Source: Oikopleura dioica
Lineage: Eukaryota > Animalia > Chordata
Assembly: GCA_907165135.1 (NCBI GenBank)
Contig: OU015566.1
Span: 4,898,001-4,962,000 of the forward strand
DNA: 64,000 nucleotides
Direction: 5' to 3'
Part shown: piece by piece, positions 1 through 64,000 of the stretch
How positions within the stretch are numbered: position 1 is the stretch's first letter
Layout of the letters: each line of letters starts with the position of its first letter
Notes under the pieces: model-generated
The model's input: only the letters and a program-made list of their open reading frames with translations
What the model was told of the DNA's origin: nothing
Database searches by the model: none
Position numbers and translations under genes: made by a program

Positions 1-777
1 AAGTAAAATCAGAGTCGTCATCGATGAGGATAATTTCTTCCACAAGACCGAAAGGAGCGGTGTGAAGGACTGAAAAGACGGAGCGGAGGAGAGTAGACCA
101 CGCTTCGTTGAAGAAATTGAAGATGATGGATGCTTTCTTAGGCGAGGATAAGAAGATGTTCTCATGACTCATTCAAGCTTCAAAATGGGATGGTGTCTGA
201 AACCGACAAAAAAATTTCGACAAAATTTGCGTGGGCGGCTACTCGGCTGCTGATTGGTCGGTTTGCCGAATCCAGGCTTTTGTTTGGTTAAAAATTTCCA
301 CGCAAAATTTGTCGGAATTTTTTGTCGGTTCCAGATGTCTACACTTCAAAAATTGGTTTTGGAGAAATTCAGCTGGACATGAAATGAAAAAGCTTTTCTT
401 TTGGCAATACAGTCAGGATGACGATGCTCCCCAACTTTTCGATGAAGACCGATTTTGTCGGAGAGTAAATGATCGATTGTGTATTTTTCTATTATCTCCT
501 AAAAATCTTCTTTTCGGTCTTTTTTTCCTTCCATTTTTCAAACCTGTTGTAAATTTTGAATATCCTTTTTAACCGGAACAAAATGAACCGCTTTCCCATT
601 TGCGCCGAGCCTTTCATTTCCAGTTTCCAATCTTTCCAAAATCACGTCAGTTTTCTTCTTTTCCTCTCTTTTAACTCTTTCTCTTTTTACTTTTTGAATG
701 TGAAAATGGGAAATAAAAACTACGATCAGGGCGATAAAAATGATCCAGAGTTTGTTTTTCATAAGAATTTTGATCAT
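1..777 (-). CDS. GALNT: Polypeptide N-acetylgalactosaminyltransferase (GT27), 5' part, multi-exon, runs off window start
   Basis: Type II TM N-terminus ([16 protein letters not shown]) and GANGKAV in ORF 538-876. Manual minus-strand translation gives [19 protein letters not shown] (~370-470) and [41 protein letters not shown] (1-165), the conserved GALNT motifs. Confidence 0.88.
196..335. mobile_element. Palindromic MITE family A (CCGACAAAAAATTTCGACAAA...TTTGTCGAAATTTTTGTCGG), intronic in GALNT
   Basis: Terminal inverted repeats; related copies at 2731-2867, ~18090-18213, ~23873-24022, 45215-45408. Confidence 0.75.
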
Positions 778-940
778 TTCGTCGCTGTTTACTTTTTTCC
801 GAAGCACCGGTTTTTCGAACAAATTGACCGGTAGAAACAATTTTGGACTCAGCGCCGACCAGGATGGAAATATCATCGCGGCGGCGGAGCGGTTTTTTGA
901 TCTCTTGAAAAAAAATATAATTTCAAAAACGATTTTTTTT

Positions 941-2240
941 TTATTTTTTCAGCGATTCGTAGAAAGCGATGGTTTCAGCAGAAAGCTCTTCCTTCCACCC
1001 CTTTGATTTTCCGGAGCGGAAGACAACGGCTTCTTCGAATTTGATTCCTAGCTTTTCGGCTTCTTTTTCTCGATGTTCTCGTGCTTTTTAATGTCGCTCT
1101 AGAAAAAATTGATGAGTCATCATACATGACTATTTCAAATAGTCTATTTGGGTCATAAGTTATGAGTCATAACTTATGAGTCATAAGACTTATGAGTCAT
1201 AAGACTTATGAGTCATAACTTATGAGTCATAAGTTATGACTCAGAACGCCTCTGAGCTTGGCTCGGTAATCTGTGTTGAAAACCTGAGTCAGGGTCCGAA
1301 ACTCATTTTAGCTCTTTTAGGCCCTGACTCAGGTTTTTCGCACAATTGCCGATCTCAGCCTCTGACTTAGGGTTCGAGAAAAACTCACCATTTCGACGAT
1401 TTTCGCCAAGTCGGCATTTTCGATTTCGAGAAATTTCAACAATCGGGAAATTTCTTTCGGTTTGTCAGCAACCACTTCTTTAAATTTGAAAACTAGAAAG
1501 AAATTTTCAACCTCATCCCTTTTTTTCGACTTACATTCAATTTTCAACTCAGGATGTTCTTTTGCGAATGCTTTCCATTGCTGATTGTATTCTTCTGGCG
1601 TTCCAAAGACTTGTTTTCCTTCGAACATGAATCTGGCAAACGTCTGGAGGTCGTCATAGATTCCGTGCTTTTTCATGTACGGTTCCATGAAGGGGAGTTT
1701 CTTGAAGAAATGAAAAGCAGAAACGACTACAGCGGGGGTGTCGCGCTCGATGAAGACGATTTTGCCCTTGTGGCCGAGCGGGAAGTTGCCAGGGTTGACA
1801 TGGCAGTGAGTCGTGTGGACCAGACCCTTGTGTTCGCGAATGGCGGCGAGTTGGTCGTCAAGAGCAGCGACGTTTGGGCGGAATTCCATCGGATGGAAGG
1901 TGTGCTAAATAGGTGGAATGAAAGAAAAATGATGAAGGAATACCTTGTCTTTTGCCACGAGCGTTTCCAATCGGGTGATTCCGATCGCGTCCAAAATCGA
2001 CATCATCAAATGACTACCAGACTTCGGAAAGCCTAAAAAACAGCATGAATAAGAGCAAAGGGCGTAATTCTTACCGAGGACGGTTACGGCATTTTCCGGA
2101 AAGTCCGCATTTCGCAATTTTTCCAAAGTTTCCGGACCAGCCATCGCGGAGGTATAAAACGCCCCATTGTGCTCGATTACTTCCCCTGTTTCCAGCTCCT
2201 TTTCGTAAAACTTTTTTCTCGCCTTGAAATCAAAACTCAT
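941..2240 (-). CDS. Cytosolic-type sulfotransferase (Sulfotransfer_1), copy 1, multi-exon
   Basis: 5'-PSB motif GFPKSGSH, 3'-PB-like IERDTPAVVVSAFHF, C-terminal VFRSGKSKGWKEEL; stop TAA at 941-943. Confidence 0.85.
1150..1245. repeat. Tandem/palindromic TATGAGTCATAA(G) array in the last SULT1 intron
   Basis: About 7 units, each containing TGAGTCA/TGACTCA. Confidence 0.85.
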
Positions 2241-2526
2241 TTTTTTCGTTATTGTTGAATTTGTCTGCCGAGAAATGGCTCAAGAAATACAGCGTTTTGT
2301 TTGTCTGTCAAATAGTTGGAGGAGGTGTGGCGATTTTTCTCGAAGAATGAGACTGTAGTTGATTTAGTAGCTTGAAATCAAACTTGAGTGCTGCTGATAA
2401 CAAAGATTCGCAAATTTGAAATATCCGCTTTAGATTTTTCTCGAATTTTTCTCAAAAAAGTGGTCAAAATTTGATGATGGTCATAAAAAATTTTGAAAAA
2501 GAAAATGTTTGTCATTGTCAGGAAAT

Positions 2527-4815
2527 TTATTTTTGCAAAGATTGATAAAAAGAAATTGTGTCTTCGGAAAGCTCTTTTCTCCAGCCATTCGATTTTCCTG
2601 AGCGGAAAATGACGTCTTCTTCGAATTTGATTCCTTGCTCCTTGCTGATGCTTTTTCGGTGTTCTCGAGCTTTTTTGATATCGCTCTTGAAAAAGAATGA
2701 TTGAAATCAACGAGGAAAATAGGCGATTTGTCTGGAACGAACAAAAATTTCGACGAATTTCGCACAGAAGTTTTCAACCAATAAGAAGCCTGGATTTGGT
2801 TTATCGGCCAATCAGGAGCCGAAAAGCCGCCCACGCGAAATTTGTCGAAATTTTTGTCGGTTCCAGATTTCGGCCCGAAAAATATACCTACATTTGCAAC
2901 AATTTCTGCAAGATCGGCGTTTTCAATTTCGAGAAATTTCAACAATCTCGAGATTTCTTTCGGTTTATCTGCCATTACTTCGCCAAATTTGAAAACTAAA
3001 ATCTCATTAATTTTCACCAACACTTTTCATTTTACATTCAATCTGAAGCTCCGGATGATCTTCAGCAAACTCCCTCCACTGTTTGTTGTATTCTTCTGAC
3101 GATCCCCAGTAATGTTTTCCCTCGAACATGAATCTGGCGAATTTCTGTAGGTCCTCGTTGATTCCGTACTTTTTGAGGTACGGGCGCATCGATGGAAGTT
3201 TCTTCAGATAATGGTATGCTGAGACGACAACAGCGGGAGTTGCGCGCTCGACGAAGACGATTTTGCCTTTGTGGCCGAGCGGAAAGTTGCTTGGGTAGAG
3301 GTGGCAATGATTTGTGTGGACAAGGCCTTCGTATTGACGAATCGCGGCGAGTTGCTGGTCCAAGGAGTTGACGACCTAGTTTAATTGTTGATCACGGTCA
3401 GATAAAAAAATTTGTCCGAAAGCGCCCTAATTACGATGTCCTAGGGTGAGGTTCAGGAGGTGTGACCGAATTGGAAAGTTTTTTTGAATAAATGAATGTT
3501 GGAATCTTACTGTATCTTTCAGTCCCAGCGTTTCCAGTCGTCTGATCCCAATTGCATCCAAAATCGACATCATCAAGTGACTTCCTGACTTTGGATAGCC
3601 TTAAAAATATCTATCAACCATTTCCGCCATCAACTCTTACCAACTACAGTAACGGCGTTTTCAGGAAAAACTATCTTCCTGATCTTTTCCAAGGCCTCCT
3701 TGGAAGCGACCAGGGCTCTAAATGGATTAGTCCGGGCTCGGACTTAGTCCGAAGTCCGTCCGGTCTAGTCCGGCCGGACGGACCAGACTTCTGATTTTTG
3801 GCTGAGAAAATTTTCGGACTAGACCAGACCAGACTTGGCTTTGTCCCCGGACTTAGTCCGAAAAGTCCGAAAAAGCTGGACCACTTTCAGACTTATGTTT
3901 TAGTCCGAAAAGTCCGAGAAGTCCGAGAAAGTCCGAGAAGACTTGACCACTTCCGGACTACTTAGAGACTTATTTTCAGACCAATTAAGTCCGAAAAAGT
4001 CCGAAAAGTCTTCATTTTTCTAAGAAAAACTCATTTCTCTCTAGAACCCCCTTATTCTTATGATTTTTTTCTTCAACAATGCATCGTTGGGGGCCCGGAC
4101 TATGTCGTCGAATGTCGTCGAATGTCGTCAATGTCGTCGAATGTCGTCAATGTCGTCGAATGTCGTCAGATTTTTTTCAAAAACGGAAAAAAAACCAAAT
4201 ACGAAAATTTTACATGATTTTGCTCAATAAATTTTCGAAAAAAGTTCGAATCTTCGTTGTTAAATGACTGATGAGTAAGTTACGATTTTTCTAATTCGAA
4301 TTTATTTCGAAAATAATACCAAAGTTTTTCTTAATTAAGGACCCCCCCCGTCAGCTTTTTCCTTCGAAATATTGAAATTTTTAAAAACGAGTTTCTGTTG
4401 TATTTTATTCAAAAAATTTTCGGACTTTTCCGGACTAGACCAGACCAGACCGGATTTTTCGGCTTTTTTCTCGGACCAGACTTTTTCGGACTTTTTCGGA
4501 CTTTTCCCGGACTAGACCAGACTTAAAGTCCGGGTTTTCCAATCCGGACCTGGACAGACCAGACTTGTAAATTTCGGCCAAGTGCCCGGACCTGGACAGA
4601 CCGGACTTTTGATTTTTGCCTCAGATTTAGAGCCCTGGAAGCGACTTGAGAGTTGAGCGGCAAGCAGACTTCAAGAGAATTTTCTAATGACCCCTTTTTG
4701 TAAAAAGCGCCATTGTATTCGATGATGTCGCCAGTTTCAAGTTCTTTTTCGTAGAATTTTTTCGTGCGTCGAAATCAAGAGTCGTTGGCTCGTTGTTGTT
4801 ATCTTTGATTATCAT
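2527..4815 (-). CDS. Sulfotransferase copy 2 (tandem paralog), interrupted by a hAT MITE, with a -1 frameshift in an A6 run (~4757-4762)
   Basis: MIIKDNNNEPTTLDFDARK / FYEKELETGDIIEYNGAFY (4815-4700) aligns with copy 1. ORFs 3007-3363 and 2481-3023 match copy 1. C-terminus IFRSGKSNGWRKELSEDTISFYQSLQK*. Confidence 0.78.
2731..2867. mobile_element. MITE family A copy in last SULT2 intron
   Basis: TCTGGAAC...GTTCCAGA ends, same internal sequence as 196-335. Confidence 0.75.
3711..4637. mobile_element. Non-autonomous hAT-type element, 927 bp
   Basis: TIR CAGGGCTCTAAAT / ATTTAGAGCCCTG; perfect 8-bp TSD GAAGCGAC (3703-3710, 4638-4645); dense subterminal AGTCCG/CGGACT repeats; no transposase ORF. 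Confidence 0.92.
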
Positions 4816-5302
4816 GCTTTTTTCTATCTATTTTTGGTGGTGTCTATCTTTGGGGCTTTCCTTTTGGGGCAAAACAGAAAGCCTGACACTTTTTGAAAGG
4901 AAATGACTTATAAAGGACTCTCCACCCACTGCAGCGCCCCTAACATCTGCAATGTGACCTTGGGGAGTGACCTCGAATGAATCCGACGCGTGAGAATCAC
5001 GCCACTTCGCTGACGATTGAAAAGGTTTTTCCCGGCCACAAAGAATAAACTACGATTTTAATGATTCAAGCATCTGTGCTTTTTGTAATTACGTATTTAT
5101 GCTCCTGTCTATTTTTCAGCAATATGGAAAATTTCAAAAAAAGCCAAAATTGAGTGTTTCCGAGCTTCATATTGACGTCAAATGATGCGACTATCACGCA
5201 TTATCCTAGGACCATAGGAATGTTTACAAAACAGGTCTAAATATGCAATCTTTGTGCAGTTCTCAACATTCTTTCCTGCTGACGCAACAGTTTTTTCTTT
5301 TT

Positions 5303-6022
5303 TCACAAACAAAGTTCATTTTTTATTATATCATGTTTATTCATCCGAAGGCAGTTTATTTTTGGTTCCATGGCGGACTGAATTCTTTCTTCAGCGGTTT
5401 CTTGTTCAGGCAGAATTCGCTCTTCGTAAAACTTGAAAACCAAATAGGGGCACTTCTGCTTCGCTTCTTCGGCTGTTACGATATCTGCTTGCTCACTGTT
5501 GATCCTAAATTCTTACTGAAATGCTAGAGCGAAAAGAATAGCTAACCATTTGATGATGTAATAGAGCTTCTCCTCCCCGGTTCGCTTGCCATTTTCATCA
5601 ACGATTCTTGACGCGCCAAGAATTCTTTCTGGAACCAATCCTCTTGCGAAGCCCTTTTTCGTTGCTGCTGCGAAAGAAGACGATGCTTTTCCCCTCTTGC
5701 CTCTGCCGGTCGATTTGGTGGCTTCATCCGCGGAGTTCTTTTCTAGAAAAAAATTACATCTTGAGCAAAATCAAAATCCGAAAATTACTTTCCCAATCGT
5801 CGATGATTCGTCTATCTCGAATGTTTTCTTCTGGTTCCCAAGTATCATCTTCCCTAAAAACGACTTTGTGTGAACGCTAAAACTTAGTACTTACGGCTTG
5901 TACCCCTGCCACCGAATGAGGTATTGCATCCTTCCTTCATAAAATCTCTGGCTCAGAATTTTCTCAACAACAAATTCGTCCGAAAGCATCGACTCTTGGG
6001 ATTCAGTTCCAGACTGAGACAT
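5303..6022 (-). CDS. CBX: Heterochromatin protein 1 family (chromodomain + chromoshadow), 4 exons (6022-5895, 5853-5789, 5742-5547, 5504-5303)
   Basis: Manual splicing through GT-AG introns gives EFVVEKILSQRFYEGRMQYLIRWQGYKP|EDDTWEPEENI (chromodomain) and KGFARGLVPERILGAS...YYIIKW|INSEQADIVTAEEAKQKCPYLVFKFYEERI (chromoshadow). Not visible as one ORF in the track. Confidence 0.9.
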
Positions 6023-6199
6023 TTTCTCCTTTTCTCACGGATAAGCCGGATCGCTTTGAACGCTTTTCTCTGATACTTCCCATCTAGAGAAAAAATGAGT
6101 TCGATTCTTGTCTCGTAGACAGACTCAAAATTCAACAAATAAAAAAATTTATTGATTATTTATTTTAATAAGCGTTTTTAGTAGAAAGATGCAAGTTTG

Positions 6200-6430
6200 A
6201 ACTATCAAATAAACTTTGATTCGTGATGTAAGATGCTTTTTCACACGTAAACTCTATTATGTGGCACAGACAAACTTCAAATTATTACAGAAAGAATCAA
6301 AGAAAATAAACTTTAAAAAGAGAAGAAAATGGGCACAATGTTTGAGCTGCCATTTTGGAAGCTTCAGCGTTACAGGTTACAAATTTCGGTCAATTTTCTT
6401 TCGTGAGAGTTTTTCTCTAGAATCATGATT
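6200..6430 (+). pseudogene. Truncated duplicate of the SLC17 gene 5' end (upstream region, exon 1, intron 1)
   Basis: Near copy of 12420-12655 (MGTMFELPFWKLQRYR); similarity stops just after ATCATGATT. Confidence 0.8.
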
Positions 6431-6499
6431 GGGTTGTTGCCCTTGTTGCCATTTTCAGGTTTTGAGGACTTGGGCCGATTTTGAATTGTCTGTTAGTTC

Positions 6500-6870
6500 A
6501 CCTTTGCTGCCTTCTTCAATCGAAAGAGCAGAGTGACCAAACCTGAAATCGTGGTCAAGTCGAAAAGACAACTCGATGAATCGGCAGCCATCCAATCGGG
6601 CGATCTATAAAAATATGAAATTATTTTCTTCATTTTATTACCTTGTTGTAACCAGAAACTCCACCAAAAATATGCAGACGACCTTTGATCAGTGCGTGTC
6701 TCGAAAAGAGAACGTATTGAGAAACGCTACCGCTGTAATCGAATGGACTGTTGACGAATATTCCTTCGTTTTTCGAACCATCAGGCTTGAATGCGTAGGG
6801 TTTGTAATTGCCATCATAATCATGTATAGGGTTTTTCACGGAAAGGCGCGGCGCGGCGGCCATCCACAAA
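6500..6870 (-). CDS. Fragment of a kelch-like/beta-propeller family protein
   Basis: RHALIKGRLHIFGGVSGYNK, intron, then IARLDGCRFIELSFRLDHDFRFGHSALSIEEGSK; the GG dipeptide spacing is kelch-like. Confidence 0.5.
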
Positions 6871-7201
6871 ATTTAAAAGTCTTATATTGACGCGAAATTG
6901 ATAATTCAAATAATGACACCTACTGATTCAAGGTTATTGATTCATAATATGGTATTGAATTTCGTTAAGAATGCAATAATTCGCCGTAAGACATATTTTC
7001 TTACTAAAATTTGAGTTTTCTTGCTGAGTACATCAAAATACACTTTCAATTTTCAAATATGTAATATTAATAATAAACGATAATACATTTATCGTTCAGC
7101 TCTCAAATTTTGGGAGAGAGGAAACATTCGGAAGGTGTTCAAATCATCATATAAGTGAGTGGAAGTGACGGCGCGCTAGTGCTTTACGCTGCTGCGCGGG
7201 A

Positions 7202-7683
7202 TTAAGGGTAGAGTAGGATCCTTGCGCGCGCCCTTTGACGCAATTTCTCATCCTCAGAGAATCTGATGGGATGATTATGCACCAAAATTTCTTTTTGAAA
7301 GTTATACTCAAATTTTACAGGCTTTCTTCTCGTATAATTTATTTTAATTAAATTTAAAATCGATCATGATTCGCGAGCGAGGCGGAAATTTGAAAATCTT
7401 TTGGCCATTTATTAAAGCCATATGAAAATCCTTTCCAACAGTACCAGTCACAATGACCTGCTTATCATAATCTAGGAGGAGATAGAAAAATAAAGAAAAA
7501 TATTGAGAGTAAATTGCAGCTCAACAAGATAAGAGAGAAAAAATAAATTATACGAGAAGAAAGCCTGTAAAATTTGAGTATAACTTTCAAAAGAAATTTT
7601 GGTGTATAATCATCCCATCAGATTCTCTGAGGATGAGAAATTGCGTTAAAGGGGCGCGCGCAAGGATCCTACTCTACCCTTAA
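7202..7683. mobile_element. TTAA-flanked MITE with ~140-bp TIRs (Kolobok-like GG...CC ends)
   Basis: TTAA|GGGTAGAGTAGGATCC...GGATCCTACTCTACCC|TTAA. Confidence 0.85.
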
Positions 7684-8620
7684 GAACAACCAAATGTACT
7701 CATTTTTGGCGTTTTTTGTGATTTTTGCTCTCTAGCGCCAACATAAGGCCGATATTTCTAATGCGGTTATTTTATTCTAATTCAGTGCGTTCTGAGCTTT
7801 CGATAGACCCTTTACAGTCAAAACGTCGAAAACTCGGTTCAGAATAACAAAAGTGTCAAAGAGGTCAGTGCTGTCCATCAAAAAGGCCATTTTGAGCTTT
7901 GCCCCTTAAAAACAGATTTTTGAGAGGAAAAATTTTTTATCGAAAATCCGCACAATTCCGGAGATTTTGCCATTTTCGCCGAAAAAAGTTCCGGAATTGT
8001 GCGTTTTGACTGTATATGTCTTCTTTCGATGACATTGAAAAACCGAAAAAATCCGATTTTCCCGTACAATAAACATGCACTTTGGAAATTTTTGATAGCT
8101 AAAATTTCGAGGAAAGATGTTCGTAAAGGGGTCATATAACACATCAAAATGATCCTCAGAACACGAGGAATCTGAAAATATCAAATATAGACCCTTATCG
8201 AGTAGTTGAAAAAACAGGGGGATCCCTTAAGGCCCCTTTTAAAATTTCTTATCATCCAAAAAGGGTTTCACTGTATATAACGCTTTCGGTGAAAAACCCT
8301 AATCATGTAAAATATTATTTATCTGAGAATCAACTCGAGATTTCAAAATCAAATTTTTGATTTTCGTTTCTTGGTCGAACTTGAAAATTCGCAGTTTTTG
8401 CTTTCGGCATTTTCCAGTCCAGTTATTTTTACTTTTGAATTAGCTTCTTTTTCATTGCCCTTTTCATTCAGTTTGATATTTTATTACTTAAAAATTGAGT
8501 CAAACAAAATCAATCTTTTCCTGAAATACTTCAAGAAAAGAGCCGTTTGAATTAAAACAAAACACAAAATCTAGTTGCTTCTTTGATTGTTGAATAAAAA
8601 ACTTGTCAAAAAATCGGATT

Positions 8621-11099
8621 CTATCCAAAACGAGTCATTTTTGAAAGTCGAAGGCGCAAAAGAGTCATTTCGTCAAAAAATTTGAATTGAAGAATTTTCG
8701 TTTCTTTCAAAAAGCCAGTTCCAACATCGATTTCGAGTTGAAATTTCTTTGTTCCATTGAGTTCCAGTTCAACAGTTGAAATATGCGTCAGTTCTTTGAG
8801 CGAAGTAAAGAATTCATCCGGAACTATTGTTTTGTGGTACAAGCTTGGCTGAGGAAATCGTGGCTGGGAAACGGCATTTTTTGAAAAAGCAGGAAAACCG
8901 TCGTCGTGGAAGGCGAAAAAGGGATTGCTTGTCACGTGAATTTTCTGCTGAGCTTTCTGTTGCACGAACTCGATCTCGATTTTTTCTTAGTAGATAAGCA
9001 AAACTGCTTTACGTAAGAAACAACGCGTATAAACGCATTTATAGTTTTGTTTATCCTTTCCGAAGTCAAATTCGATCTCAAATAAAGTGTCAAACACATA
9101 ACTTTGGAGAAAAATTCTCTCGTCATTTATTATTCCATTTACAAAGTACTCGCATTCATCATTAATCACCTCGCCTTGATCAGTGTAAGACGGATCATTC
9201 GGAGCAAATAATTTCGAAAAACAAATTGATTTTTCTTCATATTTGACCAGAGAGCCGATCCATTCGCTCCCAAGAGTGATAAACTTCCCCTCCGCCTCCA
9301 ACAACAACGAGTACAATGTGTTTGAAAGAACAACACTCCTCGTCACCAAAATAAGGAGCAGTCTTCCCAGATCCATCTTTATTAAGTTGTAAAAAGTAAA
9401 AATTATCTTACTAAAAATATTTTCAACTTCTGTCAAAGGGACGACGTGAACAGGATCAAGGTCTCTCAAAACAGCCGGAAGCTGAATTTCATTTTTTCTC
9501 CAGCCCTTTTCAAGTTCTTCGTTTATTTGGATTCTGTTCAAAGCCAAAGTTGTTGAGAGTTTGATGTTATAATCTCCCATTTTCACGCTCATCAGATAAA
9601 ATACTCCCTTGAAGCTGGTTGAAGAGACTTTCGCATTGAAATGGTTACTAGCAATGTACCCTTGTGCCTCTTCAAAACGGTTCAAATTGTAATCGGGGGC
9701 ATAGTAGTAGCATTTGTCGGATTTGCTAGTTGGAGAACTTTTAAGGGTCAGAAAGGTTTAGTTTAATTTCATTTCATTCTTTTTGACCATTTGCAGACGA
9801 CAACAACTGGAAAAACCTTCGTTCCCTTCTCTTCAAAACGAATCTCGATATGATGAGTTCCAATAGAGGAGCCAAAGTGAAACACGAAAAATCCTCTAAA
9901 AATGCAAGATAAATGCAACAAAAAAAAACACCCTTACATTTGACTATGTCCATTCTTAACTAAAATAGGATGATCACCATCACTCTCCTTCACTCTCATA
10001 AGATTTCCAATTGCATCGACCAAGTAATGCTCGCCATTGAGAAAAGTCGCACCAATTGACTAACGCGTTTTTTTATTTACTTGAGGGTCAAGCACTGCTA
10101 ATTTAAATTATTTAAAAAACGTTCATAAGTTAAAAACTTAGATGAACCATCAGATACTGAAGAAGCCGAACTATATATTTGTCTATCAGTTCCACTGTAA
10201 TCGGAAAAAATGAATTTTCGAAATTTGCGTTTTTCAAGTTTTCGCTCATCCCAACGGGCAATTATGGTGTTGTTGTTAGGAATTGATTCGCCCATTGATT
10301 CCGTTGAGTTTGATTTTAAATCAAAAACCGGAATCATTTTCTGTCTTGAATCGACTTTCTCACACTCGTAAAACGGACATGGGCATCCACTTCTGCAATA
10401 TTTCTGAGAAGGACAAATCTCTCCAGCTGCGTCCGAAGATTGAGTCAGTTCGAAGCAAATTGATTCACAGGGCGAGATTGACTTAGTCCTCATTGATTCC
10501 AATACAAGCGTATTCGAGCAGAGATGGCGGCAGATATTCTGGTCGTAAAACTGTTTCTTTTGACAGCGGCGCAGATTCACTTCGTTTTCTTCTTCCGAGA
10601 AAACAAGAGGTTCAGATTTTGGCTTTTCGATTTTAGAAACAGGTTCAGGAAGAATGAACTCCTTGGTCTCGAAGCATTGCTTCATCAAATGGCCGCAGAT
10701 ATCCATTTCAGCAATTTTGACGCATTCTCTGTAGTTTCGATTACAGCTTGAAGTCAGAAAAGTTGTTACGCCCCGGGATTTTTCCAAGGAGGCGACATTC
10801 GCTAATTTCAGAGAAATTTCATTTTGAAAATCATTTAAAAAGTACCTAAGAGGATAATTGTTCCCCAAAAGAGAGTGCCAAGAGAAAGATAGCTGTATTG
10901 CTGCGGATCTGTGGCATTTCCGTGTTTTGCCAGGCTCATTTTCGCGGTGACCTTTTTCTTCCATGTTTTCTTCTTTTTCAATTTTCTGATGTCGTATTCT
11001 TGAGTGCGAATGCTTCGAGTGGTCAACACTTCTTCGGGCAGCAGATACACTTTCTTGCCTTTCAGTCTCAGAACGCCTATGCAGTCGCAATCCAGACAC
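8621..11099 (-). CDS. Uncharacterised multi-exon protein with Cys-rich region (CPSQKYCRSGCPCPFYEC) followed by degenerate propeller-like sequence
   Basis: Long co-oriented ORFs 10098-11099, 8987-9685 and 8621-8965, linked by small exons (~10063-9940, ~9896-9790) with plausible GT-AG introns. Start not resolved. Confidence 0.45.
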
Positions 11100-11539
11100 T
11101 TTTTATAAAGAGAACTTTATTATCTGATTCATCGTTTTTGAAATTACCCGGACTTTTGTTTGAAAAAGTGCAGTTCTTATCTTTTCGTTTTCTTCTTCGA
11201 TCGCCATGGCGAGTGCTCTCTGGAAAAAAAACAACGATTCTGAAGATAGAAAAGGTGAAAAGCCGGTTTGTGGGACTCCTCGGCACGACTTCCTCGACAG
11301 CGCAGTCTCCGATCTTCCTCTTTTTGAGTGTCGCTTCCTCTGCTTCACCTTTACCAGCGCTGACAACAAAGCTAGTGGGACTACGAGTGTCTGGAAGGGA
11401 TTTTTTGAACTTCATTCGAACAAAAAAAATAACCGGTAGACTACGTCTTTATAAATAATTAATAACAGGTTCCCAAAAATATGAAGAATGTCACATTCTG
11501 AATGTGGGTATCATTGAGGGATTTTTTAAGTAACATGTA

Positions 11540-11714
11540 CACTCGTGTGAGGAGTTTCCGCACCCCTAGACAGCGGGTAAAGGGCGCGGAAACGCAGCAC
11601 TCATTTTTGCCACTTCTAGAAGAAAACAATAGAAAAAGTGCGGGTCAGGGGTGCGGAAACGCAGCACTCACAAAGGGTGCGGAAACTCCTCACAGTGTGA
11701 GGCTCACACCACTG
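11540..11714. mobile_element. Tc1/mariner-type MITE, short form, TA TSD
   Basis: TA|CA(C/G)T(C/G)GTGTGAGGAGTTTCCGCACC...CTCACACCACTG|TA; same TIR as 30728-31444. Confidence 0.8.
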
Positions 11715-11974
11715 TAAGATGAATGAGATTATTTATCTCAGACAGAAGACTTGATCAAGTTAAAATTCCTTATCGCTAGTAGAAAGTCCAAGCATGAAAA
11801 ATGTAAAGCGGCAAAGCTTCTCAGAGGTAGAATCAAGCGTTTTCTGCTCGAGAGCGCTCCAGCTGGCCGCTTTGAGAAAAACTTGTTTTCAAGAATCGGC
11901 TTGTATGCCGACTGCTTGTCTGATACTTGGACACCTATAACTTATAACTTATAAGTTATAAGTTATAAGTTATA

Positions 11975-12300
11975 AGTGTCCATCCATTTTCCGTCAATTC
12001 CTCAACTGCTCCTCCTGCATACCATCCTCCGATTGCAATCAAGCGTCCATTGTACAAGGCCAATTCTCCATACTTGTGTTCAAAATTCATTTCTTCTTTA
12101 CTTTCTACTGTAAACTCATCAAATGACTGACATTTGTACCGATCCGATTCAGCAAAACAAATAATCACTGAAAATAATTTTTTAACATTTTTCTTTTCAA
12201 ATTTACTCGCAACTGAATTTTTGAAGTATTTTTTTAAGTTTTTTAATAAAAAAGTAAAATAAAATTCACCTTTGCTGTTTTTCGGTCTAACTTGAAAATT
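11975..12300 (-). pseudogene. Second kelch-like family fragment ending in a (TTATAAG)n palindromic microsatellite
   Basis: IICFAESDRYKCQSFD...YGELALYNGRLIAIGGWYAGGAVEELTENGWT; the frame runs into the TATAAC/GTTATA array at 11936-11980. Confidence 0.45.
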
Positions 12301-12552
12301 CGGACTTTTTTGCTTTCGACATTTTTCAGCCCGGTTAGCTTTTTAAAGAGCCTCTTTAAAAAGGTTTACCACACAGGTTGCCGAGCCCAGAATTTCATCC
12401 ACGTTTTAATTATCAAATAAACTAAGATCTGTTATGTAAGATGCCGTTTTCACACATAAACTCCATTATGTGGCACAGACAAACTTCAAGCAAAAATACA
12501 ATCAGAAGAAGAATAAAGAATCCAAAAGAATAAAAATCATAAAGAGAAGAAA

Positions 12553-14395
12553 ATGGGTACAATGTTTGAGCTGCCATTTTGGAAGCTGCAGCGTTACAGG
12601 TAACAAATTTCGGTCGAATTTTTTCATTACAGATTTTTCTCTAGAATCATGATTTTGACAATCTTTATGAATATCACGGGATACATGATTCGCTTCGCCA
12701 TCGACGTGGCGATTCTAGACATGGTCGATGATCAGAAACGTCATCATCAAAATTCCTCCAGCTGTTCCAATTCTTCCCTGTTTTCTCCAATCAGCGAGGG
12801 GCAATTTCCTCTCGGCAAAAACCATTCTTCGCCAAAATACCACTGGACGGAGGAGCAACAAAGCATGATCATCGAAGTCTTTTTCTACGGATACACCCTT
12901 TCTGTCGGCATCGGAGGCTTGTTCGCGGATGTTCTCGGCGCAAGATTTTTGGTTGGATGCAGCGTTTTGCTTTCCGGCCTCTTGGGCATCTTTTATGAGC
13001 TTTTTGCTAGCTGGGGATTCGAGTGGCTCTGCGTTTTGAGATTTTTTCAGGGACTGCTTCAAGCTGGAATGTTTCCACCGCAAACATCGATGTGGGGCCG
13101 CTGGGCTCCAGAAAACGAGCGAACAATCATCGTTGGCGGTTCCAATGCTGCTGCTATTTTCGGCGTCTCCATGTCGAATATCCTGACTTCTGCGATTTGC
13201 GAAAGCCTCGGCTGGCCCTATGCTTTTTACATTTTCGGGAGCTTTGGGGTTCTTTTCGGATCAATTTGGATTCTTTACTTTCGAAATACACCCGAAGAAA
13301 TGCCCTGGTGCCAAATTGAAGAAAAAGAGTACATCAAAGCGAATACGACGGCCTCCGCAAGAATCGAAATCAAGGAAATACCGTTCAAGAAGATTTTTTC
13401 TTCGTTTGTTTTCTGGGTCGCTTGCATAGCAAATTTGGCGAATTCGATCATTTTCTTTACGATAACAGACAAACTACCAGAATACCTTCAGGTAAAGACC
13501 TTTTCAATCACTCTAGAATTTCTCTTCTAGAAAGTTCACCACTACAACCTCCTCGCCGACGGTTTTCTCAGCGCCCTTCCCTTCATTTGCTACCTGGTTG
13601 TTACTTTCGTTTCGTCAGCTCTCCTCGATTTCGCTCGATCGAAAAACATTCTGAGCATCACAAATTTAAGAAAAATAGCAGCGATTTTGGCACTCGTTCC
13701 TGCGGGCATTTGCTTTTTCGTCATCTCGCCAATGGGTTGTGATTCCGGGGCGATCGTTGCGCTTATGTGCGTGATAATGGGATTCAATGGGTTTTCCACG
13801 ACCTCGTTTTTGCCCTCCTTGATTGATATGTCGCCTAGCTATGCGGGTAATTAAAAGATATTGGGCTCTAAGCTCGGCAACCTGAGACTCAGGTCCTTAG
13901 TAAAAAACCTGATTCAGGGTTCTAAAAGAGTAAAATGAAAAGCCGCGTAGTGGCTTTTTTTCAAAAACGAAGCCGCAAAGCGGCTTCGCCAAAGTTACCA
14001 ACTCTATGAATTATTTTAACTAGCGTTTAAAGAAAAAGCCGCTACGCGGCTTTTCGCCTTACTCTTTTAGCACCCTGACTCAGGTTTTTTACTTAGGCTG
14101 CTATGTCCAATTCGGGTTTTTTTAGGTCTTCACTAATCCATATTCAGGTATTCTTCATGGCATCCAAGACACATGCTTTTCCGCGTTTGGTTTTATCACC
14201 CCGATTTTCATCCAAAAATGCGTCGGAGAAAACCCTTACCTCATTTCGTCCTGGAATACGGTCTGGATCATTAATGGAGCTCTCGCCTTTGTGTCTGCTG
14301 TCTTTTACGGGGCTTTCGCGACAAGTGAGAGGCAAGATTGGGACTTGAAAAAGGAGGAAAAGATGGCGTACGCAATCGGACTTTCGAAGACATAG
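12553..14395 (+). CDS. SLC17A: SLC17-family (sialin/anion:cation symporter, MFS) transporter, 4 exons (12553-12599, 12645-13491, 13531-~13847, ~14148-14395)
   Basis: YMIRFAIDVAILDMV, FFYGY, RFFQGLLQAGMFP, WGRWAPENERT, ESLGWPYAFYIFG, LIDMSPSYAG, ATSERQDW; GT-AG introns. Confidence 0.92.
13880..14095. mobile_element. Short hairpin element family with AAAACCTGAGTCAGG TIRs (intronic)
   Basis: Inverted ends; related copies at ~1279-1337, ~35597-35665, ~45858-45912, partial ~39040-39070. Confidence 0.65.
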
Positions 14396-14809
14396 AAGAC
14401 AATAATGAAAAATTTAATTCTCTTACTGAATAATAAATAAAAATTAAGTGTATTTTTTCATTACGAGCTGATTTGTCAAAATTTCAAGCCGATTTTTTTG
14501 CCAATTTTTTTATTTATTTTCGCTGACTGATTTTTTCAACCCTAAAATATTTGTTTTCGATCTAGTTCCCCTTAAAAGAAATCTGTAAAATACTGTTTTA
14601 AAATGGCTGCGCCGCGGGGAAATTTTTTATCATGATACGAGAGTCGAATACCGAAAACCCGCCGACATAATTTTTTATAAATAAAGAGAGAGATGCTCGC
14701 AAAGTTATTTTTGAAAGAACACTTGTAACTGCCCAGTTTAAAAGAGAATTTGAGCGAGATTATGTCGTCGATTTTCCAGTGAGGGATTCTAGTGATTTAA
14801 TATGTTTTT

Positions 14810-15157
14810 CTAGAAAAAATGAAAAAGAAGGAGAGATTAAAACTGAGGTCATGACTTTGGATCAACGATGTGATGAAGCCCTCGCCATTCTTGATCAGGT
14901 TCAGGGCTCATTGCCGGTTTTGCAACAAGTTTTTGATGAGAACAAGTATGTTTAATTTAAGACTTGAAAAATAAAAATGATTTAAGACTTCTTCGATTGC
15001 AGCTGAAGGAGAAACAAGCTGAGATCGAACGGCTGCGTGGAAAAATCAGGCGACTCGAAAACGCCCAGTAAGAATTGCATATTTTTCATCCCGCGATTTT
15101 TTCGGGGGTTTTTATTTCATGTTATTTCAGAATCAGCATCAGTGATGACAGCGAGTG
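14810..15157 (+). CDS. Small coiled-coil protein gene, about 3 exons
   Basis: MTLDQRCDEALAILDQVQGSLPVLQQVFDENK|LKEKQAEIERLRGKIRRLENA|QISISDDSE* across short GT-AG introns; a paralog lies at ~57560-57930 (-). Confidence 0.45.
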
Positions 15158-15220
15158 ACGCCTCATGCCGCTCTTTGCCAGCTCAATCATGCTGTTCACC
15201 ATTCACAACCATATCGCTGG

Positions 15221-15501
15221 GGGAAACGCTCGCCTAAATTACCAATTGGTAATGCATTACCAATTTTGGTAATCCATTACCAATTTTTGGTAATGCATTA
15301 CCAAATTTCCCGAAAAAGGCCAATTTCGTTTAGTCAAAGAGCCTGTGTGCGCTCCGCGCCTGTGTGATAGGATACGTTTAGAAGTGATTTACTCATTTCT
15401 TGGACAAAAAATCAGAATTTCTGAAAAAAATTTGGTAATGGATTACCAATTTTTGGTAATGCATTACCAAAAATCTTTGGTAATTTAAACGAGCGTCCCC
15501 G
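15221..15501. mobile_element. MITE with TTACCAAT/ATTGGTAA subterminal repeats and 8-bp TSD
   Basis: TSD ATCGCTGG at 15213-15220 and 15502-15509; relative at 33952-34220. Confidence 0.8.
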
Positions 15502-15619
15502 ATCGCTGGCGTTCTCTTTCATGTCTCCATCACCACCTCCGACCCTCTCTTTTTGGAGAATTTCGACTCATGTAATAAAAATCTCTTGACTTATTATTGG
15601 GTTTTTTCAGCACGCAATC

Positions 15620-15695
15620 TTAAAATTCTTCATAGCATTCAGGACGCATGCTTTTCCGCGTTTGGTTTTATCACCCCAATTTTCATCCAAAAATG
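15620..15695 (+). pseudogene. Isolated fragment of the SLC17 last exon
   Basis: Matches ~14148-14220 (ATGCTTTTCCGCGTTTGGTTTTATCACCCC...). Confidence 0.75.
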
Positions 15696-17139
15696 GAAGC
15701 GAATTTTCTTTTGGGACAAAATCTAGAATCAAGTTTCTAGAACAAAAAGAGCTTCAGTTTGTGGCAAACGCTAAGTTTCGAAAAAAAAAATTTTTGCTTG
15801 TACTTTTTTCGATTCGAAAAATTTCATTTTTATCGGTTCTTTTTTAGTCAAAAATGGTTCTAAAACGCTTTTTATTTCTAGTTTGACTTCAAGAAAATAG
15901 ATGGGAGTCGAGTTTTCTTCATCGAAAATTCAATAAATCGTTAAATTTTAAAACGAAACTAAATCTCGACAGGAACAAACATAATCAGCTGTTTTGTTCA
16001 AGTATTTTTTTTTGTTCTAGAATCGAGTTTGTTGAACAGAAAACAAGCTGATTACATGTATGTTACCGTCTTGAGCGGATTTCGAGTAAAATTCTACGAT
16101 TTTTCAAAAATTTCGATCCGAGAAATTTGATTCCTATCGATTTTCTTGAAGTCAAACTAAATATATTAAACCTTATTGAATTGTTTTTGACTGAAAAAGA
16201 ATCGATAAAGATGAAATTCTTCGAATCTGCCATTCAAATCGCTGATCTCCCGAATAACGAGTCGAAAAAGTGCTCAACGGAAAATTCATTTTCAATAAAG
16301 CGCTAGCGGAATTCTAGCGGCGCGATAAGCGCTCTGAGCGGGTTCTGAATGCGCGGTGTACCAGAATGTCTGAGCGTGGTCGAATCGTACCGCGCTTTTC
16401 CGCCCTTGGGCAATTTCTGCAGCTCATGAAAACGCACTACCGCGCACTATGCTGCACAACGTATCTGACACAAATTGGCCCTTTGTTATGAAAACTTTTC
16501 TTTCTCCTAAATCAACACTTTTTTGATTTCTCAGAAGTGGAAGTCTCGAAAATAAAAAGGGTAGAGAAAGAAAGGGTTGAAGACGGAAGATGAGGCTCGT
16601 GCAAATTGCGACGCTCCAAGGAAGGGAATTCAATATATAATGCAACGGGAGCCGGGCGAAAATTGACCTTTTTCGAGGGAAAGAGCCTTAATTCGAAAAG
16701 TTTGAAGGAAGAAAATAAGCGGTTTTAGCGCTTGAAAACCATGGATCACAGCGTAAAACCGGATTTTCGAGCTTTTTTTCTTGTAAAAATTAACCAGAAA
16801 AATAAAAATAAGGAGAGTTTTTATTAAGAAAAATTTTTTTATCATAAAAATTGCTCTTTGCTGCGAAAATTGTCGGATTTGATAGAATTCCTTGCTTTTT
16901 TTTTCCAAAAAATGATTCCCAAAAACAGTCATCGCAGCCCAATTCCGAAGCTTTTCTGGCTTCGGAAATGCTGCCGATCAAAGTCGACCAGAAGACCCTG
17001 GTGTTGTCCGAATGGACTTGCCGCTTAATCGAAGATACAAATATGCATTTACTGGCGCAGCGAACCCAAAGCTCAGGATTCGTAAGTAACAAGCAATTTG
17101 TCCCCAGCGGCGGAATGTTGAAAATTATTTGACCCGGAA

Positions 17140-20100
17140 ATGCTCTTTCTCAGGCTGCTTTTCTTGTTGATAAGTTGTTTTTTAGCTGAGGGAATAACTG
17201 GTTCCTGTAACGAAGAAATCGACCTGTCCTTCGTCATCTCCGGGAATGGGAAACTCGCATCGCCGGGCTTCGAAGCCGGATTTTATCCAAACAATACGGA
17301 TTGCTCCTACGTCGTCAAGGCTGGAAATAGCTCTGTTCTCGAGGTATGATTTGATGAGCCAGAAATAGCCCTCTTTTTGAAGAATTTATTTTTATCTTTT
17401 TTTTTATCTAGTTCAGCCTTTTATCAAATGATTTTCGCGAAAAATTTCAAGATAAAACGAAAATTTTCATTAAAAAAATGCAAAAAATTTCAAAAAAAAA
17501 AATCGAAAATTTACAAAAAAAAATCGAAAATAAGCAAAAAATTCCTAAAATTCAAAAAATTACAAACAAATTAGAAAAAAAATAAAATCTCTTTTCTAGC
17601 TTTCTTTTCTATACATGGACATGGAACCCGGCCCACCCGCGTGCCCTTTCGACTTCCTCGAAGTCCTCGACAGTGACTCATCAAATATCATCGGCGGCAA
17701 CCGATTCTGCGGCCGCAATACTCCGGGAAAAATCATATCCAAAAGCGGCACTCTTCGACTTCGCTTCAAAACCGACGGTTCCGACACCGGAGTCGGCTTT
17801 GCTGTCCAATACAATGTTGAGCCGATTGAGTTCAAGAAGATTTTCAATTGCAACTTTGAAGATGGCTGGTGCGGGATGGAGTATTCGGCGAATGAGGGAG
17901 AGGAGGAGGAGAAATTGCAGTTTGCGCCGTTTGATGCAAATAGTCTTTCGTTAATTAGCGGCAGATCTGGCACTGTAAGAACAGGTAAAGAATATGATAA
18001 GATTCGAGACGAAAAATTGGGGGTGGCGATTAGAATCGACTAAAAATTGCGACAAAAAAATTAGCGGCGACAATTTTGGAAGGTACCAGGAAGGGACAAA
18101 AAATTTCGACAAATTTGCGTGGAAATTTTCAACCAATCAGTAGCCTTAATTCAGCAAGCCGGCTTATAAATAGCCGCCCACGCAAATTTTGTCGATTTTT
18201 TTTTGTCGGTTCAAGATTGGTTTTCAGGCAAAATGCTTATATCTGATTGGTTCAATATTCTACCAAAAATTTCGGAGAAAATTGTCGCAGTTTTTTCTTG
18301 TCGATTCGAATCTTTCAAACATAAAAATCAATTTTCAGGCGCGACATTTGACCATTCTTTGAAATCCCCACGCGGTCAATATCTTCTCTACGAAAGCACC
18401 GGAACCAAACAAGGCGACAAAAGAACCATCAAAACTCCCATTATCTCGATCAGAACCAAACAGAAAGAAACCACCTTCTGCTTTACCTTCTGGGCGACAA
18501 TGAAAGGCGACAAAATGGGAAAAGTCGAAGTCAAAGCTCTTTACTACGATCGCCAAGGAAATCCAAAATCTTCAAAAGTTCTCGGCGATGTGAACGGAGA
18601 GCAGGTGAGTCATGGAAAAGACGGTATGGAAATCTAATTTTCCATATTCAGAACGCAAATTGCTGGGGACAGGGTTGCAAGAAAGGCGACGATTGGACGT
18701 ACCAGAGGTTCACCGGGCCGCTCTGGGAAGAAAATGTCGCCATTGAGATGACATTCATTTCTGGGGGTCCTTCCTACTCAGGTTTGTTCCTCGGAGATAT
18801 TCCTCCTTGATTCCTTCTCTTCAGACATTGCCATTGACGACATCATGATGGACGGAAACGATTGCCCGACCGATTCAAACACCAAATGTCGCTATCCAGT
18901 CAAACCATACAAGAAATTCAACTACAAAGACATTATCACCGGAAAATGGCGCTGCAAGAATCCAAAAACCGACACGGTCAGAACCTTGTTTTTCTCATTT
19001 ATCTCAATTTTTTCCTAGAACTTCAACATGACAAACATTAACCAGGAGTTTCCGCAAGGAACTGAATGCAAACTCCGATGCAACAATTGGAGAGAAATGG
19101 CTGATCCAATCGAACACGGGAAAATTTACTGCGGACGGAGAGGATGGCACAGGTAAAGAGGTCAAAGAAACCGGACATTTTTGAACAGCAATTTTCAGCA
19201 TCAAAACAGGAGAAGCAATCCTGAACGAATTGCCAGCCGTCCCAGGAGAAATGCCAAACGGATCAAAGAAAAACCCCGATGTTTTCAACTTGATGCCAGT
19301 TTGCCGAATTTCTCGATGCGATCTTCAAATGATGCCTCCCAACGCCGAGTTTTTCGCCTGCAATCATCCCGAAACACTCGACTATTTGCCGCTCGATTCC
19401 CTTTGCGAGCTGCGCTGCTTGCCGGGGTACAGAAGGGATGGACCGCAGTTTTCGAAATGCAGTCCGGGAGGATACATGGCCGGCAGAGCCACTTGCGTGA
19501 AAATTGGAGAAGATGATTTCACCGAAGTCGAAAGAGCGAGACTCATCCCCGACACGGTTTGATTTTCCTTATTTTGATGATTTTAAAACTCGTTTTAGGT
19601 TCAGAAAGTGTTCTTTGAACCAAAAGAGCCGCAGCGAATCATCGGCGTTCCCTTCACCGGCGAAGCAAAAGCTCTGCCCGGTCGCCCTAAACAAACTACT
19701 CCAGCACCTCCAAAAATCGCCACAACAAAGCCGACAACAAAGACAACAACGAAAGCACCAGTTCAAACAACAAAACAACCAGCTATCACGACAAAATCAA
19801 CAACGACGACGAAAATGTCCATTCCACAAAATGCCTTTGAGAATATTCTTCCGCAGCCAAAACAAACACCAGCACCAGTTGAGCTCGCAGCCCCGACTCC
19901 AGCTACCCATGTTGGTCCACTAGAACAACTAGCCGTCAATTCTCAGTCAACAAAAGCTACAACAAGGCCGACAATGCCACCGAAAGCAACCGAAGCTCCT
20001 GATTTTTTCAAACCAGAAGGTAAGCCTAGCATTTTCGTCCTCGTTTTCGACCAAAATTTTCAGGCGAAGCAACAACCACAAATCAGCCAACAACAACGAG

Positions 20101-20206
20101 TACAGAAAAGACCAAGAAGCCCAAGAAGGACAAAAAGAAGGAAGGTCCTTCATCATCATCATTCACTTACCTTAGCAGTGTTTTATTAATAATTCTTCTC
20201 TTTTGA
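17140..20206 (+). CDS. Cell-surface protein: signal peptide-CUB-MAM-2x sushi/CCP-like-Thr/Pro mucin stalk-probable GPI signal
   Basis: CUB (LASPGF..YPNNTDC; CPFDFLEV; RFCG; FKTDGS), MAM (CNFEDGWC; DHSL..GQYL; DIAIDDI), CCP-like C..C/W spacing, TTKPTTKTTT stalk, hydrophobic end SSVLLIILLF*; about 9 GT-AG exons. Confidence 0.85.
18090..18213. mobile_element. MITE family A copy in CUB-MAM gene intron
   Basis: GACAAAAAATTTCGACAAATTTGCGTGG...CCACGCAAATTTTGTCGATTTTTTTTGTCGG. Confidence 0.72.
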
Positions 20207-20354
20207 TACTGTACAAAAAACGCGAGTTGCGACAATAGCATTTTAAAAATTACCTCGAAAATAAATTATTATCTTATTTTTTCGTTCCATCGATCATTGA
20301 TTGAAGCAACCGTGTAATGAGGAGGTCAATAAGGCGCCGTTCGTTTATGATGAC

Positions 20355-21130
20355 TTAAGGATATAGGCTATATCATATAGCCGTTCTCAAGGCACTTTCG
20401 TAGCGCCAAAAGGGGACGATAAATTTTTTTCATTTCAAAAGGAACCCTACCTAAAATTGCCTAAGAAACCCGATTCTAGTGTTCTTTATAATTTTTTAAT
20501 GGAAAAATTTCTCTCTAGAGCAATTTTAAATCTTACGATCACTTTTTCTCGAGAATTTTCCATTAAATCGGTCGAGTTTTTTTGATAAATTAAAAATTTG
20601 GACCTTTCTCTACATTCCTAGGGCTTTAAGTTTAATAGATTCAAATTATTTATGGTTCTAGAGCCATTTTTATGAGGCTCACTTGAGTAAGCCGAAGCGT
20701 CAGACAGCGCTCTGGTTTGCTGCGCTGGGCGCCCTCCTCCATCGCGCGGTGAGGCGCGCATGTGAAAGAGCGCGCTGATTGGCCGAGCGCCCTGAACGCA
20801 GCATTTATGAAAAAGAAAAGCCAAAAAGAAGAAGACGCTAGAATGAAAATTTGCTCGGGTTTTGAAATTTAGAGGCCCTAAGAAGCTTGATTAGCAGTTA
20901 TTTATAATAAAACACGGTTTAGTTTTAGCAATTTAATTGAAAAATTTCGAGAAAAAATGATCGTAAGATTTCAAATCGCTCCAGAGAGAAATTTTCTTTG
21001 AAAAAAATTTTAAAAAACATCAGAATCGAATTCTAAACATAATTTTAGGTAGGACCTGTCTTGAAATGAAAAAATTTTATCGCTCCATTTCGACGCTACG
21101 AAAGTGCCTTGAGAACGGCTATATCCTTAA
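20355..21130. mobile_element. TTAA-flanked Kolobok-like MITE with GC-rich core
   Basis: TTAAGGATATAG...CCGTTCTCAAGGCACTTTCGTAGCG inverted against CGCTACGAAAGTGCCTTGAGAACGGCTATATCCTTAA. Confidence 0.8.
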
Positions 21131-21308
21131 ATCAAGCGATTTAGAGTAGGGCTCGCCAAAAAAAAGTCGATGTCTATTCTCCCCTACGAATTGCACCTTA
21201 AAATGATCCCCGTTCTTTCCTGATTCGAATGATATGTCTCTGTCAGGCGTAAGCCTTGGGGAAAAAATTCTAGAGCTAGGCCCAAAATCCTGTTTTTGAG
21301 ACTTCGAT

Positions 21309-21325
21309 CACGTGCCATGACGTCA
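21309..21325. promoter_or_regulatory. Adjacent E-box (CACGTG) and perfect CRE (TGACGTCA) ~275 bp upstream of the FMN reductase ATG
   Basis: Motif match only: CACGTG 21309-21314, TGACGTCA 21318-21325. Confidence 0.35.
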
Positions 21326-21599
21326 TTTCTCCGGAAATTTCAATATTTTTTGAATTTTTCGAGCATAACTTTTTATGCTCTTTTGAATAAGCTACTAGTT
21401 TTGGGTTTTAGGACATGGGGAATCCGAAAAACATACTCGTTCGCGACTTCAAAATTTCATGGCGAGCCCTAATTTAGAGTCAATTCGGCTATGAAAAAAA
21501 ATGTTGAATTGGGAAAAATTCCAATTTACTTCCTGTTTGAAACGTATATATGCGGAAGTAAAAAGCTCCAAATCCCACTTTGAAAAGAGTATTTTTTCG

Positions 21600-22293
21600 A
21601 TGGTACAACTCAAGATCGGAATTATCATGGGCTCTGTCCGAGAGGGCCGCATGAATGCCCGAGTCGCTGATTGGGTCGAATCCGAGGCGAAAAAGAAGTT
21701 TGGAGAATCGGCGTTGATTGAGGTAAAAAAGAGCTAGAATTTGATAAAAATGAAGAAAAAAGGTAATCGACTTGGAAGATTACAACTTGTCGGGGATCAG
21801 ACAACCCATTCATTTCATGGCGGACTCGTCGCTCGCACCAGCGGATCTCAAGAAAGCGGAAGCGAAAGTGAAAGAACTCGACTGCTTCATCTTTGTGACG
21901 CCAGAATACAACTTGAAGTAGAAGACATTTTTTGACTTTTTTCTAACCGTTTTCAGCATTCCCCCCGCGTTGAAAAAGTTCATCGATCTTCTCCCTCCTC
22001 CAATTTGGTGGTGGAAATCTGCCGCCATCATCAGCTATTCCATGGGCCGTTTTGGCGGAAACATCGTCCCGCACTCCCTCCGCCAGACTTTTTGCGAGAT
22101 CGGACTCATTCCTGTCACCAAACCAATGTCGATTCCGTTTGTTCACGAAGAAATCGACGAGAACGGAGCTCTAGTCGGACAGGGAGCTGAGGGCTTTCAA
22201 GCTGAAATTGAAAAAACTCTTGATGTTTTTGAATTTTACGCGACTGCGATCAAGGAGAAGAGAGAAAATGGACCTGTTCCGAAGAATATGTAA
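21600..22293 (+). CDS. NADPH-dependent FMN reductase (flavodoxin-like; azoreductase/quinone reductase family), 3 exons
   Basis: IGIIMGSVREGR, FIFVTPEYN, LKKFID, WKSAAIISYSMGRFGG; introns 21723-21762 and ~21917-21957. Confidence 0.9.
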
Positions 22294-23123
22294 AATTACA
22301 TTCATCATGTGCACTTTTGATTAAAAATTATAAATCTCAATTATAATGATTTTATTTGGCATGACTTATGAGGATACTCATCCGCCTATACAAAAAGAGA
22401 ATATCTTAGATGTCTCGGCCTCCTGATCGAAAATAAAAGCCCAATTTGTCCATTTTTTCCAAAAATTATGGTCTGTCCAAAAATTATCGTAAAAGCGAAT
22501 TCTGTTTTTTTTCTTCAAAGCTCGTTATTCATTGATTTTTCTTATCCATCAAATCGAAAAAATTTCTCAAATTAAAATTCATTCATGCGAATTGATAATT
22601 GGGCAGGTGATTATTACCAAAAAGAGTCAGCGGGGAGAAAGGGCTGATTTTCCGTGAAATTTGTGACGTTAGCGACATGACCCGGCGGTCGCCACCCTTT
22701 TTTCTTGAAATCGATCTTCAGCTTTTCTTCTTCCAAAACCTTCCAATTCTCGAAATCCAATTATTCGGATTGATGAGGTTATCGCAGATTTTCACCCGTT
22801 ACCTTTCGAAAAAATAAGCCATCGCTCTAAAAAATTAAGAACCGTTGAAAAAAGCTTATCATTCTAAGAAAATAAACTCATTATTGATTCATACTCTGAT
22901 TTTAAAGACGAAAACATAAGGAGAAAGAATTAATTTTAAATAATTAAAAATTAATATGAAAATGCTAAAAAATATAGTTGTTTTAAAATTAATATTCAGA
23001 TATTTTATTGATAAGAGTAAAATAAAAACTGAATTAGTATTTTGTAAACTTCAGTGTTAATTCAGTTTTTATATTATTTCTATATAAATTATATAATCAA
23101 TATTTATTTATTAATTTAAGTTC

Positions 23124-23470
23124 ATTTCCAGTCATGAGATACATAGACTCATGATGTTAAAAGTAGTTTGAAATAAAATTTTTGAGAAAAACGATCATTC
23201 TTTCTGATTTTTTATATAAAATTATGACAAGGACACCCTTATTTCCGAAAAATAAAATAAAATATAAGAAATTAAAGGAAATAATACAGTATAATCTTTA
23301 CAGTGCAAGTTATACTGTATTATTTCTTTTAATTGCTGATCTATATTTTATTCGGAAATAAGGGTATCCTCGTCATAATTTTTAAAAAATCAGGAAGAAT
23401 GATCGTTTTTCTTCATAATTTTCAAATTTCTTTTAACATCATGAATCTATGAATCTCATGACAGGAAATG
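23124..23470. mobile_element. AT-rich ~350-bp imperfect hairpin (MITE-like)
   Basis: CATTTCC(A/T)GTCATGAGAT... inverted against ...ATCTCATGACAGGAAATG, with inner GACACCCTTATTTCCG / CGGAAATAAGGGTATC. Confidence 0.7.
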
Positions 23471-23806
23471 ACCTCTAAAAGCCTCGATTTCCTCGCCTGC
23501 AAAAAGTTGCGTCATTGATATTCTTCGGTGGACTGAGGTTTGCAAAAAGATTCGGAAAGCCTCGCTGCGCAAAAACTCGCCGCCGCACGTGGCGGTCAGG
23601 CGCCTGCCACCGCCGGTTTCAACGATTTCATGAAAAACTTGAATTTAAAAATTTAAAATCAAAAGATAATTTTTCGAAAAATATCTTTTGAAAAGCTGAG
23701 AGAAAAAGGGAAGAAACAGGCTGAGCAATTTTAGCAGCAGTTTGTCTTGAGAAAAATTAAGATTAAAAGAAAAATAAGAAAAGTGAGAAGGAAGTTTTCC
23801 AGTCTC

Positions 23807-26672
23807 ATGGTCAAGAATCTTTCCTGTCTCTTGGCAGTCCATGCCTTGCCAAACTCAAAAGGTACGTTTTTAGGGGTGTCGTCAGGAAACCGACAAAAAC
23901 CGACAAATTTTGCATGGGCGGCAACTCAGCCTCTTATTGACCAGTATGCAAAATCAAGGTTGGTGATTGGTTGAAAATTTCAACAAAAAATTTGTCGAAT
24001 TTTTGTCGCTTTTTGACACCTCCCGGTTTGTTAGATCAAAAATGCTTTAGGGGCCCTATAAGTTTTCTTTACTCGGCATTTTCAAATTTAGTTATCATTT
24101 TTGAAGACCTCAGATAAACAGAAAAAATGGAATAAATCATTTATTAGGATATGTTTTCTTTGATTTCAATAAAAAATAAAATTCAAAAAAATTAGATAAA
24201 AACCGTAATCGCGGAGAAAAACGAACAGCCCCGTTATTTTTCTGAAAGATGTAGATTGAAGTTTAGATTTCAAGTCTAGTTTTTGTATCCCATTCTTTAG
24301 GACACCCTTAAGAAATTCTATTTCAGTATTTTTGAGCCCAAGAAATGCTTATCAGCAAAAATAAAGAGGAAAACTTCAATGCCCCAAATTTTTGCAGATT
24401 TTTCGGAAAATAAAGAAATGTGAGAAAAGGCGGAATAATTAGAGTTTTTCGCTGTTGAGTTAATTTGCTTCAGATTGTCCTGAATTTTGGCATTTAAACG
24501 CAGCCACGAACGAGTGCGAGCTGCCCAATCATCTTGTTGATGTTCAATGTCACCAAGGAAAATGGCAAAAAAATGATTTTTAAAAATAATTTTTTAAAAA
24601 TAAGACCGGAATTGAAGCCATTCAAAGACGGCGTAAAAATCCTCTTTTCCGAAGAAATCGACCTTTCAGAAACTTCTATTGACGGGTAATCCAATTATTT
24701 TCCTCCTTGATTTCAATCCTCTAATTTCAGCTGCCACGAATCCCATTATTCGAGAAATCCTGATTCGAATGAAATCTGGGTTGATTTCTCGAAATGCGCG
24801 AAACCTGAGTTTTTATCTGACAGAGTCATTGTCCAAAACAGGATATTTTTTGGTGAAGAGCATGTTTTGCCTGTTCAATGCGAGTTTTTGATGAGCGAAG
24901 ATGTGGCCATTCAATCAGGACAGATGAAAATTTCAAAATAACGGAATAAACGCTCCCAAAAATAACGAAAAAATGATTTTTAAAAATTTTTTGATTTAAT
25001 AAAAAGTGAAAGTGCATTTTCGATAGCCAATAAGATTGCTCTGTTTGACCTACCAGCCAATCAAAACCCTAGTATCATTTTTTGGTTGTGCCTTTTTTGG
25101 TATTTTTGGGTGAGTTTCGCGATTCAAAAAGTGGCACAAAAACTTGATTTTTCGCATATTAATTTGTCTAAAATCTGATTTGTCGACTACTAAAATTACT
25201 AAAAAATGATCAAATTTTAAAATCTTGCGCTTTTGAAGCTCTATTTTAGGCAATTTCTATTCGAAACCCGGTTAACCTCGCCGGTGTCATCCTCTTTCTT
25301 TTAGAACCCCCACCCTTCCCTCCCCGCAAAAAATTCCTGGCCACGTCTGGAAGCTGTCATTTCCAAGTTTACCATAAATTTCCATCTGTGAATAAGTTAT
25401 CGACGATTCGAAATCGCGTCTCCGCCGATCAGCCCCAGCAAAAGCCATTGGAAACGCTTTCTTCACCGTCAATTTGGAATATTTCGACAGAAAATTTGAA
25501 CAAATTCTAGACCCGCAAATTGCTCTTACAGTAGGGGACTATGCGAATGTTGAGATTTCGCTGGATCAGAAGATTCAGGGGATAGAACTCGGGTTGTCAA
25601 ATTGTACAGTTTACGGGGAGGGGGAAAATGATAGCTTTGGGGTGGTGGATTATCCCGGATGTCCGGATCAAATTGTTAAGGCCAGCTTGTTTGATGGAGA
25701 ATCTCAGGAAAAGGTTTCAAAATTAAATTCAAAAACCATAATTTTGTTGCCGCATGTCGCAACAAGTCGCTCAATATCTCCAGATGTCGCGAAAACTCAT
25801 TTGATGTCGCTTAATGTCGTCGAATGTCGCCAAAATTGATGATTATGTCAATAAAAAATCGATCAAACCAAGTCGACATTAAGCGACATTTTGTGACATT
25901 TGGCGATATTTGGCGACATTTGGTGACATTTGGCGACATTTGGTGAAATAAAGATATTTCCAGATGTCGTGGAAAATCACTTGATGTCGCGGAATGTCGC
26001 TGAATGTCGTTGAATATCGCTTTTGTCAATAGATATATTTACGTCGTTTAACGACATTTGCGACATTCGGCGACTTTCTTGAAAATAAGGCGACAAAAAC
26101 CAGGGCATCTTTTTGTCAATTGAATAAAGCGAAGTGGTTACGGAATCACTGTATTCCGCTGTCTCACGCGTGGCACGCAAAGCCGCAAATTTCGGCCGAC
26201 TCGGTTTCAGTCGCTTTCAACCGAGCGGATCATTAATCACCGATTTCATGCTCACGCAAGAGACAAAGACGCGCCATCAGCTCGACGGCATTCTATTACG
26301 CCCCTTTTAAATCCCGGAAATGAAATTATAATTCCATCCTAATAATCTTATCGCCTTGCGTCATTCTATTCACTCTCGCGGGAAAATTGAAAACCTTTCA
26401 AAAAGTGGGAAAGAAGACTCTCTTATCGAGTCTTTGAATTTGTCTCCGACACTTTTGCCGCTTCTGTTCTTCGCCTTGCTTGCCGAGCTGTCATTTGCGA
26501 CTCAACTGATGAAGAGTAAGTTTCTTTCAAGAATGACTGTAGTTTGAATATTCTATTTTCAGGTCTGAGTGTAAAAACAATGCTCCACCAGCGAAACAAG
26601 AAGATTTCTTCCGCCGCCAAAATAGGTCAAAATCTGTAAAACTCGCTTCTTTATGTAAATATTCCTCCATGA
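23807..26672 (+). CDS. Secreted zona pellucida (ZP)-domain protein, multi-exon
   Basis: Signal-like MVKNLSCLLAVHA; ZP-N cysteines (VQCH, CHES, FSKCA, VQCEF); ZP-C (TVGDYANVEI, LSNCTV, YPGCP, LSYRVFEFV..LACRAVICD). One splice junction (~24556-24604) and the last exon are ambiguous. Confidence 0.75.
25755..26075. repeat. GATGTCGC/GCGACATTTG degenerate minisatellite in ZP intron
   Basis: Many ATGTCG/CGACAT units in both orientations; related arrays at ~4103-4150 and ~36225-36415. Confidence 0.75.
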
Positions 26673-27186
26673 TTTCATGCAGTCAATAAAATCACCCTCT
26701 GCAAAATTTATCCTCAAGAGTTTAGGAAACTAGAATCTACTAGGTAGATAAGGTTGTCAAAGCAATCGTCTACTACATCAGCCTATTAATCATTTTTCAA
26801 AATTTGCGACGAAAAATGCTTCCCAGATTACAAAAAATTCGACTGATTTATGGTTTTTAAAAATGAAGTAGTCTTGTATGAAAAATTTGTTAAATTCGAT
26901 CCAAAACCCATAATTATCAATATTCGTGAAATATGGAGTTTCGACTGATTTTTTCATGATATTTTTTTATTAAGACAAAGTAAATTTGAAGTGCTTTGAA
27001 AAATATTCTACGTCTGGAATTATCTCGCGAATTTCTCAACTTCTCGCGAGGTAAATAAATCTTCACATATAAAATCAACTTCACAAGCATTTTTCTCATT
27101 CCTCAGTGCGAAAATAAAAAAATTGCAAAACTTTTCTTCACACTATTTTTCATTCTGCCGGCTAATTCGCAAGAGATTTCTTCGAG

Positions 27187-29668
27187 ATGCTTTCCTTTTG
27201 GTTAGCATCAGCTTTTCTCCGTCTCGGCTGGGCCCAGATAACATGCGATAATGAGAACTGCCCGAACCCGACCGGAACTTCTTACGAGACGAAATTGAAT
27301 TGCGGCGTTTTGGTCAACGATGGAACCAATGGACAGTCGAAAAAGTGCGCGTATTTGATGAAAACGAGGGAGAATGGCCGGAGTCGAACGCTTTTTGCTC
27401 TGCGCTAAAATTTACAATCAACGGAACGGAAGTCGAGGGAGGAAATATGCTGTCAATCAGATCGCCTGAAGAAAATGAAGTCATCAGACAGTACCTCATC
27501 GGACTCATGGACGGAGCAAACGTCTACTACTATCCCCGAATCGGGCTTCGAAAAACATGCCAAAACTGCGAGTGGTACTGGTCCGACGGGAGTCCAATTA
27601 CTTACACCAATTGGTACGGAACCGAGCCAAATACCTACTACTACGATTGCGCCAGAATCTAGTAAGTCGTTCTTGAAATCTTCGCTAAATAAAAATTCTA
27701 GTTATTCGAGCAACGGCGCTGTTTACAACGGAACTTGGATAGACATAACCTGCACGGGAATCTACTCAGATCTGTGCCAATTCGAAGTCGATGGAAAACA
27801 ACCTTGGGATCCAGAGCCAGACAATGGTCTACCCGCCAAAGGAGGTTGCAAACCCGGCTGGTACCCCTTCGGCGGCTACTGCTACAAATTCGACGGTTTT
27901 CGGGTCGATGGCGGATCAGGTTTCGACCCAGCTGGATTTTTGAAGTGGAATGATGCGCGAGCAAAATGCAACGAGGACTGGGAAGGAGCTGATTTGGCCA
28001 TGCTTCCGACAGCAGAGCACAATTCTCTGGTCGCATCGCTACTTGGGCCGTGGTTTTTCGGGGCGGATCCGTTTATCGGAGTTTACAATCATGCTTATTA
28101 TGATTATTACTTCAGGTTTTAGCTCTCCTCTTTGACCCCTAATCGAATATTCTTGCTAGTCTGATCAACGAAGACCGCCTCAAATACGACAACTGGGTGC
28201 CCGGCAAGCCCAATCACGCCCAAAGTACCCAAGACAAATGCGTCGTCATGTCCTGGCGAAACGACGCAAATTTCCACGATGCTTTCCGAGTTGGTCAATG
28301 GAACAACGTCTACTGCGGCACTTACGCAACCGCTGGCAATTATGGCGATCCCCACCCGTGGGTTTGCTCGCACGAACAGAGTTCTAGCTATCAGTCGCAG
28401 TACCCGACTTGGATTTCGCTGCCCGATGTGAAATGCGGTCCCGGTTGGATTCCTTACCATTCTGCTTGCTACAAGGTTTTTGTTTCTTTATCATTTCTTG
28501 ATTCAATCATTGTTGTTTTCAGCTATTTACTGATCGAAAACCCTTCGATGATGCAAACAAATATTGTTCGGAAAATGGCGAGTCGGCAGCAAAAGCAACC
28601 TATTTGATCACAATGTGGGACGAGTACGAAGTCGAGTTTGCCAAATCCTTCTTCCGGGACGATCAACTCCCGCAGCGAAAGCCAACAGATCTGCCAGACG
28701 GTATCTGGATCGGTCTCAAGAAAAAGTAAGCACAAGAAGTTTGATTTTTGGAATTCCTCTTTTAAGTGATCGGCAAGGAAGCGACAGATTCGAATGGATC
28801 GATGGAGTGCCACTGACGCGTCAAGATTGGGCTGGCGACTCTGGAAATCAGCCCTGCGCGTTTTGGACTCGGAGACGAAAATGTACAAGACCTCCGGCTG
28901 CTCCGAGCAAAAGCGTTCATTTGCAAAAGCGAGTTCTACGAGGTCCCGCTCAACTCATACGAAGACATCGATGCAAAGCTCGGGAAGCCTCAGGAATGCC
29001 CCGATGGTTGGAGCCTCCTCGGCCACCACTGCACGAGAATCTACGAGGAGGCGCAGCCGTATTCACAAGCCGCCATGCAATGCAAAATCCAAGGCGGCAA
29101 TCTCGGCAGCATCCACTCCTCCGGCTACAACAGAATCATAAAAGACCAGTTCACGAAAACTGCCCACGCCGAAAACTCGATGTGGATCGGAATGCAGTAC
29201 AAAGGCGCTTTCGGCTGGCAGTGGGACGATGGAACAGGCGCCAGCTATTTTAACTGGGAAAATGGGGAGCCGAATGATTGGCAAGAGCCGGAAGATTGCG
29301 TGGCGATGGATGAGATTGGCACTTGGAAGGACTCGCCGTGTCGGGAATCGAAACCGTTCCTCTGCAAAAAGGTCGCTCCGACTGAATTTTGCACTGCCGC
29401 GATTTCGAGCAAAATCAAGTCTTGTGGATTCGTCGGCATTTCGGAGACAGAGTGCATGTTGGAATTCGGATGCTGTTTCGACCCAACAATCGACTCGGGC
29501 ATGGGCAACAACTGTTTCCAACCAAAGCCTCCGGTCGACGTCGGCATGGCCGCAGGCGCTGCTGTCGGCGTCACCGTCTTTGTCATTGCCGCTGTTGCTG
29601 GAGGATTCTTTTTCTACACGAAGAGAAATGAAGCCACTATCGGCGGCATTACCAATCCTCTTGCTTGA
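27187..29668 (+). CDS. Type I membrane receptor: 4 C-type lectin domains + trefoil (P-type) domain + TM, copy 1 (three 1-nt frameshifts)
   Basis: WIGL/WIGM and EPN motifs, WND/WKD, CxxGW starts; CGFVGISETECMLEFGCCFD trefoil; TM AAGAAVGVTVFVIAAVAGGFFFY; tail GGITNPLA*. Confidence 0.88.
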
Positions 29669-29875
29669 ACTTTTTCTTTATTTTATTTTCCTTACTTTCT
29701 TCTGCAATAAAAATCTCAAGGCGAGTTAAAACAAGCACAATTGAAATTAATTGATCATGGGCTATTCCTCCATGATTTCATGCAGTCAATAAAATCACCC
29801 TTAGCACCTGTTATTCTAGAATCATTTTTTGACAACTAGTTTTGTCAAAAGCAGAAAACAGTATCAGTTTGAAAA

Positions 29876-32800
29876 ATGTCAGTTTCGGGAAACCAAGCAG
29901 CCCAAAATTATCCATCGTCTTCTATTATAAAAATTCCGATTGAAGAGGATTATACAGGTAAAAAAGAAGATAATTTAATGAGGCTTATTTCTCTCTCTCA
30001 AGCAAAGAATAAGCAACATGGCTCGACTGAAGCGCCAAAGCCGTCTTCTTCTGCAATGGGTGGTCTTTGCAGTGGTCTCGAAGGAGTTGGCCTCATTTTA
30101 AAAGGCCTCATTTTAAAAGGCCTCATCTTAAAAGGCTTCATTTTAAAACAGTTTAAAATGAGGCCTTTTAAAATGAAGCCTTTTTAAAATGAGGCCTATT
30201 TATTTAAAAAGAGGCCAAAAATTCCGAATCGGCTGAAACTGCTTTGTTGATTTTATGTTTGAACTTCATAAGCTCACTTGGCAAGTAATCGAAAAAAATT
30301 TTTTGGATAATCAATGATAAGTAATCATATCTCCACCCTTTTCTCCTTGATCAGGGTTCTAAATTTGTGGTAAAATCTAAAAGTCTTATCCGTCCGTGTC
30401 CGGATCGAAAAACGGATTTTTATCCGGTCTTGTCCCGGACATGTCCGTTTTAGTCCGTTCCTGTCAGTAAAATCCGGCCATATTTTTGTAAGAAAAAGTC
30501 TGGTCATGACCGTAAATGTCCGTAAAATTCTATGCAAAAAAACAAATTTTTATCGAAATAAGCCCTAAGAGTCTCGAGCCAAGACCAAAAAATCTTTAAG
30601 AAATAAATTCGACAGAAATTTCATCGAAAAATCGAATTCTACTCAAGCCAATTTTAGAAAATCAAGGGAGTGGCCTGGGACAAGAGTCGTAAGTTTCATG
30701 AGCGACTGAATTTTTCCAAAGGAGCTACAGTGGTGTGAGGAGTTTCCGCACCTCTAAAGAGCGGGTAAAGGGGTGCGCGTCATTAGCTACGGTTTGGGGG
30801 TTTGCGTCAATAGCTACGGTGCGTCAATAGCTACGGTTAAAAATGAGTCAAAGGGAGCAAGGGAATTGACAGACAGTTTAGGGTGGGCATCAACCTACCG
30901 GTCGGGTTAGGGTTAGGTCGGGTTTGCCGGTTATTTCGAAAATTACAAGAATCTGAAGCTATCTAGGTCGGTCGTAACGAGAGTGTGGTCGCTTTTCGCT
31001 TGCAAAAATTTGAATAAGTAACATAGTCGGACAATTTTTATTGAATCAAGGCTAAATATGGTATTTTTCGTATTGGTATCATTGTTTGTAAGCAAAAACG
31101 ACCACAATCTCTTTCCGACCAACCTAGATAGATTCAAATTCTTGTAATTTTCGAAATAACCGGCAAACCCGACCTAGGTTGATGCCCACCCTAAACGTTC
31201 TGTCAATTCCCATGCTCCCTTTGACTCATTTTTAGCCGTAGCTATTGACGCACCGTAGCTTTTGACGCAAACGTAGCTACTGACGTAAACCCCCAAACCG
31301 CAGCAGTTGACGCGCACCCGGTAAAAGGTGCGGAAACGCAGCACTCACTTTTGTCACTTCTAGAAGAAATATGCAGAAAAAGTGCGGCCTAGGGGTGCGG
31401 TAACGCACCACTCACAAATGGTGCGGAAACTTCTCACACCACTGTATGCTCAGCCGAAAGACTTCATAAAATTGCTTACTTAGCTCAGCATCAGCTGGTA
31501 AAAACCAGCTCTGCTCAGAGTGGATAAAAATTAATTTGAAGAGAGAAATAAGTGAATAATTTTCTCAAGTACGAGAGGGGGCCACAACTATAATGGGCAA
31601 ATTCTTCCCGCGGCAGACAATTATTACGGGTTCAATATTCTTCCCTGGGCTCACTAAGTTAACGGGTTTCAGACTCTCAAAATGAATTGAGCGAACTCAG
31701 TTGAACTTGAAATCGGCGAACCAATTGGATTTTGTTTTGGCACTTCTAGAAAATCCAAATTACAATTCTAGAAAAACAAAGAGCAAGTTTGCCACGGGCG
31801 CTCAATTCTTTTCGAGAATCTGAAACCCGTTAACTTAGTGAGCCCAGGGAAGAATATTGAACCCGTAATAATTGTCTGCCGCGGGAAGAATTTGCCCATT
31901 ATAGTTGTGGCCCCCTCTCGTACTTGAGAAAATTATTCACTTATTTCTCTCTTCAAATTAATTTTTATCCACTCTGAGCAGAGCTGGTTTTTACCAGCTG
32001 ATGCTGAGCTAAGTAAGCAATTTTATGAAGTCTTTCGGCTGAGCATACAGTGGTGTGAGAAGTTTCCGCACCATTTGTGAGTGGTGCGTTACCGCACCCC
32101 TAGGCCGCACTTTTTCTGCATATTTCTTCTAGAAGTGACAAAGTGAGTGCTGCGTTTCCGCACCTTTACCGGGTGCGCGTCAACTGCTGCGGTTTGGGGG
32201 TTTACGTCAGTAGCTACGTTTGCGTCAATAGCTACGGTGCGTCAATAGCTACGGCTAAAAATGAGTCAAAGGGAGCATGGGAATTGACAGAACGTTTAGG
32301 GTGGGCATCAACCTAGGTCGGGTTTGCCGGTTATTTCGAAAATTACAAGAATTTGAATCTATCTAGGTTGGTCGGAAAGAGATTGTGGTCGTTTTTGCTT
32401 ACAAACAATGATACCAATACGAAAAATACCATATTTAGCCTTGATTCAATAAAAATTGTCCGACTATGTTACTTATTCAAATTTTTGCAAGCGAAAAGCG
32501 ACCACACTCTCGTTACGACCGACCTAGATAGCTTCAGATTCTTGTAATTTTCGAAATAACCGGCAAACCCGACCTAACCCTAACCCGACCGGTAGGTTGA
32601 TGCCCACCCTAAACTGTCTGTCAATTCCCTTGCTCCCTTTGACTCATTTTTAACCGTAGCTATTGACGCACCGTAGCTATTGACGCAAACCCCCAAACCG
32701 TAGCTAATGACGCGCACCCCTTTTACCCGCTCTTTAGAGGTGCGGAAACTCCTCACACCACTGTAGCTCCTTTGGAAAAATTCAGTCGCTCATGAAACTT

Positions 32801-33550
32801 ACGACTCTTGTCCCAGGCCACTCCCTTGATTTTCTAAAATTGGCTTGAGTAGAATTCGATTTTTCGATGAAATTTCTGTCGAATTTATTTCTTAAAGATT
32901 TTTTGGTCTTGGCTCGAGACTCTTAGGGCTTATTTCGATAAAAATTTGTTTTTTTGCATAGAATTTTACGGACATTTACGGTCATGACCAGACTTTTTCT
33001 TACAAAAATATGGCCGGATTTTACTGACAGGAACGGACTAAAACGGACATGTCCGGGACAAGACCGGATAAAAATCCGTTTTTCGATCCGGACACGGACG
33101 GATAAGACTTTTAGATTTTACCACAAATTTAGAACCCTGATCAAGGAGAAAAGGGTGGTGATATGATTACTTATCATTGATTATCCAAAAAAATTTTTTT
33201 CGATTACTTGCCAAGTGAGCTTATGAAGTTCAAACATAAAATCAACAAAGCAGTTTCAGCCGATTCGGAATTTTGGCCTCTTTTAAATAAATAGGCCTCA
33301 TTTTAAAAAGGCTTCATTTTAAAAGGCCTCATTTTAAACTGTTTTAAAATGAAGCCTTTTAAGATGAGGCCTTTTAAAATGAGGCCTTTTTAAAATGAGG
33401 CCAACTCGTCTCGAAGATATTCTTGAACTTTGTGGATGTCCGGAACCATGCCGAGATGTGTGCTATGGAATAGTTTGCTGTAAATGGATTCTGTTCCTTT
33501 TATTCTTCTTTGCGGTCATCTATCGATTCATGACAAAACCAGATGATTGA
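29876..33550 (+). CDS. Small (~98 aa) Cys-rich, C-terminal TM orphan protein gene split by the foldback element
   Basis: Removing the element and one TSD gives an open frame ...GGLCSGLE|DILELCGCPEPCRDVCYGIVCCKWILFLLFFFAVIYRFMTKPDD*; a 45-nt GT-AG intron sits at ~29958-30002. Confidence 0.65.
30728..31444. mobile_element. Tc1/mariner-type MITE (~717 bp, TA TSD) nested in left arm
   Basis: TA|CAGTGGTGTGAGGAG...CTCACACCACTG|TA, with its own internal inverted repeats. Confidence 0.85.
32048..32763. mobile_element. Mirror copy of the nested Tc1-type MITE in right arm
   Basis: Reverse complement of 30728-31444 at the symmetric position. Confidence 0.85.
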
Positions 33551-33951
33551 AAGCATAAATGCACTGTATAAACTGTTCCTTATCTGATCTTTATTTTCTA
33601 ATAAAAATATTTTCAAAAAAGAAAAAAGGGATATTCTAGTCCAAAATTCGAGTCAAAAGCCTTTTGCTTTCGCTTCTCAAATGATAAGAGACGGATATCA
33701 GATCGGAGTCGGGCGACTTGGTATTCGTACTCAACCAAAAGGTCAAGTTGAGAGTTAGTGGCAGGCAGCTCGAGCTTGGCATCATCGTTTCTTGAGAATA
33801 AAAAGCTAATAATTTATGAGGAATCGGCAAGTGTCGAAAAATTTAATAGTTAAGTTTATGATTGTAGATATTTATGAGATAAGGAGTTTTTGAAAATCGA
33901 TCATATTTCCGACTCGACCTTTTTATAATTTAACTCACAAATTTAATTTTT

Positions 33952-34220
33952 GGGAAAGGGTCGGACTCATTACCAATTGGTAACCCATTACCAATTGTGG
34001 TAACCCATTACCAATTTTGGTAACCCATTACCAAATTCGTCAAAAAGTTTCGATATTTTTCATTCAAAGAGCGAGTTTGCGCTCCGCGCCTGTATAATAG
34101 AAAACTTGTGGGGTGTTTTATTCATTAACTTGGCGAAAAATTAAAAATAAATTGATAATCGACTACCAAAAATTGGTAATGGGGTACCAAAAATTTTGGT
34201 AATGAGTCCGACCGTTCCCG
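33952..34220. mobile_element. MITE related to 15221-15501, 8-bp TSD
   Basis: GGGAAAGGGTCGGACTCATTACC...GGTAATGAGTCCGACCGTTCCCG; TSD TAATTTTT (33944-33951, 34221-34228). Confidence 0.8.
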
Positions 34221-35171
34221 TAATTTTTTGTTAGAGTTTTTGGTGAGAAAATCTTTCTGGTTATTTGTATAAAGAATCACTTTTAGTGTCAACGTTACGA
34301 TAACAATTATGAAACTTTTTAGAAAAGAGCTTCAAAAACCATAATACTCGGTTAAATTTGATCATTTGGGTTTTATTTTTGAAAACAGGACTGAGCAACA
34401 AAGAATACTTAGTGTCTGTACATCAAAACGTCGTCTCCAGAACTCAACTGGAGACGAAAACTAGACTACTGTCTGATAAGAGGAAGAATCGGCGCAGGCC
34501 AAAAAATAGTATTGAGTCTAAGTTTGAAAGGTTTCAAGAGTAAAATTCTAAATAAACAGACTAAACAAGACTATGGAAATTTCCATTTGGATTTTGATAA
34601 CCAATAAGATTGCTGTATTTGGCCTACCAGCCAATGAAAACCCTGATCCGTAATATCACTCCTATAAATTGGTTTTACCCAAATTTCTCCAAATTTCTGT
34701 TTTTCCTCATTTCTATTGAGCGCGGTGATTTCGAGTGGAAATGAGTGCTTTGATTAAAAGAAAATTTGCGGTGTTGGAAAAAGCGCGCTCTAAAAAGGTT
34801 GATTCTAGTTTTGATTACCAAGAGCGACTCATTTACGCGGCTCTTTTCTACTCGAAATTTTCAATTTTCGCGTAAGAGGCAACTCGTCCTCCGATTTCCT
34901 TCAAAACTCAGAAATTTTGAAAAATTTTTTCTTGATAAAAATCTTTAATGATATCGTTTACTGAAAGGAAACCCAAAAGTAGTGGCAGGACCAGACACTT
35001 GGCTAAAGTATTTTCGCATCATTTCATCGTCGAATTCGTCCATGGCATCGAGAGCAAGCTGCTTTTGGTCGGCGCGAGAAGCGCGGTACTCTTTATGTAA
35101 TCACTCATGAAGTTTTCGGGCGGATCGTGGTGCTCCTAAAAAAGGTTACTGATTTTTCCCACGCGATTTTC

Positions 35172-35563
35172 TTAAGGGGGTAGAAACAGCTTTTCTCTGA
35201 AAATGGCGTTTTTGACCGGCGCTACAGACAAGAGAATCTTTTATCTTCAAATTTTCTCTTCAGGTTTAGATAGAAACATGTTAGATCTAGGAGCATCTCC
35301 TTCAAAATTTGTTTTAAGCATCAATTTTTTGAGTAAGCGGGCTCAGAAGCAACTCATCTCTCCGAAATTCTCGATTTTCGCCACTTTTCAAACACGAATA
35401 TCTCGAGTCACCTGATAGTTAAACAAATTTCATTCACAGTTTTGTGAACCTCAACCCCTTTTCTAGGAACATTTATGAGGAAATTTTGTGAACATAAATA
35501 AATCTTATGTTTTCTCTTATGTAGCTACAGTCCAAAATCGAGAAAGCTGTTTCTACCCCTCAA
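35172..35563. mobile_element. Kolobok-like MITE
   Basis: TTAA|GGGGGTAGAAACAGCTTTTCTC...GAGAAAGCTGTTTCTACCCC|TCAA. Confidence 0.7.
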
Positions 35564-36224
35564 TTTTTCAAGTTTTTAGATCAAAAACCTGTTTATAAAA
35601 ACCTGAGTCAGGATTTCAAATACCTATCTAATTCTTTCTTTTCAAATCCTGACTCAGGTTTTCAACTCAATTGGCCGAGGCAGGATCATACCGCTTTGAT
35701 TCCAGCGTGAACAATATGTCCATTTGCGATTTCTAGCGAAAAAATCGCGAAGCAAAATAATTTTATCATCCTTTTTTCTTTCTTTTTATTTCGTAGCTCA
35801 GAAGAGTTACTTTTGCTTTTAAACAGAAACACATTACTTCTGCATATAAGAAATTTATACGCATCAGATAAACTGTAGTGAAACTCGCTTCGCTTTGGAG
35901 ATACAGTGATGAACTGTCAGTAAGGCAAATTAACGAATCCAGAATTTGGTTTCCTCTCCCCTTTGGCTTGATATTTTTGTTTGCGCAAAAAAGTTTGTTG
36001 CGTTTTTCTGAGAAGGGCAAAATTAACTCGTCGGCGCGCCGGCAACGAGATTCCGTGAACGTCAAGAAACAAAATACAATAAAGCCGTATTTGAGTTAAG
36101 CTCCCAAAGTGGATCAAAAATTATTTCTGATCTTATACTTGCCTCTATGAGGCTTCTCTTTCTTTGGTCACGTTTTTTGAACACCAATTTCAAAAATGAC
36201 TTCACTTTTCTAAGCTGTTCAAAG

Positions 36225-36415
36225 TGGCGACATTCAGCGACATTTCGCGACATCTAGCTAAATTCGGCAACATTCTGCGACATCCAGCGGCATTCGGCGA
36301 CATCCAGAGACATCAAGCGACATCAAACGACATCCAGCGACCTTCGAGGACATCCAGAAACATCCAGCGACATCCAAGGACATCAAGCTAAATTCGACGA
36401 CATTCGGCGACTCTC
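36225..36415. repeat. CGACATCCAG-type minisatellite
   Basis: About 15 degenerate 10-11 bp units. Confidence 0.8.
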
Positions 36416-36462
36416 TAAGTGCGCCCAAAATTTTAAGCCGTAACCCTTACCCTAAAAGGCAC

Positions 36463-37119
36463 TTAAGGAGGGGTCGTCGAGAAAAATTTTTCGTTTTTCA
36501 AAATTTTGGTTATATTTTTGGATTTCTTATCAAAAAAGGAGCATTTTTGGTTTCCAGCTTTTCGCGGATTTATTAACTTTTTTTAACAAAATTCTCGATT
36601 TTGTGTCTTGAATTCGAGATTTTACGAAATTTAAAAGTTGGTTATATCACCCAATAATTATCCTTATCAAATTTTTATGTGATAGATATTGTTTTTAGAT
36701 GATTTTTTAATCATTTTTAGTAAAAATTCTGAGTCTCCGCGACTTTGGTAAAATTCCCTATGAAAAATGAGCAAAAATGACGATTTTTAGGTAAATCGGA
36801 TATTTTTGATCAACAGTAAAAAATTTTCACGATAAGCATCCCGTTTTTCATTGTCGCCGCCGTATTTTTAAGGGTTTAAACTTACTTTTAAAAGTATTTG
36901 ATGAAGAAAAAAATCCCGTTTTTGAGATTTCTTGGTCACGAGACACCCCCACTTTGACCTAAATTTTACAAATTTTTTGGAAAAAATTTTTTCTCGTTTT
37001 CACCGCCGTATTTTTCAGACCCTTTTCTTTCCACGTAAATAGTCAGAATTTGCCTATCTAAGCAGGTTTTTCCGCATTTTTGGTCACAGAAATCCCGATT
37101 CTCGTCGACCTCCCCTTAA
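36463..37119. mobile_element. Kolobok-like MITE
   Basis: TTAA|GGAGGGGTCGTCGAGAA...TTCTCGTCGACCTCCCC|TTAA. Confidence 0.7.
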
Positions 37120-39762
37120 ATTTTTTTTATGACTGAAAACTAACTGTAAACGTCTAATTTGAACAAAAACGTCGCAAAGCTAAATGTTTGCCTTTTCGAG
37201 CCAAAAATTCCAGTTTCGGATTTGGACATAATCCGCTGTAACGATTTTGACGTTTGTGATTTGTTTGAAATGTTTCCAGCCTAATGCGCTTGGCAAAAAT
37301 AATTAAAATACCTCCGATTCCTTACTCTGGGATTGAGAAAAACGGGGGATGAGAAATTTTTAAAGCCGTTTTCTTTGTTTTATAAATAGTGAAAGAAAGG
37401 TAGGGAATGATGTTTAATTCAAGATCTTCTCGAAAATAGTGAGTTGTAATTTTTGTCATGTTTCGTGAAAATATTGAATATTTGCGCTTCTTTTTATGAT
37501 CTGGATTTGATCCTGGATTACCGTGCTGACGACAGAAATAATAGCAGTTGGTTTAACTGTCACTGACGCACTTTCTTGTTAAAAATTTCTAGAAAATTTT
37601 TTCAAACAAAATTTTATGAAATCTGTTTCAATCAACCAGTGCCGGAAAAATCATTGTCAACCCGGAAATCGCACTCAGAAATAGCTTGCGTAATGAGAGA
37701 ACAGAAATCTCATCACGCAATTAGCAGCGCACCGGCTCAAATTCTACTTGAGCTCATCAAAAGTCCTCAGCTTTAGATCCCCATTTACATCCTCTAAAAA
37801 CCCTGCAACTGATTCATCTTCTTTCAGCCGCTAGAAGATACATTTTTTATAAACAGTTTTTGATCGTGAAGATGCTATCGACTCGAAAACTTTTTAAAAC
37901 TACCGGATTTGAACAGGTTCTTTTTGATTTTGCTCAAGTGGGGGAAGGAAGCGGTGCCACCTGATGCTCGCCCCGTTTTTGCTTGTCCGAGATGGGCTTT
38001 TAAAAGAAGTGATAAGGGCCGACTCGACCGAGGCGCCTTGATCAACCGAACGGATGTTGAGCTACTCGGCGGGGATGAGCTTCTTTTGGGGATGAAGAGG
38101 ATCAGGGACGGTTCTTGAATTAATTTATTGGGAGAACTGTTTTGCTCCGAACCTGGCTCAGGTTTTCTACACAGGTTTTTTGCCAAGAAAAATTCTAGAC
38201 TGAATATCATTTGACATATGACATGTCAGACTTGTTTTTACTGCGGTTCATCTAGAATTCGTTCAGTCAGCCAGTAAAGAATCAAATTTGGTGAGACTCC
38301 ATCTCCTTGAACTTTTGGCTCGAAACTCGAAAAACATATTTTGACATGATTAGAAATTAAATTCTAGCTCTGTCTCCCTTTTTTCCGAAACAAAGCAAGA
38401 AAAAACATAGCTCCGCTTTTTCAAGTTTTTAATTGTTATTCAGAACAAGGTGTTATCCTCGGGAAAATCCATATTTTCGTTTGATACGCCCGCGCTTCAG
38501 CTCAAGCAGATCCGGAAGGCGACGGATTCAGACCCTTTTTTGTCTGTTCGGCAGGTCAAATAACGGAAAAAAGCCGACTGTGATGCGCCGCCAATTATGC
38601 ACATTTGGGGAAATGGCGAGACCTTGTAAAGCGATAAATTGGGGACACTTGGCAGCTTTCTGAAGAACTTTGAGCGAGGAATAAGGTGCGAAAATGGATA
38701 AAGAAAGGAAAAAAGATCGATTGAAAATAAAAATATTTCTGATTTGAATCTTGGATTTCCGGCTCTTGAGCCAGATCATGAAGAAAGAAGGGTTCGATAA
38801 AAATCGGCGCGGAGCTCAAGAAGTCGGCTGTGCGCAAACAAACTCTCTTATCAGCGCCGAGCTGATCTAAACACTCCAGCCAAAAGTGGTGACCCGGATC
38901 CCGACTCAAACCGGTTGCTCAAAATACCCAAGTAGCTTACATTGCGACCTAAGTGACGCTGACCTCTATCGCGAGATCCATCTACTTATGACATGGCCAC
39001 ATTTTCATAAACACTAATCATTGCCTCTTTTTACTGTTTTAGACCCTGACTCAGATTTTTACACTGAGTCCCGAGGAACTTTGTCTTCGAGAGAGATAAT
39101 ATAAACTTATTGAAACAATAAGCGCGTATTTTTTCATCCAAGATTGAAATCAGAAATTTACCTTCATTCTTTTGTTGTTATTATCGGTGATCGATGAGGA
39201 GCTTATTATGCTTCGCTGAAACGGTTGCGTACTTTCAAAGGACTGGAATAAATAAATAAACGCGACCGGGTTATGTACGTCCGACATGGGTAAACCCCTT
39301 GAGAAACGTCACGTTGACAGCGACTCCTTGTCATGGGGACGTAACTTGAGCCACCTGAATTTTTCTTCCCTTTGAAAGAAGGCTTATCCCTTCACTCTTC
39401 CGAAAAAGGGGGCAATTTTATGTAATAAAAATCGTGAAAAATTTTTATTTTCAAGTGTTTTCTTCTGCTCCGACCCGATTTGAAAAAGCTGGAGCTACTC
39501 GACTTCACTTTCAAATTTCATTTTTGAAAAATGGAAAAACATTTCGCCGGATGATCCGGGCAGAATCCCCGAGACGAGGAGTTGTCATAATAACTCAAAG
39601 TTAAATAATTAGAATCCCTGGTTTTTTTTCGCTTTTCTTGGCAAAATTTCGACATCGAAGTTAAAAAGGTTTTTTTTTCAAATCCTGGCGGGATTTTTAG
39701 ACCCTTACTCAGGCTTTCTTTACAGGTTCTGGGATCAGAGATTCAATAATAAAAAAGTAGGA

Positions 39763-39963
39763 TTACTGTTTCTGAGCTACATTAGTGACAGGCATGTAAT
39801 CTTTACGGAAGAAAGATGTTATTTTGTCGAAGAAGCCAGCAAGGAGGACAAAGGGAGAAATAAGCAGAAAAATTATCAATGCAAATATCCAGAGTCCAGT
39901 TGACGGATTTTCATCGGAGATGGCTACTTCTTCATTTGTTCCGATTCTGATAAGCTTATCCAA
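39763..39963 (-). CDS. Terminal exon with one TM segment of an unresolved gene (upstream exons probably 40-42 kb)
   Basis: GLWIFALIIFLLISPFVLLAGFF followed by stop; upstream exons could not be assembled. Confidence 0.35.
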   Translation of the reverse strand: MDKLIRIGTNEEVAISDENPSTGLWIFALIIFLLISPFVLLAGFFDKITSFFRKDYMPVTNVAQKQ

Positions 39964-40967
39964 GAAAGAATCACTTGCTGAAGAAAGAGGCAGATTTTAA
40001 AGATCAGTTTTGCCCATATTTTTCTCTAAAAATAAAAATATTAAATAGACATATTTTTTATTTTTTTTTACTGAAAAATACCTTTTTCAACTGCTATTTT
40101 CGCACAGTTTTCGTAAGAAGGAGGGTTTCCCTGATTTTTCTCTCCTTTCATTTTTGAATTTTCGAATTCGGGGGCTAAGAATTTTGGCCTAAGATCAGCT
40201 TGCTAAGCTCAAATAAAAATTCAAAAAAACAGCCCCTGTTTGAGGTGTTCTCATTATTTTATGATTTCTAAATATCAATTTTCTTATTGAAAAAGGGAAA
40301 ATGAATGATGCGATACGCCTGAAATGATTTTGAAAAGAAAGCAAAAAAGTCAATTTTGCTCTTTCACATTCGCTTCTGATCCTCTCAGTCAAATTTCGTA
40401 TTTGCTTATCTCGCGAAAGCACTAGAACTTGTTGATTCTGCGCCTGCGATATTTAGGTCCTTGGAACCGAGTTGATATCGAGTCAGTGGCATGAAATTAA
40501 CGTCCAATTTTCAAATTTCCGAAAATTCAATTTACCCTGATAGCGGAAGGAGAGCGCCAGAATGAAATTGCCGCGATGACAGAATTGATGAAATTTACGT
40601 TTTGATCCAGATCGACCGGCTCTAGAATCTGGGCATTTTTATTTCGAGTGAAATTCCTTGAAATGCGTCCAAAAAGTCACTTTTCCGAAAAAGCACTCAC
40701 CAAAGTGGGCAAGCTTCATATTGATTTATTCAAAATTTGGAGTATTCAGCTGAATATTCTTCCATTGGATTTCCGCCCGGTGTTTACAAAACCGTTTCAG
40801 TTGGGCCGAGAATGAGACAACAGGGCACTTCCGCCACTTCCAACCGCTAAACAGCCTCTTGAGTTGCAATCTTCAAACAGTAATGCTCCGATGCTTGCAG
40901 AGAGTTTCTAAATCAATTGATTCTTTTTTCCGGGAATTGCTTCGTTTCTGTTGATTTTGAGTTGATT

Positions 40968-41130
40968 TTAAGGGGGTAGACAGCGTAAATTAAGCTGATT
41001 ATTTTTTTGGCTTAAGGGTATCCCCAACGATATTTTTAAACAGGCAATAGTTCAATTCCGCCCTGTTCATTGGGGATACCCTAAAGCCGAAAAAAATAAT
41101 ATTCGTATTTTACGCTGTCTACCCCCTTAA
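40968..41130. mobile_element. Short Kolobok-like MITE
   Basis: TTAA|GGGGGTAGACAGCGTAAA...TTTACGCTGTCTACCCCC|TTAA. Confidence 0.8.
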
Positions 41131-44100
41131 AATCGATATTTTTAAACAGGCAATAGTTTGATTCGAGCCCTGATCGTTGCGGATACCCTTAAAGATGACT
41201 CATTTTAGTCTTTTTCTTGTGCAGCGTTCTCAAAAATCCTGGAATACTGGAATTCGGGAAATGGTAATTTAGTTGTTTACTCCAATCCCAAGGTGAGTTT
41301 TAACCACAGCCGGTGTCACCCGTTTTTTTTCTTTTCGCTCGATCCAGATTTGTGGCTCGACCGCAAAATTTCCAACCCTCCTGTATGATAAATTCAAAAT
41401 TCGAAATTCTAGATTCTCAAATTTAATTCTACAACAGGGCTCAATACAGTGAGTCACATGCGAAGCGCCTTCAGAATTTGATAATTTCTGCGTATACCGT
41501 CGCGAAAACCCGCTCCAAGACGCCAATTTGACAATTCCGGACAACATAGCTTGAATTCAGCTTCCCGGCACTTCCGCGGGAAAAATTTCTGAGGAGCTGA
41601 AATTCCTCCAAAAAGGCAGCTCTAGAAGAAAATTTCTTCAAATAAAGACTTTGCAAAGCGATAATCCGCTCGAATCAATAACAACCCATCTGGGCTACTG
41701 GAGATCCCTTCCAAATCTGATTGATTGTCGCAAAAGTTGAACAATCAGAGGGCGAATCTTCACGGCTCTAGAATTATGGCGCGCGTGCGGATGCGGCCCG
41801 TCAACAGCCTCTTCGGCGGTGCGGGATATACAAGCCGAGTTGATCCTTCCGGATGATGCCGCCACTCTGAGCAGGATTTTAGGAACTGACCCAGAATACG
41901 ACAAACATGACTGCAATCACGGGGCATAATTGAAGATGTTGAAAGCTCCGGCCGTTGAAAAATAAAGCTGTGTGAGTCTGAAGATACAAAACCAAAAATT
42001 CGATTGGCGGCTTTGTGCGCCAAATCGTGCAGTTGAGCCTGTGTGGTGCATAAATTGAACCGCTTCTGACGGTTTCGCCCGACGCCTGTCCGAAATCACC
42101 AAAATCAGCCTAAGCTTTTTCTTCTTTTTCCAGTATTTTTCAGGAGATTCTGGAAGAAAGGTCAAAATCAAGGAAAAAAGACAACAAACAGAAAAAGAAG
42201 GAAGGCATTTTAAATAGTATCGTCGGCGCTATGCTTTTGAATAATGAATTAACCTTAAACATGCACCAGTCTTTCTATTTAATCCTTTTATTTGAGCGAG
42301 GAAAATATGAGCTTTGATGAGGTGGCGGCGCGTTTGAGTGAGCCACGGCCAGGTGCACCGACTTCTTCGGCAAGAACTTCCGGATCAGGCCGCCGCACCG
42401 TTAGAATTCGAGATGGAAAATGTAAAAATAATATTTTCTCATGAAATAAAATTTATTCAAAAGCGGATCCGGAACTTTCAAAAACGAAAAATTGCAAGTT
42501 CTTGCAAGAAAAAATGAAAAATCACGACGAAAAAAAAATTTCGAGTCGACACCCTTATTAAGCATTAACGAAAAAATATTTTCGGTTTATTGTCGCAATG
42601 ATTTTTAATAAGAATTTTATATCATCTTAAATGACTCATTTTGAATTAAACAAGAAAATTTTTGGTTATGGGTTCTCTCAGCCAATCAGAGGCCAGTTTT
42701 CCAATTTTTGGCCAACCCTAGTTGCATTTTTTTCTGAAAAAATAGTCTAGGTTGGAAATGCCCAGTATGGTCAACCCGTTATTTTTGGGTTTCGGGTGTC
42801 AAGATCAAAAGAAGAAAAAAAAAATAATTCGATGGATTCATTGTCAAGCTTTGGGTTTAGGCGCGACCGCGAAAAAAACGCGAATGCTTCGACATTTGCA
42901 AACAGCAGATGTCGATTTTGCGTCGACTGGAGCACGTTTACAAGATGCCGCCCAGTAGGATTATCCCACCCAATGTTTGCAACTGCCAATCAAGAATTTT
43001 CAACGCGAAGGAGCGAAGTTTTCAATTTCTTGAACACTTTTTCAAGACTCAAATATTCTAGCTCGAATTTGAAGCCTTCAGAGTATACCTTCTGACCTTA
43101 ATAAAAGTTATTTCTACTTGACCTTTATCTTATTAAAAATAAAAAATAAAAGCCAATTCGACCCAACTGAGTCTCTGTTCAAAAAGCTGAGTAAAAACAG
43201 CCGTCTGCGGGAAAAGTTGAGACGGAATATTTGATTGAAAGGTCGGAACAGCGAAAAATAATTCAAGAAAACATTGCGCTAACATGGCGCAAAATTCAAG
43301 AGCCAAGAAAAATGCAAAACCACGAGGTTCTTTTATTCTGTATGAATCGCTTTTCAAGAGCCTTACTTGACTAGAGATGATGTTTTTTAAGATTTTTTGA
43401 CAATAAACATCGATGTTTTTTGAATTCTTGAATTCGAAGACAAAAAATTTGAGTTTCAATTTTTTTCTTAAAATTTTTGATATTTTATTTCAAAATTAAG
43501 AATTTTTTTCCTCAAAAACTTTGACTTTTTTTTTCAAATTTTTTGAATTTTTCTCCTCAAAAGTTAAATTTTATGTCTAGGAGATATTTTCGATGCAATT
43601 ATTATATGGTATTATTTTTTAAAAATTATGATTTTATCCTCTGATCTCGCAAAAACGATCATTATTACCATGTCAAGCTGGCTGCGCTTAAAAAAAATTA
43701 ATTTATATTTTTAGAACGGACTCAGCCGCAAAGATCAGTTCTATTTAGCAAACACCGAAAATGGCGATATTTAGAGGGTGGAGGGGCGAAATCAATCTGG
43801 GACCCAGCACTCGCGAAAATTACCTTGTCACATATCTACTCAAAATACCAAATTAACTTACGCATCAATACGTAGCCCGGCTTTGAATCGAATTCAAACT
43901 GAAGCTGGACAAATACAAATAGCTTCAAGTTCACATGTCAAGTGGCCAAACTTGTATTTTTTCGAGTAATCCAAATTTGACTATTTTGTATTTTGTTGTA
44001 TTTTGAATTGGCTCGAATTGAGAGACAAAAAAATGTCCATGTTATTTGCGTAGCGTTTCTGTTTTTTCTTGATCTTGGTTGTTTAGCAAACAGTGTTCTA

Positions 44101-44217
44101 TTCAATTTCAAAAGTTGCAAAAAAAAGACATAAAAATTCATGTAAAAGGTATTTTCTTAGGAAGTTCAAAGCAGCGGATTTTCGGACTAAACCAATAAAT
44201 GGGATTTAATTTTTAGA

Positions 44218-44400
44218 TAACCAATAAGATTGCTGTATTTGACCAAACGGCCAATCAAAACCTTGATCCATGAATTTACTTCCAAAAATGGTTTAAACCG
44301 GGTTTTCTGCCTGAAAATGAGGTTTTACCAATTTATGGAAATGATTTTTTTGATCAGGGTTTTGATTGGCCGTTCGGCCAAATACAGCAATCTTATTGGT
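44218..44400. repeat. Inverted-repeat element carrying paired CCAAT motifs (CCAATAAGATTGCTGTATTTGNCC..CCAATCAAAACC)
   Basis: Inverted pair here; single copies at ~25027-25075 and ~34597-34650. Confidence 0.7.
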
Positions 44401-45214
44401 TAACCAAATATTAACTTCAATAAATTGGTTTAGTCGGAAAATGATGAACAGGAGGGGTCCCCTTATTTAATTCCTGCGTCTCCTTAATTCTGTATGTTTC
44501 CACATAGTGGTCCAGCAAAGCCGAAAAAGCCGTTCTTTAGAAAGAAAAAGCAGTGTAATCAAGCCATGTAGCGCTTAAAAATTAACAGCGCGCGGGTCAA
44601 AAAATAAGTTCACCGGACACGAAAATGGGTGAAATTAGGATTCCGCTAAATTGGCACTTTGCTTTTTCCAAACTATCTTTCGGTCAATTATGTAATCAAT
44701 CTTTTGTGGGCTCTTTTTATGGAGCTAATTGAATAAATGAAAGATTGCCAATCTTAGATTGGTCAATTAGGAACCGAGTTGTCGATAACACTTTTGGTCG
44801 CGAAAATGGCTTAAAAATTCATAAAAAAAGAACGCTGCGAAAAAAACGAGTCAGATCGATTAGCAATTCGAATTGAGTCCGGAACCCCGCCTTGGGGTCA
44901 GTTTAAGGTGACGCTGTCGATTCAAATGAAATATTTTAGGGAATTATGCAGCACACAATTATTGGATCAGCGCTCGACGCCTTTGGAACTTTGCTGGATT
45001 AACCTCGCGCGCGAAATTATTAAGTCATAATTTCATCGTTCGATCGAAAAAGGGAAAGACCATAATTGGAAGGGAGAGCCTTAATTGCAACATTAATAAT
45101 TCAATGAACTTGTTTTTCATGGACAAAATTATCCGTTTCTTTCCTTCATTTCACGTCGAGAATAAGGGGGGGCTCTAAGAAAATAATTTTGAAAAAAAAA
45201 TTGGAAAAGTCATC

Positions 45215-45408
45215 CGATTGACACCCTTATTTTGGGGTGGCGTCAGGGACCGACAAAAAATTTCGACAAATTTCGGGTGCAAATTTTAACCAATCAAAAG
45301 CCCGGACTCGGAGAATCGGCCAATCGACAGCCAAGGAGCCGCCCACGCAAAATTTGTCGAATTTTTTTGTCGGGCCTTGACGCCAACCCTAAATAAGGGT
45401 GTCAATCG
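45215..45408. mobile_element. Longest MITE family A copy, with outer CGATTGACACCCTTATTT TIRs
   Basis: Inverted ends at 45215 and 45408; weaker symmetry extends to ~45160 and 45452. Confidence 0.75.
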
Positions 45409-48400
45409 AATAGTTCTCAAAAAAAAATTATTTTTATGGCTCATCCCTTAAAAATTGTTGAGCGGATAAAACAAAATTAAGGGTCCAATTAAACAGTGCA
45501 ATTAATCCCTTCCTATCCCTGTTTTTGAATGAAGGGGTACTCGAGGGGTGAGGGGTTATAATTTAGCTGAACACTCGTTTTCGTGGTTAAGAATTTCCCA
45601 TCAAGTGGGTTGACGAGTACTTTTGCCGGATAAGACAAGTGCTGGGTGTAGTTCTCCCCCCATCATGTTTCTAAGTTGTTGACTTCCGTGGCTACAATTC
45701 GCGACAAGAATGGGAGAAGAGTACACTTTAGGCACACAAATAAAGAAAATAATGAAAAAAGAAGGGGTGCTTTGAAACTTCCGATTTTCGATTAAGGGTC
45801 TATCCTCCGAAATTGACAGTACCTTAAATGATAATACAGTTGATCTGGACAACCTGAGTAGAAAACCTGAGTCAGGATCTTGCAATTTCAAGGACCCTGA
45901 GTCAGGTTTTCTTGACACTTTGTTGCAGTCAATTTCGGAGGTGAGAGCCTTAATTTTCATTAAATTCCCCACGATGTGTCAATAAAACCTTAACCCTAGT
46001 TTTGAACCAGTAAAAGTGTCAAATAAACATGCCAAATTTCCCCCAGCCGGACAATTCCGAGCTCATCAAAATTTCATCCATCAAAATTTCCCGACTCGTG
46101 CCAGCTTGGACTTTGTGAATTTAGCACTTAGGTCCTACGACGGCGATTTTTATCGGTTGGCTAATGGGGTCATATTCTCCGGCGAAAAAGGGAACAAAAG
46201 GTCGAAACGGGTAAATGGGCATTTTTTGGCACGTGGCGGGCTATTAGCTGCGCGAAATGAGCTTGATAACCTTATCGCAGTCTGAAGAAATGAGGCTGAG
46301 CTTTTTCGAACCGAATTTGGGGATAATTTATAATAGGAAATGGAATGGCAAAGTCATAAACAAGAAAAAAGGGTATCACTTCAGAGAAAATCATGATTTT
46401 TTGAGCAGAATTTTCTTGCTTTTTCGTAGAGAGACCCTTATTTTCTTCAACAATCCTAAGCAAACTCCTCGATAGTCGAAGAAAATAAGGGTATCACTAC
46501 GAAAATTATAAAAAAATCTCGTTGAAAAATCAAGATTTTTCTGAAGAGATACCCTTATTTGTTGCTTTTGACTTTGCCATTCGATTTCCTATCATGAGTC
46601 TTCCCCTAATTCGGCTCCAAAAAAACGTATTGTGGCCGAATTAACCCAACAATGTTGCTTAGATTGCCTTTCAGACGAATTAAAAATGTATTTTCCATCT
46701 ATCTTCAAGTTTAAGTGCCAAATAGCTCTACTCATCATCAATTAATTTTTATCAAAAACAACTCATTTTCAAGAGCAAAACTTGAATTCATCAATTTTAA
46801 TGTCCTTTTTTTCAAAATATTTATTTCCTCCTCTTTTTTCTGAAAAAATGAATGAAAATATTTTTTTGATTATTTTTCTTTTTGCTCCAAAAAATGTCGA
46901 ACATGATGTTCGACGAGTTTTTTTTAACCGAAAAGACTCTGAATTGCTTAATTTGGAGCATTTGTGAATAATGAAAAAAGAGATGTCGGAAAACAAAGCG
47001 AACAATGACTGAAAAGACCGATCCCTTTTTTGTCGGACACTTTTTGTCCGGTTTCTGATGATTTTTTTATCAAAAGTCGAGCAGACGATTTTCAGACGAG
47101 GAAAAACTGTATTCAGGGCGATTTTTCTTTCGGCAATTTGAACAAAAAAATCACCTTCTTCCGAAAAAAGCTTTTAGGTCTCGGCGCCCCACTTTCCAAC
47201 TTGGTCGGCCTCCATCACCAAGGTGCGAGTAGATTGCGATCAAAGGGGGAATATGGAGAGTGGGCCCTTCGTGGGTTGTAACAGATCTTCCCTTGAAAGT
47301 GATTTAGGGCGCAAACTGTTTGCTTTACGACACTTCAAAGGGGCATCTTTCAAGAGTCATGGAAGGGGAACATTTTTTTTCATGGGAGAAGAACTGTAAA
47401 AATGTTACTGTGCTTTACTTTTTCTAGAAATTTGAACAATTTTAATAATTTTGGACGAATAAAGATTTCATTGGACGATAAATAAAGGGTTCCTCTTTCT
47501 TACTGGAAGAAAAATAAGGGTATCACTCTGTTAATTTTTTAGAAAAGCAATTTGAAAAATTTTAATTAACGTCGCTACACCCTTAATTTTATTAAGACCT
47601 TTGAAAAAATCGTCGAGAAAATCAGCGAACAATATTTCGAGTCAAAATGATTGGCAATTTTTTTGAGTTCCAGTTGTGTATATCGCAGTAAAAGAGAATT
47701 TTGAGTCGAAAAGTAAACTCGCCCTATTTCGATCGCTATCCCCTTATCCTTCCCCGAATCAGCCCTAGTTCTAGAAGCATCACCCCTCAGATCTCCCGTG
47801 GCTCACTTTCCCCGCATCAGATCGTCCCTCCGCCAATTTTCGAAGCCCCCGATCGGCTCCTGAGCGCCAACCCTTTCGAAAATTTTTTTGCTGTAGCGCC
47901 ACCGCGATAGCGCAATACGCGCACGTGCGGCGCGCACTTTCTCCGCTCAACTGAAACTGAATTGAAAAAAGAAAGAATCGAAAAAAGTAAAAAGAACGAT
48001 CAGCGATTTTTTTAATTAATGCTGGAAATAAACAATAAGAGCTTGGAGAATTAATAACAGAGATTTCAAGAAGAACCCCTTGGTAAAACAGAAAAACTAA
48101 TGCGAAAACTCCGGAATATCATGGTGAGTCCCTTAAATTTATTTCTTGATAAAAGTGATTTTATGGTTCAGATACCCTTAAATTCCATTTTTTGCCTTTT
48201 CAAATCTTGTTTTATTTGCACAGAAATTTTTAATTTTATCATTTTGATACCCTTAATCGAATCAAGGCAGATTTTAAGGGGGTGTCTTTGAAAAAATAGT
48301 CTTTAAAGAAATTTTATGCTAAGGGTATCAGGATTTTTACAGTTTTTGATGACTTGTTTTATTTTCAAATTTTTGATTATTAATGAATAAGGTCCAAAAA

Positions 48401-51242
48401 GAAAAGAGGACGAGATGAAAATTGTGTGTATCTCAAAAATGGTCCTCGTCTCTTCTAATTAACTAAAAGCTAATTGGTCACCTTGGAAAGGATGTTTGTT
48501 ACAGTAGCACTAAAGGCAGGCAGCCTTGATTAATCTGTCACAGAAGTCGATATTGATTTCGACGTAAATCAGCGCTCTTTGGATAAGAGGATATTTATGA
48601 TACTCTACTCTTCGTTTTTTAATTTACTAAAAAGCTAATTAGCCAAAAAGAAATGGGTAAAAAGAGGGATCGTAAAGGAGATTTTCGGTAATTTTTGACG
48701 CACCGAAGTCGATTTTAAATCACTGTAACTAAAGCGTATAGAGGGGAAATGGCTCTGTATCGAAATATCCGGTATCTAACTAAGGGTATCGAGTTTACTT
48801 TGGCTAGATTTCCCCTAACCCGTTAGAGCAAATATTAACCCGTTTGCGCGGATGTCACGACGGAAGTAACTTTAAATATTTTCGTAAGATCACTTCTTTT
48901 GGAAAATTTTTATCCGATGTTGACACCCTTAATAACAAACAAAGGCATGATTTTGATTTATGAAAGTTTGAACGGCCGTTTTTGTCGTTCCCGAAACAAA
49001 TAGATTAGGCGTTTTTACGAGGATAAGGAGAAAATTTATGAATTTGTAACAAAGGGAAGGATTTTTTTGCTTGAGAAACGGGGCTGATCGCTTCAAAGGT
49101 CGGATTTGGATGTTTGAGGGTAAATTTTCCTAGGCTCGCTCGAGATTAAATATGATTTTAAAAGACTTTGAGTTTGAGAAAAGTCCCTATCGTTAAATTC
49201 TCGAATATATAATCAACAAAGTCCTGAGCCAAAAATAAAGGGGTCTGTTCCCTTAGTAATTTCGACTGGGGTCCCCTTAATTAATAAGTTTTTCAGCTAA
49301 GATTAAGGGTATCCCTATCTTTTCAGAAATTTTGAATTAAGAATTCAACAAGAATATGAAAAAAATTAATATCAAGGTCTGTTCCCTTAGTGATTTCGAA
49401 CGCAGGCCCCTTAATTTAAGCAAAAAATCAAAGCCCGGGAGTTGTTCTAGTGTTTTCCGAATTTTTGCCAAATTCCTAACCTATTGTTACGAATACATTA
49501 ACACGAGGCAGAATTGAGTGGGGGTTGTAATTCGGTTGATGTTTTCTAGAGACAAGTACGAGCGAGGAATTTTAAACAAATTCGAACAAAGCGCAAAACG
49601 AGGCATTTTTTTACTCGTCTAAAATCTTGAATTTCAAGCACTTGAATTTTCAAGCGAGAATTTTAGGAACCGTTTAATTTCGACTCGAAAAATACAGTAA
49701 AAAACTTGTTTGTGGAAGAAATTTCAATTGACGTTTCGGCTCAAAAAGTCAGTCGAATTTCGATACAGGCTAATCCAAAAGATACAACTTCTGGACTCTG
49801 ATTTTCGAGTCAGTTTTTGACTGTATCAAAAATTTTGATTGACTTTTTGATCCAAAAAAATCCAGAAAACAAACAGTTTTGAAGAAACATCTCTGTATGT
49901 TTCTCATTTTGTGACCGTATTTTTCAAATTAAAAATGCCCACTTTTGACTCGAATGATTAATTTTTCAAAATTTGTGATCATAAGCCGAGTACTTTTTTC
50001 TTTTCATCTCGAATTCCCGCGATTTAGGGATCAGGATTGATTATATTTAACTTGGCCGAGTTGGTTGGTAACCTCATTTACCAACTGCTGGAACAATATA
50101 TCCTCCGCCGCCTTTGATCCCTCTTAATTTGATCGGCTCAATTCTGAACTTGAGCCAAGTCTAACTTTATAACTTGACTCGCTGGTAGTACCCGAATCAA
50201 TGCCCGCGTGGCCTTTTTAAAGTTGCCGCCAGGAACAATACAAAAATGTATGTAAAAGTGTCCAAAGTTTTCAAGTTCATGGGAAATCGAAAAAAAAGAG
50301 GATGAGCCTGGTGCCGCCTCCGTGGGTGGGAAGTTTATAGGTCACGATAAAAGGAACGAAAAGTGAAGTTAAAAGGTCATTTCCGTTTATAGACCGAGAT
50401 TTTCAAAGAGATGAGATTTATATTTTTCACTTTTGTCTACCAGACAAAACTTCTGTCTGGTAGACAAACAATCGAAAAGGCGAGTAAATCAGGTATTTTT
50501 ATAACGAATATCTTTCCAGCTAGAAATCAGCTGATTAATCAAATTAAAAATTTACATTGATCAGAAAAGTTGATTCAGGGGCTTTATAAAATCATGATGA
50601 TCGAGAAAGGACAAAGGACGAGCATCTCTCAGATTTTCGCCTGAATTTTTAACAAGAAGACAATATTTTTCCTCGCTGTCGATTTCGAGAGGTCCTAATT
50701 CGAAGGCGAGAGTTGATACAAAGACAAGTAGAGCCGCATATTGGCGTTTTTAAAATAAAATAGAGGGATCGGATGAAAAATCTCCCTTTAGCACCTTAAT
50801 ACCACTGACAGAAAGCCCAATCTGTCGACAAAGTGCGATCAATCGGGGCCCGCAAATAACCATCATTGAGTGACAACTCGTCGATTTTTTGCGGATTCTT
50901 GGATTGATTCGGACTTTCTCTCTTCTCTGTTTTCCAAGGAGCGCTGATTTTCAAAATAATCAAAGATCATTCAACGATCATTTTTCCAGCTGACCAAGAA
51001 TTTCCAAATAAACTTCACTCTCTCCCTTTTTTACTCAGAACTCTTGACCCCAGACTCGCGTGATCACTGACCCAAGACCATCAACAATCAGAAAAAAGCA
51101 TCAACAAAAATAGTCGCTTCTCTTTTCGCACCAACTCATATTATGGCCAGGTGCAGGGCGACCCAACCACGTGGATATATCTGATACAGATTGGGCAAAT
51201 TATATAGACCCGGGGATGAGCATGATGTGAGAAAAACACGAA

Positions 51243-54200
51243 ATGGCAACATGTGATTTTCGAGTTGATGATTTTCGATGTTGTAAATGAAAATTTCTAA
51301 AAAGAAAATTGACATTTATCCTTCAGATACCCTTATTTCTCCTTCAACTGGCCTCTGCCCGGTATTATGGCCAAGATGATTTCTCCGAAACTTTCAGTCT
51401 TCTGAAAATCTCCGAAAACACCTCCCCCGGATCAGAAATCTTCAACCTCGCCACTGTCCTCCCAGAAGCTCCCCAAGTCGCTTCAGCTCGGATTTTTTCC
51501 GAATTCGCGGAAAACTTCAAAATTCAAAACGGCGCACTTTTTCTGTCGAAACGATTGGATCGGGAAAAAATCTGCAACTCGGCCGACTTCCGCTGCGAAT
51601 TCATCGTCAAACTCCTCGTTGAACCGTTTGAATCGAAGAAGAGCGAAAAACTGGTGATTCTGCAGATTTCCTTGGCGGACGAAAATGATTCGTTGCCTGA
51701 ATTCGAGTTTGATTTTGGCTCGAAAACCATGGATTTGTGCAGCGAATCCGTTCGAAATGGTATCTATGCCGCGCCTTTTGTTGCTGATGATGCTGATAGA
51801 GGTAAATAGAAATTTCTGTCTCGTAGACAGCAAAATTGTCTACCAGACGAAATCATGTCTGCGAGCGAATATTTCAAAAAAGAGGGTCATTAAATCAATT
51901 GTGTATTGAAAACGTATCTCAATCATGAAAAAAGATGTCTATCAGACAGTCCATTCCCCCTCTTGACCCAAAAAATTATGCCTCTAATTAGTAAATTAGC
52001 CAATTTCACCCTCTCCCCGCCATTTCCACAAAATCCAATCCCATAATTACTACACAAAAAATATTTACTTTCTTCACGGCGCCCCACATGTTTTTGGGGA
52101 TTTCATGGTGCAACGCCAGAAAAAAAGTCAGCTGGGCCAGGGCTTATGCACCACCGCCAACGCCGCCCGTTACGTAATTAGATCCAGCGAGAAAAGTCAC
52201 CTGACATATTTTTTATCAAATCAACAGCCTTACTTATAAAGTTATAAAATTATAAGCGCCTTGTTGTTTCTAGCGGCTGCCAAAGCTTTAATTTTCGACT
52301 CGAAAATTCTTAGTTGAAACGGGCGCAATTTCGAAGGTTATCAGAGATACTCCCTTTATAAAAAAATGAGTCAAATTTGCATAAATATTAAAAAGAATAA
52401 GTCATCTTCGCGCGCCCTATCTTTCCTCTTCTGCGTCTCCCGAGCGCAGGTGTCTCCTTAAATTAGCATTTTCCATCTGAAACCCCCTTGAGTTTTCAGT
52501 AAACACACTTTATTTCTTCACCATTTTCGTTCACGCTTCAATGGTTCTCTTTTTTAGTTTCGATCCTTCGCTACGGGCTGAAAAACACCGCTTCCTTCAC
52601 TCTCGAGGAAAAAGAAGAAGTTGACTCGTTCGGGAATTCACGTGATCAGCTGACATTGAAGCTCGTTGGCGAATCCAAAGCGCCGGAAGAGATGGTGGTT
52701 CAAGTTTCTGACGGACTTCATCAAGTGGAAAAGACGGCGATCGTCAATGTCGTTGATAATTGCAAAGAAAATGCGAAATTTTCGCAACAGGTAAATTTTG
52801 AGCCGAAAAAAAATTTTCCATATTTTTTTCTTTTTTTTCAGATTTACGAAGCAACTCTTCCCGAAAACGTCAAAAACTTCGCCACTGGCATCATCCTCTC
52901 GCTCGACACGATGATAGCGACCGAAGCCATCGAGTTCCGACTCGGCTCGGAAGTGGCACGTGAGCACTTGGCGATAAATCACGAGACAGGCGAAATTCAT
53001 CTTATCAAGTCTCTTGATTACGAAATCACTCAGAGGTAATTTGACGCGCGTTGAATCACGTGAAAAAACGTGCAAATTTGATTTTTGAAAAAAGGGTCGA
53101 CATCAAAATCACACGTAATGACTCCTGAGAAAATTTTCTCGACTCAAAAATCATTTTCAAAAATAGCGCAAACAGCTCCTATTTAAATTTCGCGCAAATT
53201 TTCTATTGGATAATTCGATTATCGCTTTGTTTGACCAAAATCTTCATGATTCCCTCTTCTCATCCCTTTTTCTAGAATCCGCTCCGTGGTTGAACTTGTC
53301 GACCTCTACACCAACGCCATCATCGACTTCACCATCATCGACATCTCCGTCAAAGACGTCAACGACAACGTCCCAGTCATCACCGCCACGGTTATTCCCC
53401 CCGCCTCTGTCAACAATGATAAAGGTAATTTCACTTCCAATACTCACTTTCTATTGGGCAACTAACAAGAATTAGGCCATGTTATTTTTGCGGCGCTAAC
53501 ATGTTTAATTTTCGAATTATTACTTGTAATCCAACTTCTGAATTTTCGAATTTCGCGAAAAAAAAAATTGAACTTTACCTCAAATCTCATCTTTTCAGTT
53601 ATTCTCCGCGAAGACTTCCCAACCTCCGTTGCTCTGGCTTATTTCTCCGCTTCTGATGCCGACCTCGCTTCCGCCGGAGAAGTCACACTCGATCTCCTCA
53701 TGGGCAAAGACTACTTCGAGCTTCGGGAAGGATTCCTCGTCCTGAGAACCCCACTCGATCGCGAGTCGCAAAACCTCATCGACGTCAGCGTCTCTGCTTG
53801 CGACAACGGCCGTCCAAAGAAATGCGCGCAGAGTGTTTTGACCTTCGTCGTCAGCGATGTCAACGACAACAGTCCTTTCTTCACCATGTGTCCGGAAGAA
53901 GTGCTCGTTTCCGAGTCCCAGCCGCCCAACAAGCTCCTCACCGTCGTCCGCGCTTTCGACAATGACAATCTCCCCGGCCTCTCCTCCCCCAACGGCGTCG
54001 TCAGCTACAGCACTTCCAGCTCCGTCGTCGCCGTCAGCTCCACTGGCCAAGTGTTTTTGAACCAAAAACTCGACCGCGAAAGAATCTCCAGCTACACAAT
54101 TTCCATCGAAGCTTTCGATCAAGGCGTGCCAGTCCAAAACTCAGCTCGATGCACTTTCAACTTGATCGTCGGAGATGAAAACGACAATGCGCCGCTTTTC

Positions 54201-55281
54201 GATGAAGCGACGGAATTTGTGAAAGTGATTCCAAATACGCTCGGAAAGAATGAAATCGTCTATGATTTCAATGTGGTCGACAAGGATGATGGAAAGAATG
54301 CGATGTTTTTCTTGGAGTTGGAAGATGATTTCGGTAAGAAAAATTTTCAAATAAATGAAAAAATTATTTAGAAAAATTAATAAAAATACTAAAAAAAAAT
54401 TTCGAAAAATTATTTAACGATATTATCATAAAATATATTATTTAGAAAATATTTATAAATTATAATTAGAAAAATAAATTTCTATAAAAAGAATTATTTT
54501 TCTAACCCTCGGTTTAGATCTGTTCTACATCAACTCCGCCAACGAACTCCGCCTCTCCCGCAATTTCACCTCGACCGATCCTTCCCGAGTCAATCTGATC
54601 GTCCGCGCCCGAGACAGCGGCGACCTCACTTCGGAAATCTCCTTTGCCGTCGAAATTCTCCCGCCAGAAGCGCTGATGCGATCGAGCACTCAAGAACTCG
54701 CCATTGCTTCTATTTGCGGATTGATGGCTGTGATTTTTGTTCTCTGTCTCGTGATTTTCTGCCTGAAGCAGCGACGACAGCAAACGTACAAGTTCCGCAA
54801 CGCCGAAGACAAGGAAGAGAGCAACATCCACGCGAGCAAGCAGACCCTTTCCAACTGGACGGTCGAGATCAAAAACGACGCTGCTTTGGTAAAAACGAAT
54901 TTGATCGTCGACCCGAGCGAGGATGGAAGTGGCCTGTACAAAACACGATCTCAGGATCACGGAAGCGATTTCATCCCCGACTCCGGCCGCGGCGAATCGG
55001 AAAAAGACTCCGTCTCCTCGACAATGGGCCCGAACTGCTCGAAAGATTGCTCCGTGATTGGCCACTCTGATGCTTGCTGGATGCCAAGCTCTAGAAACGA
55101 AGAAATCATGTCCTCTTCTTCCATCGTTGGTTATTCGAGAGAGCATTTGTCCAAGCTTTCGCAGCAATATTTGACGAATCAAAATCGACTCGCGAATTTG
55201 TCGCCGATTTGCGATCAAGAGAGTCAGCGATCTTCTGGTTATTTGAGCTCACTTGATGCGAGAAATGTTCATTACTGTTAA
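51243..55281 (+). CDS. PCDH: Non-clustered delta2-type protocadherin (6 EC, TM, CM1/CM2)
   Basis: EC1 LDREKIC; repeated DxNDNxP, LDRE/LDYE and DxD motifs (6 EC); TM; cytoplasmic DSGRGES and CSKDCSVIGHSDACWMP (CM1/CM2). Start codon tentative. Confidence 0.88.
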
Positions 55282-56349
55282 TTGCACTGTATATTTATTT
55301 ATTCGCTTGTAAATAAAAAATGATAATTCTCATTGTCATATTGATGTTCACCTAATTTCGGGACTAAATATGAAGACTATGCTTTCATCTAAGATTCAAC
55401 CCTACCTCAAAGGAAAAATGTGCGACCCGCTCGGCTATTGGAACGTTTATGGTTTTTTGGTTAATTTTTTTGCGCTTGATCTTGAGAGAAAAAATTTATT
55501 TTTCAAGCTCTTCTTTTTCAGAGCTTGGACACCTGTGTAGAAAATTTGAATCAGCTTGACTCAGTTAGAATTTGAAAGAAATTTTCGAAATATAAAATGA
55601 AAGCGAATTGTCTGGGAACGCCTCGTAAATTTTATTGTTTGAGATAAGCTTCAAAATGGCGCGTGCTATTTTAAATGAAGCTTTCCCTTTTGATTGCCAA
55701 GCCGTGGAGTGTAGCCAATCACGTGACCCTCTCTTGTGAGCGCATCGCGTGATCAAATACGGCGAAAGGGAAAGTTTCATGACTAGGTCTCAAAACGAGA
55801 AATTTCAGGAGAGTTTTCATACCAGTTCGAACCACTAAAGGCGATTTTGCGAGTTAGGGTGGTCAAAAATTTTTGATGAAGATATTTAAACTATACGTTG
55901 TTTACTCACGGATTTTTGACGGTCAAAATCATTAAGTTTGCGTACAAATGCTTTTAATTCTTTGAAATCAGACTTCAAATAAGTAATAATTCATATTATA
56001 ACAATTACAATGACCGTTTTTTATGATGGTCACATGATTACTTGAATTCGTTATTTAACGAGCTGTTTCTTCGCTTCAGTCACATCAGAGGCAAGAGATA
56101 CTTGAAAATAGCATATAGAAAAAAATCAGACAAAAATATTTTTTAAAAAAAATGAAAATTATCGACTCAAGAATAATTTCTGAATGAGTTTCAATGAATT
56201 TCATTAAGCTTAGTATTTGCTGAAATTAGTCGACCGGAAAAATGTCGTTAAAAATTCGCATTATTCAAATTCTTGCTTGAAAACTAGCAAAGTCGACGAC
56301 TGTTTAAAAAAAAAGAAGGAAAAGATCCAGAGAGAAACCAACTTTTGAA

Positions 56350-57283
56350 ATGGAGTCGGATGGAGAAACCTTCAAATTGATAATTAAAACCATGGGTAAG
56401 ATCGTTTAAAATCGTTGTTGATTTCAATGTTGAATTTAAGGTGATAGTTCTATCCCAATAGAAATTAACGGGGACGCGAAAATTCTCGAGCTGAAAGAAA
56501 AAATACAAGCCGCACTTGAGAATATTCAAAACGAAGATGTTTTGGAGCGCGACAATCAAAGGATAATATTCAGAGGGAGACTACTGAACAACGATTTGAA
56601 AATAAAAGACATCCAGAATCTGGAGCGCGAAGGAGGAGTGATGCATGTAGTGAGGTTGAATATTCCGGCTCCGGGAAGAAATGACCCGACTGCGGCTCAG
56701 CGGGAAAATTTGGAGCAAATGGCGAGGAATGAACTCGTCATGGCGAAAATCAGATCGCTGGAGACTTTGTTAAAGTAAATAGTTGAAAAAATGGCTTGTA
56801 GGAAAAATGCCCTATTATTTCATTGACGGGAAGAGTAAAATTTCTCCATAGGAATGCAGATCAATGCGTCTCATATTCTCAAAGAAACACGAATTGGAAC
56901 GAGAGGCGTGAACTCCAAGAGCCTGAAAATCTTGGAGAGGGAGTTATGTCTGTCAAAGATTTTGGCAACGTAGCTGAAGATTTCGGCGAAAGTATGTTCC
57001 ACACTTTTTTACAAAAAAGCAACTTTCAGCAATGATAAAATGGAGTTACCAACTTTCCCGATTGTCAAATATGCTCGTTGACGTACCAGATGTCAACGAA
57101 TTCAATCAATTTCAATTATCACAAGAAGAAATCCAAGAAAATCAAGACTTATTCAGAAATAACATGGACGCGACTAAATATTTCTCAAAAGTGTGCCAAC
57201 AGTTCAGTGAATTTTTCATTCCACTGGATCATCCGCCAAGAAGAATATCAACTCTAGCAGCGAGGCAACTCGATCCGGGCTAA
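56350..57283 (+). CDS. Short BAG6/Scythe-like protein (UBL + BAG6 N-terminal conserved region), 4 exons
   Basis: FKLIIKTMG|DSSIPIEINGDAKILELKEKI..QRIIFRGRLL..VMHVV (UBL), then LEQMARNELVMAKIRSLETLL and QDLFRNNMDATKYFSKVCQQFSEFFIPLDHPPRRI, resembling the BAG6 segment ending ..NL..PPRHL. Confidence 0.62.
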
Positions 57284-57394
57284 ACAAATTCGAATTCAAA
57301 GAACAAAAATGCACGGTAGCATGCGTTTATGATGATGATGATGATGAATGGCTTTGTTATTATCACAAATTATAATTTTCATATTTTCAATAAA

Positions 57395-57555
57395 AAAATC
57401 ATAACTATGTTTTAACTCGCCATGAGATTTTTATTGCAGAAGAAAGTAAGGAAAATTAAATAAAGAAAAATTTTTAAGCGAGAGGATTGGTAATGCCGCC
57501 AATAGTGGCTTCATTTCTCTTCGTGTAGAAAAAGTATCCTCCAGCAACAGCGGCA
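57395..57555 (-). pseudogene. Third fragment of the lectin receptor: tail + 3' UTR
   Basis: AAVAGGYFFYTKRNEATIGGITNPLA* plus AATAAAAATCTC UTR, matching 29588-29735. Confidence 0.85.
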
Positions 57556-57559
57556 TGAG

Positions 57560-57930
57560 GCGTTACTCGTCATCGCTAATTGCTATGCTATAATAACATA
57601 TTTAAAAATCCCCAAGACAATCAAGAAATGATATGAACTTACGGTTCGGTATGTTGGGAGTTCAGTCGGTGAATTTCCTCGCGCAGCTTTTCGATTTCTT
57701 TTTCTTTTTCGGCGAGCTTCTTATCCCGAAGCCTGAAATTATTTCATGAGAAAAATAAATAAAGATAACTGAATTCATTTTCTACAAACGACTTTGAATT
57801 ATACTGCATAATTTATACATACTTAATTTCGTCTTCGTATTTTTGCTCGAATTTTTCAACTAGCTTTCGAATTTTAAGCAAAAATTCATTGAATTCGGCA
57901 TCTTCTTCTTTCATTTTTTCTAAGAAGCAA
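57560..57930 (-). CDS. Diverged paralog of the 14810-15157 coiled-coil gene
   Basis: KLAEKEKEIEKLREEIHRLNS; same exon layout; 3' GATGACGAGTAACGCCTCATGCCGCT matches the 15145-15172 region. Confidence 0.45.
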
Positions 57931-58149
57931 TCTTTAATCACTACAATTCTTCACAAAAAAAGGAACATTCTCAATTTTAGGTGGCATAATTTCTCTCTAA
58001 AATGGGCACAGTAAAATTTAATTCGCGAGTATCTCTCTTTTTTTCGTTAAAAAATGATGCCGGTGGATTTCTCGGTTTCGACTTACGTATCAAGATTAAA
58101 AAATTTCCCCGCGGCACTGCCATTTTATAACAATCAATTTTTTCTTTAT

Positions 58150-58860
58150 TGTCTTCTATATCTTCGAAAGTCGGATTCTCAACTCCTTCTTCAAATCTCA
58201 ATCTTGCCTTTAACTCGTTGCAAAGACCCTGTAAAAGATAGCAGACACAAAGGCGAGAGTTCCATTGATTATCCACACCGTATTCCAGGACGACATTAGG
58301 TCTTCTCCCACACATTTTTGGATGAAAATTGGGGTCATAAAACCAAACGCGGAAAAGCATGTGTCTTGGATCCCATGAAGAATACCTGAAGATAGATTAG
58401 TGAAGACCCTAAAAACCAAAGTTCCATCAGATACGCGCATAGCTGGGAGACATATCAATCAAGGAGGGCAAAAACGATGTCGTGGAGAATCCATTGAATC
58501 CCATTATCACACACATAAGCGCAACGATCGCCCCGGAATCAGGGGAAATGACGAAAAAGAAAATGCCCGCAAGACCGAGAGCCTGAACCGCTGTTATTTT
58601 TTGAAGATTTGTGATGCTCAGAATGTTTTTCGATTGAGCGAAATCGAGTAGAGCTGATGAAACGAAAGTAACTACCAGGTAGCAAATAAAAGGAAGGGCG
58701 CTGAGAAAACCGTCGGCGAGGAGGTTGTAGTGGTGAACTTTCTAGAAGAAAATTTCTAGAGTGATTGACAAGGTCTCTACCTGAAGGTATTCTGGCAGTT
58801 TGTCCGTAATTGTAAAGAAAATGAATCATTTTAAATGATCGAATTTGCCACATTTGACAT
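58150..58860 (-). pseudogene. SLC17 pseudogene (3' half only)
   Basis: Homologous to 13425-14410; in-frame TAA (58210-58212) and TGA for TGG (58198-58200). Confidence 0.85.
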
Positions 58861-58946
58861 TCTGACAGACATTGTCTGTTTTGAGCACATCAGGATTTCA
58901 TCGCAAGAAAAAATTCAAATCGACTCCAATCGGGAAGAGTTTTCCC

Positions 58947-59260
58947 GGAAGATGATACTTGGGAATTTCAACAAGAATTTAGGGTCAACAGTGAGCAAGC
59001 AGATATCGTAACAGCCGAAGAAGCGAAGCAGAAATGCACCTACTTGGTTTTCAAGTTTTACGAAGAGAGAATTCTGCCTGAACAAGAAACAGCTGAAGAG
59101 AGGATTCAGTCCGCAATGCAACCCAAAAATAAAATGTCTTTGAATAAATAAAGACATCACAAAAGAATAAACTTTGCCTATCAAGAAAGAAGTGTTGCGT
59201 CAGCAGGAAAGAATGTTGAGAACTGCACGAAGATTCTTTTGACCTGTTTTGAAAACATCC
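58947..59260 (+). pseudogene. Internally deleted HP1 paralog
   Basis: GGAAGATGATACTTGGGA (chromodomain end) joined directly to the sequence before the last chromoshadow exon (VNSEQADIVTAEEAKQKCTYLVFKFYEERI); ~310 bp missing relative to 5835-5522. Confidence 0.82.
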
Positions 59261-59567
59261 CGATCCCAGTCCAAGGATCAAAGAAGACGCTCAATTTTGG
59301 CCTTTTTTTAATTTTTCATATTGCGGAAACTGGACGAATTCAACGAACAAATGACGAGAAAAACTTTAGCCAAGTTTCTGGTCCTGCCACTACTTTTAGG
59401 TTTCCTTTCAATAATCGATATCATTAAAAATATCAAAATACAGAAGAAGCACTCATTTCCACTCTTAATCACCGCGCTCAAAATCAGAATAAAGATAATC
59501 ATGTTTTCACTCGCCATGAGATTTTTATTGCAGAAGAAAATATGAAAAAGAAAATAAAGAAAAGCTT

Positions 59568-62115
59568 TTAAGCAAGAGGATTGGTAATGCCGCCAATAGT
59601 GGCTTCATTTCTCTTCGTGTAGAAAAAGTATCCTCCGGCAACAGCAGCAATGACGAAGACGGTGACGCCGACAGCAGCGCCTGCGGCCATGCCAACGTCG
59701 ACCGGAGGCTTCGGTTGGAAGCAGTTGTTGCCCATGCCCGAGTCGATTGTTGGGTCGAAACAGCATCCGAATTCTAGCATGCACTCTGTCTCCGAAATGC
59801 CGACGAATCCACAAGACTTGATTTTACTCGAAATCGCGGCAGTGCAAAACTCGGTCGGAGCGACCTTTTGCAGAGGAACGGTTTCGTTTCTCGACACGGC
59901 GAGTCCTTCCAAGTGCCAATCTCGTCCATGGCCACGCAATCTTCCGGCTCTTGCCAATCATTCGGCTCCCCATTTTCCCAGTTAAAGTAGCTGGCGCCAG
60001 TTCCATCGTCCCACTGCCAGCCGAAAGCGCCTTTGTACTGCATTCCGATCCACATCGAGTTTTCGGCGTGGGCGATTTTCGTGAACTGGTCTTTTATGAT
60101 TCTGTTGTAGCCGGAGGAGTGGATGCTGCCAAGATTGCCGCCTTGGATTTTGCATTGCATGGCGGCTTGTGAATACGGCTGCGCCTCGCTGTAGATTCTT
60201 GTGCAGTGGTGACCAAGGAGGCTCCAGCCATCGGGGCATTCCTGAGGCTTTCCGAGCTTTGCATCGATGTCTTCGTATGAATTGAGCGGGACCTCGTAGA
60301 ACTCACTTTTGCAAATAAACGCTTTTTGCTCGGAACAGCCGGAGGTCTTGTACATTTTCGTCTCCGAGTCCAAAAACGCGCAGGGCTGATTTCCAGAGTC
60401 TCCAGCCCAATCTTGACGCGTCAGTGGAACTCCGTCGATCCATTCGAATCTGTCGCTTCCTTGTCGATCACTGAAAAGAGCGGTTTGAAAGGAAACAAGC
60501 TTCTTGAGCTTACTTTTTCTTGAGACCGATCCAGATTCCATCTGGCAGATCTGTTGGCTTTCGCTGCGGGAGTTGATCGTCCCGGAAGAAGGATTTGGCA
60601 AACTCGACTTCGTACTCGTCCCACATCGTCATCAAATAGGTTGCTTTGGCTGCGGACTCGCCATTTTCGGAGCAAAATTTGTTTGCATCGTCGAAGGGTT
60701 TTCGGTCAGTGAATAACTAAAAACCATAAAGAGGGAAAATTTTTAATAGAAAACCTTGTAGCAAGCAGAATGGTAAGGAATCCAACCCGGCCCGCATTTC
60801 ACATCGGGCAGCGAAATCCAAGTCGGGTACTGCGACTGATAGCTAGAACTCTGTTCGTGCGAACAAACCCACGGGTGAGGATCGCCAAAATTGCCAGCGG
60901 TTGAGTAAGTGCCGCAGTAGACGTTGTTCCATTGGCCGACTCGGAAAGCATCGTGGAAATTCGCGTCGTTTCGCCAGGACATGACGACGCATTTGTCTTG
61001 GGTGGATTGGGCGTGATTGGGCTTTCCCGGAACCCAGTTGTCGTATTTTAGGCGGTCTTCGTTGATGAGACTAAAATAAGTATTCGTTTGCGGGATCAAA
61101 GAGGAGAGCGAATACCTGAAGTAATAATCATAATAAGCATGATTGTAAACTCCAATAAACGGATCCGCCCCGAAAAACCACGGCCCAAGAAGCGATGCAA
61201 CCAACGAATTGTGCTCTTCTGTCGGAAGCATGGCCAAATCAGCTCCTTCCCAGTCCTCGTTGCATTTTGCTCGCGCATCATTCCACTTCAAAAATCCAGC
61301 CGGGTCGAAACCTGATCCGCCATCGACCCGAAAACCGTCGAATTTGTAGCAGTACCCGCCGAATGGATACCAGCCAGGTTTGCAACCTCCCTTGGCGGGG
61401 AGACCATTGTCTGGCTCAGGATCCCAAGGTTGTTTTCCATCGACTTCGAATTGGCAAAGATCGGAGTAGATACCCGTGCAAGTCATGTCCATCCACGTTC
61501 CGTTGTAAACAGCACCATTACTCGAATAGCTTGATTTTTATTTCGGGAATTTTCGACAGATACTTACTAAAATCGAGCACAATCGTAGGAGTTCGTATTC
61601 GGCTCCGTTCCGTACCAATTCGTGTAAGTGATTGGACTACCGTCGGACCAGTACCACTCACAGTTTTGACATGTTTTTCGAAGCCCGATTCGTGGATAGT
61701 AATAGACGTTTGCTCCGTCCATGAGCGCGATGATCATCTGGCGAATGACTTCGTTTTCTTCAGGCGATCTTATTGAGAGCATATTTCCACCCTTTAATTT
61801 CAGTCAACAATTTTTCAGAGATAAATGCCAAAAAAAGCTTCTCTTAGGAAACGTGAAATTTACCTCGACTTCAGTTCCGTTGATTGTAAATTTGAGTCCA
61901 GAGCAAAAAGCGTTCGATTCCGGCCATTCTCCCCTCGTTTTCATCAAATACGCGCATTTTTTCGACCGTCCATTTGTTCCATCGTTGACCAAAACGCCGC
62001 AATTGAGCTTTGTCTCGTAAGAAGTTCCAGCCGGGTTCGGGCAGTTCACATTATCGCATTGAATCTGAGCCCAGCCAAGACGGAGAAAAGCTGATGCTAA
62101 CCAAAAGGATAGCAT
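59568..62115 (-). CDS. 4xCTLD + trefoil + TM receptor, copy 2 (inverted paralog; 1-nt frameshift at ~59866; extra intron 61792-61863)
   Basis: Collinear with 27187-29668; similarity extends upstream to ~62282 (vs ~27027). Confidence 0.88.
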
Positions 62116-63130
62116 CGCGGTGAAATCTCTTTGAATGAACCGGCAGAATGGGAAAAAGTGTGAAGAAAAGTTTTGCAATTTTATTTTATTTTCGCACTGA
62201 GGAATGAAGAAAAATGCTCGTCGATTGCGATTTTATATGTGAAGTTTTATTTACCTCGCGAGAAGTTGAGAAATTCGCGAGATTCTGTACATTCTCTTTT
62301 TATTCATTTCATTGTTAAAATATCAGACACGAAAACTCTCCGAATTGACAGTAAACAGAACCGGGTAAGAATTTTCAGCTTCATGATGATAAATAAACAA
62401 TCGGGAAAAAACCAAGAAAAGACTCCAGTTCTGCGATTCTTTGAAGTCAAACTAAGAAGAAATTGCTTATTCCATTCATCTTTGACTTCAAGAAAATCGA
62501 AACACATAAAATCGGCGCTTTCGAAAAATCATCAAATCGAAAAATTTTCATAAAGAAGTACTTCGGAAACAATCTTCTAGAACCATGTTTAATGATATTT
62601 GTTATTATTCCATACCAATTTCAAGTGTAAAATTTTGATGTTTTTTCGATAAGAAATATACAATCCCCGCTGGCTTTTTTGAAGACAAAAACGATTCTTC
62701 AAGAGTTTATCTGCTTATTTTGACTTCAGTTAAATAAAGATCAGTTGCAAATTGAAACTTTCAAATCGACGACCTGTATTGAAGTTCTAAGTCAAGGTCT
62801 GGAAGATCTCTTATGAAAAGCTGTTCTAGAAACGATTCCGTAAAAATTATTTTTCAATCAATAAGCAAATTCTTGCGAAGCCGCTTTACGGCATCATTTT
62901 TGGCTCTAGAATCGTAACTTGAAGTGATTTTCGTAAAACTAAGACGGTCAAATTTTTTCTAGATTTTCTCCACTCATTCAATATATGCATGGTGTTCTAG
63001 GTCTTAAAATGAGGAAGTGGGTGAAAAAAATTTATAAGCTCTATTTTTAGAGCTTAGACACCTTCGTCGAAAATCTTCAACAAGAACCAAAGTAAAGAAT
63101 GAATAGGAGAATCAGTGAGAACCTAAAAAT

Positions 63131-63760
63131 ACGGTTACACGACGTTTTCAGCAACCGACGTTTTCAGCATACCGACGTTTTCAGCACTGCTGAATTCGTC
63201 GGTTTGCTGAAACGTCGGTTTGCTGAATTCGTTGTTTTTCACCTGGAAACGCGTGGGTGTTTACCGGGACGAAATTTTCAAACCAATTCGATCTAAAGGC
63301 GACGTTCTCGCAATTTACTTGGCTAATTAAAAGTTTAAAAGCATTTCTAAATGAGTCATTAAGAATGCATTATTTAGAAAAAGAATAAGAATTAGCTAAA
63401 TAACTTCTTAATTCATAATTATCATAATAATCATTAGTCACTCTTAGTCACCAGTAAGTTAAGAGTATTAACGTATTATCCAGTTTAGTGAATCTATTTT
63501 TAAAACATTGAAAATAATGATTAATCAATATTGAAAAAGATAAAAATGGTAATATTATTAAATATAATCTTTTGTTACTCATTCATTAATATAGCATAGA
63601 TTTTATGTTATTTTATGGTTACACGACGTTTTCAGCATACCGACGTTTTCAGCAACCGACGTTTTCAGCATAACGACGTTTTCAGCGCTGCTGAATTCGT
63701 CGGTTTGCTGAAAACGTCGGTTTGCTGAATTCGTCGGTTTTCACCTGACAACGCGTGGGC
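63131..63760. repeat. Two ~130-145 bp direct repeats built of CGACGTTTTCAGC units and their inverses, flanking an AT-rich spacer
   Basis: Copies at 63131-63260 and 63617-63760, both starting GGTTACACGACGTTTTCAGC. Confidence 0.85.
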
Positions 63761-64000
63761 GTTTAGAGAGGCAATCATTTTATCAAACTCCATCAGAAAA
63801 CGATATTTCCGAAATTCGTAAAATAACATAAAATCGATGTAATATTAATGAATCATTTACAAAAGATTACATTTAATAAAAAGTATTCTTTTTATCTTTT
63901 TCAATATTGATCTATCATTATTTTCATTGTTTTAAAAACAGATTCACGAAACTTGATAATTCGTTTATACTGTCAACTTTCTGGTGACTTATAGTTGCTT

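Follow-up and report, generated by a model that had tools for sequence, protein, structure and literature searches.

A palindromic foldback-type element with mirrored nested transposons in an annotated coding exon of Oikopleura dioica

A stretch of 64,000 nucleotides from chr1 of the Okinawa Oikopleura dioica genome OKI2018_I69 (the window) contains, at positions 30084-33407, a composite palindromic element of 3,324 bp that is non-coding. As assembled, it is a real foldback-type insertion, a non-autonomous class II (cut-and-paste) element that lies in an annotated CDS. The long arms are best explained, with a probability of about 0.65, by a one-off foldback or template-switch copy that pivoted on a small hairpin transposon, here called P, and overwrote the right half of the element. 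On this reading, the locus would be a clean natural record of how an ordinary transposon with short terminal inverted repeats (TIRs) turns into a long-armed foldback transposon in one step. A nested hairpin MITE would have served as the pivot for copying one side across, together with the four other transposons nested in it. The type of event is already known, and the locus is a tidy example of it.

Architecture and the interrupted gene

The left arm (30084-31693, 1,610 bp) and the right arm (31799-33407 on the minus strand, 1,609 bp) are separated by a spacer of 105 bp (31694-31798), and the right arm mirrors 30084-31693 including all nested elements. On the outside, the element is bounded by a target-site duplication (TSD), GTCTCGAAG, of which both 9-bp copies (30075-30083 and 33408-33416) are exact; with the ends fixed, a 9-mer would match by chance with a probability of ~4e-6. 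The largest ORFs inside the element encode 64-70 aa, none is longer than 70 aa, and there is no transposase among them. Searches of the element against Rfam and for tRNAs gave no matches. An earlier first-pass annotation of this DNA had described near-identical arms of ~1.6 kb around a 105-bp spacer, a perfect 9-bp TSD, the lack of a transposase and an insertion into a coding exon. All of this was borne out, the target being the annotated CDS of a small orphan gene. The genome-wide terminus search that the annotation had also proposed found the exact terminus in this element alone; neither a donor nor a sister palindrome came to light, and the element is single-copy. Long inverted arms that form most of the element, together with a short spacer and a TSD, place it structurally among the foldback-type elements. 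Dispersed family members with a shared architecture, which are also typical of such elements, were not found: the terminus is unique and the relatives are non-palindromic.

The interrupted gene is OKI2018_I69.chr1.g1321, an orphan AUGUSTUS model whose only database match is itself. Its pre-insertion part (29876-30083, plus strand) comprises exon 1 (29876-29957), an intron of 45 nt (29958-30002; GT..AG, with an AAG acceptor) and exon 2, which begins at 30003. The public model runs into the element as far as a stop at 30185-30187, and its C-terminus is transposon-encoded. Past the insertion, the original frame continues on the plus strand (33417-33550) for 44 codons to a TGA at 33548-33550; the continuity was checked by coordinates. 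This tail is Cys-rich and hydrophobic and is the sole open frame of the three, which suggests that g1321 has been deprived of a hydrophobic C-terminal tail by the insertion. No paralogue of either exon half was found in the genome when the empty site was searched for. The interrupted ORF had also been considered as the last exon of a C-type lectin/trefoil/TM gene. This was rejected, as the lectin ORF ends at 29668, like its homologue P0061, the homology to the paralogue stops at ~29733 and the ORF belongs to the separate model g1321. Multi-CTLD proteins predominated in the protein search, and the only useful match was P0061.

The host element, its nested transposons and the symmetry axis

Each arm is a four-deep nest, and five transposon families are involved: T, H, M, Q and P. 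In each arm, no more than the outermost ~265 bp come from the host element T, and the remainder consists of nested H, M, Q and P. The left terminus of T (30084-30223, plus strand) begins with GAGTTGGCC and is mirrored at 33268-33407; the ~140-bp TIRs of a sister family share its layout. A 15-bp unit, GGCCTCATTTTAAAA, occurs four times in direct orientation (30089-30148) and then about three times inverted (30152-30202), with such arrays at both ends, which agrees with the subterminal tandem repeats reported in the first-pass annotation. Adjoining the terminus is T-specific subterminal DNA (30224-30348, plus strand) that has no further copy in the genome and that is mirrored here, unlike the non-symmetric interiors of the relatives. 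Those relatives carry structured TIRs of only ~140 bp, made from subterminal repeats of 15-17 bp, and their asymmetric interiors indicate that the 1.6-kb symmetry is secondary. The T family is small, with target duplications of 8-9 bp: 9 bp here and 8 bp in two sister-family elements.

Mutator elements have a TSD of about 9 bp (8-11) and long TIRs, from about 100 bp upwards, that contain subterminal repeats. The duplications of the T family (9 bp; 8 bp in the two sisters) are of this size, and its ~140-bp structured TIRs are of this kind. ORFs with a MULE domain and hAT ORFs exist in the genome, and T-type subterminal motifs were found neither in the 3.2-kb loci around these ORFs nor in the neighbourhood of their genome-wide coordinates. 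The 9-bp TSD and the subterminal repeats had been taken as signs of a Mutator/Foldback element. Both features were seen again; membership of that family is not established, as the TSDs of the relatives are 8 bp long, no MULE or hAT ORF was found beside such termini in these loci, and the element is single-copy. The TSD of hAT elements is 8 bp, and no 8-bp reading of the 9-bp duplication found here suits both ends. Merlin or IS1595-like elements have TSDs of 8-9 bp, and the whole genome contains zero matches to PF12762 (DDE_Tnp_IS1595).

The outermost nested insertion is H, a hAT-like MITE with the TIR CAGGGTTCTAAAT. Its 5' part (30349-30725, plus strand) is interrupted and resumes with a middle part (31447-31576, plus strand) that stops abruptly against P. 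In the five genomic copies of H, the sequence extends for more than 300 bp beyond the base equivalent to 31576, where the window has a mirror image instead. The interruption of H is M, a Tc1-like MITE (30726-31446, plus strand) that reads CAGTGGTGTGAG...CTCACACCACTG between TA/TA flanks and has its mirror copy at 32046-32765. Five genomic copies of the family around M run straight through a single TA at the insertion site, and the window has a copy of M that is empty, at 11538-11694. M is in turn interrupted by Q, a palindromic insertion of 549 bp (30771-31319) with a flanking duplication, GGGTAAAG (30763-30770) and GGTAAAAG (31320-31327). The first-pass annotation had recognised in the arms a mirrored Tc1-type MITE with a TA TSD and, at 30352, a hAT-like end matching the TIR of 3711-4637. 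The first agrees with the coordinates of M and with the five H copies in which the site is unfilled. As for the second, CAGGGTTCTAAAT is present, and the element at 3711-4637 has the TIR CAGGGCTCTAAAT and an 8-bp TSD, GAAGCGAC. The nested families are, however, more numerous than had been listed.

P is a foldback MITE of ~340 bp (31577-31915) at the exact centre, with stems at 31577-31693 and 31799-31915 and a loop at 31694-31798. P's own loop thus forms the spacer of the large palindrome and the axis about which it is symmetric. P represents an independent foldback family with five other copies, 88-92% identical, whose flanks are non-symmetric. These copies are palindromes of 300-370 bp, two of the five being truncated at one end, and none of the ten other P or Q copies tested has seeded an extended palindrome. 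Since another copy of P (L046) also has nearly symmetric stems, symmetry within P alone is weak evidence.

Five substitutions (30332, 31261, 31674, 31679 and 31683) and seven single-base indels, all of the latter within A/T homopolymer runs, distinguish the two arms. Three of the mismatches, at distances of 11, 15 and 20 bp from the loop, fall in the final 20 bp of P's old stem and are the sole unshared differences in P, against two substitutions in the other ~1,590 bp; the clustering beside the loop had been noticed at first pass. The mismatch at 15 bp is an asymmetry common to all P copies and is ancestral to the P family. Private changes are shared across the axis: all 100 private substitutions counted in H (some flanking columns included) are mirrored in the opposite arm, as are 11 of the 12 private changes in the P stem. 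While H, M, Q and P are ~99-100% identical between the arms, their identity to any other genomic copy is only 72-92%. Three of the seven homopolymer indels fall in the outer 140 bp, which could mean that the right TIR is the original one, or could be sequencing noise.

How the palindrome may have arisen and persisted

The starting point would be an ordinary, non-palindromic ancestor of the T type, in which nested insertions accumulated: H, then M into H and Q into M, and P into H. On the right-hand side of P, a break or a stalled fork may then have released a 3' end that snapped back on the P hairpin, with priming that would use only the ~20 bp of the P stem adjoining the loop. Synthesis outward from this point would have copied the entire left side, by which the right half was replaced. 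Because the copy ends precisely at a transposon terminus, a second step is required, either TIR annealing or later transposition. In the first case, the copied terminus would anneal to the old right TIR, and the palindrome would have formed in place; in the second, the new two-ended palindrome would have transposed later into g1321. Mobility as a palindrome is hypothetical, given that the element is single-copy and has neither a donor nor a sister palindrome. It is probably immobile today, as the search for a transposase gene to match it found none. Inverted duplications are known to arise by foldback priming where natural inverted repeats lie close to a break (PMC10622511), and structural variants of the FB/Galileo type have been attributed to aberrant gap repair with template switching (PMC4168063). 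Both the mechanism and its timing, for which the measure is the ~0.13% of substitutions between the arms, are inferred from the DNA sequence.

The first-pass annotation had proposed that the nested insertions were copied from arm to arm, by conversion or by foldback synthesis. Copying as a unit stands, and foldback synthesis is favoured over independent insertions by the truncation of H and by the mirrored changes. In the alternative account, the foldback transposon was long-armed from the outset, and the MITEs spread between its arms by repeated gene conversion. The ~99.9% identity of the arms in substitutions, compared with the 8-28% divergence of the nested copies from their relatives, is in line with such conversion. 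However, the 3' part of H is missing in either arm, where H meets P at the identical base, and a complete insertion under conversion would have given a complete H. The relatives of T are moreover short-TIR elements with asymmetric interiors, and an independent MITE family supplies the loop that forms the spacer, all of which makes this account unlikely. Ongoing arm-to-arm conversion could equally maintain the identity of the arms, whichever event had produced them.

It was also considered that the insertion is tolerated since g1321 transcripts lose it by splicing, as they would an intron. On paper, the splice dinucleotides are available, with GA at 30084 (the start of the element) and AG ending at 33416 (the end of the TSD), and by coordinates the original frame would be recovered exactly once 30084-33416 is removed. 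O. dioica is unusually rich in GA-AG introns (PMC7072748), and non-canonical introns derived from MITEs are known from another larvacean, Fritillaria borealis (PMC11282704). Past the element, 44 codons of the frame have stayed open, though the family looks old, and g1321's own 45-nt intron has an AAG acceptor as well. Against this, the public model, which was made with RNA-seq hints, keeps the element and reads into it until the stop. The donor context AG|GAGTTG is without the conserved A that follows GA, and the acceptor has neither a polypyrimidine tract nor a YAG. In addition, the probability that a frame in this window is open over 44 codons by chance alone is about 16%, and the element is single-copy, with no introner family. 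Splicing of the element is thus improbable. A hairpin formed by the arms would bring both splice sites together.

It is very improbable that the mirrored right half was made by a chimeric foldback Nanopore read or by polishing of repeats: the assembly is indeed a Nanopore one polished with WGA-derived Illumina reads, 7/7 inter-arm indels are homopolymer lengths typical of residual Nanopore error, and the axis is a natural hairpin that could snap back in vitro. A snap-back read, however, should mirror the left flank as well, and the right side has instead a proper terminus, the 9-bp TSD without a mismatch and a unique flank in which the g1321 frame goes on. Mis-joining in overlap assembly would need more than a TIR of 140 bp, and the long-read library was prepared with no amplification (PMC8008620).

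Related systems and the hairpin RNA

Drosophila FB and the elements Galileo, Kepler and Newton (P superfamily; PMC4168063) likewise consist of two long inverted arms, a short spacer and a TSD, and are non-coding. Tandem subrepeats at the ends are a further likeness to the FB/Galileo type. In classical FB, however, the arms are mostly tandem subrepeats; here the 15-bp arrays occupy only the outer ~135 bp of each end, and the other arm DNA consists of nested foreign transposons. The TSD of Galileo is 7 bp, whereas it is 9 bp here and 8 bp in the relatives. The present element is also single-copy, and its relatives have short TIRs, which suggests that its long arms arose secondarily, in a one-off event. 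The closest parallel to the proposed mechanism is the foldback-primed inverted duplication near double-strand breaks (DSBs) in yeast (PMC10622511), in which a short natural inverted repeat is the pivot, fill-in synthesis extends it into a long palindrome with perfect arms, and the loop of the original repeat becomes the spacer. The product in yeast is a hairpin-capped or dicentric chromosome, whereas the copy here is confined to 3.3 kb and ends at a transposon terminus. The locus would thereby join the foldback priming at DSBs that is seen in yeast and in cancer genomes to the structural evolution of transposons in a very compact chordate genome.

Introners and MITE-derived introns of Micromonas and Fritillaria borealis (PMC11282704) resemble the insertion in that an element with TIRs and a TSD lies inside coding sequence, where one splice dinucleotide can come from the end of the element and the other from the TSD. 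It differs from them in being single-copy, in its 3.3 kb compared with a median intron of 49 bp, in its weak splice contexts and in that its splicing is hypothetical. If the intron reading were true, a transposon-made intron would have been caught in a chordate. In any case, g1321 is flagged as a public gene model with a transposon-encoded C-terminus, and it offers a concrete locus for probing how the permissive splicing or the RNAi of O. dioica handles such insertions.

A role at the RNA level, either as a 3.3-kb GA-AG intron of g1321 or through read-through RNA that is diced and acts against Q, P, H and M, is doubtful. The second form would act like Mu killer in maize, an inverted duplication of MuDR whose hairpin RNA silences Mutator (10.1101/2020.01.09.900282). 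Both loci are natural inverted duplications of transposon DNA where read-through could give a long hairpin. At this locus, where a hairpin transcript and small RNAs are hypothetical, the shared sequences are, unlike at Mu killer, non-coding MITEs with 72-92% identity rather than an autonomous transposase gene. The element as a source of dsRNA or small RNAs is physically plausible because the hairpin is predicted to be very stable (-892 kcal/mol when the 991 nt at its centre are folded), RNAi is functional in O. dioica (PMC5345011), and 301 of 1,695 arm 21-mers are shared with the other TE copies that were compared.

Composition of the palindrome

The window (G000:C4:4898001-4962000) lies in a genome of 64.28 Mb in 19 contigs, that of the Okinawa Oikopleura dioica, a larvacean tunicate (assembly OKI2018_I69, PMC8008620). 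The near-perfect palindrome claimed in the first-pass annotation occupies 30084-33407 (3,324 bp), with arms at 30084-31693 and 31799-33407, a spacer of 105 bp (31694-31798) and the 9-bp target-site duplication (TSD) GTCTCGAAG on either side. The arms differ by five substitutions and seven one-base indels. Each of the seven indels falls within an A/T homopolymer, where slippage and residual Nanopore errors are typical. The mismatches do cluster beside the loop, as was first noticed: three substitutions are found 11, 15 and 20 bp from it, and two across the remaining ~1,590 bp. The proposed lack of a transposase holds, the longest ORFs inside the element being 70 aa or shorter, and Rfam and tRNA searches of the element gave zero matches. 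The subterminal repeats were resolved as a 15-bp unit at each end, in about four direct copies followed by about three inverted ones. The terminus at 30084-30215 (~140 bp) is a small hairpin of about four direct subrepeats, a 3-4-nt turn and three to four inverted subrepeats; each transposon end could therefore fold on its own.

Genome-wide searches using arm pieces, together with alignments to retrieved copies, revealed that each arm is a nest of five transposon families. The host element, T, is limited to 30084-30348, where a structured terminus of ~140 bp is followed by 125 bp of unique sequence. H, a hAT-like MITE with the TIR CAGGGTTCTAAAT, occupies 30349-30725 and 31447-31576. Between these parts lies M (30726-31446), the expected Tc1-like MITE, with TA at both flanks; a single uninterrupted TA is present at its site in five genomic copies of H. 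Inside M is Q, a 549-bp palindromic element (30771-31319). The fifth family, P, is a ~340-bp foldback MITE (31577-31915) whose own loop is the spacer. Five further copies of P share 88-92% identity with it; all are palindromes of 300-370 bp with non-symmetric flanks, two of them truncated at one end.

The suggested likeness of the hAT-like end to an element elsewhere in the window was borne out: the ~0.9-kb hAT-like element at 3711-4637 carries the TIR CAGGGCTCTAAAT, related to that of H, and a perfect 8-bp TSD, GAAGCGAC. An empty M, without Q, at 11538-11694 defines the insertion site of Q and its 7-8-bp duplication, GGTAAAG. The copies of this duplication (30763-30770 and 31320-31327; mirror sites 32716-32724 and 32160-32167) differ by one A, reciprocally between the arms when read in register (left A3...A4, right A4...A3), although the Q between them is 100% mirrored. 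Polishing noise or slippage could account for the difference.

Affiliation of the terminus

In a genome search, the exact terminus GAGTTGGCCTCATTTTAAAAGGCC was confined to this element; the TTTT-type repeat is also carried by three solo remnants. A sister family (GGTATGGCATCATTATAAAG...) comprises about six elements, 0.98-2.0 kb long. In those examined, the TIRs span ~140 bp with a T-like internal layout and the interiors are non-palindromic; two elements have clean 8-bp TSDs (TTTTTGGG and CGAGCGGA). The paired subterminal motif occurs 65 times, against once for the reversed control. Judged by the 8-9-bp TSDs and the long structured TIRs, Mutator would fit T best. The genome contains several hAT copies and MULE-domain ORFs of 541-596 aa; IS1595/Merlin was absent from the genome search. 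The MULE-domain matches within these long open frames (G000:C1:5821086, C5:10116858 and C2:8822519) suggest that this compact genome has Mutator-type transposase genes, either intact or domesticated. The T-type motif was found neither in the retrieved MULE/hAT loci nor near the coordinates of those ORFs.

The hairpin layout of 30084-30215 recurs in the TIRs of two sister-family loci, L021 and L023. L023 (G000:C4:2189850-2191453) and L024 (G000:C4:2204289-2205892) are near-identical elements of 1,604 bp, 14.4 kb apart. Their flanks and 8-bp TSDs are identical, which indicates a segmental duplication rather than two insertions.

Origin of the palindrome

Four facts point to a single event in which a copy of the left half took the place of the right, with P as the probable pivot. 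In relatives of T, palindromy ends at ~140 bp. Genomic copies of H extend more than 300 bp past 31576, whereas in the window both copies of H halt at P and have lost the 3' part. The arms also have a private history in common: substitutions of H private to the window are mirrored in 100 of 100 cases (a count that includes some flanking columns), those of the P stem in 11 of 12, and a ~40-bp deletion of H, relative to five other aligned copies, is found in both arms. Unshared differences in the P stem are confined to the 20 bp next to the loop; the asymmetry 15 bp from the loop is found in every P copy and is thus old P sequence, not a new mutation. In other P copies the differences are spread over the whole stem, though one of them (L046) is also fairly symmetric.

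This pattern is that expected from foldback-primed synthesis on P, in which a 3' end would fold back on the loop-proximal part of the P hairpin and prime synthesis outwards. Such priming at natural inverted repeats near breaks has been demonstrated in yeast (PMC10622511), and aberrant gap repair and template switching have been put forward to explain the structural variants of Galileo and other long-TIR transposons (PMC4168063). A second step would be needed, as the copy ends exactly at the terminus beside the TSD. The copied TIR may have annealed to the right TIR already present, so that the palindrome formed in place, or the palindrome may have formed elsewhere and transposed afterwards. Foldback and long-TIR transposons are already known, as are foldback-primed inverted duplications; the locus draws its value from the unusual clarity with which it records how the palindrome arose.

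Copying from arm to arm had been proposed by either conversion or foldback synthesis, and the latter is favoured here. Ongoing conversion may contribute to the low arm divergence (~0.13%), but leaves the truncated H unaccounted for. That the mirrored right half is an assembly artefact, such as a snap-back chimeric read, is very improbable, since such a read would have mirrored the left flank too, the element closes properly on the right with its own terminus, followed by an exact TSD and by unique DNA in which the reading frame continues, and the Nanopore library was unamplified, whole-genome amplification having supplied the polishing reads only (PMC8008620).

The interrupted gene and its neighbour

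The interrupted ORF is a separate gene model, g1321, with an exon at 29876-29957, a canonical 45-nt intron (29958-30002) and a next exon from 30003. The public model (88 aa) extends into the terminal repeats as far as 30185-30187; its final 34 residues are thus encoded by the transposon. Past the element, the matching frame alone is open, for 44 codons with a Cys-rich hydrophobic tail; equal openness by chance is expected in about 16% of cases in this window. A protein search with the left-half ORF gave a sole match, Oidioi.mRNA.OKI2018_I69.chr1.g1321.t1. With the halves searched separately, g1321 has no paralogue in the genome, no Pfam domain and no database relative besides itself. The coding exon of the first-pass annotation thus stands as an annotated CDS only, an orphan and unverified.

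The element is most likely a now-immobile insertion that truncates g1321. Much less probably, 30084-33416 might instead be removed from the transcript as a GA...AG intron, which would restore the frame exactly: O. dioica is unusually rich in GA-AG introns (PMC7072748) and Fritillaria has MITE-derived non-canonical introns (PMC11282704), but the sequence context of both splice sites is weak, and the gene model built with RNA-seq hints does not use them. In a second reading, likewise of low probability, the arms, if transcribed, would act as dsRNA. The predicted fold of the central 991 nt is an extremely stable hairpin (-892 kcal/mol, z about -99), and 301 of the 1,695 arm 21-mers are exactly present in other TE copies compared, mostly Q and P. 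Knock-down triggered by dsRNA is effective in O. dioica (PMC5345011), and Mu killer of maize is the precedent.

Adjoining g1321 is a C-type lectin, trefoil and TM gene with Pfam matches, which ends at 29668, the same end point as in a 51% identical homologue (P0061). The protein (29075-29668) consists of the C-type lectin domain, the trefoil (P-type) domain, the TM segment and a short tail, ...ITNPLA, which resembles the NPxY-like tails of multi-CTLD receptor matches. An inverted paralogue of this gene lies ~30 kb off (27100-29733 against 62203-59502, minus strand; ~92% identity), and the homology ceases at ~29733, ~65 bp past the lectin stop codon and just before g1321.

What the first reader, a model, noticed from the sequence alone, without database searches (positions are those of the whole stretch)
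57395..62282. Inverted patchwork locus built from four distant parts of the same window
Seen: read on the minus strand, this block is lectin gene (from 27.0-29.7 kb), a piece matching ~34950-35050 (59320-59440), deleted HP1 (5.2-5.85 kb), SLC17 3' half (13.4-14.4 kb), coiled-coil gene (14.8-15.2 kb), then lectin 3' end (29.6-29.7 kb). Every piece is inverted relative to its source. The order 27->35, then 5->13->15->29.6 is collinear within two runs. Inference: a compacted remnant of a head-to-tail double copy, or a circular intermediate, of the 5-35 kb segment, inverted and eroded by large deletions so that only the lectin and perhaps the coiled-coil gene survived. This would be a local snapshot of genome scrambling.
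Basis: partly seen in the sequence, partly recalled or inferred. Interest (0 to 1): 0.75.

Follow-up and report, generated by a model that had tools for sequence, protein, structure and literature searches.

The report
Eroded inverted copy of a gene cluster
A 4.9-kb stretch of the Okinawa Oikopleura dioica genome is the shrunken, inverted and order-shifted leftover of an old copy of a neighbouring ~30-kb gene cluster; this is a known kind of event, but its junctions give a close view of how this animal's scrambled genome gets rearranged.

Summary
Window 57401-62283 consists of at least 11 collinear pieces, all inverted, that match only 27.0-29.7, 34.7-35.0, 5.1-5.9, 13.4-15.2 and 29.6-29.7 kb of this window and nowhere else in the 64.3-Mb genome (O. 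dioica OKI2018_I69).

The genes are a multi-CTLD/trefoil/TM lectin, the C-terminal end of an unnamed gene X, an HP1-like chromo/chromoshadow gene, a sialin-like SLC17 gene and a small coiled-coil gene.

Synonymous divergence is the same in lectin (0.28), SLC17 (0.32) and HP1 (0.28-0.44) (p=0.36), so the pieces share one age. Lectin B is under strong purifying selection (dN/dS 0.06). The coiled-coil gene keeps an open three-exon frame and now uses a second copy of the lectin 3' end as its 3'UTR.

The truncated HP1 and SLC17 fragments evolved under partial constraint on the block's own branch. This fits a large functional copy eroded later better than a patchwork born in one step.

One junction shows 6-10 nt of microhomology. 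One "deletion" is actually a MITE inserted in the source. A tandem copy, a circle and a single template back-jump cannot be told apart. The divergence excludes a haplotig.

Verdict: a real feature, a new member of a known kind, of moderate interest.

The parts
61863..62283 (-). Lectin B promoter/5'UTR and exon 1 (= source 27022-27438)
   Evidence: 90% identity. The 165-bp upstream part has K2P of only 0.10 and carries paired TCTCGCGA motifs.
61794..61865 (-). 72-bp GT-AG intron present in lectin B and precisely absent from lectin A
   Evidence: Alignment of the two copies.
59502..61793 (-). Lectin B exons 2-6 and 3'UTR (= source 27436-29733): C-type lectin domains, trefoil domain, TM segment
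   Evidence: 91.8% over 2304 nt. Pfam Lectin_C 2e-25 and Trefoil 1e-5. Over 763 codons dS 0.28, dN/dS 0.06, no stop in the shared frame. One 1-bp homopolymer break at 59870.
59495..59649 (-). R1: last 26 codons plus 3'UTR of lectin B, first copy of the 155-bp direct repeat
   Evidence: 92% to R2 and 91% to source 29587-29733.
59447..59481 (-). X1: 35-nt piece of the 3' flank of gene X (= 34716-34750)
   Evidence: 94% identity, E 8e-9.
59331..59431 (+). X2: last ~33 codons and 3'UTR of gene X (source minus strand, 34941-35042); truncated fragment
   Evidence: 89% identity. Translation matches the C-terminus of the source ORF 34948-35100(-).
59287..59329 (+). Sequence downstream of HP1 (= 5114-5157). 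Together with X2 it forms the permutation junction 35042|5114 at 59331|59329
   Evidence: 86% identity; junction view.
58965..59278 (+). HP1-like gene, 3' exon: C-terminal half of the chromoshadow domain plus tail (= 5203-5522)
   Evidence: 84% identity. Pfam Chromo_shadow positions 22-50 of 52, 6e-7. First 45 codons dS 0.28, dN/dS 0.07.
58947..58965 (+). 19-nt remnant of the HP1 chromodomain exon (= 5835-5853), joined directly to the chromoshadow exon; 312 bp missing between them
   Evidence: Exact match, E 2e-5; the reading frame shows EDDTWE joined to the chromoshadow part.
58854..58946 (.). Filler of about 90 nt with no match in the window, between the HP1 and SLC17 remnants
   Evidence: A sensitive search found nothing above chance.
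58132..58853 (-). SLC17 (sialin-like) 3' half: end of exon a, exons b and c, 3'UTR (= 13428-13849 and 14119-14419)
   Evidence: 89% and 83% identity. Over 202 codons dS 0.32, dN/dS 0.17. Three coding indels of 9, 6 and 12 nt are in frame, plus a 14-nt out-of-frame insertion at the truncated edge. Two stops lie only in the C-terminal tail.
57902..58132 (-). Intergenic stretch between SLC17 and the coiled-coil gene (= 14594-14830)
   Evidence: 71% identity; K2P 0.43.
57565..57941 (-). Coiled-coil gene copy: three exons, open frame, same splice phases as the source gene at 14.83-15.16 kb
   Evidence: Translations and splice sites. Exon 2 dN 0.53. No other paralog in the genome.
57401..57555 (-). 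R2: second copy of the lectin 3' end (= 29587-29733). It starts ~15 nt after the coiled-coil stop codon and supplies an AATAAA signal
   Evidence: 94.6% to the source. The junction shares TCAT(T)GCCGCT with both parents.
5114..5860 (-). Source: HP1-like gene 3' part and downstream flank (the whole gene spans about 5306-6034)
   Evidence: Pfam Chromo in two exon pieces and Chromo_shadow.
13428..15175 (+). Source: SLC17 3' half (the gene starts at 12649) and the coiled-coil gene
   Evidence: MFS_1 7e-32; sialin structures 1e-38.
27022..29733 (+). Source: lectin A
   Evidence: Three 1-bp homopolymer breaks at 27367, 28860 and 28908.
34716..35042 (-). Source: 3' end and flank of gene X

Best explanation
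The block is what remains of one old, large, inverted DNA-level duplication of the neighbouring cluster HP1(-) - SLC17(+) - coiled-coil(+) - lectin(+) - X(-), roughly 5.1-35.0 kb in today's coordinates. The copy covered more than one unit length. It ran from the lectin promoter (27022) to inside the last exon of X (35042), jumped back to just beyond the 3' end of HP1 (5114), and ran on through SLC17, the coiled-coil gene and a second lectin to the lectin poly(A) region (~29743). This made three lectin lineages (A, B and a lost C) at about the same time. Shown: the common age, the permuted order, the truncations, the selection signatures and the junction sequences. Inferred: for most of the time since then, the copied HP1, SLC17 and second lectin stayed under selection. 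Later deletions, in roughly the last 10-40% of that time, removed the 5' parts of HP1 and SLC17 with everything between them, the stretch between lectin B and X, and the 14-kb stretch from the coiled-coil 3'UTR into the second lectin. The last deletion joined two GCCGCT-containing microhomologies, as expected from microhomology-mediated end joining in an animal that lacks classical NHEJ. It left the coiled-coil gene with the lectin's 3'UTR and poly(A) signal. Lectin B and probably the coiled-coil copy are still genes. X', HP1' and SLC17' are dead fragments. Meanwhile the source grew by insertions: one MITE is shown, and larger ones are likely.
For: Pieces, order and orientation. Unique to this locus. 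One age: dS is 0.28 for lectin (CI 0.23-0.34), 0.32 for SLC17 (0.22-0.45) and 0.28-0.44 for HP1, with between-gene homogeneity p=0.36. Neutral stretches have K2P 0.26-0.56. DNA-level copy: introns and intergenic DNA are retained. Block is the derived side: X is cut inside its last exon; HP1 lacks its chromodomain and start codon; SLC17 lacks its first ~270 codons. Late erosion: SLC17' has pairwise dN/dS 0.17. With outgroup P0012, 7 of 7 polarisable changes and a 3-codon deletion fall on the block branch, giving branch omega ~0.41, below neutrality (Fisher p=0.004, assuming all non-synonymous changes lie on the block branch and synonymous changes split equally). Its three internal coding indels are in frame. 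The HP1' chromoshadow exon has dN/dS 0.07. R2 has ~3 private changes in 147 nt, and its single coding change is synonymous. Three-way origin: A, R1 and R2 form an unresolved trichotomy when rooted with L004/L005. Microhomology at the coiled-coil|R2 junction. MITE insertion in the source. Loss of NHEJ, active MMEJ and the unresolved scrambling breakpoints in this species: PMC11067885.
Against: No read-level or cross-population data could be consulted, so neither the junctions nor the timing are independently verified. The branch omega of 0.41 could also reflect relaxed selection from the start on fragments that kept some function. Only one junction shows clear microhomology; the others show 0-1 nt or are blurred by ~30% divergence. 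Coiled-coil exons 1-2 are much more diverged (JC ~0.66) than the other coding pieces, and dS inside the lectin is heterogeneous (0.47 against 0.20), so gene conversion or unequal rates complicate dating. Shrinking ~33 kb to 4.9 kb needs several deletions, which is less parsimonious than a one-step patchwork.
Confidence: 0.6

Rival explanations
1. One-step replicative patchwork (FoSTeS/MMBIR-type). A broken fork or break-induced replication copied 27022-29743, switched to 34.7-35.0, back to 5.1-5.9, on to 13.4-15.2 and finally to 29.6-29.7 kb. The fragments were therefore born truncated and no later large deletions are needed.
For: All pieces are short, in one orientation and collinear within runs, with one backward jump. 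There is microhomology at the coiled-coil|R2 junction and a ~90-nt untemplated filler at HP1|SLC17. The age is the same for all pieces. Small templated copies occur nearby, such as the 71-bp SLC17 piece at 15625-15695. This is more parsimonious in number of events.
Against: Born-dead fragments should evolve neutrally on the block branch, giving a pairwise dN/dS of about 0.5. Observed values are 0.17 for SLC17' (CI 0.10-0.29; branch omega 0.41, p=0.004 against neutrality) and 0.07 for the HP1' chromoshadow exon. The internal coding indels are in frame, and R2 has almost no private changes. At least one 'skip' is a later MITE insertion in the source.
Confidence: 0.2
2. Two or more independent inverted duplications (lectin-X, and HP1-SLC17-coiled-coil-lectin) happened to land side by side.
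For: The two collinear runs could be two separate copies. The region shows other local duplications (255-bp repeat 6.2/12.4 kb).
Against: The age is the same for both runs. They abut within 1-2 nt, have identical orientation, and the lectin 3' ends form a trichotomy. Two independent landings at the same spot are improbable.
Confidence: 0.07
3. Assembly artefact: a retained haplotig or chimeric join made by Canu/HaploMerger2.
For: The assembly started at 99 Mb and was haplotype-merged; heterozygosity is ~3.6%. 1-bp homopolymer errors seem to be present in both lectin copies.
Against: Divergence from the sources is 5-30% with dS ~0.3, about ten times allelic divergence. The order is permuted and inverted, not allelic. 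Each diverged piece exists only here, so no other place in the genome could have supplied it. Selection signatures differ by piece as real paralogs would.
Confidence: 0.04
4. Gene-fragment capture by a transposon (Helitron, Pack-MULE-like or composite element) that picked up pieces of neighbouring genes.
For: Patchworks of gene fragments in one orientation are typical of Helitron capture. MITEs and foldback elements are abundant in the window, and one hairpin lies 160 bp from the block's right end.
Against: It is single copy in the genome. There are no terminal inverted repeats or target duplications at the ends. The pieces keep the source order and spacing logic, including promoters, introns and intergenic DNA. 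No transposase or Rep/helicase frame lies in or next to the block.
Confidence: 0.02
5. Reversed polarity: the compact order in the block is ancestral and the 5-35 kb region is the rearranged, expanded copy.
For: A cyclic permutation is symmetric. The source has clearly been expanded by insertions.
Against: X, HP1 and SLC17 are complete and constrained in the source and truncated in the block. The outgroup shows that the SLC17 changes lie on the block branch. The junction 35042|5114 cuts the coding exon of X.
Confidence: 0.03

Closest known systems
Intrachromosomal inverted segmental duplication followed by pseudogenisation and deletion of redundant copies
   Same: A DNA-level copy with introns, promoters and intergenic DNA; kilobase scale; ~92% identity in the largest piece; one paralog pair kept under purifying selection and the others decaying.
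   Different: The copy is circularly permuted with terminal redundancy (more than one unit length). It has been reduced about seven-fold, to a mosaic of 20-2700-bp pieces within 4.9 kb.
Complex rearrangements by serial template switching (FoSTeS/MMBIR; DUP-TRP/INV-DUP structures of human genomic disorders). Comparison from my own knowledge of that literature
   Same: Inverted copy; one region (the lectin 3' end) present three times; a backward jump; microhomology at a junction; a short untemplated filler.
   Different: Selection signatures indicate that the truncations came later than the copying. Most junctions show no resolvable microhomology.
Microhomology-mediated end-joining scars in O. 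dioica, which lacks classical NHEJ (Deng et al. 2018, as cited in PMC11067885)
   Same: The coiled-coil|lectin junction retains one copy of a 6-nt exact (10-nt imperfect) motif present at both parental sites.
   Different: The experimental MMEJ deletions cited there came from induced lesions. Here a ~14-kb natural deletion is inferred, and only one of about 8 junctions is clear.
Genome scrambling between O. dioica lineages (Plessy et al. 2024, PMC11067885)
   Same: Short functional units are relocated within a chromosome arm and breakpoints lie near exon and gene ends. The lectin's neighbour in another population lies 2.9 Mb away in this genome.
   Different: That work compares lineages and could not resolve molecular breakpoints. 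This is a within-genome paralogous copy whose junctions can be read against their parental sequences.
Re-integration of extrachromosomal circular DNA or rolling-circle products
   Same: A cyclic permutation of the gene order with a single novel head-to-tail junction and terminal redundancy.
   Different: No direct evidence of a circle. The same footprint arises from a tandem duplication or one template switch.

Membership tests
Segmental duplication (DNA-mediated) | Copy of unique, non-transposon sequence of at least 1 kb at high identity | tested here: met
   2304 nt at 91.8% plus 10 smaller pieces. Matches occur only in this window genome-wide.
Segmental duplication (DNA-mediated) | Introns, promoters and intergenic DNA are copied (not a processed copy) | tested here: met
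   Lectin B keeps all introns plus one more. SLC17' and the coiled-coil copy keep their introns. The SLC17-coiled-coil spacer is copied.
Segmental duplication (DNA-mediated) | All parts have one age | tested here: met
   dS homogeneous between the three genes, p=0.36. Caveat: dS is heterogeneous inside the lectin gene.
Processed retrocopy | Intronless, poly(A) tail, short target duplications | tested here: not met
   Introns are present in every copied gene. No poly(A) tract at the ends.
Transposon-mediated gene capture (Helitron / Pack-MULE) | Element termini (TIRs or Helitron ends) and target-site duplication | tested here: not met
   Comparing the ends gives only chance matches, E >= 0.19. 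Helitron-specific termini were only inspected by eye.
Transposon-mediated gene capture (Helitron / Pack-MULE) | Multiple copies of the chimeric element in the genome | tested here: not met
   Single copy.
MMBIR/FoSTeS one-step complex rearrangement | Microhomology of 2-15 nt at the junctions | tested here: inconclusive
   Clear at one junction: GCCGCT exact, TCAT(T)GCCGCT imperfect. The others show 0-1 nt or are unresolvable after ~30% divergence.
MMBIR/FoSTeS one-step complex rearrangement | Fragments truncated from birth, hence neutral evolution of the truncated coding pieces | tested here: not met
   SLC17' branch omega ~0.41, p=0.004 against neutrality; HP1' exon dN/dS 0.07; internal indels in frame.
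Circular-intermediate (eccDNA) re-insertion | Cyclic permutation with one head-to-tail junction | tested here: met
   Junction 35042|5114 at block 59331|59329. This feature is not specific to circles.
Circular-intermediate (eccDNA) re-insertion | Direct evidence of the circle (circle-seq, split reads) | not testable with these tools
   No read data available.
Retained haplotig / mis-assembly | Allelic-level divergence, collinear with its allele, half read depth | tested here: not met
   dS ~0.3 against ~3.6% heterozygosity; order permuted and inverted. Read depth could not be tested.

The most novel reading that the evidence does not exclude
The block is the footprint of a circular or rolling-circle DNA intermediate excised from 5.1-35.0 kb and re-inserted, inverted, 22 kb away. 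Such permuted, terminally redundant re-insertions, later trimmed by microhomology-mediated deletions, would be a recurrent vehicle of gene-order scrambling in NHEJ-deficient Oikopleura. The scan's unchecked notes list at least one other inverted, circularly permuted duplication, and long flanking duplications around insertions, in this genome.
Probability: 0.15. Interest if true: 0.7.

Novelty: new member of a known kind. Interest (0 to 1): 0.38.

Why it matters
O. dioica has the most scrambled gene order known among animals. The authors of that discovery state that they could not identify precise molecular breakpoints or a mechanism (PMC11067885).

A within-genome paralogous rearrangement keeps both the rearranged copy and its parental sequences, so junctions can be read base by base. 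Here that shows four things:
- a permuted copy longer than one unit, made at a single time;
- later deletions, one of them with an MMEJ-type microhomology;
- a gene (the coiled-coil copy) that acquired another gene's 3'UTR through such a deletion;
- parallel growth of the source by transposon insertion.

This is a worked example, not a new principle. Its value would grow if the same architecture proves common in this genome or polymorphic within the Okinawa lineage.

Tried and rejected
- Metagenome contigs: these gave four lectin orthologs. Only L005 has flanking DNA, and its neighbour gene maps 2.9 Mb away in this genome, so it does not say which lectin copy sits in the ancestral context.
- Rooting A/R1/R2 with these outgroups: an unresolved trichotomy.
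- The apparent shared end of R1 and R2 at A 29733 first looked like a common breakpoint. The outgroup's homology stops at the same place, so it is only the end of the conserved 3'UTR.
- Short exact matches between the right flank (62441-62500) and 15.88-16.16 kb looked like a further patchwork piece but are the terminal motif of a foldback/MITE.
- The gaps 34751-34940 and 14420-14593 are unique sequence, so insertion and deletion cannot be told apart there.
- Transposon termini at the block ends: none.
- Other paralogs of the coiled-coil gene as alternative donors: none.
All protein searches were done exon by exon, by reference, so full-length lectin or SLC17 relatives outside the length window of the search for homologous proteins were not sought.
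- The window is not human sequence.

Full report
ORGANISM AND ASSEMBLY

The window is contig C4:4898001-4962000 of a genome of 64,281,565 bases in 19 contigs. That length is identical to the one listed for Oikopleura dioica OKI2018_I69_1.0 (Okinawa lineage; Nanopore + Illumina + Hi-C) in Table 1 of PMC11067885. The first SLC17 exon finds an O. dioica protein at 74% identity. The assembly came from one male, built with Canu, polished with Racon and Pilon, and haplotype-merged with HaploMerger2. Heterozygosity is ~3.6%, and the authors themselves warn about Nanopore homopolymers (PMC8008620). The sequence is not human.

THE OBSERVATION

Read on the minus strand, the block holds these source segments in this order:
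- 27022-29733
- 34716-34750
- 34941-35042
- 5114-5157
- 5203-5522
- 5835-5853 (19 nt exact)
- 13428-13849
- 14119-14419
- 14594-14830
- 15095-15175
- 29587-29733

Every piece is inverted relative to its source. A whole-genome search finds these pieces nowhere else. No homology continues outside 57401-62283, even at protein level. The two copies of the lectin 3' end inside the block, R1 (59495-59649) and R2 (57401-57555), are direct repeats.

THE GENES

- The lectin has C-type lectin domains, a trefoil domain and a TM segment.
- 'HP1' is a real heterochromatin-protein-1-like gene on the source minus strand, with Chromo in two exon pieces and Chromo_shadow.
- SLC17 is an MFS transporter whose best solved relatives are sialin and VGLUT.
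- X is an unnamed minus-strand gene of which the block holds the last ~33 codons.
- The coiled-coil gene is a three-exon gene of ~65 codons with no detectable relatives apart from its weakly similar partner copy in this window.

In the source the orientations are HP1(-), SLC17(+), coiled-coil(+), lectin(+), X(-).

AGE

All statistics were computed exon by exon (Nei-Gojobori).
- Lectin A against B: 763 codons, dS 0.28 (bootstrap 0.23-0.34), dN/dS 0.06, no stop in the shared frame.
- SLC17 fragment: 202 codons, dS 0.32 (0.22-0.45).
- HP1 3' exon: dS 0.44, or 0.28 over the chromoshadow part.

Synonymous differences are homogeneous between the three genes (p=0.36). Inside the contiguous lectin gene they are not (exons 1+2 at 0.47 against the last exon at 0.20, p=0.001). 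Differences between segments are therefore no larger than differences within one gene. Unconstrained stretches have K2P 0.26-0.56. Coiled-coil exon 2 differs at 29 of 66 nt (JC 0.66), at the upper edge of that range. The outgroup contig L005 is only ~72% identical at DNA level, so the duplication is much younger than the split from that population.

WHICH SIDE IS DERIVED

X is cut inside its last exon exactly at the junction with the HP1 downstream flank (35042|5114 = block 59331|59329). HP1 in the block has no start codon and no chromodomain apart from 19 nt joined directly to the second half of the chromoshadow domain. SLC17 lacks its first ~270 codons. The source genes are complete. With the metagenomic outgroup P0012, all 7 polarisable amino-acid differences in SLC17 exon b, and a 3-codon deletion, lie on the block's branch. 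The block is the derived copy.

BORN AS A PATCHWORK OR ERODED LATER

If the fragments had been dead since the copying, pairwise dN/dS should be near 0.5 and the block branch near 1.

For SLC17', the observed pairwise value is 0.17 (CI 0.10-0.29). If all non-synonymous changes are assigned to the block branch and synonymous changes are split equally, the branch value is ~0.41, below neutrality (Fisher p=0.004). Its three internal coding indels (9, 6 and 12 nt) are in frame, and its only stops lie in the C-terminal tail.

The HP1' chromoshadow exon has dN/dS 0.07.

R2 is now non-coding, yet it has only ~3 private changes in 147 nt, where ~20 would be expected for neutral sequence of this age, and its single coding-part change is synonymous.

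I infer that HP1, SLC17 and a second lectin were intact and selected in the copy for most of its history. By inference, the large deletions fell in roughly the last 10-40% of that time. This favours erosion of a large copy over a one-step template-switch mosaic, though not decisively.

THE THREE LECTIN 3' ENDS

Rooted with L004 and L005, the four substitutions that R1 and R2 share against A are all private to A. The other sites conflict: 3 favour A+R2, 1 favours A+R1, and 1-2 indels favour R1+R2. This is a trichotomy, as expected if A, B and the lost second copy arose together. Homology of A, R1 and R2 stops at one shared point. The outgroup stops there too, so this marks the end of the conserved 3'UTR, not a breakpoint.

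JUNCTIONS

- Coiled-coil 3'UTR | R2: both parents carry TCAT(T)GCCGCT and the block keeps one copy. This is the footprint of microhomology-mediated joining. It lies ~15 nt after the coiled-coil stop codon, so the gene now runs into the lectin's 3'UTR with its AATAAA signal.
- HP1 5522|5835: 1 nt.
- X|HP1: none resolvable.
- HP1|SLC17: a ~90-nt filler without any match.
- The remaining junctions are blurred by divergence.

O. dioica lacks classical NHEJ and repairs induced breaks by MMEJ (Deng et al. 2018, as cited in PMC11067885). That paper also says breakpoints of the inter-lineage scrambling could not be resolved.

NOT ALL GAPS ARE DELETIONS

The 270 bp missing between the two SLC17 pieces is a MITE in the source intron, from a family with more than 1000 first-look candidates. 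The gaps 34751-34940 and 14420-14593 are unique sequence. The source also carries a 255-bp direct repeat (6189-6430 / 12397-12654, K2P 0.23). It places a copy of the SLC17 upstream region and start codon next to the HP1 promoter, which suggests HP1 and SLC17 were once adjacent and were later separated by ~6 kb. Measured in today's source coordinates the original copy would be ~33 kb; it was probably shorter.

WHAT SURVIVES

Lectin B is under strong purifying selection. It has one 1-bp break in an A-run, and copy A has three such breaks. Outgroup frames are continuous across all of them. With dN/dS 0.06 these are most likely residual Nanopore homopolymer errors, or else extremely recent lesions. 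The coiled-coil copy has an open frame, conserved GTAAG donors and conserved splice phases despite very high divergence. X', HP1' and SLC17' are fragments.

ALTERNATIVES

- A haplotig is excluded by divergence and by the permuted order.
- Transposon capture lacks termini, target duplications and further copies.
- A retrocopy is excluded by the retained introns.
- Reversed polarity is excluded by the truncations and the outgroup.
- Tandem duplication, a circle or rolling circle, and a single backward template switch all predict the same junction 35042|5114 and cannot be separated with sequence alone.

LIMITS

There are no read data. Earlier scan notes (unchecked) mention another inverted, circularly permuted duplication and long flanking duplications around insertions in this genome. 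I used them only as leads.

VERDICT

This is a real, well-delimited, complex segmental duplication of one age, later eroded. It is a new member of a known kind, with moderate interest as a base-pair-level example of rearrangement in a genome famous for scrambling.

Noticed in passing
window 6189-6430 and 12397-12654 (also 8366-8431 / 12277-12345): A 255-bp direct repeat (80% identity, K2P 0.23) places a copy of the SLC17 upstream region and start codon ~150 bp from the HP1 start. HP1 and SLC17 were probably adjacent divergent genes, later separated by ~6 kb, at an age similar to the block's.
   Followed up: partly
window 15625-15695: A third, 71-bp copy of SLC17 last-exon sequence (93% to 14150-14220, 91.5% to block 58313-58383) lies 0.4 kb downstream of the source coiled-coil gene. 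It looks like a small templated insertion.
   Followed up: no
window 13895-14101: A palindromic MITE sits inside the SLC17 intron of the source and is absent from the block copy. Its family has more than 1000 first-look candidates genome-wide.
   Followed up: yes
window 61794-61865 vs 27435/27436: A 72-bp GT-AG intron is present in lectin B and precisely absent from lectin A. It was also noted separately by the scan (s1-371638).
   Followed up: partly
window 27367, 28860, 28908 (lectin A); 59870 (lectin B); ~59362 (X fragment): Single-base deletions in short homopolymer runs break otherwise strongly conserved reading frames. Outgroup frames are continuous across the lectin sites. These are probably residual Nanopore errors.
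   Followed up: partly
window 27023-27052 and ~62250-62282: The 165 bp upstream of the lectin start codon is far better conserved between the copies (K2P 0.10) than introns or synonymous sites. It carries two TCTCGCGA motifs and is a likely core promoter.
   Followed up: no
window 14830-15160 and 57565-57941: The small coiled-coil gene pair is extremely diverged (exon 2 dN 0.53) yet keeps open frames and splice phases. The only relative of either copy detectable in the genome is the other copy. It is a candidate fast-evolving gene.
   Followed up: partly
L005:1400-4387 and G000:C4:2008962-2011073: In a metagenomic Oikopleura contig, the gene next to the lectin ortholog maps 2.9 Mb from the lectins on the same chromosome in this genome. 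This is an instance of intrachromosomal scrambling.
   Followed up: partly
window 15811-16227; 62441-62500 and 62710-62728: A foldback/MITE with 172-nt arms; its terminal motif TTTGACTTCAAGAAAAT recurs as a hairpin 160 bp from the right end of the block.
   Followed up: partly
window 27187-27661 vs 28767-29665: Synonymous divergence between the lectin copies is 0.47 in exons 1+2 (window peak 0.94) and 0.20 in the last exon (p=0.001). This suggests gene conversion of the 3' part, or replacement of the 5' part linked to the intron loss.
   Followed up: partly
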